NCBI GenBank assembly: GCA_951406725.2
Contig: OX597832.1
Location: 11,780,001-11,844,000, forward strand
Direction: 5' to 3'
DNA: 64,000 bases
Source of the DNA: Octopus vulgaris
Lineage: Eukaryota
The notes beneath the pieces are model-generated. The model searched no databases and was not told where the DNA came from. It saw only the letters and a list, made by a program, of their open reading frames with translations. Every line of letters starts with the position of its first letter. The first letter of the stretch is position 1. The translations under genes and the position numbers were made by a program. This document shows, piece by piece, positions 1 through 64,000 of the stretch.

Positions 1-354
1 TACATACAGATGCACACATATACATATATATATACATATGCATACACACACATATATACATACATGCCTAGGCAGACACACACACTGACCTACACACATA
101 CGCACAAACAAGCAAAAAGGAACGCAGTGTAAATAACGAACAGAGTCAAGACTATTTAAAAGGTTGCAAGACGCAACGAACATTTTAGGTAAAAAAATAA
201 GGAATAAGTGGAAATTTTACCGGTGAGTGTGTTAAATAATAAGGCACTAAAAGAGAATGAATCACCCCAGACACAACAGAATATGCTTCAACACACGAAT
301 GCACATGAATCTTGCAAGCCAAATCCAAAAACGAAATATTATTATTATCACTAA

Positions 355-389
<35 letters not shown>

Positions 390-1357
390 TTGCTCTTTTT
401 TGTGCAAGATTGTTCAGCTTCTACTTTTCCACTCACGTTCCGATTCTTTTTAGTGCGGCATGGTTCTTCAGGTGCTAATTATTTCAACATCGTATTTCGT
501 CGTGTCCGTCTTTCACAGATTTACCCATCCATCCATCCGTAGTGCGTGGGTGTAATTTTCAGTCCGACAAACTAGAAAATAAATATTTTGGAAACAACTG
601 GAACATATTTAAAACAGTAACTAACGTAACTTAGTAAAGTCAGATTTATAGGTATTTGAATTTTATACTAAATTCAGAATCAAACGTTTTAAAACCTGCA
701 ACTTAAGTAAATTTTTAAAAAATTGTGAGATTCAAATAACTCTAGTAAATAAAAAAAATATCAACGAAATTTATTCATTTGAGTAAATCGCACACTTTCT
801 CACAATTTAATTGTCTCTAAAAGACTATATTATTGAGTTACTGTTCGCTGTTTATATCTAATTCCACAACGAGAATTCAAAATCATGGATGTAACTGCAT
901 GCCGTCTAAACACCAAGCAGACTAGCACTTCGTTCATTTAAGCTATTACTACATGATCAAAAGTAAAGATAAAAGATGCAAAATACAGCAAAATAGTGAT
1001 GAGTACGCCATGGATAGTAGATTGGATCGTCGTCAAAATTGTTTTACAATATAAAGCAAACATTTGACGTTATTCATTTCCGTGTAATATACAAGTATGG
1101 AAGATAAACTATGCAAACAGAACCAACTCAGTCAAGCTGATAATTGTTGAGCAACTCATGAGCAAATATCCTTTCATGCATAGAATTATATTATAGAAAT
1201 ATTTTCTTACGTGTATATTTTCACTATATTTTTTCTTATGATTACAGATAAATTCTTTAAGAGACACAGTAAGGAAATTATGTTCTCTCTGAAAAGTTTG
1301 TGCCTCCAGATAATCTTTACGTGATAACCCAATGTTGTGAAGTATACTTTGAGACGT

Positions 1358-1698
1358 GAAGGTGCGTGGCTCAATGGTCAGAGCGTAGAGCTTACGATCG
1401 TGAGATTGTGAGATCGATTCCCTCACCGGGCTGTCTGTTGTGTTCTTGAGCAAGACACTTTATTTCATGTTGCTCCAGTTAACTCAGCTGTAGAAATGAG
1501 TTGCGACATCACTGGTGCGAAGCTGTATCGGCCTTTGGCTTTCCCTTGGATAATATCAGTGGTGTGGAGAGGGGAGGCTTGTATGCATGGGCGACTGCTA
1601 GCTTTCCACAAACAATCTTGCCCTGACTTGTGCCTGGGAGGGTAACTTTCTAGGTGCAATCCCATGGTCATTCATGACCGAAGGGGGTCTCCTACTCC
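1358..1698 (+). mobile_element. tRNA-derived SINE, family A, with a CORE-like central domain
   Basis: The head has A-box-like TGGCTCAATGG and B-box-like GATCGATTCC, followed by CORE-like GTGTTCTTGAGCAAGACACTTTATTTC. It is colinear with 46727-47058. A 15-bp TSD with 2 transitions flanks it: TATACTTTGAGACGT (1343-1357) / TATACTTTAAGATGT (1699-1713). Confidence 0.9.
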
Positions 1699-3039
1699 TA
1701 TACTTTAAGATGTTATGGTCAACTCAATCGCCATGTATTAATAGAACGCAACAATAATCTTACAGAATCGATACACAATACGTTAACACTTTGTAAACCA
1801 TTATCATACATTAATAAAGCCCAACACACATTCTACATAATTGCATATAACAACATATATAAAACAGCAACAATCAAACAGATGCGGAAAACATTCCTCC
1901 TATACACGAAAGCAAAATACAATTTACTTTGCATATTCTGTGTGCAAGAGATGTTACAATGAAATAACGGAAATAACGCTAGCATTAATAGACCAAATCA
2001 CCCTGATTTGTATTGAAACGCAATTCTACGCCACAAAAAACATTGCGGTAGAACACACCTCAGAAGCACTGACTTCCACTTGATAGGGCAGCAGAAGCTA
2101 GCATAAATCTGTTGAAAACATCATAAATAACAATAAAATAATATTAATGATAATAACATTATAATAACATTTACATATAGATGAAACACATTTCAAGTAA
2201 TTAAATATAATGTGAAGTTACTTGAAGGAAAGATACTGAACCAAATGAATCCGGCCGTTATGTGATTTTATTATTGCCTTCTATTGGTATTAAATAAAAT
2301 TTTCTCCAAATTGGCTATACTCTTGAGTATATATAATTGAATATATATCGGATTCCATAAAGATTCCCAACAACAAAAGAAAAAAGAGAATAGTCAATTA
2401 TATTTAATATATCGTTAGTTCTGAGAAGCAATAATAGAGTAATGGCTTCTTAATTTGGCGCAAGGCCATATATTTATAGATGGCGGGAATTCATGCCTTT
2501 TTGAGTCCAAGTCGCCTTCTTATCGTTTATATTGTGGTATGCTACCGCAGGATGACCTAATCAAAGCACTACCAAGAATGGTACACTCATAAATTTTATG
2601 GTGAAATGCTTGCTTACGTCAGTGAATTATAATATGATTTAAGTTGCAGTTTGGTACTACACGAATTGGTTGTTTTAAATAAAAGTGTTTTGGCCAGTCA
2701 GACAGGAGAGTGTTTTCTTCCTGCAACATCGAGAATAAAATGAGTGCGAGATGAGCCAAAAGTTGAGATTGCAAAGCGTTTATTTGCCTTTATAGATATC
2801 CAGCTAACATTTCTCAAATCAAAAAGGAAAAGGACAAATTGGATAACGAAGTACTAGATGAACAAATAAAATGATTTTCACGGTTGGAATGCCTTTGACA
2901 ATTTTGCATCTAGGTGGCTGTTTGATCTACAAAACCCGGTAGCCAATCTCACTGATATCACGTTTTACTATCGTGGGCTCAAACCAGAATGACTTTCAGT
3001 GTATATTTGCCCAATGTACATTTGCCTGGGATTATAGTA

Positions 3040-3350
3040 GAATACATTTGCTGTTGTCGTGTTGTGTATTCTACTATAACCCCATACTAACACAAGCCTT
3101 GTAAATAAATATCGTTTTCGGAAACTGCGTAGGTCTGATGTCTGTATATATGTGTGTGTGTGTTTATCTCTCACCGGCTGATGCTGGCTTTTTGCGTTCC
3201 AGTAATTTAGCGGTTCGAGAAAACAATTCTGATACAGTAAGTACGACACATAGAATACTTATGCAGTTTGATTTGATCGACTAAACGCTGCAAAGAACCA
3301 CAGCATAGCTTCAATCCAATCCAATGGCGAAAACCAGTATATGAGTATAA
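3040..3350 (+). mobile_element. Old degenerate SINE, family D
   Basis: Patchy similarity to 20565-20986: CTACTATA, AAGCCTTGT, CGGAAACTG, internal (TG)n, GATGCTGG, TTAGCGGTTCG, TCGACTAAA. Confidence 0.55.
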
Positions 3351-3594
3351 ATTGTAATCGATATCGTATTCCGACATCTATATCTGTGATCACCATTCCA
3401 ATACTGATGCTGAAGCCTTTCATCGCATCATGTTGAGAAGTGAGTTACCCTTGTATAGGATACAGGTATTTAGACCTTTGAATTGTTGTTGGTAATCCTA
3501 TACAACGCACACAAGTAGTATGCAAACTGTAATAGGGCTTGTATGTGATTTGTGCATGTGTGTGCGTATAAGAATGTGCATCTCTCTCTCTCTC

Positions 3595-3745
3595 TCTTTA
3601 CATTTTCGCTTATTGATTTATACTGAAGAGCGTAGGCTCGAAACGTAAAAAAACATTTTTATTTTTCCCGAGCGTCAAACTAATACGCTTCCTTGTGCTT
3701 CCTACACTTGTCTTCGTCTTTGTTTTTCTATAAATTCGAACTATA
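3595..3745 (+). mobile_element. Penelope-like pLTR fragment with a minimal hammerhead ribozyme motif
   Basis: CTGAAGA-GCGTAGGCTC-GAAAC-GTA at 3623-3647, followed by a pyrimidine-rich tail running into (TA)n. This architecture matches the minimal HHRs known from Penelope-like elements. Confidence 0.6.
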
Positions 3746-3772
3746 TATATATATGTTCGAATTTCTGTGTGT

Positions 3773-3836
<64 letters not shown>

Positions 3837-4632
3837 CCACACACAGATTTTTTTTATTTTTGTGATGAACAGTAAAGATCGAAGATATTGGCTACATATA
3901 TGTGTGTGTCGGCGTGTGTGTAGATAGGCGAATGGATGTGCGTGCGTATATATGTGGGTATATGCGTATTTGTACGCACATGTTAAACTATATATAATAA
4001 GAGTGAGAAAGAGAGGGGGGAAGGAAAAGAGAGCAATGGCCTCAAAACAGTGACTAAAAGACAAGTGACATCTTGGATTGTCATTAACTTCAACAAGCGA
4101 GACATATGAATACAATGCAATTTAAAAGAAGCCCCCCGTTGTCACTTTCTTTCTCGCTGCTTTCTTTTACATTTCTTCCTGTCTTTTTTTCTATCTTTCT
4201 TTCTTGACCTCCTTCCTGTCGTTCTTTCTAGCACTCTTTCTTTTTTCTTTCTTTCTATCCTTTCTACCTCTCTTCTTTTTTTCTTTCTCCCTCTGACCAA
4301 GCGCTCAAAATCTCATTGACCATACATTCCTTGCATCTACAGTGACGTATACAAAGAAAAAGAAACAGGAAACAGGTGTTTCTAGAAAAACGACATTGAC
4401 AACTTGAAATGTCGGTAGCTTCAAACACCTGTGAAACTATGGACCATAAATATACAATAAAACTCATATAGATATAAATATACAATAAAAAGTACATAAA
4501 AACAAAAACAACCCTTTAAAAACACACCCTCTCCTCTCTCTACCTCTCTCTCTCCTTTATTTTTCTTTCCTTCTTTCTGTCTTTCTTTTCTCTCTCTTTC
4601 TTTCTCTCTCTATGTACACACACACACACACA

Positions 4633-5080
4633 TAAGGTGAGCTGACAGAATGGTTACCAGGCTAGATGAAATGCGTAGCGGTAATTCACCTGTCGAGCTG
4701 ACAGAAACATTAGCACGCCGGGCGAAATGCTTAGCGATATTTCGTCTGCGTTACCTTGTGAGTTGAAATTCCGCCGAGGTCGACTTTGCCTTTCATCCTT
4801 TCGGGGTCGATAAATTAAGTACCAGTTACGCACTGGGGTCGATGTAATCGACTTAATACCTATGTCTGTCCTTGTTTGTCCCCTCTGTGTTTAGCCCCTT
4901 GTGGGTAATAAAGAAATAGGTAATTCACCTGTCTTTACATTCTTAGCGCAAATTATGCCGAGGTCGACTTTATCTTTTATTCTTTCGGGGTCAGTGAAGT
5001 AGGCTCACGTTGATCACTGGAACCAATCTAATCGACTTACCCCACCTAAGAAATTGCTGGACATTTTCCCAAATTGGAAT
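4633..5080 (+). mobile_element. Old SINE of lineage C (C'), split by a younger family C copy
   Basis: The head GGTGAGCTGACAGAATGGTTA...GCGGTAATTCACCTGTC resumes at 4919 with GGTAATTCACCTGTCTTTACATTC...GCCGAGGTCGACTTT...TTTCGGGGTC. Confidence 0.85.
4695..4918 (+). mobile_element. Young SINE, family C (copy 1)
   Basis: tRNA-like head, conserved GAGGTCGACTTTGCCTTTCATCCTTTCGGGGTCGATAAATTAAGTACCAG block, and tail ...GTGGGTAATAAAGAAATA. A perfect 15-bp TSD, GGTAATTCACCTGTC, lies at 4680-4694 and 4919-4933. Confidence 0.95.
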
Positions 5081-5089
5081 TCAAATCAA

Positions 5090-5200
5090 TCACATGGTTC
5101 CGTGTACTGTCCCATTGAGTGGTACCTTCGGCAAGTGTCTTCTACGGTAGGCTCGGATAGACAAAAGCCTTCTGAGTAGATTTCGCAGACGGAAACTGGG
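5090..5200 (+). mobile_element. Family D SINE head/core fragment
   Basis: CACATGGTTCCG..GTCCCA..GTGGTACCTTCGGCAAGTGTCTTCTAC..AAAGCCTT..AGACGGAAACTG matches 20596-20702, then diverges. Confidence 0.7.
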
Positions 5201-5502
5201 TCGCATGTGTTAGCATTACCTGTATATTGCTGATTATACCTGTATATATGCCATTATTCACTTTTATTTCAAGATTTCATGCCAAAAGGGAAAGAACCTG
5301 TTTCTAACCTAGATCCAAGGCTTATTCATTGGAATTTCAGCATCAACAATAGGGTGTATTTTCACGTAGTACGTATGTATGTATGCATGTATGTATAGTG
5401 TAGATTTGTATGATTTGTTATATGTATGTATTCCCATGCATATACTTGCATATCTAAATATGCTCATGTATGTATGCACTTAAGTATATATATATATATA
5501 TA

Positions 5503-5724
5503 TGTAAAATAATATGTGACAATTATTCAATAGCCAAGATAAAACTCTGAGTTTCTGATGCCGAGGTGGAAATCCACAACACCATCTCTTCGGTTATCTG
5601 ACCACCTGAAAAACGCTATTATCTTGGCTTTTGAATAATTGTCATATATTATTTTACAGATAAATTTCCTCTATTTACGTAATATTGAGGTCTCTTTCTT
5701 TCTTTTGTTATCTTACCGTTTTTA

Positions 5725-5730
<6 letters not shown>
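5503..5730. mobile_element. Penelope-like inverted pLTR structure in (TA)n with a hammerhead motif on the minus strand
   Basis: A 40-bp inverted repeat (5503-5542 / 5619-5658, 2 mismatches) brackets a minus-strand HHR fold at 5538-5598. (TA)n flanks both sides. Confidence 0.7.
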
Positions 5731-5759
<29 letters not shown>

Positions 5760-7287
5760 GTGTCAGTGTTTGTATGAGTGTTCCTGTGTATGTTTGTAGG
5801 TTGTGCGTCGTGTTTACCTGTATATCTACTCTTAATCTTAATTAGTTAGGGTGTCAGGTCAAATTTAATGTGTATTTGTTTTTATAGAAAATACAAGTAT
5901 ATTTTTGCATAGCTTCTTTAGGCTTATTATTTCTCTAAGAACGAAGTTAACGATGGGTGTGGATGAAACGTAATGTAATGACGTGTGAAGGATCTCTTAA
6001 CCTGTTTCATCTAGTACTTCACTGACAAACAAAACTACCCACACATTCGAATATTTAATAGTGCGAGAGAGCAAACAAAATATAATAAGGCGATATAAAG
6101 AGTATTTTCAAGAGATGAGAGGAAAATGAAGTAAACGTGAGAGGGTGGGAGACAGTGAGAGTGGCGGTAAATATACGTAAGAGTGAAGGAGTAGGAAGAG
6201 GAGAGGAAATGACACAAACAGAGAATTTAATATTCTAATAATGGAATCCTTACACAAACACACACACAGAAACTCGTACATAAATCCGCACACACATACA
6301 AACACACACATACCATCAAAGCTGTGAACATATATACATACACGACAAGTATACGCATGCAGACGTACAAATTTCTTTACACACATGGATATTCATACAC
6401 ATATATACAAAGACACCCACGCACACATTCATGGATTTATATGCATATATATTCAAATTTGCTAATGTGCATACACATATATGCATATTATATATGCGTG
6501 TGCATATAGATACCCCTTTCTCTCTACTGCTCTCACTCTCTCCTGCATTCTCTCATCTTCACTCTGTACATGTGTTTGGGTGTGTCTCTGTGTATATATA
6601 TACACACGCATATGCCTGCGAGTGCGTGTACGAGCTTGTGCTTATGTATGTATATCTACGTAGTTGTTTAACGTGGAAAACTATACCGTGCAATATAGCA
6701 GGATATTATAATGAAGAAGGCTGATAACACATTATTTCAGATTATCTAAACATGTACGATTGCTACGCACACATTGTACACATTATATGCTTCCTTTAAT
6801 TGACTCAATATGTTTTCATATAGGAGGTGTTTGAAATTTAGATAAGTACCACGGTATGTCTTCACATATGTTAGTCTTATAACTATAACAATGTCTTTAT
6901 ATTATATATATTTATAAGTAAAAGAATATATATTCAGATGCCACATTATATTTCAGAAATGTTATAATTATCATATGGCTTTACACAACCACACACACAC
7001 ACACATACATACAAACACACACATACACATATTTCTTTGTAACTTTGTAACAATAACATTAATTCTCTTAGAATATGTTATAACATACCTGTTTCAGGTA
7101 TAACAATGTAATTACTTAATATTTATAATAGAGTAATACCTATGATAGCATGTGTTTATATATTGCTATATCATATTTTATATTATGCAGTTCTAATATG
7201 AGTTCCTTATCTAAGATACACTTATAACTGTAAGAATCTCTCTCTTCTCTCTCTCTTCTCTCACTCTTCTCTCTCTCTGTCTCTCTA

Positions 7288-7345
<58 letters not shown>

Positions 7346-7789
7346 ACATATATAAACATATCATATATAGAATGTTTATAGCAATATACTTGCATAGATA
7401 ATAGGTGGAAGACCTAATTACATCTACATGATATATTTATAGTAGTATGTCTTCATATATGAAATATGCATACCTATAAAGATATATCTATATAAATGAG
7501 ATGGTATAATCTATGAAATGTTAGTCAGTAAATCAGAACCATCTCCGTTTGATGCAATTGGATAAATCGTTTCCTCAAATGTGACTATGAGGTATTTGAC
7601 CTGAGCACGTAAAGAGATCTAAGCGCGTGATATCATTGAATATCATGTCATATTCAAATGCGGGTTTTTGATATATTCCAGTCCGTTAATTCCAGTAATT
7701 TCTAACCTTGTCTGCAATAAAATTTACTGTTACATATGTGATTGATAACACCTAGAAGATACGTATTTTCCGTTCACCTTACTTAATGT

Positions 7790-8885
7790 AGCTCTGATCA
7801 GGAGTAGTTGATGTCCTTAGTTAGTATTCAAAGATCATCTGGTATTTCTACCCTGAAATGTAACAGCCTCCCATTTGAGCGATGTCCGGATCACTGCTCA
7901 TCATCTCTTCCTGGGTTCCATTTTATCTCCTCTCTCTTGCTCCATAACAAGCTAGAGACTGTTCCTACTACATCTCCCATATTGTGCACAGCCACCGTTC
8001 ACACTTTTCCTCCTATTCTAATGGCTGTACGCATCCTCAATACTGAAACTGCAGAGATTTCCCTACTGGCAACCTCGACTGGAAATTGCCATTTCCCCCA
8101 TCCCTTCTCCTTGCAATCCCGCAGAAAACTCTAGTACTTGGCACGCTTCAATTGAAAGGCTTGGTCCAACCCTAATTCCCACGGAAACGTAAGCTCGATT
8201 ATGATTATTTTCTTTGCCTGTTCAGATCACAAACTATATCTTACCCCAGGGTCGTGCAGATTACAATTTTTACCCATTGTCTACTTTCACATCCTATGAT
8301 TGGGCCCCGTGTAGTGGACAATTTGTTCTTTTGAAGTCCTCACTTGCTTTTCCCCCTCTTTTGCAAGCTTTGTTGCTAGTGTTATTTTCCCATGTGGATA
8401 TTGTTTCTTGGGCTTTTCCTGATCCCGGATGTGAGGGAGTATTGCAAACACCTTGTCATGGCACCACATGTATTTTCCTTGAGTCACTGTTATTTTGCAT
8501 CCTGGTGAGATATGTGGCAGAGTGCCGCTTTCTCCGCAAATTCTACACAGTTGGTTCCCTTCCAAATCCCATTTGTGCAAGTTTGCCAATGTTGAGAGTG
8601 TTTTATACATCACTCATAGCTGATGGGTGACATGTAAAGGTTCCATTTTCCACAGATCTGTCCATGGTGACCTTTCTTTTGGGGAGGTCCCATTTACTCG
8701 AGGCGCTCTGAGATACCACCAGTTTCACGACACTTCCTTTCTTTCTCTTGGTGTTGTACTTCTACTTGTATCATGATTCTTCTCGCCTTGATATCTGCCT
8801 TCTTCCATTGTTGCAAATGAAAAGAACCGAAAGGTTGCCGTCTTGCGCGTGTACGTAACCAGGCGTTGTTCGTTTACCTACTAGC
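7790..8885 (-). pseudogene. Decayed 3' part of an RLE-type non-LTR retrotransposon (HERO-like): CCHC knuckle and PD-(D/E)xK endonuclease
   Basis: Minus-strand translation across stops and frameshifts gives KWDLPKRKVT/WTDLWKMEP, then LANLHKWDLEGNQLCRICGESGTLPHISPGCKITVTQGKYMWCHDKV (ORF 8287-8613, CX2CX8HX4C), then KKIIIIELTFPWE..AFQLKRAKY..DCKEKGWGKWQFPVEV..SSLLWSKREE. The clade assignment is recalled from motif similarity. Confidence 0.85.
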
Positions 8886-10222
8886 GTAGAGAAGGTAAAA
8901 TCAATTGGCACACTTAATAACATCATTTTGTTAGCTCGATTTCAGTACCATTCTGCCAAGGTAAATTTCAGTTTTCCGCGTCTCTTTTCTTTCTTTCTTT
9001 CCTTCTTTCTTTCTTTTTTTTCTTTCTTGTTTCATCGTGTTAAATATAGATGAAGTATCAATTCTTACCTCAGGATTTCATTAACATTCTGATTTCGTTA
9101 AAATCTAGCTACCACTTTTTTTTATTCATCATCATATTTATGGAGTGTATTTTTCTGCAATATACGGTATCGTAGACTCATCTCTATTTGGTCGTTAGAG
9201 AAATGTTCTTCACGGCATAATTTTTTTTTATCACGTACATCCATGGTCAAATGTTTTCTTAATTGTTTGACCCTGTACCAAACATTTTCTTCAATCTATT
9301 CATGTTTCTTTTTCATTCCACACATATATCATATCTCTATATCACCTAATTTTCTTTCCATCTATATTATATATATATTTTTTTTTCTTTTATGTTTCTC
9401 TGCCATATTATGAATTCGGTTTGTGGATGCTGTTGGAAACAATTTTCGTTTTGTTTCTATCTCTCAATCATTGTTTTCCCATTCTTTTTGATATCTTCTT
9501 TCCTTTTCACTTTGTGTTATCACTCCATGCAACGATAGACATTTAATTTTTTCTACTCTTTTCACACTTTCCAAACCTGACATTTTGATAGTTTCTGATC
9601 ATTTTTCTTTATTGTATTCTTGCTTAATGAAAATTGCTTTATAGGCTCTTTTTTTCACTCACACTGAATAAAGGTGTTTGAATCTTACTTAATCCTGCAT
9701 AGTGCATCCTGTATTCTCTTGCTAGCATTTGAAAGCTTTACGTTGATAACCTACCTCCGCATCACATTATTTCCAACATTTCTCCAATTAGTAATTAATT
9801 CTTATTTTGTTTTGCTTTTATTGACTTTGAGGTTGCACGAACAACCTTTCCACATTAAATATTGTTCCTTTCTAAGCCCATAATTATCACCTTTACTGAG
9901 TCTGCAATATCTGATAGTCTTTTTCAGTTTTTCCTCCCGCTCTATAATTTTATTTTCAACAGTCTAGCTTAATGAACATTGCTAATTGATTTTTATACGT
10001 TTTTATGAGGGTCACTTAAGGTAATACATTAGTACTGCTCAAGTGTAAATTCATTTAAAATCATTAGTTTCTTTTCATTTAAGCACTGCCTTTCTGTGTA
10101 AAAGGTATCTTTTGCTACATATTGTAACATTATCCTTGTTTATACGACCATCAATCGTCTGTATGAAGAACATATATTCATTAACACAGATATATGTGCA
10201 AATACGTCATTGAGATACGTTG

Positions 10223-10350
10223 CTCTTACTCTTTTTGCTCTTTGCTCTTTTAATTATTTCAGTCACTTTACTGTGGCCACGCAGTGGTACTGAACCCGGA
10301 ACCATGTGTTTCGTATGCAAGCTACTTACCACACAGCTACTCCTACACCT
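10223..10350 (-). mobile_element. Internally deleted mini-copy of SINE D (head fused to tail)
   Basis: The tail ...TTTCAGTCACTTTACTGTGGCCA joins directly to the head CGCAGTGGTACTGAACCCGGAACCATGTG across a GCCA microhomology. Confidence 0.8.
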
Positions 10351-10657
10351 CTTTTACTTATTCTATCAGTCTCTTAAGCCGAACCGCTAACTTACGGGGA
10401 TGTAAACACACCAGCATCGGTTGTCAAGCGTTGTTGGGGGGACAAACACAGACACACGTATACACACATACATAATACATACATACATATATATATATAC
10501 AACGGGTTTCTTTCGGTTTCCGTCTACCAAATCCAATCACAAGGCTTTGGTCAGCCCGAGGCCATAGTAGAAGACACTTGCCCAAGGTGCCACGCAGTGG
10601 GACTGAACCCGGAACCATGTGGTTCGTAAGCAAGCTACTTACCACACCGCCACTCTT
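10351..10657 (-). mobile_element. SINE family D
   Basis: Reverse complement of 20565-20880, including the internal (TA)/(CA) microsatellite. Most of the 3' tail is deleted. Confidence 0.9.
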
Positions 10658-11764
10658 ATATTTTAAACTTATCTTTAGAGACAATTTTTACAAAGGCACA
10701 TTTGTATTCAAACTATTTAAATTTCAGTAATGGCAAATATATTCTGGTGACGATAGTACTAGTTTTATATCATCAAGTTCAGTAATTTGATTGTTCTTAG
10801 TATCTGCTGAGGTACTCTCTCAGTTAAAGATATGTTAGCCCTTCTTAAATTTTAAGTTCTGTGAAATTTTATAATTATATTTCGGATTTTTAAGTGTTTT
10901 AAGTCAAAATATTGAACTTCATCTCCATTCTACCCATTCGATTACGATATCCTCCTCTGCGTATTTTTATCGAGTTACATTTTATATTTATTTTCTAAGT
11001 AGATTTGTTATTGCATCATGGTAGATTATTTTCCTAACAACTTCTGTGCAACTACTGTATCCAGTATGCATTGCTTTTATGTTCTCGTATATTATTCCAT
11101 AAGCTTGACCGGCACACTTATGATTCATACGTGTCAGGAACAGTTTTATTTTATTCGACTGACTTCAATATCTGCATTTGATTTTTGTTTTTCTTCTCGG
11201 GGATAGTATTTTCTTGATAATGTTTGATCCACAATAGGTATCTATTAATTTTGCTGGACGCCGTCTTTATTCTTTTGTATTATCACCAGTACAAGTACTT
11301 TATGTTAATCTATATCTCTGATGTAATGTCACATAAGTCTTATTTTTCACATTTATATCGAAGAAAACAGAATGAAATGTATTTTGAAGTTTTGTCTTTC
11401 TTGTCTTCTTTTCAAACTTAACTCCGCTCTTTTCGATTGTGTCTTCTATTCAACGTCTATTATTCCTATAAACCGTGCTTCTCTAGAATATAGCAGATCT
11501 TTTGTAACTGTGATTCATATATATTTGCATTGTGTGTTCATGCATCACATAATTTCTTTTTTTACTTCTAAGAATAATCTGTTGCTTTCAACTCCTTCTA
11601 ATAATGATAGAAATCTTTCTTTCAGTCACTTCCATATTTCTTAAAGTTTCCTAATTCATTTACAATTTTTCTTCAGACATCTCTCATACTTCTAAAACTT
11701 GTAATCAAAATTTATTATCAGTGATCTGTTCTTTTGTTGTTGCTACTAATATTGTTGTTATTTA

Positions 11765-11816
<52 letters not shown>

Positions 11817-12559
11817 CATCATCATCATCATCGTCACCGTCAATATTATCATTACTATTATTGTTATTATTTAAGCGATGAATAGAATTTTGAGAACGTT
11901 GCACAAAATACCATGCTGTTTATCAGGCGCTTTACTTTCTGAGTTCAGGTGCCATTAGGTTTATCTGCCGTTTTACGCAAAACTATGATCATGTTGCTAG
12001 TGCAAAGTTGACCCGCAACAATATGTGGTCAAGAAGCGAGTTTACTGATCCTAAAAAGTTGTATTAATACTTGAAGCCAAATTCATCGTAGAGATATATC
12101 ACATTATACAAAACAAACAAACGAAAGGAAAGAAAAATATAAGGCCACTCTGAACTTTACAGCAGTGCAGAAGGCTAAGATACTATGTGTAGCATTAAAA
12201 GCAACATTGGACATTGGAGATATCTGCTCAGAAAATGTAAATTAGGAAACGACTTTTCGAATAATGCATTGATTCAGGAGAAAAATAGTGAGTATCATGT
12301 CCCCTTAAAATGTAATTTCTTCTTGCCATGTTATCTTGTCATGATAAATTATTGATGCATAATATATATAAGTCTATCATTGCCTTCCACAACATTTAGG
12401 GTCATGAATTGTTTGGTTACGGCCGAAAATTTCAGGTACACTTTTACACAACCTAGCTTGCTGAGAATATTTGGAATGGAAGGAATTTAGGAAAGTAGAG
12501 TGCTCTTATCGTCCATATTACACTAGCTTTATAGGTTGTAGCTCACACGGAAAAGTATA

Positions 12560-12743
12560 TTTTGCATTCCTCGCAACTTAAGTTCTGAGTTCAGATATAC
12601 CTGAGGTGGAATTTGCCGTTCAACCTTTGCATGTTTACAAATAACACCACATGTTCAGTTCTAGATTGGATGTAATCAACTATCGACACCCACACCCTTC
12701 AAAATTGCGGGTCTTGTACCTCAAGGAGAAACGGTTATTATTA

Positions 12744-12778
<35 letters not shown>
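12560..12778 (+). mobile_element. Old C' SINE ending in a (TTA)n tail
   Basis: GTTCTGAGTTCA...GAGGTGGAATTTGCC...GATGTAATCAACT...AAAATTGCGGGTCTTGTACC followed by (TTA)n. Confidence 0.6.
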
Positions 12779-13300
12779 GAGTGAGAGAGCAGTGCATGCC
12801 ATCAAAGTGACACTGGGGTAAAATATACGAAACCCAGTATACCCATCATGACTATTCGTCTGATAAGGGTACACCAGGCACATGCATCACAACCATATGT
12901 GCGCGTCATGGTGATCTCATATCAAGATAAACAGCACATGATCTTGCAGGTGGGGCCTAGTTAGAATTTTCCTCGGGTCGAGTAGGCTTTCCTGCTCAAA
13001 AGGTCCTTGAATAAGGATTGTTTAAGGATGTTGAACGAAACACCCATGTTTCCAAAGGTGAATTATCAAAAACTTTAAGAGTTCATTTCAGCACACGACT
13101 ATGATGCTCCCCACTACTTCTGTTCGTGATCAGAGATGCACATATCGTCAGCTACTAAAGGGCATGCTCAACTGGTTAAGGTCAAACAACTGACAAGCAA
13201 ATCTGTGGTATTGAGCAGAATATTTGCTGTAGCCCATCTTTTATACCAAGACAAAACAATGTACATGATAATACTTCCAATCAGTTAAGATCAGAAGCTA

Positions 13301-13302
<2 letters not shown>
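12779..13302 (-). mobile_element. Element E: non-coding interspersed repeat inserted in (TTA)n
   Basis: Colinear reverse complement of 38081-38623, with (TTA)n immediately on both sides. Confidence 0.9.
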
Positions 13303-13338
<36 letters not shown>

Positions 13339-13339
13339 C

Positions 13340-13445
13340 TAAATCTACGGAGGACGACTTTGCCTTTCATCCTTTCGGGGTTGAGAAAATAAGTACCAGT
13401 TATGTACTGGGTTCGACGTAATCGACTTTTCTCTTCATGAAAATT
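13340..13445 (+). mobile_element. C' SINE fragment
   Basis: GAGGACGACTTTGCCTTTCATCCTTTCGGGGTTGAGAAAATAAGTACCAGTT. Confidence 0.8.
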
Positions 13446-13466
13446 CTGTTGTCGTTGCTGCTATTT

Positions 13467-13683
13467 AAGGTGGCGGCGGGCCGGCAAAATCGCTAGCATG
13501 AGTGGCAAAATGCTTAGCAGCATTCTACTCATCTTTACGTTCCGTGATCGAATTCCGCCAACGTCGACTTTCCATTTTATCATTCCAGAATCGCTAAAAT
13601 AATTATCAGATGAGCAATGGGATCGATATAATCGACTATCACTTCTCCAAAAAATGTCAGACCTTGTGCCTACAATAAAACAG

Positions 13684-13737
<54 letters not shown>
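13467..13737 (+). mobile_element. Full-length old C' SINE with a (TTA)n tail
   Basis: GGCGGCGGGCCGGCAAAATCGCTAGCA...AAATGCTTAGC...GAATTCCGCCAACGTCGACTTT...CCTTGTGCCTA followed by (ATT)n. Confidence 0.8.
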
Positions 13738-13740
<3 letters not shown>

Positions 13741-14053
13741 TCCACCTTAACGGAGGTGGTGGTATCGTTTTCAGTCGTTTTTGTTTGTTTGTCCGGGGCC
13801 AAGATATCTCAAGAACCGCTGAATGGATTTGGATGAAACTGATTTGGTACCAGGCAAGGATTTTGGATTATTTCGGGTTGTTTTTATTTTGCTTAATTTT
13901 TTAGAGTGGTTGGGTTCATTTTTAATATTGTCGTTTGTGAGAGCAGTCGAGTTTATTTCAGATGTTCTTCTTTTAAGAATCATCTCTGGCTAATCGTTGA
14001 GAAGACGTTGGTGTCGCCTTGGCGAAGGTTTGCACTCATTGAGTGATCTTGTT
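13738..14053 (+). mobile_element. DINE-1/HINE-like non-autonomous Helentron element
   Basis: The 5' end ACCTCCACC forms a local hairpin with GGAGGT. It is followed by a (GTTT)n tract and GATATCTCAAGAACCGCTGAATGGATTTGGATGAAACT. The 3' end has a subterminal IR GGCGAAGGT (14021-14029) and a stem-loop CACTCA-T-TGAGTG (14033-14045). Flanks are T-rich. Confidence 0.75.
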
Positions 14054-14450
14054 GTTGTTCTCCTTCTTCTTGTTCTTCTTCTTGTTCTTCTTCTTTTTCT
14101 TCTTCTTCTTCGTCTTCTGTTTCTTCTTCGTCTTCTTCGTCTTCGTCTCGTCTTCTTCGTCTTCTTCGTCTTCCTCGTCTTCTTCTTCTTCTTCGTCTTC
14201 TTCGTCTTCTTCTTCGTCTTCTTCGTCTTCTTCTTCTTCGTCTTCTTCGTCTTCTTCTTCTTCGTCTTCTTTTTCTTCTTCTTCTTCTTCGTCTTCTTCT
14301 TCTTCTATCACCACCTTCTTCTTCTTCTTCTTCTTCTTCTTCTTCTTCTTCTTCTTCTTCTTCTTCTTCTTCTTCTTCTTCTTCTTCTTCTTCTTCTATC
14401 ACCACCTTCTTCTTCTTCTTCTTCTCATTATTATTATTATTATTATTATT
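14054..14450. repeat. (TCT/TCG)n compound microsatellite followed by (ATT)n
   Basis: Read directly. It is the source of the poly-E/R/S/F ORFs at 13980-14486. Confidence 0.95.
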
Positions 14451-14804
14451 AATTTGAATTGTTTTGTTATAGTGTATTCCCACTGAATGACTGAGATCAA
14501 CTCTGTCATGGTTACGTAAACGAATTTCACTGTGGTTTCTATTTTTTATTTCAGTTATTTATTGCGTTGACAAGTAATTCGATTTATGCGAAAAGCCAAA
14601 TTTTTTCTATCTTATATACATAGATCTATCTACATCTTACGTATATAGATCAATCTATTTGTCTCTCTCTCTCTCCCTCTGTCTCTCTATCTCTTTCTCC
14701 CTATTTCTCTCTCTCTCTCTCTCTCTCTGTATATATATATATATATATATACATGTATGCATGCATGTATGTCCGTATGTGTGTGTATATGTACACGCAA
14801 ATGT

Positions 14805-14840
14805 ATATATATATATATATTTGTATATAATGTGTAAATT

Positions 14841-14884
<44 letters not shown>

Positions 14885-15080
14885 GTGTAAATTTCTGTGT
14901 GTATATGTATGTATATATATTATGTGTAAATTTGTATATATATATATATATAATGTGTAAATTTCTGTGTGTATATGTATGTATATATATTATGTGTAAT
15001 TTTTATATATATATATATATATATATTATGTGTAAATTTGTGTCTATATATATATTTGTATATATATTATGTGTAAACTT
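14805..15080. repeat. Minisatellite of ATGTGTAAATTT(G/C) plus (TA)n units
   Basis: ATGTGTAA(A)TTT recurs about 8 times, separated by TA/TG runs. Confidence 0.8.
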
Positions 15081-15521
15081 GTGTTTTGCATGTCAACAAA
15101 CCCTAGGGTTATGTTTATCTATTTAACTGCGACTCTATCATTTACAAGAAGGAAAAAAAAACGGTTATTTTTATAGGAAGAGTTTCTAGTTTCAATTTCA
15201 ATTTTCTGGTTATCCGAATCTAAATCTTTATAATTGGTTAGTTTTGACTTACCTCACAGAGATACATTCAACCATCCATTGTGATTTTTATTTTCTAAAG
15301 GCGTATATATTATTCATCGATTTTCATTGATAATAACAACCAGCGGATTTACATTAATCTAATTATCTATGTGAACCAGGATGTTTCACTAAATTATGAT
15401 TTTGTCTGTCTCTGGAAATTTTCGTTCTGTAAACTCGTCACAGCACTTTATGATAGTATTTCATAATACAGTGATTAATTATTTTTTCAGTAAGTTTTAT
15501 ATTGTGTGTTTGTGTGTGTGA

Positions 15522-15595
15522 ACAGGTGCAGATGTCGCTGCATGTTAAGAAGCTTACTTCTCAGATGGTTCCGAGTTCGGTCCCACTGCGTGGCA
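15522..15595 (+). mobile_element. SINE D head fragment
   Basis: TAAGAAGCTTACTT..ATGGTTCCGAGTTCGGTCCCACTGCGTGGCA matches the head of 20565. Confidence 0.7.
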
Positions 15596-15893
15596 TTTAT
15601 CTTCCCATACGGCCTTACACTCAACGGGGAAACCTACATCAACTGCCTGGAGGAAGTAGTTCTACCCTGGATGGCTGCTGGAAGACCTTATATCTAGCAA
15701 CAGGACTCTGCACCATGTCTTACTAGCAGGAGAACCCAGTCATGTCTGTCAGACAGTTTCTGTGACCATATCACTCCTAACATCTGGCCATCTAACTTCC
15801 CAAACTGCAAACCCCCTTTATTATTATGTGTGGGGCGCAGTTGAACGGGAGACCAACATAATTCGTTGTAACACCGAAAATGAGCTGAAGGCA
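15596..15893 (+). pseudogene. maT-type (DD37D) Tc1/mariner transposase fragment
   Basis: Translation is FIFPYGLTLNGETYINCLEEVVLPWMAAGRPYI*QQDSAPCLTSRRTQSCLSDSFCDHITPNIWPSNFPNCKPP(fs)YYVWGAVERETN..CNTENELKA. The spacing from QQD to the (D)YYVW position fits 37 residues; the third D itself is disrupted. Confidence 0.85.
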
Positions 15894-16298
15894 CAGCTTG
15901 CACCTCATAGAGTACCTGTATAACGAAATCCAAAGAAGGGTAAATGACATCCGTCCAATGCCGACAACTGCGACACAACTCGGTACAAGTTTTAACAGAG
16001 TGTGGGCTGTTATCGTCATGCCCTTCATGAATCGTTTAGTGCACTCACTGTGCAGAAGATGTCAGGCGGTAATCAACGCTAACGGTGCTCACACGAGATA
16101 TTGGGTTCATGACTTTGGATACAGGACACTCAGCCATCATGTGACACCATGTGACGTCAAACATGTTTCAGGATATGACGTGTTATCATTAGAAAAGAAT
16201 GGTTTCTTAATTAGCACTCTTCAATCAATGCTATGGCAGTCTGTTAATAAAACTGTTTCAACTCAGTATGTGTGCGACGTTTCTTTTGTGGTCCAGTA
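15894..16298 (+). pseudogene. Tc1-type (DD34E) transposase C-terminus with 3' UTR and right TIR
   Basis: LHLIEYLYNEIQRRVN..RVWAVI.MPFMNRLVHSLCRRCQAVINANGAHTRY corresponds to the LNPIEHLW...SMxRRCxAVIxAxGGxTxY motif. The element ends in GCGACGTTTCTTTTGTGGTCCAGTA abutting (TA)n. Confidence 0.85.
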
Positions 16299-16320
16299 TA
16301 TATATATATATATATATATG

Positions 16321-16352
<32 letters not shown>

Positions 16353-16404
16353 TGTATGTATGTATTCGTAAACACATACATATATATATTTATACGCGCA
16401 CACA

Positions 16405-16473
<69 letters not shown>

Positions 16474-16479
16474 ATATAT

Positions 16480-16664
16480 TTCAAGTTTTGGCAAGGCCAG
16501 CGTAAGTGGGTAGCTCCATGTAATCGAGCCCTGTGCCCAAACGGTCTCTATTTTATTGACCCCGCAAAGTTGAAAGGCAATGTTGACCACGGTGGAATTT
16601 GAACTCAGAAGGTAAAGATGGACGGAATGCAGCTTAGCATTTTGACCTGCGTGCTAACATTTCT
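16480..16664 (-). mobile_element. Old C' SINE body, host of copy 2
   Basis: TTGACCCCGCAAAGTTGAAAGGCAATGTTGACCACGGTGGAATTTGAACTCAGAA...GCGTGCTAACATTTCT. Confidence 0.8.
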
Positions 16665-16897
16665 TATTTCTTTATTGTCGACAAGGGGCTAAACATAGAG
16701 GGGACAAACAAGGACAGACAAACGGATTAAGTCGATTACATTGACCCCAGTGCGTAACTGGTACATAATTTATAGACCTGGAAAGGATGAAAGGCAAAGT
16801 CGACCTCGGCGGAATTTGAACTCAGAACGTAGCGGCAGACGAAATACCGCAAAACATTTCGCCTGGCGTGCTAACAAATCTGCCAGCTCGCCGCCTT
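16665..16897 (-). mobile_element. Young SINE, family C (copy 2)
   Basis: Full reverse-complement match to copy 1 and copy 4. Its tail abuts the head region of the older copy. Confidence 0.95.
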
Positions 16898-17530
16898 ATA
16901 CGCTCAAAAATATTAACTATATTTTGTCTACTTCTTTATGCGTTTTAGATTAAACCATGAAATGCAAAACGTGTGTGTATGTGTATGTGCGCGCGTGTTT
17001 CTGTATATTATGTGTGTGTTTGTGTAGTGAACAAGCCGTCAAAATGAAATTTTATTTTTCCTATTGGAAAAAAACTTTCTTTACAATTAACAAAAATGTC
17101 CTCACTTTTGACGCTGCGAAAATACTACGTTTATAATAATTTACTACTGACAATCTCTGTTTCGACTTTCAAGTGGTATATACTAAGTGCATTCAGGAAT
17201 TTTCTTGCTTTCCTGTCTAGACTTGCTAATTCAGTTAACTTCCAGTTGAGATTATTATAACTATGACTTATTAGTGTAAATGTTAGCGTATTGATACCTA
17301 TTATCTTATTTACTGCATTTATCTCTGTCTTAAGTTTTAATATTACAATTCTTTACCTAGGCGCGATGCCAGAGAAAGTAGTATTACAATGTGTCTATAA
17401 TTTGACGTCCTTAACTTTTCTTTCATTCGTGAGCATTGTACTATGTCTACTCAATTGATTTATTAGTATCTGTAGCTCTGTTCGGTCTAATTCTCTTAGG
17501 TGGCATTTAATAAACAAAAGTCTAAGTCTT

Positions 17531-17901
17531 TCTCTCTTTACTTGTTTCAGTCATTTTGACTGCGGCCATGCTGGAGCACCACCTTTAATCGAGCAACTCG
17601 ACCCCGGGACTTATTCTTTTGTAAGCCCAGTACTTATTCTATCGGTCTCTTTTGCCGAACCGCTAAGTAACGGGGACGTAAACACACCAGCATCGGTTGT
17701 CAAGCAATGCTGGGAGACAAACACAGACACGCATATACATAAATATATACATATATACGACGGGATTCTTTCAGTTTCCGTCTACCAAATCCAGTCACAA
17801 GGCTTTGGTTGGCCCGAGGCAATAGTAGAAGACACTTGCCCAAGGTGCACGCAGTGGTACTGAACCCGGAACCATGTGGTTGTTTGACAAGCTACTTACC
17901 A
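17531..17901 (-). mobile_element. SINE family D
   Basis: Near full-length reverse complement of 20565-20986. Confidence 0.92.
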
Positions 17902-19526
17902 TTGTTTTATTTTATATTCGTTTTCCTCTTTTCAGAGTTGCCTTGCCGCATTTTTCCTAAATCAAGTTTCATATTGTTTTGCAAAAAAATTCCGTGCGCT
18001 GGGTATAAAAGTGTTTCCATTTGTTTTGTATCTTCAATATACGTCCAAGAGTATCCATATTCGTTCGTACTCCCGTAGCATTTGCTTCTGATTCCTGCTT
18101 AAGTTAGCAAGCTAATTGATAACGCCAGGAACAAAAAAATATATTTGGAATAACATCCCTTTCTGATTTATTTTTTTGTGCGTGTGTTATTTTTTAAGTA
18201 TCATCTGTCTTGTTGTCTAGTTTCCCGCGATGGTTAAAGCGTTGCAGTTGTCACTCTCAGTACGCTCTTCCTTGGCAATCCTTTTGCTTTGCATATTTTT
18301 CCACCGAATACCAGGTTTTTACTGTTGTTAACAATGTATTGATTTCTAAATTTATTTTGAATTATATTTGAAAAAATCGTTCGGAGTGTAAGCCGAACCC
18401 ATTGCTTTGTTCAAAGGAACATTCTAGTTTATTACAACAACTGGAAGTTAGAGAGTTATCGAGAAACTTTCCTGTATAATTTTGTGATTTCATGTACTGT
18501 TGGTTTAAGTATTTATTTCTGTAGTATTTGCTGGTCTTGTTCTTTCAAGGTTTTTTTCTTTTTCATTGTACCCTTTAGCGGTTGGTGTTATCAAGTTATC
18601 CAAATACATAGAAAACAGCTGTAAGATATTTCCAGCGACAAAGAGATAAAGCATAATACGGATGGAACAAATGTATTTCTATCTTGTTCAAAGCTATTTC
18701 CTTCCAGTCATAAATACTCCAACGTCATACATGCTGCTAGAAAATATACACAGATACATCTTTCACTAGACATAGACCAGTGGATGAAAAATAAAATGAT
18801 ACCACAGCAGAAAAAAGTAGACACCATTAAATATGGGAGCTATAAAGGGTGTTACAATTTATTTCGTGGTGCTGTGAACAGAACTTTATAATGATAACAG
18901 TATAAGTAAAGATAGTAATATTATTGTTACCTATGAGCATAACAATAACATTGTTAGTAAATGCAGAATTTACCACTTCCGATCAGCATATTCCATCAGT
19001 GACATAAAAATGGCCAATGCTTCTGTTGCTGACATTCGGCATTGTTCTGTAGTAGTTGCAAACTAAAAACTAGAATAAAAGCTGACAATAAACAACGTGA
19101 TAAAATATGACTGTCTGAAGTAAGTCCAATGAATTGAAGGTGTAAGTTTAAGAGGTGTTCTTTAAAGACAAACATAGATTGCATGATACTATCTACAATG
19201 TCCGAGAGGTGTTTAAATAAACAATGTATCAGTATAAAAGAAAGAAAGGACTAACAGATAATAAATAACTGCAAGAGTAAATTAAAATGTAGACTATGTA
19301 GCTAACAGCTAAATACTGAACTTCAAAGGAGTACTGGAAACGAATACACCAGCGCTCATAGGTCAACCACTTTGAACAAACCTTAAAGCATACCACGTAT
19401 TGACAATTTTTTTTCTCAAAATGTATGCCATATATACAGTAAATATGATTATATGACAAGTGAATGCACGAACCTGACATGAACGGGTCTGTAGAAGCCA
19501 TCTTGTTCAATGCAGCAGCAGCAAGC

Positions 19527-19860
19527 GGAGGCGCAATGGCCCAATGGTTAGGGCAGCGGACTCGCGGTCGGAGGATCGCGGTTTCGATTCTCAGACCGGG
19601 CGTTGTGTGTGTTTATTGAGCGAAAACACCTAAAGCTCCACGAGGCTCCGGCAGGGGGTGGTGGCGACTCCTGTTGTACTCTTTCGCTCCAGCTTTCTCT
19701 CACTCTTTCTTCCTGTTTCTTGTCCCCGACTTCCTACGCAACCGTTGAGCCTGGATGCGCATTCATCCATCCGTCGATGCTCTCGGTGTCGGGGGTTGAC
19801 CTGCTTTCTCTTCTGCGGGTCTTACGAATAGCAAAGGACCACGTTTCGGACTTCTCCCAT
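19527..19860 (+). mobile_element. tRNA(Arg-like)-derived SINE, family B, 3' module type 1
   Basis: Head GGAGGCGCAATGGCCCAATGGTTAGGGCAGCGGACTCGCGG...GTTTCGATTC. The first ~190 bp are shared with 54526, and the 3' part is different. Confidence 0.88.
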
Positions 19861-20507
19861 CTTGCGAGCTCTGGAACGAAGACCATTCACTCAACAGCAT
19901 CAAGTCACTGCATCTGTAGATATTCAAAACAATACCTGCAATTCTTTCAAAATGTTAAATAAATCTTGTCTATGTAGAGCATTTCCCGGATGAATACGAA
20001 ATATTATACGACACAAACACTGACAATATATACTTAGAGACATACTAATATCATATAAACGCTCCATATGCACCTACCCACTAAAGGTCATCTGCACGTA
20101 CTTCAGATATCACGGAACACAACTAATATTACATCGTACAAAGACTATACTGATTACATTTATGAAAACACATTGTACGACCTTCTTTATGCTACGTGGA
20201 ATTACTTGTAAAGAATGAAATAGTTTGTTCATTGACGTAATATTGGCGTCAGTATTCAAGCTACTAAATTTAATTATCTCCCTTTATTTAGCTAGACATC
20301 TATACAAGCATTTATATATAATTGTACATTTACGAACGTCGCGAAGAATAATTGAGTGAAAATCTTTGTAATATCTCTTCAAACCACATGTAAAACATTT
20401 CGAGTATTTAAATGTAACTGTAGAACATGTATACCTGGTTATACACGACAGTCTATAGGGAGAGTATCTCTATACCGTATATGTTTAATGGGTATATATA
20501 TATATAT

Positions 20508-20555
<48 letters not shown>

Positions 20556-20564
20556 GTATATATT

Positions 20565-20724
20565 GGCTGTGTGGTAAGTAGCTTGCTTACGAACCACATG
20601 GTTCCGGGTTCAGTCCCACTGCGTGGCACCTTGCGCAAGTGTCTTCTACTATAGCCTCGGGCCGACCAAAGCCTTGTGAATGGATTTGGTAGACGGAAAC
20701 TGAAAGAAGCCTGTCGTATATATG

Positions 20725-20760
<36 letters not shown>

Positions 20761-20986
20761 GGTGTATGTTTGTGTGTCTTTGTTTGTCCCCCCCCAACAT
20801 CGCTTGACAACCGATGCTGGTGTGTTTATCTCCCCGTCACTTAGCGGTTCGGCAAAAGAGACCGATAGAATAAGTACTGGGCTTACAAAGAATAAATCTC
20901 GGCGTCGATTTGCTCGACTAAAGGCGGTGCTCCAGCTTCGCCGCTGTCAAATGACTGAAACAAGTAAAAGAGTAAGAGTAAAGAGT
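20565..20986 (+). mobile_element. SINE family D (CORE-like domain, internal microsatellite, (AAGAGT)n-like tail) inserted in (TA)n
   Basis: GGCTGTGTGGTAAGTAGCTTGC..GGTTCAGTCCC, GGCACCTTGCGCAAGTGTCTTCTACT, internal (TA)n(TG)n and tail GACTGAAACAAGTAAAAGAGT. Several copies occur in the window. Confidence 0.95.
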
Positions 20987-21319
20987 ATATATATATATAT
21001 ATATGAACTAGAGCCGATGAGAATGTCAAATAACTCTATTTTAGAAATGCTGAAGGCAATATGTTTAGCGCGGAAAAATCACTTAAAATTACTCAGAGAT
21101 AAAATGTGGCACAATCTTATACATCTATACTCATCCCCTTTTTTTGGTCTTATCTTTATATATTACCGCTTAGAGCACACATAAGATAACCACCTACATG
21201 GATAGCGATAAATATACATACATAGCGTTACAACTGGTTTCCTCTCGTTGAGCTGTGTACATGTACCTACATAGCCTTTTAACTGTATGAATACATCAAG
21301 CAATATCTCTTTGTCTATT

Positions 21320-21530
<211 letters not shown>

Positions 21531-21646
21531 CACACACATACACCCGCATGCCCTCGCTCGACCTGACATTACTTATACATTTGTGAGCGCGTGTGTGTGT
21601 GCAATTCACCGTGTTTATCAGTATATATAATTATATATATATATAT

Positions 21647-21759
<113 letters not shown>

Positions 21760-23219
21760 GCGTGTGTGTGTGTGTGTGAATATATTCATGTACATAATTA
21801 TGTGTGTGTGTATGAATATATGTATAACGAAACTGACGTAAATTCACTTGCACATTCACATAAATCTAAGATATATTTAGGCACATACATTTCTTCCCAG
21901 ATGGTTTCTTGTTTATATAATAGTTTGCGAAGAAAGTAGAAAGACACAAGAAAAGCATGACATGCAACGTTTCACAGATTAATGCGAAAACGTATTTTAT
22001 TTTTAGTTAGAGAAAAGAATCCTTTTTGGTATGTTAGTGGAATTTCTTTGCATTCAGAGCAAAGAGAAACGAAATATGCTATCTACCTTACGTTGAATGT
22101 ACAAATGACGAAAACAGACATAACCTCGATATCTCAGTACGAGAAAATGATAGAACACTATTAGATTTTTTAGAAAATTCTCGGAGAAAATATCTGAGCT
22201 CACGCTCTTTCATGCTTTTGATGTTTCACTTGTTCTTTGTACGTTGTGTTTGTAGTTCTTGTGCTGTGTTTTAAGGTGGAGTACTAATGGCTTATTTATA
22301 CAAGTTTGTGGTATTATACGTAAAGGGTGAATTCTATGATGTATGGATGTCTATTTCTTAACAGAAAGCTGCCTGTATGTTCCGTAACAAATATAAATGT
22401 AAATAATTTACGTTATTTCCACCTTTACAGTGCTGCTTTACTCCCATCAAAGGAGATATTTTAACGACTGAATGATCACTCAAAATTTTACAGACATGTA
22501 GTATGTCACATAATCTTTCGTCCCATTTAGTATCACCACTTCGCCTTTCAGCTCCTTTACCGAAGCCCAATCTGCTTCAACCATCCAGACCATATCTCCG
22601 AGTTGAGATGAAAGAAGCTGGTATGTTGGTGTAACCAATCTGTGTTGCAGTAACCTATAGGTTGTGGCTGCAAGGTCATATGAGTTACCTTTGCTCCTCT
22701 GAAAAAGCTATATTATCAAAATAGTTCTCAGAAACTAGTGTATCAACAACAGTAATATATATTGTATCATTTCCGATATGAACGCATTTTACAGGACGAT
22801 ATATCTGTTCTTTCCAGATCTACATGATATTTGCCATCATAATGTGATAAAAAAGATTGTTTTCTAGTGGTACATACATAATGAGCAAGTTCTTCAGAAT
22901 TACGTGTCATTTAGTCAAACCTTTATGGTATATCTGTTATTTAATTATTCAGTGATTTGTTGTGTAATGACGATGAATTTTATATGCTCCAAATGATGAA
23001 CAGAATAACTTCTGGAGATGCAAAGAATTTGCAACTCAAATGCGCTTGTTTACACAGCATCACGCTTGTCCTAAGTAGCTTGTAAAGTGTTGACTAAATC
23101 AATTCAACCATAAATTAAATATGTAGGCGCTCGTTCAAATCCCTGAAATGCTACAACTATGGCCTTCCCTTTATCATGAGAATAATTCAGTAAATTATTG
23201 TTAGAAAGCTGATAATACC

Positions 23220-23449
23220 TATTTCTTTATTACCCACAAGGGGCTAAACACAGAGGGGACAAACAAGGACAGACATAGGTATTAAGTTGATTACATCGAC
23301 CCCGGTGCGTAACTGGTACTTAATTTATCGACCCCGAAAGGATGAAAGGCAAAGTCGACCTCGGCGGAATTCGAACTCACAACGTAACGCAGACGAGATA
23401 CCGCTAAGCATTTCGCCCGGCGTGCTAACGTTTCTGCCAGCTCGCCGCC
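23220..23449 (-). mobile_element. Young SINE, family C (copy 3), full length
   Basis: A perfect 13-bp TSD, AGCTGATAATACC, lies at 23207-23219 and 23450-23462. Confidence 0.96.
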
Positions 23450-26189
23450 AGCTGATAATACCGATTAACTTATAGTTATTCATCACAAATTATTAACATT
23501 AGTTATTATTCGGTTAAAAAAACAAAGGCAGTAATCATGTTTGGTCGCTGCTATTGTCCAGACGCAATCAGGGTGTTCGTTTACCCATGAAGTTTTGTCT
23601 GCTGTGTGTTTATGTAGTCTTCTCTGAATCTATTTTCCTCCAGAACAAATATGGTCTTCCGTTTACCAGTATAGAAACACTACAATCTCAATACGCAATC
23701 ATTATAATCAACAAATAATCATTATATCCTTACAAAGTGAAATGTAAGATAATCAATAAAGCAATTTGCTATTGACCTTCTATTTGTTTGAAATGAATAT
23801 CCAGTTGTGTACTGGTCGTGTATGTCCAGTCGTGTATAATTCATATACAGTTTTTCCACCAACGCTGGCACTATTTCATTCGTATCAGTTACTGGCCAAA
23901 TTCACTCAACTTGTCGGCAATCATTGGAACAAGCTTCATAACATTGCTACTGGCGATGTAGGAATGTACAGCATGTTAAATATGTAATATACTGCAGTTT
24001 TTCGGTCCTGTGTCGGCTTCTATGGTGAGCATTCCATCGTTAACTGTATGTAAGGTAGCATAATATAATTTTAACGTTCGAATGGTATCACATCTATATT
24101 AGTCACTAGTCAAAATTTCCGGTCAATACAAGACCACCATTAATCAACTAGATGGCATAGTTTTCTAGATTTTCTTAAAGATAATGTGAAACAGAACAGG
24201 ACAGACGAACATCATCTACACTAAAAACACAAATTCCAAGACAATTATCTGCCCAAGTTAAAGTGTATGTTTGATCATATCCACTATTAAAATCTAATCA
24301 ATCACCAAATTCTTCAAAGCTGCTAAATCATGGCTAGAATATTTTGTTGCTGATTAATCTGGAACAATATAATGTATTTCACTAACATTTTCGAGAAACG
24401 ATTCTGAGAAAGGAAGTTCATAACATTTTCGGAAGCAGTTGGCTATTGCCAGGGTCATTAATAATGTTATATAGCCCTAAGTCAATCTAGATCAGGTAAG
24501 CTTATCACAAATCAGAGCCATGCTATGTCCATTTTAACACTTCTCGTTTCCTCTGGGACTAAACTAACCATTTTGTCGCACTTCCCTAGGTTTAAAGAAA
24601 ATTAGATTAATACTTCTAGTTAATGGAGCGATAGTATACAAGTTTACTCAATGACAAGTGATTGTTTATATTTCTGTCAAAAATATCTGCTTCAAATTTA
24701 TGTAAATGCAGATTTAATGGTCTGAGATAATTATCTCAAACGTAGGTGGCAAAATTCAGCGATATTTCAGGTTTGATTCCAAGAGCCCGTTTATGCACAA
24801 GAAGAAAAATTTATATTCCAAGGGATTGCTGAGGAATAGTTTTGGCTTTTTATTAGACAATGTCGGTCAGAAAAAAATAAATAGTGAAAAATAAGTACAT
24901 TTCGTTATACAATCAACTTATGTTCTATTATATTCAATGTGATAAAAAGTTTATAGGGTTTCAAATTGAGAAAACCAGTTAAGATCTATCTACCATTTCT
25001 TTATCGAGAATTTTACACTCATACAAACGCACACCTACGAACACTGTCATTCTCACATACCCATGTACACATATATATATAAGGATATAATGATACATGC
25101 ACACATTCAGACGCATGCATACATACACACACTCACAAACATACACACGTACACACACCAGCACATGCATATTCGCGAACACACATATCATTATACATAC
25201 TGATGTACCCGCATCCATATAGTTATGGGCCTACGTGTTTTTTATGTATATTTAAACACCTCAGTGAGAAAAAGACAGAAAAGTGAGAGTGCTCGATACA
25301 GAATATAGAGTTAGTTATGCGTACACGCACACAAACACACACACACACACTTATGTATATTTACATATAAATATGGAAGCACACATGAGTTCTTACTGAA
25401 TTTAGAATACACTTGATAACAGTGCATGCGTACACATTGTAAATCAAACTCTTAATTTAAGAATCTAGTCCTTTTAGCTATTACACCGAAATGATTTTCA
25501 CCATTTTCCACACGATGTATGAACTAAAAATTTGTTAGCGTTCGAGGAAGGGGAAACCGCAGCAATAACAAAAGATATACGCGGTGTTTTTCATTGTGTA
25601 ATATATATGTAGTGCCTCCGGCTTACGTGATTAACAGAGAAAATAGCGCATCGATGTTTTAAATGGCACAGAACAGTGGTAGTTTGTGTTTAGAATGAAC
25701 TGGTTTTCGATAATCGATGACGGCTTTGGGTTAAACTTAGCAACAGTGTTATTACTACTCGTAGTATTATTATATTTACTATGATATTTTCTTGTTTTAT
25801 GCATGTAATTATTGTTGCTGCTGCTGCTGCTGTGTTCTGTATTCTTTGTTTTGTTTATGCCTTATTTCCATTTTTATTCTTTTTCATTTTCTAAGATGTT
25901 GTTCTCCTTCATATTGCTGTTGGTGTTGTTACTGTTGTTATTGTTGTTTCATGTGCTGCTTAGATCTCTTACCTTCACTGACTGACAGACAAACCTCTCA
26001 GAGTCTTCTCAAAAGATTAAGGAAAATCAGTCTTGTTCTCCTTCTAACATGATCGATATTACATTCACCTCCTCCCCATTGCTCCGCCTTCAATTCTCTA
26101 CCTAAATACACACTACACAAAACACATACTCAAAGATTGTCTCCATCACTCTCACTTTCTCACCCTCTCGCTCTCTCTCTTTCTCTTTC

Positions 26190-26339
26190 TGTCTACACAT
26201 ACATACATACATACGTACGTACGTACTACATATATACTTACATACATACAAACATAAAAGTCTACATATTTACGTATAAACACATATACATACATATATA
26301 CAAACATACGTACGAATACACATACGTACGTACGTATAT

Positions 26340-26390
<51 letters not shown>

Positions 26391-26574
26391 TACGTACGTA
26401 CGTTTATATATATATATATGTGTGTATGTGTGTGTGTGTATATATATATATATATACATACACACATTCATACATATATACATACATATATGCAAACATA
26501 CGTACGAATACACATACGTACGTACGTATATACATATATATATATATATATATACATATGCATACGTACGTACG

Positions 26575-26617
<43 letters not shown>

Positions 26618-26640
26618 TTCATACATATATACATACATGC
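26190..26640. repeat. Compound repeat with a duplicated (ACGT)n-containing unit
   Basis: CAAACATACGTACGAATACACATACGTACGTACGTATATACA occurs near 26301 and again near 26493, among TA/CA runs. Confidence 0.8.
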
Positions 26641-26940
26641 GTATGTGTGTGATTTTGCATATACCACTCAGACTCTCTCTTTCTCTCTCTATCTCTTCCC
26701 CTCCCTCTCTCTCTCTCAACCGCTCTCTGTGAATGAACCTGTCTTGAAACAACACAGAAGAAATCGTTGGCGGCGAATGGTAATTTAAGTTCAAACCAAT
26801 TTTGATGATGCTATAGAAATGTAACGCATCTCAGTACTGAAAACAACCTATCTTCTCCTTCCTTCATCGCTGCTATTTTCTTTAGAATCTTTGTTACCCT
26901 TAATCAATTTAACCATTATGCATGCTTTCTTTTCCTTTCT

Positions 26941-26979
<39 letters not shown>

Positions 26980-27019
26980 CAAACACACATCAATACACAC
27001 ATGTCTCTCTCTCACTCTT

Positions 27020-27670
<651 letters not shown>

Positions 27671-28325
27671 GAATACTTATAAGTAGTACCTATATGAATA
27701 CATGTAAATGTAAAAGTATATATATATATGTCTGTGTGTCTATGTTTGCGCATGCATATATGTGTGTGAGTGTTCTTATATACACACCTGTGTGTATATG
27801 CATGCAATCCCTTTATCTTTCCACTAATATGATTCCCATTCGGTGTATCATGTTATGTTTCCCATCCTTAATCAATTTAACTACCTTCTATCAGATATTC
27901 TGCAAACACAGACATGCATGCACGCTTATAGGCATGTATTTCCGCACATGCGTACATACATATGCTCATGCACACACCCATATATATGTGTATATGTGTA
28001 TATATATAAGGTGTATATATATATATGGAAAAGATGTGGTAAATAATTTATTACTGCGTATGCAAGTCAAACACATAATATCGACTTGACTTTGCAGATA
28101 ATGTTCAACATTTTACTATCTGTTTTAGAGCCAACACAGAGATCACCAGTGACGTCGTATTTCACGCGATACGCAGATATCTTTTATTTTGTTTCAACGA
28201 CTATGATTAATTTCGATGAAAATCTTTATGTCAAAATTCCTAGATACTAACTTTAAATCATTGTTCGAAAGTAGCTACAAGTAAAACTTAGAAATACATA
28301 CTTACGTACATGCATACACACGTAC

Positions 28326-28429
<104 letters not shown>

Positions 28430-28554
28430 TGCTGTAAATAATAATAATGGTATTTTTATATAAGCTTAAAGCTTATGGAGATCACAGTGCGATGACTGAG
28501 GGAAATAGTCTGATAAAAGAGCATTTAAGCCCTCGACCAAAAAAGGAGGATTTT

Positions 28555-28598
28555 CTATACTCGTGGAAGTCAACTCCCACGCGGATAGTGCACCCTCA
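28555..28598 (-). mobile_element. Possible mariner-type terminal inverted repeat remnant
   Basis: The minus strand reads TA-TGAGGGTGCACT.. from a (TA)n tract, resembling mariner TA-CGAGGG termini. No partner end was found. Confidence 0.25.
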
Positions 28599-29017
28599 TA
28601 TATATATATATATATATGTATAAAAGAGTGAGTGAGGTAGATACATGTATACTTCCATGCATATATACACACACAGAAACATATATATATATGTACATAT
28701 GTATGTATATATCTATGTATCAAAACAGTTTAATTAAAATTCATTCGTACTCTTGACTTCCAAGCGTAATGCTAGTCGTTATTCATTTGGTAATTCAAAA
28801 TGGCTGAATTCTAGTATCACATTTGAAATTTAAGAGTACAAACGAATTTGAATCAAACTGTTTTGATTCATGCATGTAACTCCAAATAAATTTGTTGAGT
28901 GCCCTTGTCTCGTTTGGCCGCTCCCTTGTGCGTGTTCATATATATATATACAAACACAAATATATATAATATATATATATATATATATTCATATATCTCC
29001 CTTGTTCTATTTATGCA

Positions 29018-29059
<42 letters not shown>

Positions 29060-29788
29060 CATGTATGTAGGTATACCAACAACATCAGTCTGATAGAGGG
29101 AGTGAGCTACTATGTAGTACATAGATTTGTGCAGGTATTCAGCAAAAGCTGAACGTTCGTATGTCATCCTCCACGGGAGATTCTGTCATAATATAAATAC
29201 AAACTTGTAGAAGACTTACTATAATAAATAAAGAAAACAATTCGTAATGCTATAATATGAAGATAATTCTCACTCAGTTAATTTTGTATTCGTAATGAAG
29301 AGGTAAGTAAACACAGTGTTGATGAAAGATTAAAGCTTAAGTATCAATGGGAATATTTTAGCAGTCTACATTTAGATTCGTGTTTTTCACGCTATAAGTA
29401 TATTTAGAAAATTGTTCACTGATGCTTATTTACGTAGGTAAACATATCTGTAGGTGTATTTGTAACTGTAACGCAGCCTATTCTTTCTTATGCTAAGGCA
29501 CCTTAGATTATTCAGTGCAGTGATTACTCGCCTAAATCATGATATTGTTTATTTCTGATTTCCAAAATCTGTCGAAAACATCACTTATTTTATGCTGTCG
29601 TTCATATATATATAAAGATAAAAATGTGAGTTTGTGTGTGTGTGTGTGTGTGTGAAAATTCATATATAGCCATATATGGTTCATATCTCGATGTCTATTC
29701 CTATGTAATGTATGAAGGTGTGTATGTATGGATGTGTGCCTGTATGTTTATACTTATTTACGTATGTATGTATCTTTTTCAATATCTA

Positions 29789-29889
<101 letters not shown>

Positions 29890-30027
29890 GTATATAAGCA
29901 CAAAGCTTTCGTATGTATGTATGTATGTATGTAGGTAGGTAGGTAGGTAGGTAGGTATGTATGTAGGTATGTATGTATATATGTATGTATATATGTAAGT
30001 ATGTATATATATATATATGTAAGTATG

Positions 30028-30058
<31 letters not shown>

Positions 30059-30105
30059 GTGTTTATATATATGTGTATATATATGTGTATGTATATATAA
30101 GTATA

Positions 30106-30149
<44 letters not shown>

Positions 30150-30217
30150 TATATAGGCACAGAACTTTCATATATATATATATATATGTGTAGGTGGGGT
30201 ATAAAAACCTAAGGCTT

Positions 30218-30256
<39 letters not shown>

Positions 30257-30649
30257 CAATATGCTTTTATAGTAAAACGTTTTTACGAAATGTATATGGA
30301 GGATTTAAATAGGATGGTGCAGATCCTTTCTATCAAACATGTACTGTTAAGAACACTACCCAGTATTGCAGCTTTTTTATTCTTTTATTTCCTATATTTA
30401 CTTTGGAAAATAAGGTTTCTTTGTCTATACTCCTTTGAAGGGAAGAAATTTCTCTATCATCGCTTCATTCATACTACGGTCCCAGGAAAGGCATGGAACG
30501 CTAATGGACTTAAAAACGTTTCTGCAGAGAACTCAACTGAAAGGAATAATGAATATATATATGAAGTCACGAGAAAAAAACATTTACTTAGGTACAGATT
30601 CATGTCATCAGTTTAGTGTATGTATGTGTGTGCGTATATGTATGTGTGT

Positions 30650-30722
30650 GGAGGCAGTTTGCTTAGTGGTTAGTGTTGCACAAATGATCGTAAAATTGTA
30701 GTTTCGATTTCACGGCCGGGCG
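30650..30722 (+). mobile_element. Degenerate tRNA-derived SINE head
   Basis: GGAGGCAG..GCTTAGTGGTTAG..GATCGTAAAATTGTAGTTTCGATTTC..CCGGGCG resembles the family A/B heads. Confidence 0.55.
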
Positions 30723-31084
30723 TTTCTTTGATACATTATTATAATTTCACGTTGTTACCTTGTTATCATTTCATTCAGCTGACAAAAATCAGTGATCCTG
30801 AGATGGATTGTCGTCCTGTTCAGGAAGAGGAGATATATTCGCCTTAGAATCCGGAAAACCAGGTTTCTGAAGCTATCGCTCGGGGAGGCTCGGTTCTTCT
30901 CATGTGTATGTGTGTGTCTCTGTGTTTGTGTCTGTATGTATGTGTGCGTGTGTGTATATATACATATATACAGAGATAGACAGACAGACACATAGACAAA
31001 TAGAGAGATAGATCAATCGATACAGAGATGCAGAAAAGCATAAGTATTTAATATATATTTGTATATATCTATATTTACCTCTTC

Positions 31085-31353
31085 ATCTATCTACCTATCT
31101 ATCTACCTATCTATCTACCTATCTATCTACCTATCTATCTACCTATCTATCTACCTATCTATCTACCTATCTATCTACCTATCTATCTACCTACCTATCT
31201 ACCTACCTATCTACCTACCTATCTACCTACCTATCTACCTACCTATCTACCTACCTATCTACCTACCTATCTACCTACCTATCTACCTATCTATCTGCCT
31301 ATCTATCTGCCTATATATCTGCCTATCTATCTATCTATCTATCTATCTGTCTG

Positions 31354-31397
<44 letters not shown>
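31085..31397. repeat. (ATCT/ACCT)n tetranucleotide array with 12-bp higher-order units
   Basis: ATCTATCTACCT units grade into ATCTACCTACCT units. Confidence 0.95.
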
Positions 31398-31398
<1 letters not shown>

Positions 31399-31924
31399 AT
31401 ATATACGCATATGTATGTATGTTTGTGTGTATGTATGTACACGTGTGCATATCTGTGCATGAATGTATATGAGCGTCTGTGTATGCATGGATGTACCTCT
31501 GCGTGTATTGTGTACATGAGTAAATGAGCAGGTGCAAATGTGTGTTCTTGCGTGGGCTGTTACTAAATAACCTTATCAATGACAGCCACACCGCGGAGTT
31601 TGATGAGTGTATAGACCAAGCTATCGATATCTTTGCGTATCAATGGTTCCAATAATTAGAAGGACAGCTGGCATTTTCTCTTGCTATCTCATCGAATCTC
31701 TTCTTCAAGACGGCTGAGTCTTGAAACTACTTTTATTCGTCACCTAACAAAGTTTAATCGTTCACGTTAAAATCAATAAACATCTATTGAACTCTTGGTG
31801 TACTGAAATATTTGCTTTTGTTTTCTCATTATTTAGACATTATGTTCTCTCTCTCTCGCTCTCTACATATATATATTTATTTATACATATATTTATATAT
31901 ATATAAGTGTATATATATATATAT

Positions 31925-31982
<58 letters not shown>

Positions 31983-34191
31983 GTGTGTGTGTATGTGTGT
32001 AATTATGTATGTATATATACATATATACATGCGCATATATATATGTGTGTACGCTAGTGTGTGTCGTTACTTTCAATTTTAAATTGACATTATTATATAT
32101 CGTGTATATCTTTCCTGAACAATTGCAAATTACAAGTTATCAATTTAAAGCAGCTGAAAGTCTGAAACACGCGCCCGCGCGCGCACACAGCACGCATACA
32201 CACAAGACACACACAGCCATCATGTTATGAAACAACTCTTTCTCGGCAGTTTACCATGCATTTACAATAGGAAACCTTTACAGCAAGAAGCCTTGTATTG
32301 AATGATAATGCAATGCTCAAAATAAAATGGAAACTTGTTACAGCATTAGAGATTTTAAACAGAATAAAAATATGTTTAAATATTATAGTTCTACTTATAG
32401 CAATAGAGAACCTAAATTTAAACGCGCGTAAAAGATGTTGCAACCATAAAAAATTCATGATATAAAAAATCTACCGGGATTTAGTGTCATATGACTTTAA
32501 ATCCGACGTTGATGAATTTTATTTGCTATAGAGTTATTCTCATAAACCTTTGCCGCTCAGCGCTGATCGCGCTTATTATACGCTATTACTATGGTTAAAA
32601 TTGAAAATAGATTGAGACGGTGTTGCAAAGTTAGCTTTCTTGGATTCAAGGAAGACTGATAATCCCCCCCACCCAAAAAAAAAGGACTAATAAAAGAAAT
32701 ATAAAGAAGTCTTCGAAAAATCAAAACAGTTTTAATTAAAAGACATCTTTTGAAGATCAACTTGAAAAACGTTTTTCCTTTAATACCGAACGTTTCAAAA
32801 TGTATACATACAAATATATATATATAATATATATATAATAAATATATATATATATATATACAGAGAGAGAGAGGTAGGTAGATAGATAGATATACATACA
32901 CGTGTATGTATGCGTATATATAAATATAGATACATCAAAATAGAATTATATGTATATGCGTGTGGGTGTGTTTGTGTATATTTCTGTTTCTTCTGATACC
33001 ATTTATGATTTAGAGTAGAGTCGTGTACTACCATTGACACTGTTCTTTATATGCTATATATAGCTATATCTCCGTGTGTGTATATATGTGTGCGTGCGTG
33101 TGTGCATATATGTGTATGGGTTCCTTTTTAGGTGTGTTTATATGAGTTTATATATGTATAACTGCGTGTTGCCAGTGGTGTTTTCAGCGAGAAGCCTCCG
33201 GTATGTGATTTTTTTTTTTAAAGCAATCAACATACTTTTGGAAAACATAATTGCAAAATATTTTAGTATTACGATTATAGTAACAAGAGCACGCAGAGTT
33301 AGAGGCATTACACATTTCCAGCTGGAGACAAAATCTAGCTTAATAGATATACAAGCATGAAAATTGATTTGCATATGTCTGTGTGCGCGTGTATGTACAT
33401 GTGTGCTTATGTGTGTCCGTGTTTGAGTTTCTATAAGTGAGTATCTGTGTCTGAAGAATATGAAAACGTGCGATAAAAACAGTATACATGCATTCGCACA
33501 AATACTTAAGAAACGAAGTAACATATACGAAGTATCACAGAAATATTTGTATGCATATATCAAAGTGCGTTTGCTTTACCACCACAGATATAAGAATATA
33601 ACTATACCATATTAAAGTTCCTCTACGTTCCTAATATACATTAAGAAACACATACTATCACGTGTGCATGTATAGTGAATTGGATGTGTGTGATAGTAAA
33701 ACAGATATCGTTTTTATGGGTCATGACAACTCAAAAATAATTTGGAGTAAAATTCCAAAGCATAAGAATTTTTGTTAATGCATACATGCTGTCATACATT
33801 CGCACACATTCACTAACATGCAAATACAGAATGCGCTGAGATTATGATGAATATAGGTAGGCTTGCGTGCACGTATGTATGCAAGTATGTAAGTATACAT
33901 GTATGTATATATATATGTACGTGTGTATGTATGCATGTATGTATGCATGTATGTATGTATGTATGTAGGTAGGTAAGTATGTAGGTAGGGAGGTAGGTAG
34001 GTATGTGCTTGTAAGTATGTATATAAATATAGAAATAATATAGATATAAATTGAGTTTAACTTTTCATGTATGAATGTATATTGATGTAACTCTATATAT
34101 GTACGTTTATACACACACATCCATACTCACGCACTCACACACATATATATGAATGTATACGTATGTATGTGCACACAGACATGTGCCCGTT

Positions 34192-34226
<35 letters not shown>

Positions 34227-36292
34227 CTGTGTCTACACAACACTTGGTGGTCTAAACTTTACGCTACTGTATAAACACAGCATCGTTTGCTAAGTAATCC
34301 GAACCGTCTAATATCTACAAGCAAACCTGTCGTGATGACATAAGCTATCAATAAAATATTAACATTTCACAGGTTACCGTCAAAAAAATACGTTAATTAC
34401 ATACAAGACAGGCTCCATTTTCCACTGGGATGTTTCAACTCGCTGCTGCCAATAATATGAACAAGAAAAAACGAAGTTACAAAAATAAATGATAAATAAA
34501 TAGATAAATATCTAAACAGGGAGAGGGAACAATTCTCTATTGGTGTATTCACAAATATATGTAGAAGTATAAAAAAAAATTAAGTACCTCTTATGAGGAA
34601 TTATTTTCAGGTTATGTAATCGCAACGAGATATGCATGCGCGTTAAATGTTTTGTAAAGGAATTTCATATACATATTTATTTAGAACAAAGCTGAATTAG
34701 GATATTTTTATTATTTGTTATAATTAATCGCAGCCCTTGAAATCGTAACGTTATGTACATGATTTAATCTTGTAAAAGGTTGGTTGTTCAGTTTTGTTTT
34801 TTCGTCAAAAAGATAGGATTTTCGTCCCTTGATTGTTTGTAAACTGATGTATTCGTCCCTGATGAGCCTCAACGAAGATAAAACACATCCGTCGAACACA
34901 AGATTTTATGCTTCATTTAAAGATTTATATCTTCACATGGAAACTATACCTGTTTACTAAATACATTGCTCATGATTTTCATTTACATATATCAAGACAC
35001 TACTGAGGTTGTATTTGGTATAGGCGGACCAAATTTATACAGAACTTCAGTTCAGAACAGCTGGTTTCCTTTCATCTGCATAGAAAATTAGACAAGAGTC
35101 TAATCCTTGCGTGTAAATAAGTGTGCGCGCCTGTGTATATAGGGCTATGCACGTCTTTGTCTTGGTGGTTATTTAATATCGTTTGTTGAAACGCATGCAA
35201 AGGGATTGTTAGGATAGAAATTGGCTAATCCACAAAGTACACAGTTTATTTTTCAAAATGGGTATAAAACATCATCAACCCCATTGAAACCCCAATTAGA
35301 CACCTGCTGAATAACTGACCTTAAACATCTACTTACATTAATTCCGGAGCCTGAAACGCAACAATAGCTGAATTTCTATACTAACAATCCCATGATCTGA
35401 ATTCCACTCACCTGAACTAGAAAAACTTGATTTAGAATGTTTAGACGCTTACACTGAACTCTGAACAATAACACAACTCTAAATTCCAACAATAAAATCG
35501 TCTATAATGTATTTCCATCAGAACTGACCAAACAATCATACTAGGCTACTATGACAACTTATCACTCAGCACATACATCTAACATCCAGATGGATATACA
35601 TTAAACCGAACTATCATTACACGTAGTTGAAACTACCCCAGAAAAACACCTTTACAGAGAATGTATAAAGCTAAAATATCCCACAATTGTACCACAGGCC
35701 GATGAAGACTAGCAGACTGATATTTCGAATTCACTGTTCCCTAACTTCATATAAATGTATGATAAATCTTTTCTACGCAAAATGTATTGAGTACATCTTC
35801 AGAGGAATGTCAAATTGTTTTTATGATAACTCGATAAATAAACAAACATATATGAGAATTCAGCGAAATAGTGAAGGGTTAGAAAGAGAGTAAAAAAAAA
35901 AAGGGGGCTATAAAATAGGATCTCAACAGGGCTGCACATTTAACGATATACACTGAAAATGAGTGTGGAGATGGATAGGACTAGTTAAACGGTAGTAGGA
36001 TAAATATTAAAGATGACGATAACATACCCATACGCAGAATATTCATGCCGTCACACACTTGAGATAGAAGAAATAAACTAAACAGTGCATGCGTCGGTGT
36101 GCGTGACATGAATAAACAGCTTTCAGTACATTAAATACTGCAGAATAAAAAAAGACACATTTCCCAGCGATATAGATATGTATATAGATCATATCATTTA
36201 TCTCTATCTATCTCTTTACCCAACTCTCTGTATATAAGTGTCTCTCTCCATTTTCCCTCTGTCTCTTTCTCTCTCTCTCTCTCTCTCTCTCA

Positions 36293-36618
<326 letters not shown>

Positions 36619-36849
36619 GTATGAGTGTGTAATTATGCGTTATAGAATATCTGAAATTGCGTTCAATTATACATGTGCGTGTGTGGTGTGTCTATCCTCT
36701 TTATGGTGGTATATAAATTGTGTATAAAATATTTTATGTACTTGATTAAGTATATATTCTTCTTGCAATAGAAAAACACGAATTAAATTTACAAACATAC
36801 ATACACGCACATGCACTTATCCTTTGTATAAACTTCTATCTATCTATCG

Positions 36850-36913
<64 letters not shown>

Positions 36914-36917
36914 CTTA

Positions 36918-36974
<57 letters not shown>

Positions 36975-37254
36975 AGCATATACATACATATCTGCATACA
37001 CAAAAACACATACATATGTGTGTGTTGACGCCTGTTATATATATATATTTATTGATAACCTATATAACACCAAACTTTTAGCTTATATGCTTACGGATAT
37101 TTTATATTCAAAAACAAAAATTAATATTTTTTCCTGCATAACACGACTCTTGACTTTTCATCTTCACCATTGATTTGTCATGCAATATATACAATGTGAG
37201 TGTGTATATATGTATATATATATGTACATATATATATGTATATGTATATATATA

Positions 37255-37291
<37 letters not shown>

Positions 37292-37393
37292 TCACACACA
37301 TTATATATATGTGTGTGTGTCTGTGTGTATTATACATACAAACATATATATACTCACACACAGGCATAAATACATGTATGTATACAGACACAC

Positions 37394-37447
<54 letters not shown>

Positions 37448-37566
37448 TAGGCCTTATTTATTTGAATGCGAATAGTTAAGAATCTATTACCATAACATTG
37501 AGTATTTGTTAATACATACATATATGTATAAATGTGTGTGAATGTATATACATGCACATACAAACA

Positions 37567-37624
<58 letters not shown>

Positions 37625-38080
37625 TTGACATCTCTCTACATATGCATATACGTGAATATATATCTAATCTTATATAGTTATATCATTTGATATATCTCTG
37701 TGAATATTAACCATGTACGTAACTATTAACATGTCTCTTTTAATCAGTATATCACTCCATCTTATTCCTGCTTCTTTTCGATATTTCACATATTTTTATT
37801 TATTTATTACACTTAATTTTCTCACTTCTTGTAGATTAATATATAATATCTGTGCAAAAGAGAAAGTACTTAAAAGCTTTTTCCCCAGCTTTATACATTC
37901 TTTGCCTTTTCAGAATGGTAGGCAAATCGATATAATCAAGTACCATTCTTTACTGCAATAGGTGTACTCGACAAATATCCTCCTCTCAAAATTGGTAGCC
38001 TAGTACTAAAATGTTGTCCAATTATTATTATTGGTAATATTAATATTATTATTATTAATAATAATAATAATAATAATAAT

Positions 38081-38623
38081 GGATGCCCTGATGTAGTACC
38101 AGGCAGTGGTTCTCGTGGCTTCTGATCTTAACTGATTGGAAGAGTTATCATGTATATTGTTTTGTCTTGGTATAAAAGATGGGCTACAGCAAATATTCTG
38201 CTCAATATCACATATTTGCTCGTCAGTTGTTTGATCTCAACCAGTTGACCATCTTCCTTAGTGGCTGACGATGTGTGCATCTCTGATCACGTGCAGAAGT
38301 AGTGTGGGAGCATCATAGCCATGTGTTGAGTGGGATTCTTTGAGGTTTGAATAATTCACCTCTGGAAACATGGGGTTTTCGTTCAACATCCTTAAACAAC
38401 CCTTATTCAGGGACCTTTTGAGCAGGATGGGTTCCTCGACCAGAAGAAAATTCTAACTGGGTCCCACCTGCAAGGTCATGTGCTGTTTATCTTGATATGA
38501 GATCACCATGTCGTGCATATATGGTTGTGATGCAAGTGACTAGTGTACCCTTATCAGACGGGTAGTCATGATGGGTATACTGGGCTTCGTGTATTTTACC
38601 CCAGTGTCACTTTGATGACACTC
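38081..38623 (+). mobile_element. Element E, second copy, inserted in (AAT)n
   Basis: Colinear with 12779-13302 (opposite strand), with (AAT)n on both sides. It extends ~35 bp further at its left end. Confidence 0.9.
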
Positions 38624-38736
38624 AATAATAATAATAATAATAAGTAGCTGGACCCCTGAAAAATTCACGGAAAGCATAAAAATTTTAAGCATCAGTAAAC
38701 AGTGAACTGGTGTCATGAGAAATGTTTGTATATTAT

Positions 38737-38890
38737 GGCCGTCTGTCTTTACGTTCTGAGTTCGAATTCTGCCGAGGTCGACTTTGCCTTTCGTCCTTTT
38801 GGGTTGATAAACTAAGTACCAGTTGTGTACTGCGGTCGCTCTAATCAACTGGTCCTCTCCCCACAAAAATTTCAGTCCTAGAAAAGTATA
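38737..38890 (+). mobile_element. 5'-truncated C' SINE
   Basis: CCGTCTGTCTTTACGTTCTGAGTTCGAATTCTGCCGAGGTCGACTTTGCCTTTCGTCC...AAGTACCAGTTG. Confidence 0.8.
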
Positions 38891-39049
38891 TTGTGACAGT
38901 TGCAGCATATTGAAAGTAATGTAATACCAATGACTATATAATCCAACGAAAATATCTTTGTTACACAAACATAATTACTATTTAACCTTAAAATACATCG
39001 TACATATTGAAAGAACCTTTTTGGTTTAGTGGTACGGAACGATTTTCTG

Positions 39050-39110
39050 GTATTCTTTTATTCTTTTACATGTTTCAGTCATTTGACGGTGTCCATGCTG
39101 GAGCACCAAC
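39050..39110 (-). mobile_element. SINE D 3' tail fragment
   Basis: CTTTTACATGTTTCAGTCATTTGACGGTGTCCATGCTGGAGCACC matches 17536-17580. Confidence 0.75.
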
Positions 39111-39121
39111 TTTATACTCTC

Positions 39122-39278
39122 GGAGCGTTTGGCGTTAGGAAGGACATTCAGCTGTACAAAACCTTGCCAGATCAGATTAGAGACTGATGCAGCCTTCTGG
39201 CTTGCCAGTCACCATTCAAAATGTCCAACCCATGCCAGCATGGAAAGCGGACGTTTAACGATGATAATGATGATGATA
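39122..39278 (+). mobile_element. 3' part of a retroposon ending in (GAT)n (RTE-partner-like tail)
   Basis: GGCGTTAGGAAGGACATTCAGCTGTA...CCAACCCATGCCAGCATGGAAAGCGGACGTTTAACGATGATAATGATGATGAT. It is single-copy in this window and recognised from memory. Confidence 0.6.
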
Positions 39279-39799
39279 TCTTAGAACTGTAAGTGTTAAA
39301 ATTAAAATCGAGCATATGCTAGAATGGCCAGACACCGGTGTGAAAGAGTTATTCCTGAAAATGTTAAGGAAAGGCAGATAGTGATTGATTTTATGTAGAA
39401 ATTCACTTGTAAATACTAAAGTAAGAATAATTAGAAAACATACAAATTAATTTTAATTTATTTTAGAGCCAAGTTTAGGAAATATCTCATATATTATCGC
39501 GAAAGCCTAATTAATAATTAGCGATTAAGGGAGTTGCTTTTATTGATAATACCTAAATAGATATTAATTAATTCACTGTGTCATTAAACAAGAATTTAAC
39601 AATATACAAGTTATATGTTATCGACAGAATAGAATACATTGAGTTTTTCTATTTTCAAATTTGTGGTTAATTATTTTCGCAATGGATTAGCCTGGATTAC
39701 ACGTGAGCGTTTGGTGTGTAGATAAATGTATGGCTGTGTGGATATATGCAAACACATACATGCTTACATATACATATACATGTGTTTGTGTGTGTAAGA

Positions 39800-39850
<51 letters not shown>

Positions 39851-39951
39851 AGGATAAGATGAATAGCCAACTTCGGCCATTTTAAAGTATGCTTGGCCAC
39901 TGGTTTAAATTGATATTAATTTATAATATTGATTTTTACCATCATTATTTA

Positions 39952-40004
<53 letters not shown>

Positions 40005-40115
40005 TTTATTATATTATTATGTATGCATACTGCTTTCGTATGTTTGCCATCATTAATTCAGATGATATTTAAGTATTCTCTTCACTCTGTCTTTTTGTCA
40101 GGCGGCTAAATCATA

Positions 40116-40177
<62 letters not shown>

Positions 40178-40980
40178 ATACAATATAAAGAACCGCTAAT
40201 ACTCTTATATGCTTTGCAGATTTCAAATGCAAACGTATTGTGTTTGCCAAATTCCTCAAGGGCATGTGATTAACGGTAAGTGAATAAGTAAGAAGTTCCG
40301 CTTAAGATATCGTTCTATGGAAGCCGTACTGTTGGTAGGTAAGAGAATATTATATCCAAGATGTCAAAAATATTGTACATAATTAAATAATATAAATAAC
40401 AAATCACCTAGCGTATTTTACTATGAATCTATTAGGCAAAATACTGAAAAATATTTTTGTAAGAATCTGTATTGTATTACTTTAGAGTCTTAGTAATTAT
40501 TGATTATTGTTTTCATTCTTTTGCATCAGCACTTGGCAGATGCTTGTACACTTCTATTGATTCAGTACCTGTATATTATGCTTCCTTGGATACATATTTG
40601 AATACAAAGATATTTAAATTGACCGTATTTGATATAATGTTCAGTTGAGACGGTTGACACATCTAACTTTTTATTGTCTTCTGAGTATTCAACAACGAAG
40701 ACAAAGATATTGTTTTTTTACAAAGCAAAAATCTAACAGCAATTTTTAAAAAAATCTAGAACTAACGTAAGTCATTGCAAAAAGTTTGGCACACGTCAAT
40801 CCATAGAACAACTCGTATTCTTCAATTTATCAAATCGCGTGTTAGTAGAGCGTGATGTGGGAAACGTGGCAAAATTTTGATGCATCGTTGTTAAAGTTGT
40901 TGTTTATAAACAGGTGACTGTCAACGACACAGCCCACGATCAATAAAATTCTAGATACGATTTTTGAGACCATACACATA

Positions 40981-41015
<35 letters not shown>

Positions 41016-41125
41016 CATACATATGTGTGTGTGTGTCTGTATTTATATCTATCTATCTATCTATATATATATATATATATATATACATACATATGTGTGT
41101 GTGTGTCTGTATTTATATCTATCTA

Positions 41126-41166
<41 letters not shown>

Positions 41167-41404
41167 GTAAGGAGATTAATCATGGCCTATCTATAGCATT
41201 TATCTCATTCTGTCAATTTAACCAGATCGAACCATCTCTAGTGTAACTGTCTGAAACAGTCGTGACTTCTGGGACTTGACTGAAGAAAGAAAGCCAAGAA
41301 TGACCCGTCTTTATTGCTTGTCCTTCTAATTGTTGTTTGTCTTGACTGCCCTTGTGTCCTCTATCTGTCCGAAGGTTTTAATGCTCTCTATTGCGTTTTT
41401 GTTC

Positions 41405-41492
<88 letters not shown>

Positions 41493-42908
41493 GTATGTGA
41501 GTATGTAAGTGTGTGTGTGTATGTGTATACAACACATTCTGTGTTGTATAAACAATATATGGCTGCAGTTTTTAAAGTTTTTATCGACCACGTAGAGGTA
41601 ATGTTGCTGACAGGTAGCTGTATTACTTCGTCTTTCTTTGCGTTTCTTTCTATGCTTTATTCACTATTGATCAGCTATAAACTATTAGTTTTATTACTTA
41701 TATAATAATAATTGGTAATTAGTTGCCCTAGAACTTCCAGTAATGAAAGGTAACCTACAAACACAGAGGCAGACAGTCAGAAAAGCACACTCATGGAAAC
41801 TTACACAAATAAACACATATACATAACACAGAAACTATACATATGCTTACACTATAAACTACACATATGCTTACACTCAAACATGATGAGCCCTAAATCA
41901 TTCTAGCTCTGAAGGTATCCTTTTCTTCCATTTGTATTGTAACAAGGTGCAAGTAATCCCAATATCTCATACGACAACAATAGCGTCTGATTTGAAGAAT
42001 TTTTTGAAGAGACAGACAGTCCATGAAGATGCTATTTTCGGGGCTTCTTTTGTAGTGTTAGACTATATGTGGAGTTGAGAGAAGGACGTGATGAGTTTAC
42101 ATGTCATCACTTTACAGTTCACTCAGGGAAATATCTGATCAGAAGTAGCAGACGTTGACAGAGATAGCAACTTTCTAAAAATTATTTGGTGAGTCATAAA
42201 TTGCAGTATATATTATCCCCTAACTAGCAATTTCCCGTTTTTCACATTTCTTCGAGCTTGAAAAGAAATCTGTCATGATTATAATAAAAGAGAACTAAAC
42301 AATTAAAAATTTCAGACGACAATGATGATTGCTTAAAATTAATACGGCTTATTTATTTATTTAACAAAATAATTATTTCATCATAATAATCACGGAACAC
42401 ATTATATTACTTTGCCGCATTCATCTCTTTTGTGACTACTCAACGTATTACGAAATATTCAATATTAAAGGATATGTATTTCTAAAGTTATAATTTTTAA
42501 TATATACAATATTATTCTATATTATGATTAATGCACCAAAATGAATATGGCTTTCTCGTTTAATTAAAATCTGAATTTTAATTAATTTCAATTTGCAAAA
42601 TTTATATATTTATATTAAACAGGCTTGTTTATTTAATTTCTTCTTTCCTTCATTGAATATTTCTGCTCTTTTGCATGAAATTGGATTAAACTTTCGATTA
42701 ATATATTTATATTAATATATTCTAACATTATCATAAAACACACATGCAAATTTATAAAAAAAAAAAACACATATAAATGCACACAAGCACACACAAATAT
42801 ATGCATGGTTAAGTATGTAAGTATTTCCCTATATATATATATATATATATATTCACATACACAAACATGTGTATGGTTAAGTATATAAGTATCTATGCAT
42901 GTATGCAT

Positions 42909-42973
<65 letters not shown>

Positions 42974-43156
42974 TATATATATACTTTGATCACTGGAAGA
43001 ACACTCAAGTTTGAGATGATTCTAAAAGGCGATAAGATAAAGGTCTTGACATACTAGCGTATATTATTGTTGTGAGTCTATAAATGTCTTTTCATACATT
43101 AAAATATTTATATCTGAGTATCATGAGAGATATATATGCGTATATAATTATATATG

Positions 43157-43192
<36 letters not shown>

Positions 43193-44978
43193 CAAGTACG
43201 TATATGAATCTTAGTAATATGAATCTCTGAAGCGTAATTTCAGAGAGAAGCTCACCTCCCTACACAGACAAACAATTTGGTTTCAAATTTACCATGGTTA
43301 TCATCCTAAGAACATTAGACTGCCTAAACACCCTCTCTCGACTGCTAATACATACCCTAAAATCCTTTTCAGAACATACAATGTATGCACGCCACACGTG
43401 CCATCATCATTTGTTCATAATAATCATTTTGATGCAGTTCATACTCTGAAAAGGAACACTGGTTAGGTATATGGCCTATATCTGCAGAAAAAATAACTTC
43501 AAGGTTAGTAATTATAAAGAAGCAATACTCTCACAATAGCAAGAAGAAAAAGAATGACAAACAAAATGCCGCATCAAGCAGTTCAATCTACACATCAGTA
43601 CATCTTCCATGAAATATATTATTGATATACATGCATAAATGCGAGTAAATACTGGTCAAACTTCATTCGTTCTTACATGTATCACACTACTACACCTGAT
43701 TTCTGCCGAAATTGTTTGAAGATCGACTCCCAAATAATTATTTGATCCTGTTCTAACTCCGGCTTCTGATGTTGCATCTATTGTCTCTAGAAAGCTATGT
43801 CCTTACAAATAACGCCAATATGTTAATATGATATATTATGCAAACCTCATAACAAGCTCTTAAGATATTACATTGGCTTCACGGTCAACATATTAAAGCT
43901 TATTATTAGCCGGCATCTACACTTATTTATAAATATAAACAGATCAGACACAACGTTATGCATCTAAATATGGATCCTCAATGGCTTTAATAAGATTAAC
44001 ATTACCATTAATAAGAACGTTTGAGCCAAAGTGGAATCATACAATCCAGTAACAAAGTTTTACTCCTTGTGCATAACAATATCGTCAACAACATAATTAA
44101 AATAATCTCTTTTTAAAAATGTTTCCCTCATAAAAATCGGTAAATAAATAAAGACAAATTAACAAAATATAATAAAATAAAAAATAAATATTTACACAAT
44201 CCAGTTAGTTGTGTTTTTTATATGAACTTATTCGCGTGCAACAGAACTCTATTCCAAACACACTATTATGCAATTACATCGTTACACTGCTTGATCAAAA
44301 GACACAGCACCAATCCAATGAAATAGAAGATTGCATAAAAATTTATATCAACATCCATAAATATGCGTAACATCCCCAATCTTTCCACCAAAACGCACAA
44401 GCGTATGCATGAATCTTTATGTCAACTTTCACATCACGCATATCCTTCTCATAAAATGTCAATTTATCCACGTCCTTCATATAAAAAAATTTATTTCTAA
44501 AAGTATGTATACAAGTCTATCTATATAAATATATATTTATGTACCTATGCGTTTGTATATATGCATGAATATATACATGTATGTCTACGTGCACACGCAC
44601 ACACATACCTGTATGTGTGTATATTTATATGTATGTGTACATGTATAGAGAGAAAGAGAAAGAAAAATAGATTGATTTACATATATTTATATGTATATAT
44701 GTATGGCTATATGTTTGAGCGTGTGGATTTGGCTTTGTGTTTATATGTGTGTAGGTTTTTGTGTTTGCGTCTACATAGATATATCGATGTTGCTCACATC
44801 AGCCAGAAGAATCTGAGTTGACGGAAAGTGTTCGAAAACTTATCGGATGCATAACATTTGTAATTCAAATGTCTGACTTTACCAAAATTTCTCCCGCTGA
44901 TTCCGCCCGGCGATTACGTTAATAGTACATGTGTCTCTACCTCAACTTTCAAACAGAATATATATATATATATATATA

Positions 44979-45038
44979 GGGCGGTGCCCCAGCATGGCCT
45001 CAGCCGGATGGCTGAAACAAGTAAAAGAGTAAAGTAAA
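44979..45038 (+). mobile_element. SINE D extreme 3' tail inserted next to (TA)n
   Basis: GGCGGTGCCCCAGCATGGCC...TGGCTGAAACAAGTAAAAGAGTAAAGTAAA. Confidence 0.75.
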
Positions 45039-45833
45039 TATATTCAGTCGATCGAACAAAGAAACATTCAATCATTGTAGAAACCGAAGGAGATCCTTTT
45101 GTTCCTGGAAAAAAATAACACCACAAAATTTTCGAACATACGATGCAAGAAAACAATATTAGCAAATATCCAAATATCATTTGATCAGAATGTCAACTTG
45201 TCTGTATATGTCTTTTATCGGAAGTTATTGTCTTGTCGTATATACAGCGTATACCAAAAGAAGTTTGTTATTTAGAGAATGTAGATTTGCTGATATGCTT
45301 CTCAACATCATTTCTATAACGTTCTAAGAAGAAACAGTAACTTAATCTCTTGAAGACATCAATATTCTAAAGACTTCCTTTCGACAAGAATTACACATCG
45401 AAATCAAGTTTTATACACATGCATACTTATGCATCTGCATGTGTGTATGTATGTATGCATGAGTATATATGCGTGTATGTACTCGTATTTGTTATGTGCA
45501 TATGTGTGCATGTATGCTTCTATATATATATATATATATTAATATCTGCCGTTTGTTTGAGAAACGGCCGGGTGGAATTAATGGTACGTTTAGCATCACA
45601 GCCTTAACTAATCATAAGTTATTCAATGAAACGATATTTATTTCAATGTAAAATAGGAGTTATGAATTATCTTGCTCACGAGCAATATTTTGAATTAAAG
45701 CATGTGGAGAAAACGATCAGATGGAACAATAGACCTGGACATAATTTCAGACTTTTATTCTACTCAATCTAGCCATGATAGTAGAGAATACATATGCGGT
45801 TTATGAATAAAAGTCTGGTATTTGTATAAGATA

Positions 45834-46012
45834 TATTTCTTTATTAGTCACACAGGGCTGCACACAGACAGGACAGTAGAGCTTTTCTTTTGGGGGAGAA
45901 AAAAATGTGGGGTAGGTTTTCGATCGAAAAAGATTGTAAAAGAGGGGGAAAAAAAGAAAAAACAAAACAAAAAAAGAAAAACAACTTATTAGTCATCAGT
46001 ATTCACACGATC
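45834..46012 (-). mobile_element. 3' end of a retroelement sharing the family C terminus (candidate partner LINE 3' UTR)
   Basis: The minus strand ends TGTCCTGTCTGTGTGCAGCCCTGTGTGACTAATAAAGAAATA, versus family C TGTCCCCTCTGTGTTTAGCCCCTTGTGGGTAATAAAGAAATA. The upstream sequence is unrelated to the SINE. Confidence 0.55.
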
Positions 46013-46190
46013 TTTGTTCGTGTACATGAAAGTCAATGTACATGAAACTTACAGAATGATGTTTGTGTGTAAACATGTGTACAGTTTCTGTGTTACTTAT
46101 GTGTGTATATTTGTGCAGATATCCATGAGTGTGCTTTTCTGACAGTCTGTGTCTGTGCGAAATGGTCTTCTTTTATTACTCAGTTATCTA

Positions 46191-46393
46191 AAGCGGCGAG
46201 TTGGTAGAAACGTTAGCACGCGGGGGGAAATACTTAGCAGTATTTCGTCTGCCGCTACGTCCTGAGTTCAAATTTCGCCGAGATCGACTTTGCTTTCTTG
46301 GTCGATAAATGGATGGACAGTGAAACAATGATGTCGATGTAATTAATTATCCCCTCCCCCAAATTTCAGGTTTTGTGCTTATAGTATAAAGGA
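46191..46393 (+). mobile_element. C' SINE with a probable degenerate TSD
   Basis: GCGGCGAGTTGGTAGAAACGTTAGCACG...GAGTTCAAATTTCGCCGAGATCGACTTTG...CCCAAATTTCAGG. Flanks read TTACTCAGTTATCTA / TTATTCAGATATATA. Confidence 0.85.
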
Positions 46394-46726
46394 TTATTCA
46401 GATATATATCTCAGGGCTAAAAGAGATTCGAGATCGTGTATATCTACAATACGAAATACCGTGAATATTCCCTCAAGAATTAGCTATATATAATACACAT
46501 TTGCATGTATTTCTATGTCTCTTGATATTACATCAGTTTATCCATATCCAGAAAGATACTGGGTAGATATATTTTTACGATTTACATTTGGCCGCTATAT
46601 ATCTGTAACAGATTAATCATAGTCAAAGAAGCCACGTAATGGGATCGAAATTTAGATTTTATATTTTCGAATTTAACATTTTAGCCATACAATTGCCTTG
46701 CGTCAGCTATATATTTATGGCTCAGA

Positions 46727-47058
46727 GTGAAGGCGCATAGCTCAGTGGTTAGAGCGTCGAGCTTACGATCGTGAGGTTGTGAGCTCGAATCCCGGAACGG
46801 GCTGCGTGTTGTGTTCTTGAGCAAGAAACTTTATTTCACGTTGCTCCAGTTCACTCAGCTGTAGAAATGAGTTGCGACGTCATGAGTGCCAAGCTGTATC
46901 GGCTTTTCCCTTGGATAACACTGGTGGCGTGGAGAGGGGAGGCCGGTATGCATGGGCGACTGCTGGTCTTCCATAAACAACCATGCCCAGACTTGTGACT
47001 AGGAGGGTAACTTTCTAGGTGCAATCCCATGGTCAGTGTCGTGACCGAAGGGGGTCCC
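46727..47058 (+). mobile_element. tRNA-derived SINE, family A (second copy)
   Basis: A box TAGCTCAGTGG and B box GCTCGAATCC. Colinear with 1358-1698. Confidence 0.92.
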
Positions 47059-47950
47059 GGATATATATATATATATATATATATACATACATGATCTGTG
47101 GACCTGAGTATCGGCAGTTCGTAAACTTCAAGTAAGCAACCATTCACCAAAATATTATTGAACAGGTAGTAATTTCTGCACAAGAAAGTTAATGCAATGC
47201 GTCACAGAAATACATAGGTGTGTGGTTAATGCATTTCAGTGCAGCTGGTGCAATGTAATTGCATCTGTGTATGGAAATAGTAGCCTGTGTTTTGTCAACG
47301 TTGATATAAATCAGTGTTTCGTTAGACTACAGTGCTGAATTCAACGTTCTTAAACGACACTTGATATAAACTCCTGAGCTAAGCCTCAGACCACAAATTT
47401 TCTTTCGACTTCCTGAATCAGCACACTTAAATCTAAGATATGCTTCTGATCACGTGTTATATTTCGACGATTAAACAGCAGAATTTCCCTCCATGTTAAA
47501 CACATTCAAACATCTCAACGGTTAGCGGTGCTTACCTTATTGGAACGATTTACATCCAATTGTAAATCGTTCTGCAAGAGTTAAGACTATGCAACAACAA
47601 GTACATGCATCTTATTAGAAGATTCCAGAACATCTACTTTTGTGATAATTCAACCAAAAATATTTCGCCTGCTTCATAAAATTTCTCTTCTTAGGAAGAG
47701 AAAAAAAATCCTGATTTATATTTAGATAACATCTAAATATATCATGATCAGGAATTTGAATTAAAGATTAAAGTTTATGCTTCCGTATTTATTCCTGAAA
47801 GTGAAATAGGTTTTGATAAGATCAGTGAAATAGAGTTCTAACCGCGAGGTGTTATTTGTCTTTGTTTTCGCTTGTTTTGTTTTCCCCAGATAAACGCAAA
47901 AAATAATAGGTTTACATATATACACACACACAAGCATACATGTGTACATG

Positions 47951-48007
<57 letters not shown>

Positions 48008-48045
48008 TTATCTATATGTCTATGTATATATACACATACATATAA

Positions 48046-48076
<31 letters not shown>

Positions 48077-48151
48077 CACACGCATATATATATATATATA
48101 TACATATATATATTCACGCACATATACATATATTCATATACATTCACACAC

Positions 48152-48196
<45 letters not shown>

Positions 48197-48235
48197 TATA
48201 GATACTTATATATTTACATACATGCATACATATAC

Positions 48236-48267
<32 letters not shown>

Positions 48268-48355
48268 ACATACGTATTTACATACATGCATATAGATACA
48301 TATATATATACATACATATTTACATACATCCAAACACACACATGCACACAAATAT

Positions 48356-48406
<51 letters not shown>

Positions 48407-50284
48407 AAAAATTAACATAAAATATCAACATAACAACACCGACAAATAATTAAACTAAAGTTCTCGACAGACAAATTTCGCCAGTGTAATGATTTGCTTA
48501 TCAAATTTCAGACATCCACCGCAAGCATATCATTCGCTATAGGAAACAGACTCATTTGTTTTCTTTGCTTTGGTTCTTTTGTTCTATTTTTTTCTTTTTT
48601 GCTTCTCTTAGTGTATATGCTTTCATATATGTATGACTAAATATGTTTGAGTTTGTCAGTAAGCCTGTATGTGGCCTTTTATCAAGAAAATAATGGTTCT
48701 AAAGAAAACAGCTGATTCTTTTATATATCCATGTTTATTTTTTTGTGTTTTTCAAGTTTACTTTATAGTATTGAAATTATTTTCAGTTATCTCTCTTTTT
48801 TCATCGTTATCTGTCTTTCTTATCAAACTGGTTTCAACAATGATAGACAATAAATTCACTTGCTTTATTTTGCTTCATATATATTTTTCTTTCCTTTTGG
48901 CTAATCCGTTGAATTTATAGTCTGACTAAGTTCAAAAAATTCTCCACTAATTTAATTAACATTCCGGTTTCATATTTTTTGTTATTTAAAGAGAAAAAAA
49001 AATACGATTTTTATTGTTGCTATCGTTAATTCTGTTTTACGTTGAGTTGTCATTTTCTTTCCTTTTGATTAATCCAGCGCATCTTCACTAAGATTCTGTT
49101 GAAATGAAACGATATTGTCTCACAAGATTCTGTATCATACTATTAAAGCCGGCATCTTCCCAGCAGAGTAAAATATGTTGAAAAAACAAAAACAAAAAAA
49201 ACGCTGTTTGTTTTTTCTTTTCATTCTAAATATATATGAAAAAGTTGAATTGAGCAGAGTACATTTAATTGGTTTTAGTTCTGCGGTAATTAAATCCTCC
49301 GAGCTTGGTTCGAGTCAAGAATGATGCTATTTCGTTTTCTGTTATTTCATTAACTCATTGATATTCTTGGGAAAACATGAATATTATAGCACCGGTTGAT
49401 GTACATTATTGAAATCAAATAAGACAGACTTGCCTTCAAGCATTCATTTGATAAAGGAATTTGTGTAGGATGATATTCATTCTCGTACCAATGTAGATTT
49501 AAAAGATATTTTTGACATTTTGCTTCCCCTGAAATCTAATACTTTAAGACAGGAAAATAATACAAAACGTAAGTTTCCAAGAAGTATTAGAGGGATAATA
49601 TTTTTTTCCGTTTTGAAACAAGATAAACTGGAAAGATGAGAAACATGATTGCTCTGACATGGCTGTACGTGGTTAAAATAATTGAAGACCAATCCTAAAA
49701 TATGAATAAGCATGGATCTATCAGTATTTGCTGAGTGTTGAGTGTTAAAAGTGTGACGTTGTAAACTCTGTAAATCATATATTACTGTTAAAAAGGAAAC
49801 GAAAAGAAAAAAATTATGTACAATACATTCGTAGATGTATTGTACCTGATAAGGCGGATTGGTCACGTGTATAAGGCTTTTGATCATATCACGTGTATAT
49901 CAGAGGTGACATACTTAAACAACAACTGCAACAACATTAAGTTGTATCAAACGTAGGAGGATTTTGTAGAGAAGATACAAACTAAATTGAAATGGAAACT
50001 GCAAAATAATGAAAGTAGATAAAAGTCAATGGATAGAGATTAAGCATGGCTTGCAACAATATTTAATCTATGTCCGTTGCTTATGTTCCTTTGTTATAAT
50101 ATCCCTGCTGTCACGCATTTTCGCAATAATGACAAAGGAGAGAAATAACATATATCCAGGAACCTCAGGAACAGTAGCTAAATAAAACAATGAAACACAA
50201 TGCCACATTATCGAAAAACACAAAGCAAAAATAAGTAATTACATAAATAGATGAATAAATAAATATATAAAAATGCACCTTTCC

Positions 50285-50490
50285 AAAAACCTATATGCAA
50301 AGCCGTTGTAAATTGAGTACTAGGCATGGAAAATGCATATATCGGGTTGACTGAGAAAAGCTTGATAACCGATATACACTGCATACTTACTCGTTCATAA
50401 ATAGCGCGTTCAGGCATTAGTCAAAATTTTATAAATCACTAACTGTAAGACATATACGAAAAACTGAAGGACGGGATTTGTATCCAGACA
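50285..50490 (+). pseudogene. Penelope-like GIY-YIG endonuclease remnant
   Basis: ICKAVVN*VLGMENAYIGLTEKSL(fs)RYTLHTYSFINS...RHIR..LKD matches the PLE pattern IYKAxV...YIGLTExxFKxRYxxHxxSF...HIWxLKD. YIG is at 50338-50346. Confidence 0.7.
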
Positions 50491-50626
50491 TTGTTGTTTA
50501 TTCATTAGGTTGATGAGAAAAAATAGCATCGTACATAACCTTCGCGTAGACTTTTATACTATAGTGATGGAGGTAAATAGAAAGAAACTATGAGTCATTG
50601 ATTTCCACAATAGAAAGGTGTGTTAG

Positions 50627-50859
50627 AAGGCGGCGAGCTGACTGAAACGTTAGCACGCCGGGCGAAATGCTTAGCAGTATTTCGTCTGCCGTTACGTTAT
50701 GAGTTCAAATTCCGCCGAGGTCGACTTTGCCTTTCATCTTTTCGGGGTCGATAAATTAAGTACCAGTTACGCACTGGGTTTGATGTAGTCGACTTAATCC
50801 GTTTGTTTCTCCTTGTTTGTCCCCTCTATGTTTAGCCCCTTCTAGTCAATAGAGAAATA
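50627..50859 (+). mobile_element. Young SINE, family C (copy 4), full length
   Basis: 15-bp TSD with 2 mismatches: AGAAAGGTGTGTTAG (50612-50626) / AGAAACGTGTGGTAG (50860-50874). Confidence 0.95.
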
Positions 50860-51629
50860 AGAAACGTGTGGTAGTATTCTCAGACATGAAGGGTTGTTCG
50901 ACAACTTACGCTATTGCTGACTCCGTCACAATACAAAAGTTCAAGGTGGGGGTATCTAAGCGGGACATACATTACCGATATTACTTAAGAACAAGTACAA
51001 TCAGAGGGGTATCCAAATCATTTCTCTCTCCCTACATTATCCATGAAACTAAGGTAGAGGACAGTGATAAATTGTGAGATCGAACTGTCAATCATGAATG
51101 TGAGTTTAACTTTGTAACAACATAGCAACTCCTACATTTGGAGAAGAAAAGTTAATTCATCCAAGCTCTACTATTTTCGATTTAACGTTTACACCTCTTG
51201 CTTAAAACAATGGGAAGCCAACACGTTAACTTGCCTACTAGCTGTTAAATTTATTGGGAAGATGACAGTTAACTAGCCAGTTTTGGACACTGGAAAATAC
51301 TAGTACTTGTGATATATTATGGACTGCTGACGCATTTGGTTGTTTTCGTGTGTACTATCAACAAGTTCATCAAAACATCTCGGCACTACAAAGCATTAAA
51401 ATTCAAACGACATCATATACTCACACCAACATATAAACAAACCACGAAGACATAAACATTGACAACAATAACTTTATCATATGTGCCAAGCTTTTCATAT
51501 TTTCATGTCAAATCTCATATCAATATTTTGACTGTCTTTGTTTCTTGAAACGTAAAAACAAAAGTTGCAAAAAAACGCACTAAGAAAAAGAAACCAATTT
51601 GTATAAAACAAAGAAATCAAAGTTGTTTC

Positions 51630-51751
51630 TCTTGTTGTTGTTGTTGTTGTTGCATTATTTATTATTGTTGTTGTTATCATTACTATTATTATTATTACTA
51701 TCATTATTATTATTATTATTTTTATTACTATTATTATTATTATTATTATTA

Positions 51752-51809
<58 letters not shown>

Positions 51810-51810
51810 C
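51630..51810. repeat. (GTT)n/(ATT)n trinucleotide array
   Basis: Read directly. Confidence 0.95.
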
Positions 51811-51899
51811 AAGACAATGACACAAAAGAAAACAGAAGTCGAAGAGGAGAAAAGAAGGAAGGAAGTAAGAAATGAAAAGCTGAGATGATGATGATGCTG

Positions 51900-51934
<35 letters not shown>

Positions 51935-53009
51935 CGTATATTAGTAGTGGTTCTAGGAACAGCAGCAGCAGCCGTAGCAATAATGGTAGTGGTGGTGGTA
52001 CTGGTGGTGTTTGTAACAATGATGACAGGGATGATGATGATGACAACTCTAGAAAGAAGTAGATGAATTCAAAGGGAAAACAAAAATAATAAATAGCAAA
52101 CGAGAAATAACACCATTAACAAGAAGAAGAAGAACAACAATAATTTTAAAAAGAAACATCAACTAAGACAAGGATATTAACAAATGACAATAGCAACATA
52201 CAAGAACAAGTGCCAAAAAAGTCGCTGAAAATACAAAACAGCATTATTAGAAAAAAGAAAACGCAAGTCCTAGAACCACTGCGAAAACAAGAATCCAGCT
52301 GTAATATAACAGAGTAGATATTGCACTTGTCCATTGTTAATTCTATGATTTATTGAAAAATTGCAACTGCCTCAATAAACAAATTGCTTATTTCCTCTGG
52401 TAGATACAACAAGTATTTGAACAATAAATAAATCTTATTTGGACTTTAACGGAATCGACAGGGATTTCTTGCAAAATAAATATATGTTGAGTTAGAGTCA
52501 GCTTTGAACAAAGGAATACATCTGAAACGAAATAATTTGCATATCTACCGATCTGTGTGAATGAGTATGCGTCTGTGACTGCTTTCATTTATACGATGTA
52601 TGTGTGTATGCATGTATACATGAAAGTATACACAAACACAGACATATGTATATATATATATATGTTTGTATGTATGTATATTTACATGCATGTGTATATA
52701 TATATATATATATATAAATGCGTATATATATATATATATATAAATGTATGCATGTATATATATAAATGTAATTAGATGGATAGATAAAATATACAAGTAT
52801 CTATAAATATATATGCCCCTCTGTCTCTCTATACATGTAAATATATGCAAACGTATATAGACACATACTTACATACACATACATACATATATATATATGT
52901 GTGTGTGTATTTGTATATATACATGTATATATATATATATTTATATGTATGAGTTTGTGTATTTGTATATATACATATATATGTGTGTGTGTATTTGTGT
53001 ATATACATG

Positions 53010-53041
<32 letters not shown>

Positions 53042-53160
53042 AGTGTGTGTGTTTGTATATATACATGTGTATATATATATGTGTGTGTGTGTGTGAATTT
53101 TTTGCGTAATGAGATAAAAAAAACAATGCTGTGTAGATTTTAGAACCTTTATAGATAGAA

Positions 53161-53214
53161 GGTTTTACAGCTGTTTCCAGGATATTTATTAATTATATCC
53201 CTTCATCGGAGACG
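53161..53214 (-). ncRNA. Minimal type I hammerhead ribozyme motif (Penelope-type)
   Basis: Minus strand: GTCT-CCGATGA-A-GGGATAT[AATTAATAA]ATATCCT-G-GAA-ACAGCTGT-A-AAAC. It has a palindromic helix III, a GUA triplet, and 3 of 4 stem I pairs. Confidence 0.65.
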
Positions 53215-53916
53215 AGAGAATGAGGTGGAGGAAAGAAAATAGATGAGAGATATGTAAGGATATTGAATTTGTAGATCCATTTTATAGGCAGAATGGGATA
53301 TATGTAGGATTCCAATAACTTATGAGATAAATCCAACAGTATTTCAAATTGTTCATTCTAAGTATAGAGATTATACACAATGAAAGATTCCAATACCTCA
53401 TCAGTAAAATCCAATAGTATGTAAATGTATATATGCATGTATATATACATATGTGTAAATATATATATATATATATAGCTTGTTTTTTTTTAATGTGCCT
53501 TGTGTCGACAAGCAATCCTCAAGCCTTGAACTCATGCTTTGTTCTATTTGAAAATACGGACGCTGAACTATGAGAAGCCATGTGAGGAAACGAGATTTAA
53601 GATTGATGCAAGAAGTGAATAGAACGGTGAATAAAACAAAGAAAACCACAATTACGTTCACTTTATCATGAAAGCTATAAACTAACCATAAAATAAGTCA
53701 ACAGAAAAGAGTACTAAGTCCGGAGAGAAATTTGTATCTATGCTGACATTTACAGAAAATATCAGATCTGAAATTAAGCAGTTGGTCGAATTCTTGAATC
53801 TAAAATGAACCTATGATCTTTCAGTTACACATAAGTTGCATTTCTTCAATATGTTTACACATGGTATGAATATCTGGCTGTCTGTCTGTCTGTCTGTCCC
53901 TCCCCTTCTCTTTCTT

Positions 53917-53965
<49 letters not shown>

Positions 53966-54525
53966 CTATCTCTATCTATCTACCTATCTAGATATGTATA
54001 TAAGGGTTCAGCGCAGAATATACCGTTTAAGGATTCTGAAATTAAAATTACTGCCAGTAATGCTACATTTTATTGTAATAAATATATTTTAATTCTGATG
54101 TTCAATTGCTCTAGCTTCTGTGTAACGAAGCCGCATTCTTTGTTAATTCTGTACGCCTATTTCGAGCCATATACAAATTTTCCAACGGGACAGTACGTTA
54201 AAACTTTCCACAAAGAGTAGCATTTAGTTCTATTTCTACAGTCTATTTTACGTTTACACAGATGTTTAGTACGCATAATTTTGGAGTTTAGTAAGAAATC
54301 TACGATCTTATATAGTTCAAACATCTTTAGGTTAGTTCCAGCAGAATTTCTATTAAAGATTTTCGCTACCTATCTGGAGCGTGTCCAGTATTACGGTATG
54401 GTATATTATGTGCATTCTAAGTATTTCATTAAAATTGTTCCTGTCTCAGTCTCTATTATATTATGGACTAGAATAATAGAATATTTTCTATTCTAATATT
54501 AGACAGATACACATATAATCCCCGA

Positions 54526-54912
54526 GGAGGCACAATGGCCCAGTGGTTAGGGCAGCGGACTCGCGGTCGTAGGATCGCGGTTTCGATTCCCAGACCGGGC
54601 GTTGTGAGTGTTTATTGAGCGAAAACACCTAAAGCTCCACGAGGCTCCGGCAGGGTATGGTGGTGATCCCTGCTGTACTCTTTCACCACAACTTTCTCTC
54701 ACTCTTACTTCCTGTTTCTGTTGTACCTGTATTTCAAAGGACCGGCCTTGTCACTCTCTGTGTCACGCTGAATATCCCCGAGAACTACGTTAAGGGTACA
54801 CGTGTCTGTGGAGTGCTCAGCCATTTACACGTTAATTTCACGAGCAGGCTGTTCCGTTGATCGGATCAACCGGAACCCTCGTCGTCGTAACCGACGGAGT
54901 ACTTCCAATCCA
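54526..54912 (+). mobile_element. tRNA-derived SINE, family B, 3' module type 2
   Basis: The head is shared with 19527. An 11-bp TSD flanks it: ATAATCCCCGA (54515-54525) / ATAATTCCCGA (54913-54923). Confidence 0.92.
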
Positions 54913-55541
54913 ATAATTCCCGAATGATATTTGTATTGTTCTCTCTGATGAAAATTTATAGAGAGTATTTCAAGATTGCAGTAGATAGAGTATTCAAGAG
55001 ATTAAATTGATTATACCAATTCTCGTTCTATGCTTGGTACGTGTTTCACCATTCTTAGAAAAACACGAAAAGTAATGAGAATCGGGTGTAATAGGATTCA
55101 CCGAACATAGACCGAAACAACACAAAGGCATTCTGGGTGACGCACTTACCATTTTGGCTACAATAATAATACGCGCGCGCGTAAAATTCCAGGATAGCAT
55201 AGGAATAGATTTACACTCCCAACTTTTGTGAAGTTGCGGTAGTTTTGCTCCCATTTAATGATAGGCTCATGCATGTACATAGCATAACATATTAGAATAA
55301 TTCACCGGTTGACTTTCAAAAAATCAAACCGATCGAAATGCAGAGTAGGTGAGAATATTAAAATAGTTTTCCTCCATAAAGTTGAGGTTAATTTTCAAAA
55401 AATTAAAATTGTGTACGTATGTGCTTATACGTACATATCTACATACATGTGTGTGTGTGTGTGTGTGTGCACAAATATATATATATATATATATATGGAC
55501 TTATATGAGGGCATATATACATGTACATATATATATATATA

Positions 55542-55575
<34 letters not shown>

Positions 55576-55676
55576 GTATATGCATACATACAGTTACGCT
55601 TTTCTATATGCAATTTTAATTTGCATATGTATATGTATATCTACATACATACATATTTTACGTATGTTTGAGTGTG

Positions 55677-55716
<40 letters not shown>

Positions 55717-56126
55717 GTACATTACGAGTTTACTTGAAGATTATGAACATTCTCCGCTGTTATGCTGCTATTATGGGGAAAATATTTTTTCTAATGTTAC
55801 TCATCAAAGACCAGGAAATATCAAAGTAACCTAAAAGAAAGAGAAAAAGAAATAAAATGCGAAACAGATTATCAAGGCTAAAACATAATGTGAAAATTAT
55901 GAAAACTTCATAGAATATATTGAACTTACCAAAAGAAAAAAAAAAGAAAGAAAAGGAGAACTAAATAAAAAAAATAAAATCAATGCAAAAATAAAAATAA
56001 AATTAAAAATAAACTTATTCAAATCGATTCTCAAGAATCGAAAATCTTAAATGTTTCATTTAAAGAAATATGCTAAAATGTCATAAAAATTACAGAAAAA
56101 TATGATGATGATAGTGGTAGTTTATG

Positions 56127-56168
<42 letters not shown>

Positions 56169-56854
56169 GAAAAAGAGGAGGGAGAGGGTCTTTCGGAAAT
56201 CGATAATAAAGAAATCAATAAATACTTAAACCATTGAAAGAATGGTAAGTTTGTCAGGAAACCCGATAGGGTAATTTCTATCTTAAGGAGTATACCGTAA
56301 CAGCTTTCGATGTCTTAAATTTCCTTTTTTTTTTTTTTTTTTTTACTTTTTTTTTCTTATTTAATACCTACCTACCTTCCAATTCAGATTCCTAAACCAT
56401 CAAGTATCATATGTTTCTTCACCCATACATCCATTCACCATCTAAAAGCACCACTCCTCTTGATGAAGCCCAAAAATGTTTCCCAGAACAGACTGTAAAA
56501 GAATAATAATAAATAAATAAATATATAAATAAATAAATAAGCAAATACACAAATAAAAGAATCTGAAATGCGGCAGGAGGGGAGGAAAAAAATTCTTCCG
56601 TATCATGTGACATTTTAAATGTCAGCAACCATCTTGATCTAATATGTATTTCTCTCTACCTCCTTTCGTACCGGTTGTCCATTATGGTCTCCTTCCTTCG
56701 TACTCTGTTACATATATTCATACATTTGAAAAAAAAACTTACTCATTCATTTTTTCCTTTCTTTTATTATTCCTACCTTCCTTCCTTGCTTCCTTGCAAC
56801 CCTCGTGCCTCCCACGTCGTATCATACAACTGCTTTTCCCTCTCAATATATGTA

Positions 56855-56897
<43 letters not shown>

Positions 56898-56941
56898 GAA
56901 TACCTATATGTGTGTGTGCGCTTGTGTTCTTGTGGGTGTGC

Positions 56942-56978
<37 letters not shown>

Positions 56979-57024
56979 TGGATATACATGTATGCAAACC
57001 AAAATGTGTCTGTGAATACATACA

Positions 57025-58575
<1,551 letters not shown>

Positions 58576-59124
58576 TGTCATGTAACTGAGTATGAGGGTG
58601 TGTATATATAGATCTCGTATTTATATATGTGTATGTATGTATAGTTGTATAGGTATCTATATATTCATACCGACATACATATATAACACATACAAACGTG
58701 TGTATATGTTTTGGAGTTTACATGTGTTTCTAGTTATTTGTTGTTACGAGCGTGCAGTTGTGTATACGACAGGAGGTGTGTGCGCGTGTGTAACTGCGTG
58801 CGCACGTGCTCGTATGTGCGTCTATATGCGTCGATTATTATCATTTATTATTCCGGAGAGTGAAATCGATGCTCATAGCATTCTTAGATACAACTACACT
58901 GGAGCATTCCATTAGTGGATTTCAATACTTGAAAGCTTGGTTTTAAAATACTTACCTGTATTACAATTGCATACCTATGTAAACATTACTGGATGCATCT
59001 ATGTTAACAAACACACAGACATTTATACATACACACACTCTCCTTCTCTTTCACGTACACACACACCACACATTTATGTATCTATCTACATTTGTGTGTC
59101 GATATATGTATAGGAATGTATATG

Positions 59125-59155
<31 letters not shown>

Positions 59156-59344
59156 ATTTATATGTATATATATATGTGTGTGTATGTATATGTGTATATG
59201 TATATATATATATATATATGTGTGTGTATGTATATGTGTATATGTATATATATATATGCATGTATATGTTTGTATGTATATATATATATATATTTATGTA
59301 TATGTATGTATATATACAAATATATGTATATATATATATGTGTG

Positions 59345-59380
<36 letters not shown>

Positions 59381-59818
59381 TGATGTATGTGCATGGGAAT
59401 TAATACGATGTTACTAGCCTCGTTTTATTTTCCTTAAAAAAATGTATGAATGTGAAAGAGATGTAGAAGCAGCGACAGAGAGAGTGGAGAAAGATAGAAA
59501 GAGGGAGGGAGAGAGGAGTAGTGAGAGATTAAACGGGGTGTGTCAGAGAGGAGAACAAAATATGAAGAATACTTGTACGTCGGAATGAATAAAATAGACA
59601 TAGGATCGTAAAGGAAATCCGCAATATCATTGATGTAAAATGAATTTAACAGAATGCGCTCCTTCGGCGTCACAGAATGCTTTCACAAGTTAACCCACTC
59701 CTTTGAAATATGGTGAAATGTGTCGGAAATGTTACCACATTCTACTTATTTTTTGCGAAGTATTTCCGAAGTTCATTGTCTAGCTAACATATAATAAGAA
59801 AGTGAGCAGATATTTCGA

Positions 59819-60240
59819 CGCAAGGATAGCTGTGTGGTTAGGAAGTTTGGTCCTCAAGCCTGTGAGTTTGGGTTCAGTCCCACAGTGTGTGTGGTACCTA
59901 GGCTTAGTGTCATTTAATATAGTACACCGCCAGCTTAAATCATATGAACGGATTTCTTGAACGGAAACTAAAAGTAGCTCATCGTTTATGTGTGTTTCCA
60001 TCTGTGGTAGTGTGTGTGTGTGTGTGTTTTTCAGTGATATTTGTCCTTCACCGCTACCTGACTATCGGAATTGTTTTACGTTTCGGTAACATAGTGGTTC
60101 AATAAAAGGGACCTATAGAATTAGTACTAAGCTTTAAAAATAAGTACTGGCATCGAAATTGTTTGACTAAAATCTCTTGAAGCCGCTGTCCCAGCATGGC
60201 TGTCATCCAATGACTGCAACAAGTAAACGGTAAATGATAG
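59819..60240 (+). mobile_element. Old full-length SINE D
   Basis: GCTGTGTGGTTAGGAAGTTTG..GGGTTCAGTCCCAC..ACGGAAACT..(TG)n..AATAAGTACTGG..CCAGCATGGC..AATGACTGCAACAAGTAAA. Confidence 0.85.
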
Positions 60241-60899
60241 AACATACATAATAAGTGTACAAGCACGTATGAATATCTAAATATTTATTTCTATGCCTAT
60301 GTACCATGTAGCTCGAAGTTAGGTGAATAAAAAGCAAGTAAGTATCAAGGATGTCCAGGTATCAGTGCATTACGGCCGTTTCAAACGGCTCCATTTAATC
60401 GATCAATGAAAAAGTTACGCCAATTTGAAATACACCTCTCTCCTCGGAGCAGATGAACATATAGTTTTCCAACATATAGGATTCACCATTATATTTCTTT
60501 AGCAAACTTTGCATCAGTACTACAGACAAAAATAATTACATTGCTTCTCTTTGCAATTTTTGTGGCTGAATGAATTCAGGGAAAATAATACTTAAATCCT
60601 GCTATAATTTAGAGTGACACAAGAAAGTAATGGGGGTCAATAAGTGTGTATCCGTATATCTGTGTATGGGTTGTTTGTGTTAGACAAAATAACACTTCTC
60701 GTTTTGGTTACAAAGCCTGATGTGTTGTGGTGTGTCGGTAGGGGGAGCTAGCCCATTAGATCTCACCCAATATTTAACAGTTGCTTATTTTATAGACACC
60801 GAAAAGAGGAGGGGACAACGTCTACTTTGCCAAAATTTGAACTTAGAATGTAAAGCCAGAAGAAATGTGGCTAAGCATTTTGGCCTCTGCGCTAACGAT

Positions 60900-61083
60900 T
60901 ATTTCTTTATTGCCCACAAGGGGCTTCACACAGAGGTGAGAAACAAGGTTAGACAAAGGGATGAAGTCAATTACATCGACCCCAGTGCGTAACTGGTACT
61001 TAATTTATCGACCCCGAAATGATGAAAGGCAAAGTCGACCTCGGCAGAATTTGAACTCAGAACGTAACGGCAGACGAAATACC
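60900..61083 (-). mobile_element. Young SINE, family C (copy 5)
   Basis: Runs from the tail TATTTCTTTATTGCCCACAAGGGGC to GGCAGACGAAATACC, where copy 6 begins. Confidence 0.92.
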
Positions 61084-61310
61084 TATTTCTTTACTACCAA
61101 CAAGGGGCTAAACATAGAGGGGACAAAGAAGGACAGACAAACGGGTTAAGTCGATTATATCGACCCCAGTGCGTAACTGGTACTCATCTAATCGACCCCG
61201 AAAGGAAGAAAGACTAAGTCGACCTCGGCGGAATTTGAATTTAGAATGTAACGGCAGACGAAATACCGCTAAGCAGTTCGCCCGGCGTGCTAACGTATCT
61301 GCCAGCTCAC
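61084..61310 (-). mobile_element. Young SINE, family C (copy 6)
   Basis: Runs from the tail TATTTCTTTACTACCAACAAGGGGC to the head GCCAGCTCAC. Confidence 0.92.
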
Positions 61311-61337
61311 CGCTAACGATTCTGACGCCTTGTGCAA

Positions 61338-61580
61338 TGGGTACAAGGCTTAAATTTGTGCATGTGTTTGTTTGTGAGTTTGTGTGTTTGTAATATGGTG
61401 TGTGTTAGTCTGTGTGTGAGTGTGTATGTGTGAATGAGTGGTTAACATTGACCCTAGTGCTCGACTGATGTTTCTTTGATCGACCCTGCGTGGACGAAAG
61501 GCAAATTTGAAAAATGCCGGAAGAAATCCCACTAAGCGATTTTTCCGACGCACTGTAGATTCCACCAGCTCAATGCCTGG
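61338..61580 (-). mobile_element. Very old C' SINE with an internal (TG)n expansion
   Basis: GGTACAAGGC..TTGACCCTAGTGCTCGACTG..GATCGACCC..GAAAGGCAAA..CTAAGC..CCAGCTC. Confidence 0.55.
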
Positions 61581-61857
61581 TCATGGTAAATAACAGAAGA
61601 CACAAAATGGAAAAGTAGATAGCAAATGTCATTGAAACCGCTGACACCGCTCGGGTGAATTGGATTTTATTTTATCATGAAAGTGAATTGTTTGCAGAAA
61701 GTAGTTTATTTTCTTTAAATAACTTAGAAGTCTTAATCGCATTGAAGGAACGACGTTCAAGAATGAATTGTCAGGTATATTGTGAATCAAGATATTGTGA
61801 TGATCATCAAAGCAATGACAAACACAATTTAACACTGGCAAAATATCTATAGGATTC

Positions 61858-62016
61858 TTCCTCTTTTAGCTACTCTTCTGCTTCTTCTTTTTCTTCTTGT
61901 TTTTCTTCTTCTTCTTCTTTTGCTTCTTCTTTTTCCTCTGCTTCTTCTTTTTCTTCTGCTTCTTCTTTTTCTTCTTTTTCCTCTGCTTCTTCTTCCTTTT
62001 CTTCTTTTTCTTCTTC
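61858..62016. repeat. Degenerate (CTT)n array
   Basis: Read directly. Confidence 0.9.
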
Positions 62017-62481
62017 TAATTCATTGTTGTTGTTTCTGTTGTTGTTGTTGTTATTATTATTATTTTTCTTCTTTCAATTTTGTTCCATTTCTTCCCGAGT
62101 GTCTTCCCTATACCTACGGCAAAATAAACTCCAATGTATACATTCGTAGGTAATTAAAATAAACACACCAGATTGTTCATTTACAAAGTCAAGATAGGTG
62201 ATAGAGAAAAAAAAGGAAAGAAAGAAAGAAAGAAAGAGAGAGAAAAATGAAAAATGAACAAATAGAAAAGAAACAAGACAACAAAGAAAGGGGGATGAAA
62301 CGGAAAGAACATTCAGTGACGATACTTTTCTCAATACGTGTTTCGTACTACTCAAAACAATCTTTTGCACTCCTTGCATGCATGAATGGTAAGTCAGGGA
62401 TCATTCTGAAATAAGATAGTTTTTTTAATCCTTCTAAGTGCTCTTAAAAACACTGGTGCTGTTGCTGTTGTTGTTGTTATT

Positions 62482-62695
62482 AAGGCGGCGAGCTGACAGT
62501 ATCGATAGCGGGATTTCGCCTGTCTTTACGTTCTGCGATCAAACTCCACCGAGGTCTACTTTGCCTTTTATTCTTTCGGGATCGATGGCATAAAGACCAC
62601 TTAATTACTCAGGCCCGGTGTAATCGATTTACAGTCTCCTCCAAAATGTCAGGACTTGTACCTATAGTAGAAAGGATTATCATTATTATTATTAA
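62482..62695 (+). mobile_element. C' SINE with a (ATT)n tail
   Basis: AAGGCGGCGAGCTGACAG..TTTACGTTCTG..CCGAGGTCTACTTTGCCTTT..TTTCGGG..CCAAAATGTCAGGACTTGTACCTATAGTAGAAAGGATTAT. Confidence 0.85.
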
Positions 62696-62715
62696 TAGTA
62701 GTTTAGTAGAGGGGG

Positions 62716-62886
62716 TATTAGTAGTAGTGGTGGTGGTAGTGGTGGTGGTGGTGGTGGTGGTGGTAGTAATAGTAGTGGTGGTGGTGGTGGTAGTAAGTGG
62801 TGGTGGTGGTGGTAGTAATAGTGGTGGTGGTAGTAGTAGTGGTGGTGGTGGTGGTGGTGGTAGTAATGGTGGTGGTGGTGGTGGTG
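62716..62886. repeat. (GGT/AGT)n trinucleotide array
   Basis: Read directly. It is the source of the poly-V/G/H ORFs. Confidence 0.95.
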
Positions 62887-64000
62887 ACTAGAATGGTAAC
62901 TCAATTGCGGCTCTGCTATATCACTGTCTCGAAGATTTTAGTCAAACAAATCGGCCATAGTTGTTTTTTTTTCCTTGTTTTTTTCCATGTTCCGTGTGAT
63001 ACTCATTTTATGACTTCGTCGATCAACTAATGTTATAATGACATAAACAAACAAACACCTCTTGTCAAACCATGGAGCAGGGAACATACAAAACCACTAG
63101 AGAAGACATATTCTACTATAGTTTCTTCTACTACCCGAGACCCACGTCTTGTGAGTAAATTTCGTATGGTATGTGTGTGAGTGTGTTTGTTCTGTATGCT
63201 TGTTTGTGTCTGTGTACATATATAAGGCTTCTGCAGTTTCCATCTACTATATTCATTCACAAGGCATTTGTCATGATGTTAAGCTGCAAAACAATAGAGC
63301 AGAAGGCACTTGGATCAGCCCAAAGTATTATGCATTAGGATTGAACCTAAAGCCACATTATTGCAAAGCCAGCTTCTTAGCCACACGGCCACGCCTGTTT
63401 GGCAACTTTGCTTATATGTCTATTTATAGTTTTCCTTTTCTTACTGTTTCCCTTTGAAGATTCTTATCTGATCATCAGTTTTTAATGTTTGATGTTGCTT
63501 ATCTGATCATCGTTTTACCGTTCTGATCTTTAGAGTGCATCTCGTTCCGACAGTGTAAGAGTTGAAATTTGAAATATTTAATAGCTTTTTATGAAATGTA
63601 ATAAAGCGTTTCTTCTGCCGTAGTCAAAACGCCTCAAAGACATAAGAACGAATGATGTTCTTAGATGTTTGAAGGTCGTTTGGGGAATTAGTGGAAATAA
63701 TTTTTGGCTGCAACTTGGTGTCGAACGTAGTAGCATTTATCAAAACTTGATTCTCTAATCTGAAAATTTTCTTCAAATGAAAATGGCCTTTGATAAAGTT
63801 GTTGATGAAGATCTTGAGAAGGAGAAGCCAAAGTAATGGAAAAACTTTACGTTATGAAGAAAAAACCCAACTTAATCCAACATTTTCTTTCGGTAAGCAT
63901 CTCTGGTGGAGGGGGAAAATCTATTCTTAGACTTGAAAACTGAACTATAATGTTAATACTAAACCTAGGGAACTACTCAGAACAGTAAATATAAATAGAT

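Follow-up and report, generated by a model that had tools for sequence, protein, structure and literature searches.

Target words of an octopus-type SINE recur in its own head: tail variants, nested insertion and a candidate role for read-through RNA

The 64-kb stretch of DNA analysed here, referred to throughout as the window, carries copies of a SINE that is 230 bp long, non-coding and interspersed, and whose tail ends in GAAATA. When the full-length copy 3 was compared with the window by blastn, six copies with a GAAATA-ending tail were recovered, together with about ten related remnants. The copies, their duplications and one further tail are listed below; tail positions are counted back from the 3' end (-13, -20 and so on), and the flank is the DNA that follows the tail.

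4680..4693, + strand: 5' duplication of copy 1, GGTAATTCACCTGT; partner at 4919-4932, perfect over 14 bp
4694..4918, + strand: copy 1; T at -13; flank GGTAATTC (GGTAAT); 5'-shortened and inside an old related SINE (about 4636-4992), at position 48 of that SINE
16665..16895, - strand: copy 2; C at -13; flank AGAAATGT (AGAAAT), then a related SINE remnant (16664-16523) beginning at head position 15
23207..23219, - strand: 3' target-site duplication of copy 3, GGTATTATCAGCT, perfect over 13 bp
23220..23449, - strand: copy 3, full length (230 bp); T at -13; flank GGTATTAT (GGTATT); TAATACCTAT subfamily
23450..23462, - strand: 5' target-site duplication of copy 3, perfect over 13 bp
45834..45875, - strand: seventh, diverged tail fragment; T at -13; flank TATCTT; different stem
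50612-50626 and 50860-50874, + strand: duplication of copy 4, identical at 13 of 15 bp
50629..50859, + strand: copy 4; C at -13; flank AGAAACGT (AGAAAC); surrounding DNA without a SINE match
60900..61083, - strand: copy 5; C at -13; flank ATCGTTAG (ATCGTT); begins at head position 48, with a remnant of a related SINE (60899-60775) after it
61084..61313, - strand: copy 6; T at -13; flank GGTATTTC (GGTATT); GTAGT variant; head-to-tail with copy 5 at GGTATTTCG

The initial annotation had sorted the six tails by the base at -13 and by target, and this table was borne out: T goes with GGTA(T/A)T in copies 1, 3 and 6 (three of three), and C with AGAAAYGT or ATCGTTAG in copies 2, 4 and 5 (three of three). 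The perfect 13-bp duplication that it had described at copy 3, beginning GGTATT, was likewise confirmed and lies in non-SINE DNA. Duplications are of similar length in both target classes (14, 13 and 15 bp in copies 1, 3 and 4), and in these three copies the class word stands on both sides of the duplication. For copies 2 and 6 no separate duplication is present. An 11-bp repeat flanks the joined pair of copies 5 and 6 and overlaps the ends of the two copies. The seventh tail, which is more diverged, had been left out of the table of six; no duplication was found within 450 bp of it.

In its properties the element resembles tRNA-derived SINEs, being short, non-coding, interspersed and of high copy number, with target-site duplications of variable sequence (in copies 1, 3 and 4). 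In three contig runs, between 165,035 and 347,445 contigs per run matched a 254-bp stretch, counts that were made at 80% likeness and take in related families. The head of the SINE is tRNA-like by eye, is common to several of the related remnants in the window, and contains words, visible by eye, that we take to be A- and B-box-like. On the SINE, ARAGORN returned 0 tRNA genes, and Rfam gave no tRNA match at E values up to 5. An antisense translation of the SINE matches an uncharacterised protein of Octopus bimaculoides (P0001, a spurious ORF) with 76% identity, and the same tail is present in O. vulgaris contigs in the portion of Table S2 of PMC3387010 that was covered; on these two grounds we regard the element as an octopus-type SINE. 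The tail motifs were absent from the supplement files of PMC13282606, PMC8967140 and PMC9115989 that were searched. Two exact patterns scanned in metagenome, viral and prokaryote collections gave 0 matches, blastn of phages and plasmids for the SINE gave none, and a full-text motif search of the literature found the tail motif in 0 papers.

Octopus tRNA-derived SINEs named OK, OR1 and OR2 were reportedly described by Ohshima and Okada in 1994; a CORE domain is characteristic of OK and OR2. The present element has an octopus origin in common with these, whereas the library lengths implied for them by RepeatMasker (465, 1092 and 484) exceed its 230 bp, a comparison made by labels alone. It probably belongs among or near the OK, OR1 and OR2 families, although the consensuses of those were not aligned here. 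Our literature search turned up no target preference for the three families and, among the titles and abstract openings by which papers were judged, none on target choice by octopus SINEs.

Both target words of the window are also found within the head of the SINE itself, at two positions that can be located in copy 3.

23394..23402, - strand: head position 48 word, GGTATYTCG, which forms the 'G' target class
23425..23435, - strand: head position 15 word, AGAAACGTTAG, which forms the 'A' target class

AGAAACG starts at SINE position 15, in a stretch that is presumably A-box-like, and GGTAT at position 48. Four of the six copies sit in related SINEs at these head sites. SINE-like DNA makes up 3.9% of the window, for which the binomial probability of four nested copies in six is 3e-5; with a SINE cover of 11.6%, the genome-wide share given in PMC13282606, the same calculation yields 2e-3. 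GGTATT and AGAAAYGT have frequencies of 2.3e-4 and 1.3e-4 per window position. The suggestion that insertion sites are non-random is therefore supported, as the recurrence of the words exceeds chance by both the word frequencies and the nested-copy binomial. The clearest case is copy 1, which is young and has inserted, with a 14-bp duplication, at position 48 of a host SINE that is old and diverged. Copies 3 and 4, which lie in non-SINE DNA, mimic the class words downstream of the junction over 6 nt (copy 3) and at 7-8 of 8 nt (copy 4), the frequencies of these words being near 1e-4 to 6e-4; the flank of copy 5 is shifted by 3 nt relative to the AGAA word. Because of the nested copies, the duplications of 13-15 bp in copies 1, 3 and 4 and the mimic sites in non-SINE DNA, insertion at the two words is real and goes beyond what dimers alone would produce. 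At least three flank classes occur in the family, rather than the one conserved target site of a sequence-specific element of the Tx1/R1 type.

Within the window, the relation between -13 and the flank does not exceed chance: it amounts to a 3/0/0/3 table of six copies (Fisher p=0.10) for a column that was picked after the fact, and copies 1 and 3 are sisters that are 96% identical. The shared 184 bp contain seven informative columns, of which four mark copies 1 and 3, two (-59 and -32) split copies 2, 4 and 6 from copies 1, 3 and 5, and only -13 separates copies 2, 4 and 5 from copies 1, 3 and 6. Every one of the four possible pairings of -32 with -13 is represented, so -13 is not tied to the lineage of the body; either the terminal 30 nt have been exchanged as a module, or base -13 has changed twice. 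It was proposed earlier that target choice is inherited with the SINE subfamily. This holds in so far as target class goes with the tail variant, but the split does not follow the subfamily as a whole, since -59 and -32 group the copies differently, and -13 is rejected as a subfamily marker.

A second sample of tails came from O. vulgaris CNS transcript contigs of less than 200 nt, in the first 4.0 M characters of Table S2 of PMC3387010, where the passages matching the motif were read by eye. We counted 21 contigs with a recognisable tail and at least 6 flank bases, and dropped seven matches: three with 0-2 flank bases, two fragments without the tail end and two without SINE sequence upstream. 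One of the last two reads C with GGTAAT and would count against the two-class rule if real. We infer a bias in this set of short contigs, in which breaks at TA repeats should be over-represented and young nested copies should tend to be missing. In the portion covered, C stands at -13 in 20 of the 21 tails, and an AGAA or ATCG flank follows in none of those 20; C leads to AGAAAY in 0 of 20 contigs versus three of three window copies (p=6e-4). Most contig flanks start with T (17 of 21, mostly as TATA), 13 of them with TA, and three more are of AT type in a shifted register. The sole contig tail with T at -13 is followed by AGAATT and is nested at head position 15, and T with GGTA was seen in 0 of the 21 contigs, in a sample that holds one T tail.

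The initial annotation had treated -13 as a diagnostic base and had proposed tabulating it against the first target bases in a larger sample. In the 21 contig tails such a table goes against the two-class rule, which fits 0 of 20 tails with C and 0 of 1 with T. The ORF P0001 of O. bimaculoides, which reads F-L-F-L-Y-C, corresponds to C at -13 and to a flank that is compatible with AGAA and not with GGTA. It is the one usable case from searches for spurious antisense ORFs, whose translation covers base -13 as well as the flank; these gave 11 proteins, ten sequences of which were examined, the rest of the ten being too diverged, off the junction or unrelated. Base -13 is thus a linked passenger marker, and not the cause of target choice.

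A different tail base separates the two samples, in that C stands at -20 in most of the contig tails covered and T in all six window copies. Flanks that start with T or with TA runs follow 16 of the 17 tails with C at -20 versus one of the seven with T (six from the window and one contig; p=3e-4), a comparison that is nearly confounded with data set and perhaps with species. Read with that confounding, it shows that C at -20 marks a third, TA-type target class. One contig combines T at -20 with a TATA flank. The TA flanks of the contigs, where no 5' junction is visible, might not be a target at all but a microsatellite at the end of the element; TA runs come after many contig tails, and none of the six window copies ends in a microsatellite. 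The seventh window tail and one contig have in common a different stem and a TATCT-type flank, which may constitute a fourth class. In its broader form, the proposal that target class goes with the tail variant therefore plausibly survives, with at least three classes.

The tail also contains a possible structure.

23232..23244, - strand: predicted 3' stem-loop, with a 4-bp stem and a 5-nt loop

Base -13 (23232) closes the predicted stem, as G-C in the C variant or G-U in the T variant, and -20 lies in its loop; z-scores of -0.9 to -1.2 are not significant on their own. No TTTT occurs in the body of copy 3; downstream of the six copies, the nearest TTTT is reached 57-413 nt into the flank. Without such a run in the element, Pol III transcripts would be expected to read through.

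The reading that we prefer, and hold with about even confidence, is that the recurring target words arise when RNA beyond the tail pairs with the nicked target and primes reverse transcription, such that each source lineage tends toward sites like its own 3' flank. A Pol III transcript of the SINE would continue into the 3' flank, the protein of a putative partner LINE would bind the 3' stem-loop, and copying would begin at GAAATA. Recognition of a 3' stem-loop is a feature of stringent-type LINEs (PMC3747384). The next 5-8 RNA bases could then pair with the nicked strand and select among nicks, so that daughters would land at sites like the mother's flank. Sources that stand before abundant sequence, such as TA runs or the family's own head, would have the most targets and so would come to dominate; TA runs cover 6.5% of the window. 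Tail bases would travel as passengers, and the linkage in the window of -13 with the flank, which the body markers -59 and -32 do not share, is what is expected of a 3'-terminal module. Against read-through priming stand two contigs in the part of the table covered, one with an AGAA flank after a tail that has T at -13, the other with a TATA flank where -20 is T. The lack of a T tail with GGTA among the 21 contigs, the shifted register of copy 5 and the chance that the TA flanks are part of the element also count against it. A very similar table would be produced by several endonucleases that differ in preference.

Such endonucleases could belong to at least two partner LINEs (Tx1-, R4/Dong- or RTE-like) that move different tail variants, with the stem-loop bases -13 and -20 choosing the partner. 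The positions of these bases, one closing the predicted stem and the other in its loop, suit such a role, and O. vulgaris has recently active RTE, Dong-R4, CR1 and L1-Tx1 families (Table 1 of PMC13282606) and the Tx1 and R1 clades include site-specific LINEs (PMC6007223). We nevertheless consider this explanation unlikely: two separate enzymes would each have to favour, by coincidence, a word from the head of the SINE, the duplication lengths are alike across classes, and C at -13 is found with two or more classes and T with two. Descent could also create much of the pattern if dimers of a full and a shortened SINE are mobilised as one unit or are products of template jumping, the tail base and the apparent flank being inherited together. 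Copies 2 and 6, which lack their own duplication, and the single outer 11-bp repeat around copies 5 and 6 fit dimer descent, but the two-sided duplications with the class word in copies 1, 3 and 4, two of them in non-SINE DNA and one in an old diverged host, make it improbable as the main account; template jumping as the sole cause is rejected. Distinctly improbable, too, is one loosely selective endonuclease combined with small numbers and biased samples, where the links between tail and flank would be chance or an artefact of setting a genomic window beside short transcript contigs. The post hoc p=0.10 of the window table, the inferred TA-favouring bias of contigs below 200 nt and the near-confounding of the -20 table with data set are all in keeping with such an account, yet repeated matches at exactly two head positions, together with mimics of 6-8 nt in unique DNA, would be very unlikely for a loose enzyme.

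Target choice might instead be guided from within the element, by a word that occurs only in copies 1 and 3.

23275..23284, - strand: internal TAATACCTAT, the reverse complement of the junction (last 3 bases of the tail, first 7 of the flank)

The initial annotation had remarked on TAATACCTAT in copies 1 and 3, on its absence from copy 6 and on its complementarity to the copy 3 junction, all of which stand, although a guide-like reading of them is weak. TAATACCTAT lies two substitutions from the copy 5 type, and these define the subfamily of copies 1 and 3 and complete a 9-10 nt inverted repeat with the tail and the GGTATT(A) junction. That two subfamily-specific substitutions create a perfect 10-nt complement to the copy 3 junction speaks for an RNA guide pairing with the top strand of the target. 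However, three of the ten TAATACCTAT bases pair with the SINE's own tail and not with the target, copy 6 uses GGTATT without TAATACCTAT, and the target of copy 1 is mismatched to it. The helix forms in a fold of the last 75 nt, but at full length its probability is about 4% for copy 3 and about 0% for copy 1. In the quasi-palindrome mechanism, a near-palindrome undergoes templated correction during copying. This would account for TAATACCTAT, which probably arose in that way and not as a guide; we therefore reject the guide role, which is exceedingly unlikely. The presence of the word suggests that copies 1 and 3 descend from a source with GGTATT immediately after its tail. Internal complements to the own flank in copies 4 (6 nt) and 5 (5 nt) were also considered and set aside, being no longer than cross-copy matches.

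In SART1, read-through RNA pairs with the cut target and aids priming, and other repeats or small-RNA genes serve as insertion sites for some LINEs of the Tx1 clade. The site-specific LINEs of that clade resemble the octopus SINE in using fixed positions within a multicopy repeat; their specificity is attributed to the endonuclease, and no such LINE with the tail of the SINE was found. According to PMC6007223, pairing of RNA and target aids priming in the I factor, R1Bm and R2Ol, with an overlap of only 1-2 nt in animals. The octopus SINE is proposed, from its sequence, to be like these elements in that RNA at or beyond the element's end pairs with the cut target, but they are autonomous, with a site-specific or defined endonuclease and one target, and it is non-autonomous with several target classes. 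The same paper reports near-identical elephant SINEs whose different terminal repeats lead to different duplication patterns. RTE-mobilised AfroSINEs and Au-like SINEs (PMC6007223 and Gilbert et al., 2008, cited there) are similar, as a variant 3' end shifts the start of the duplication and RNA-target pairing has been proposed. SINEs of this kind are marked by a 3' end in common with an RTE LINE, by a terminal microsatellite that matches the first base of the duplication and by a T stretch about 10 nt upstream. The 3' ends of AfroSINEs are microsatellite-like, with an overlap of 1-2 nt, whereas two of the octopus classes are words of 5-8 nt; the 3' UTR of RTE-2_OV is a microsatellite (PMC9115989). 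Thus, the principle of priming by an RNA end is already known, and what differs here is that the words are non-repetitive, come from the element's own head and fall into several classes in one family.

Read-through priming may be taken a step further, tentatively and with considerable doubt, to a heritable target memory. The read-through flank of a source would serve as a priming guide of 5-8 nt that is reprogrammed each time a new source settles at a fresh site, and lineages that had landed in microsatellites or in the promoter region of the family itself would become self-reinforcing self-targeters, all under one LINE enzyme. If true, the family would offer a non-autonomous element whose insertion preference is naturally programmed by RNA, and hundreds of thousands of events in which to score it. 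If there is only microsatellite-tail priming with a few dimers, the family is an ordinary case of a described effect. How target choice is divided between the enzyme and the RNA end matters for the design of RNA-templated insertion tools; should tail lineages served by a single LINE prove to use different words of 5-8 nt, octopus genomes would amount to a natural experiment on a very large scale. The nested and tandem arrays of SINEs that complicate octopus repeat libraries would likewise be accounted for by self-insertion at two head positions.

Finally, the contig runs hint, unsafely in view of edge effects, forced alignments and saturated counts, that tail variants differ between the species labels X1, X2 and X16, the first of which may be the sample that the window itself comes from: the depths of copy 6-like and copy 5-like tails were 32.3M and 3.8M in X1, 28.7M and 3.2M in X2, and 0.17M and 0.86M in X16.

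Copies 5 and 6 of the 230-bp SINE, which carry C and T, respectively, at the thirteenth base from the 3' end, belong to a nest of three elements:

60775-61323, minus strand, triple SINE nest.

Copy 5 (60900-61083, minus strand) sits in a related SINE at site 15 of that element's head (the AGAAACG word), with its register off by 3 nt, and copy 6 (61084-61313, minus strand) sits in copy 5 at site 48 (the GGTAT word), with a seamless 5' junction; their nest shows up as a 184-bp tandem repeat. SINE bodies also host several TA-class tails (those with TA-type 3' flanks) in the contigs of PMC3387010 Table S2. There, one tail is nested at TATTT, 2 bases downstream of site 48, and TATACTGG/TACTGG is the nesting site of two others. 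As the tails lie at such words, TA-class copies seem to target TA words within the SINE family as well. RepeatMasker matches to OR2 (PMC9115989 Additional file 9) begin near library position 4-23 or near 208-228 and, given these two start zones, the library entry may itself be a dimer or a nest.

When runs X1, X2 and X16 were aligned to window 60860-61113, the depth of copy-6-like tails was approximately ninefold that of copy-5-like tails in organisms A and B, and only approximately 0.2-fold in organism E. This contrast, to which edge effects could contribute, hints that one of the tail variants multiplied in a lineage-specific burst. An additional tail lineage is possibly represented by:

45875-45834, minus strand, diverged SINE tail fragment with a deviating stem, flanked by TATCTT.

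A stem much like it occurs in a single PMC3387010 contig, NODE_32079, where a TATC repeat comes directly after the tail, and the two sequences may together mark a lineage linked to TATC repeats.

The window also contains:

15889-16368, plus strand, open stretch of 160 codons.
17459-18075 and 20456-21181, another interspersed repeat, present in two copies whose translations resemble each other.
47906-48403, 56945-58576 and 36304-36622, very long TA/TG microsatellite arrays.

By eye, the first half of the open stretch resembles a Tc1/mariner transposase C-terminus. The TA/TG arrays reach 1.6 kb, and TA runs make up 6.5% of the window. The interspersed repeat is also common among the PMC3387010 contigs.
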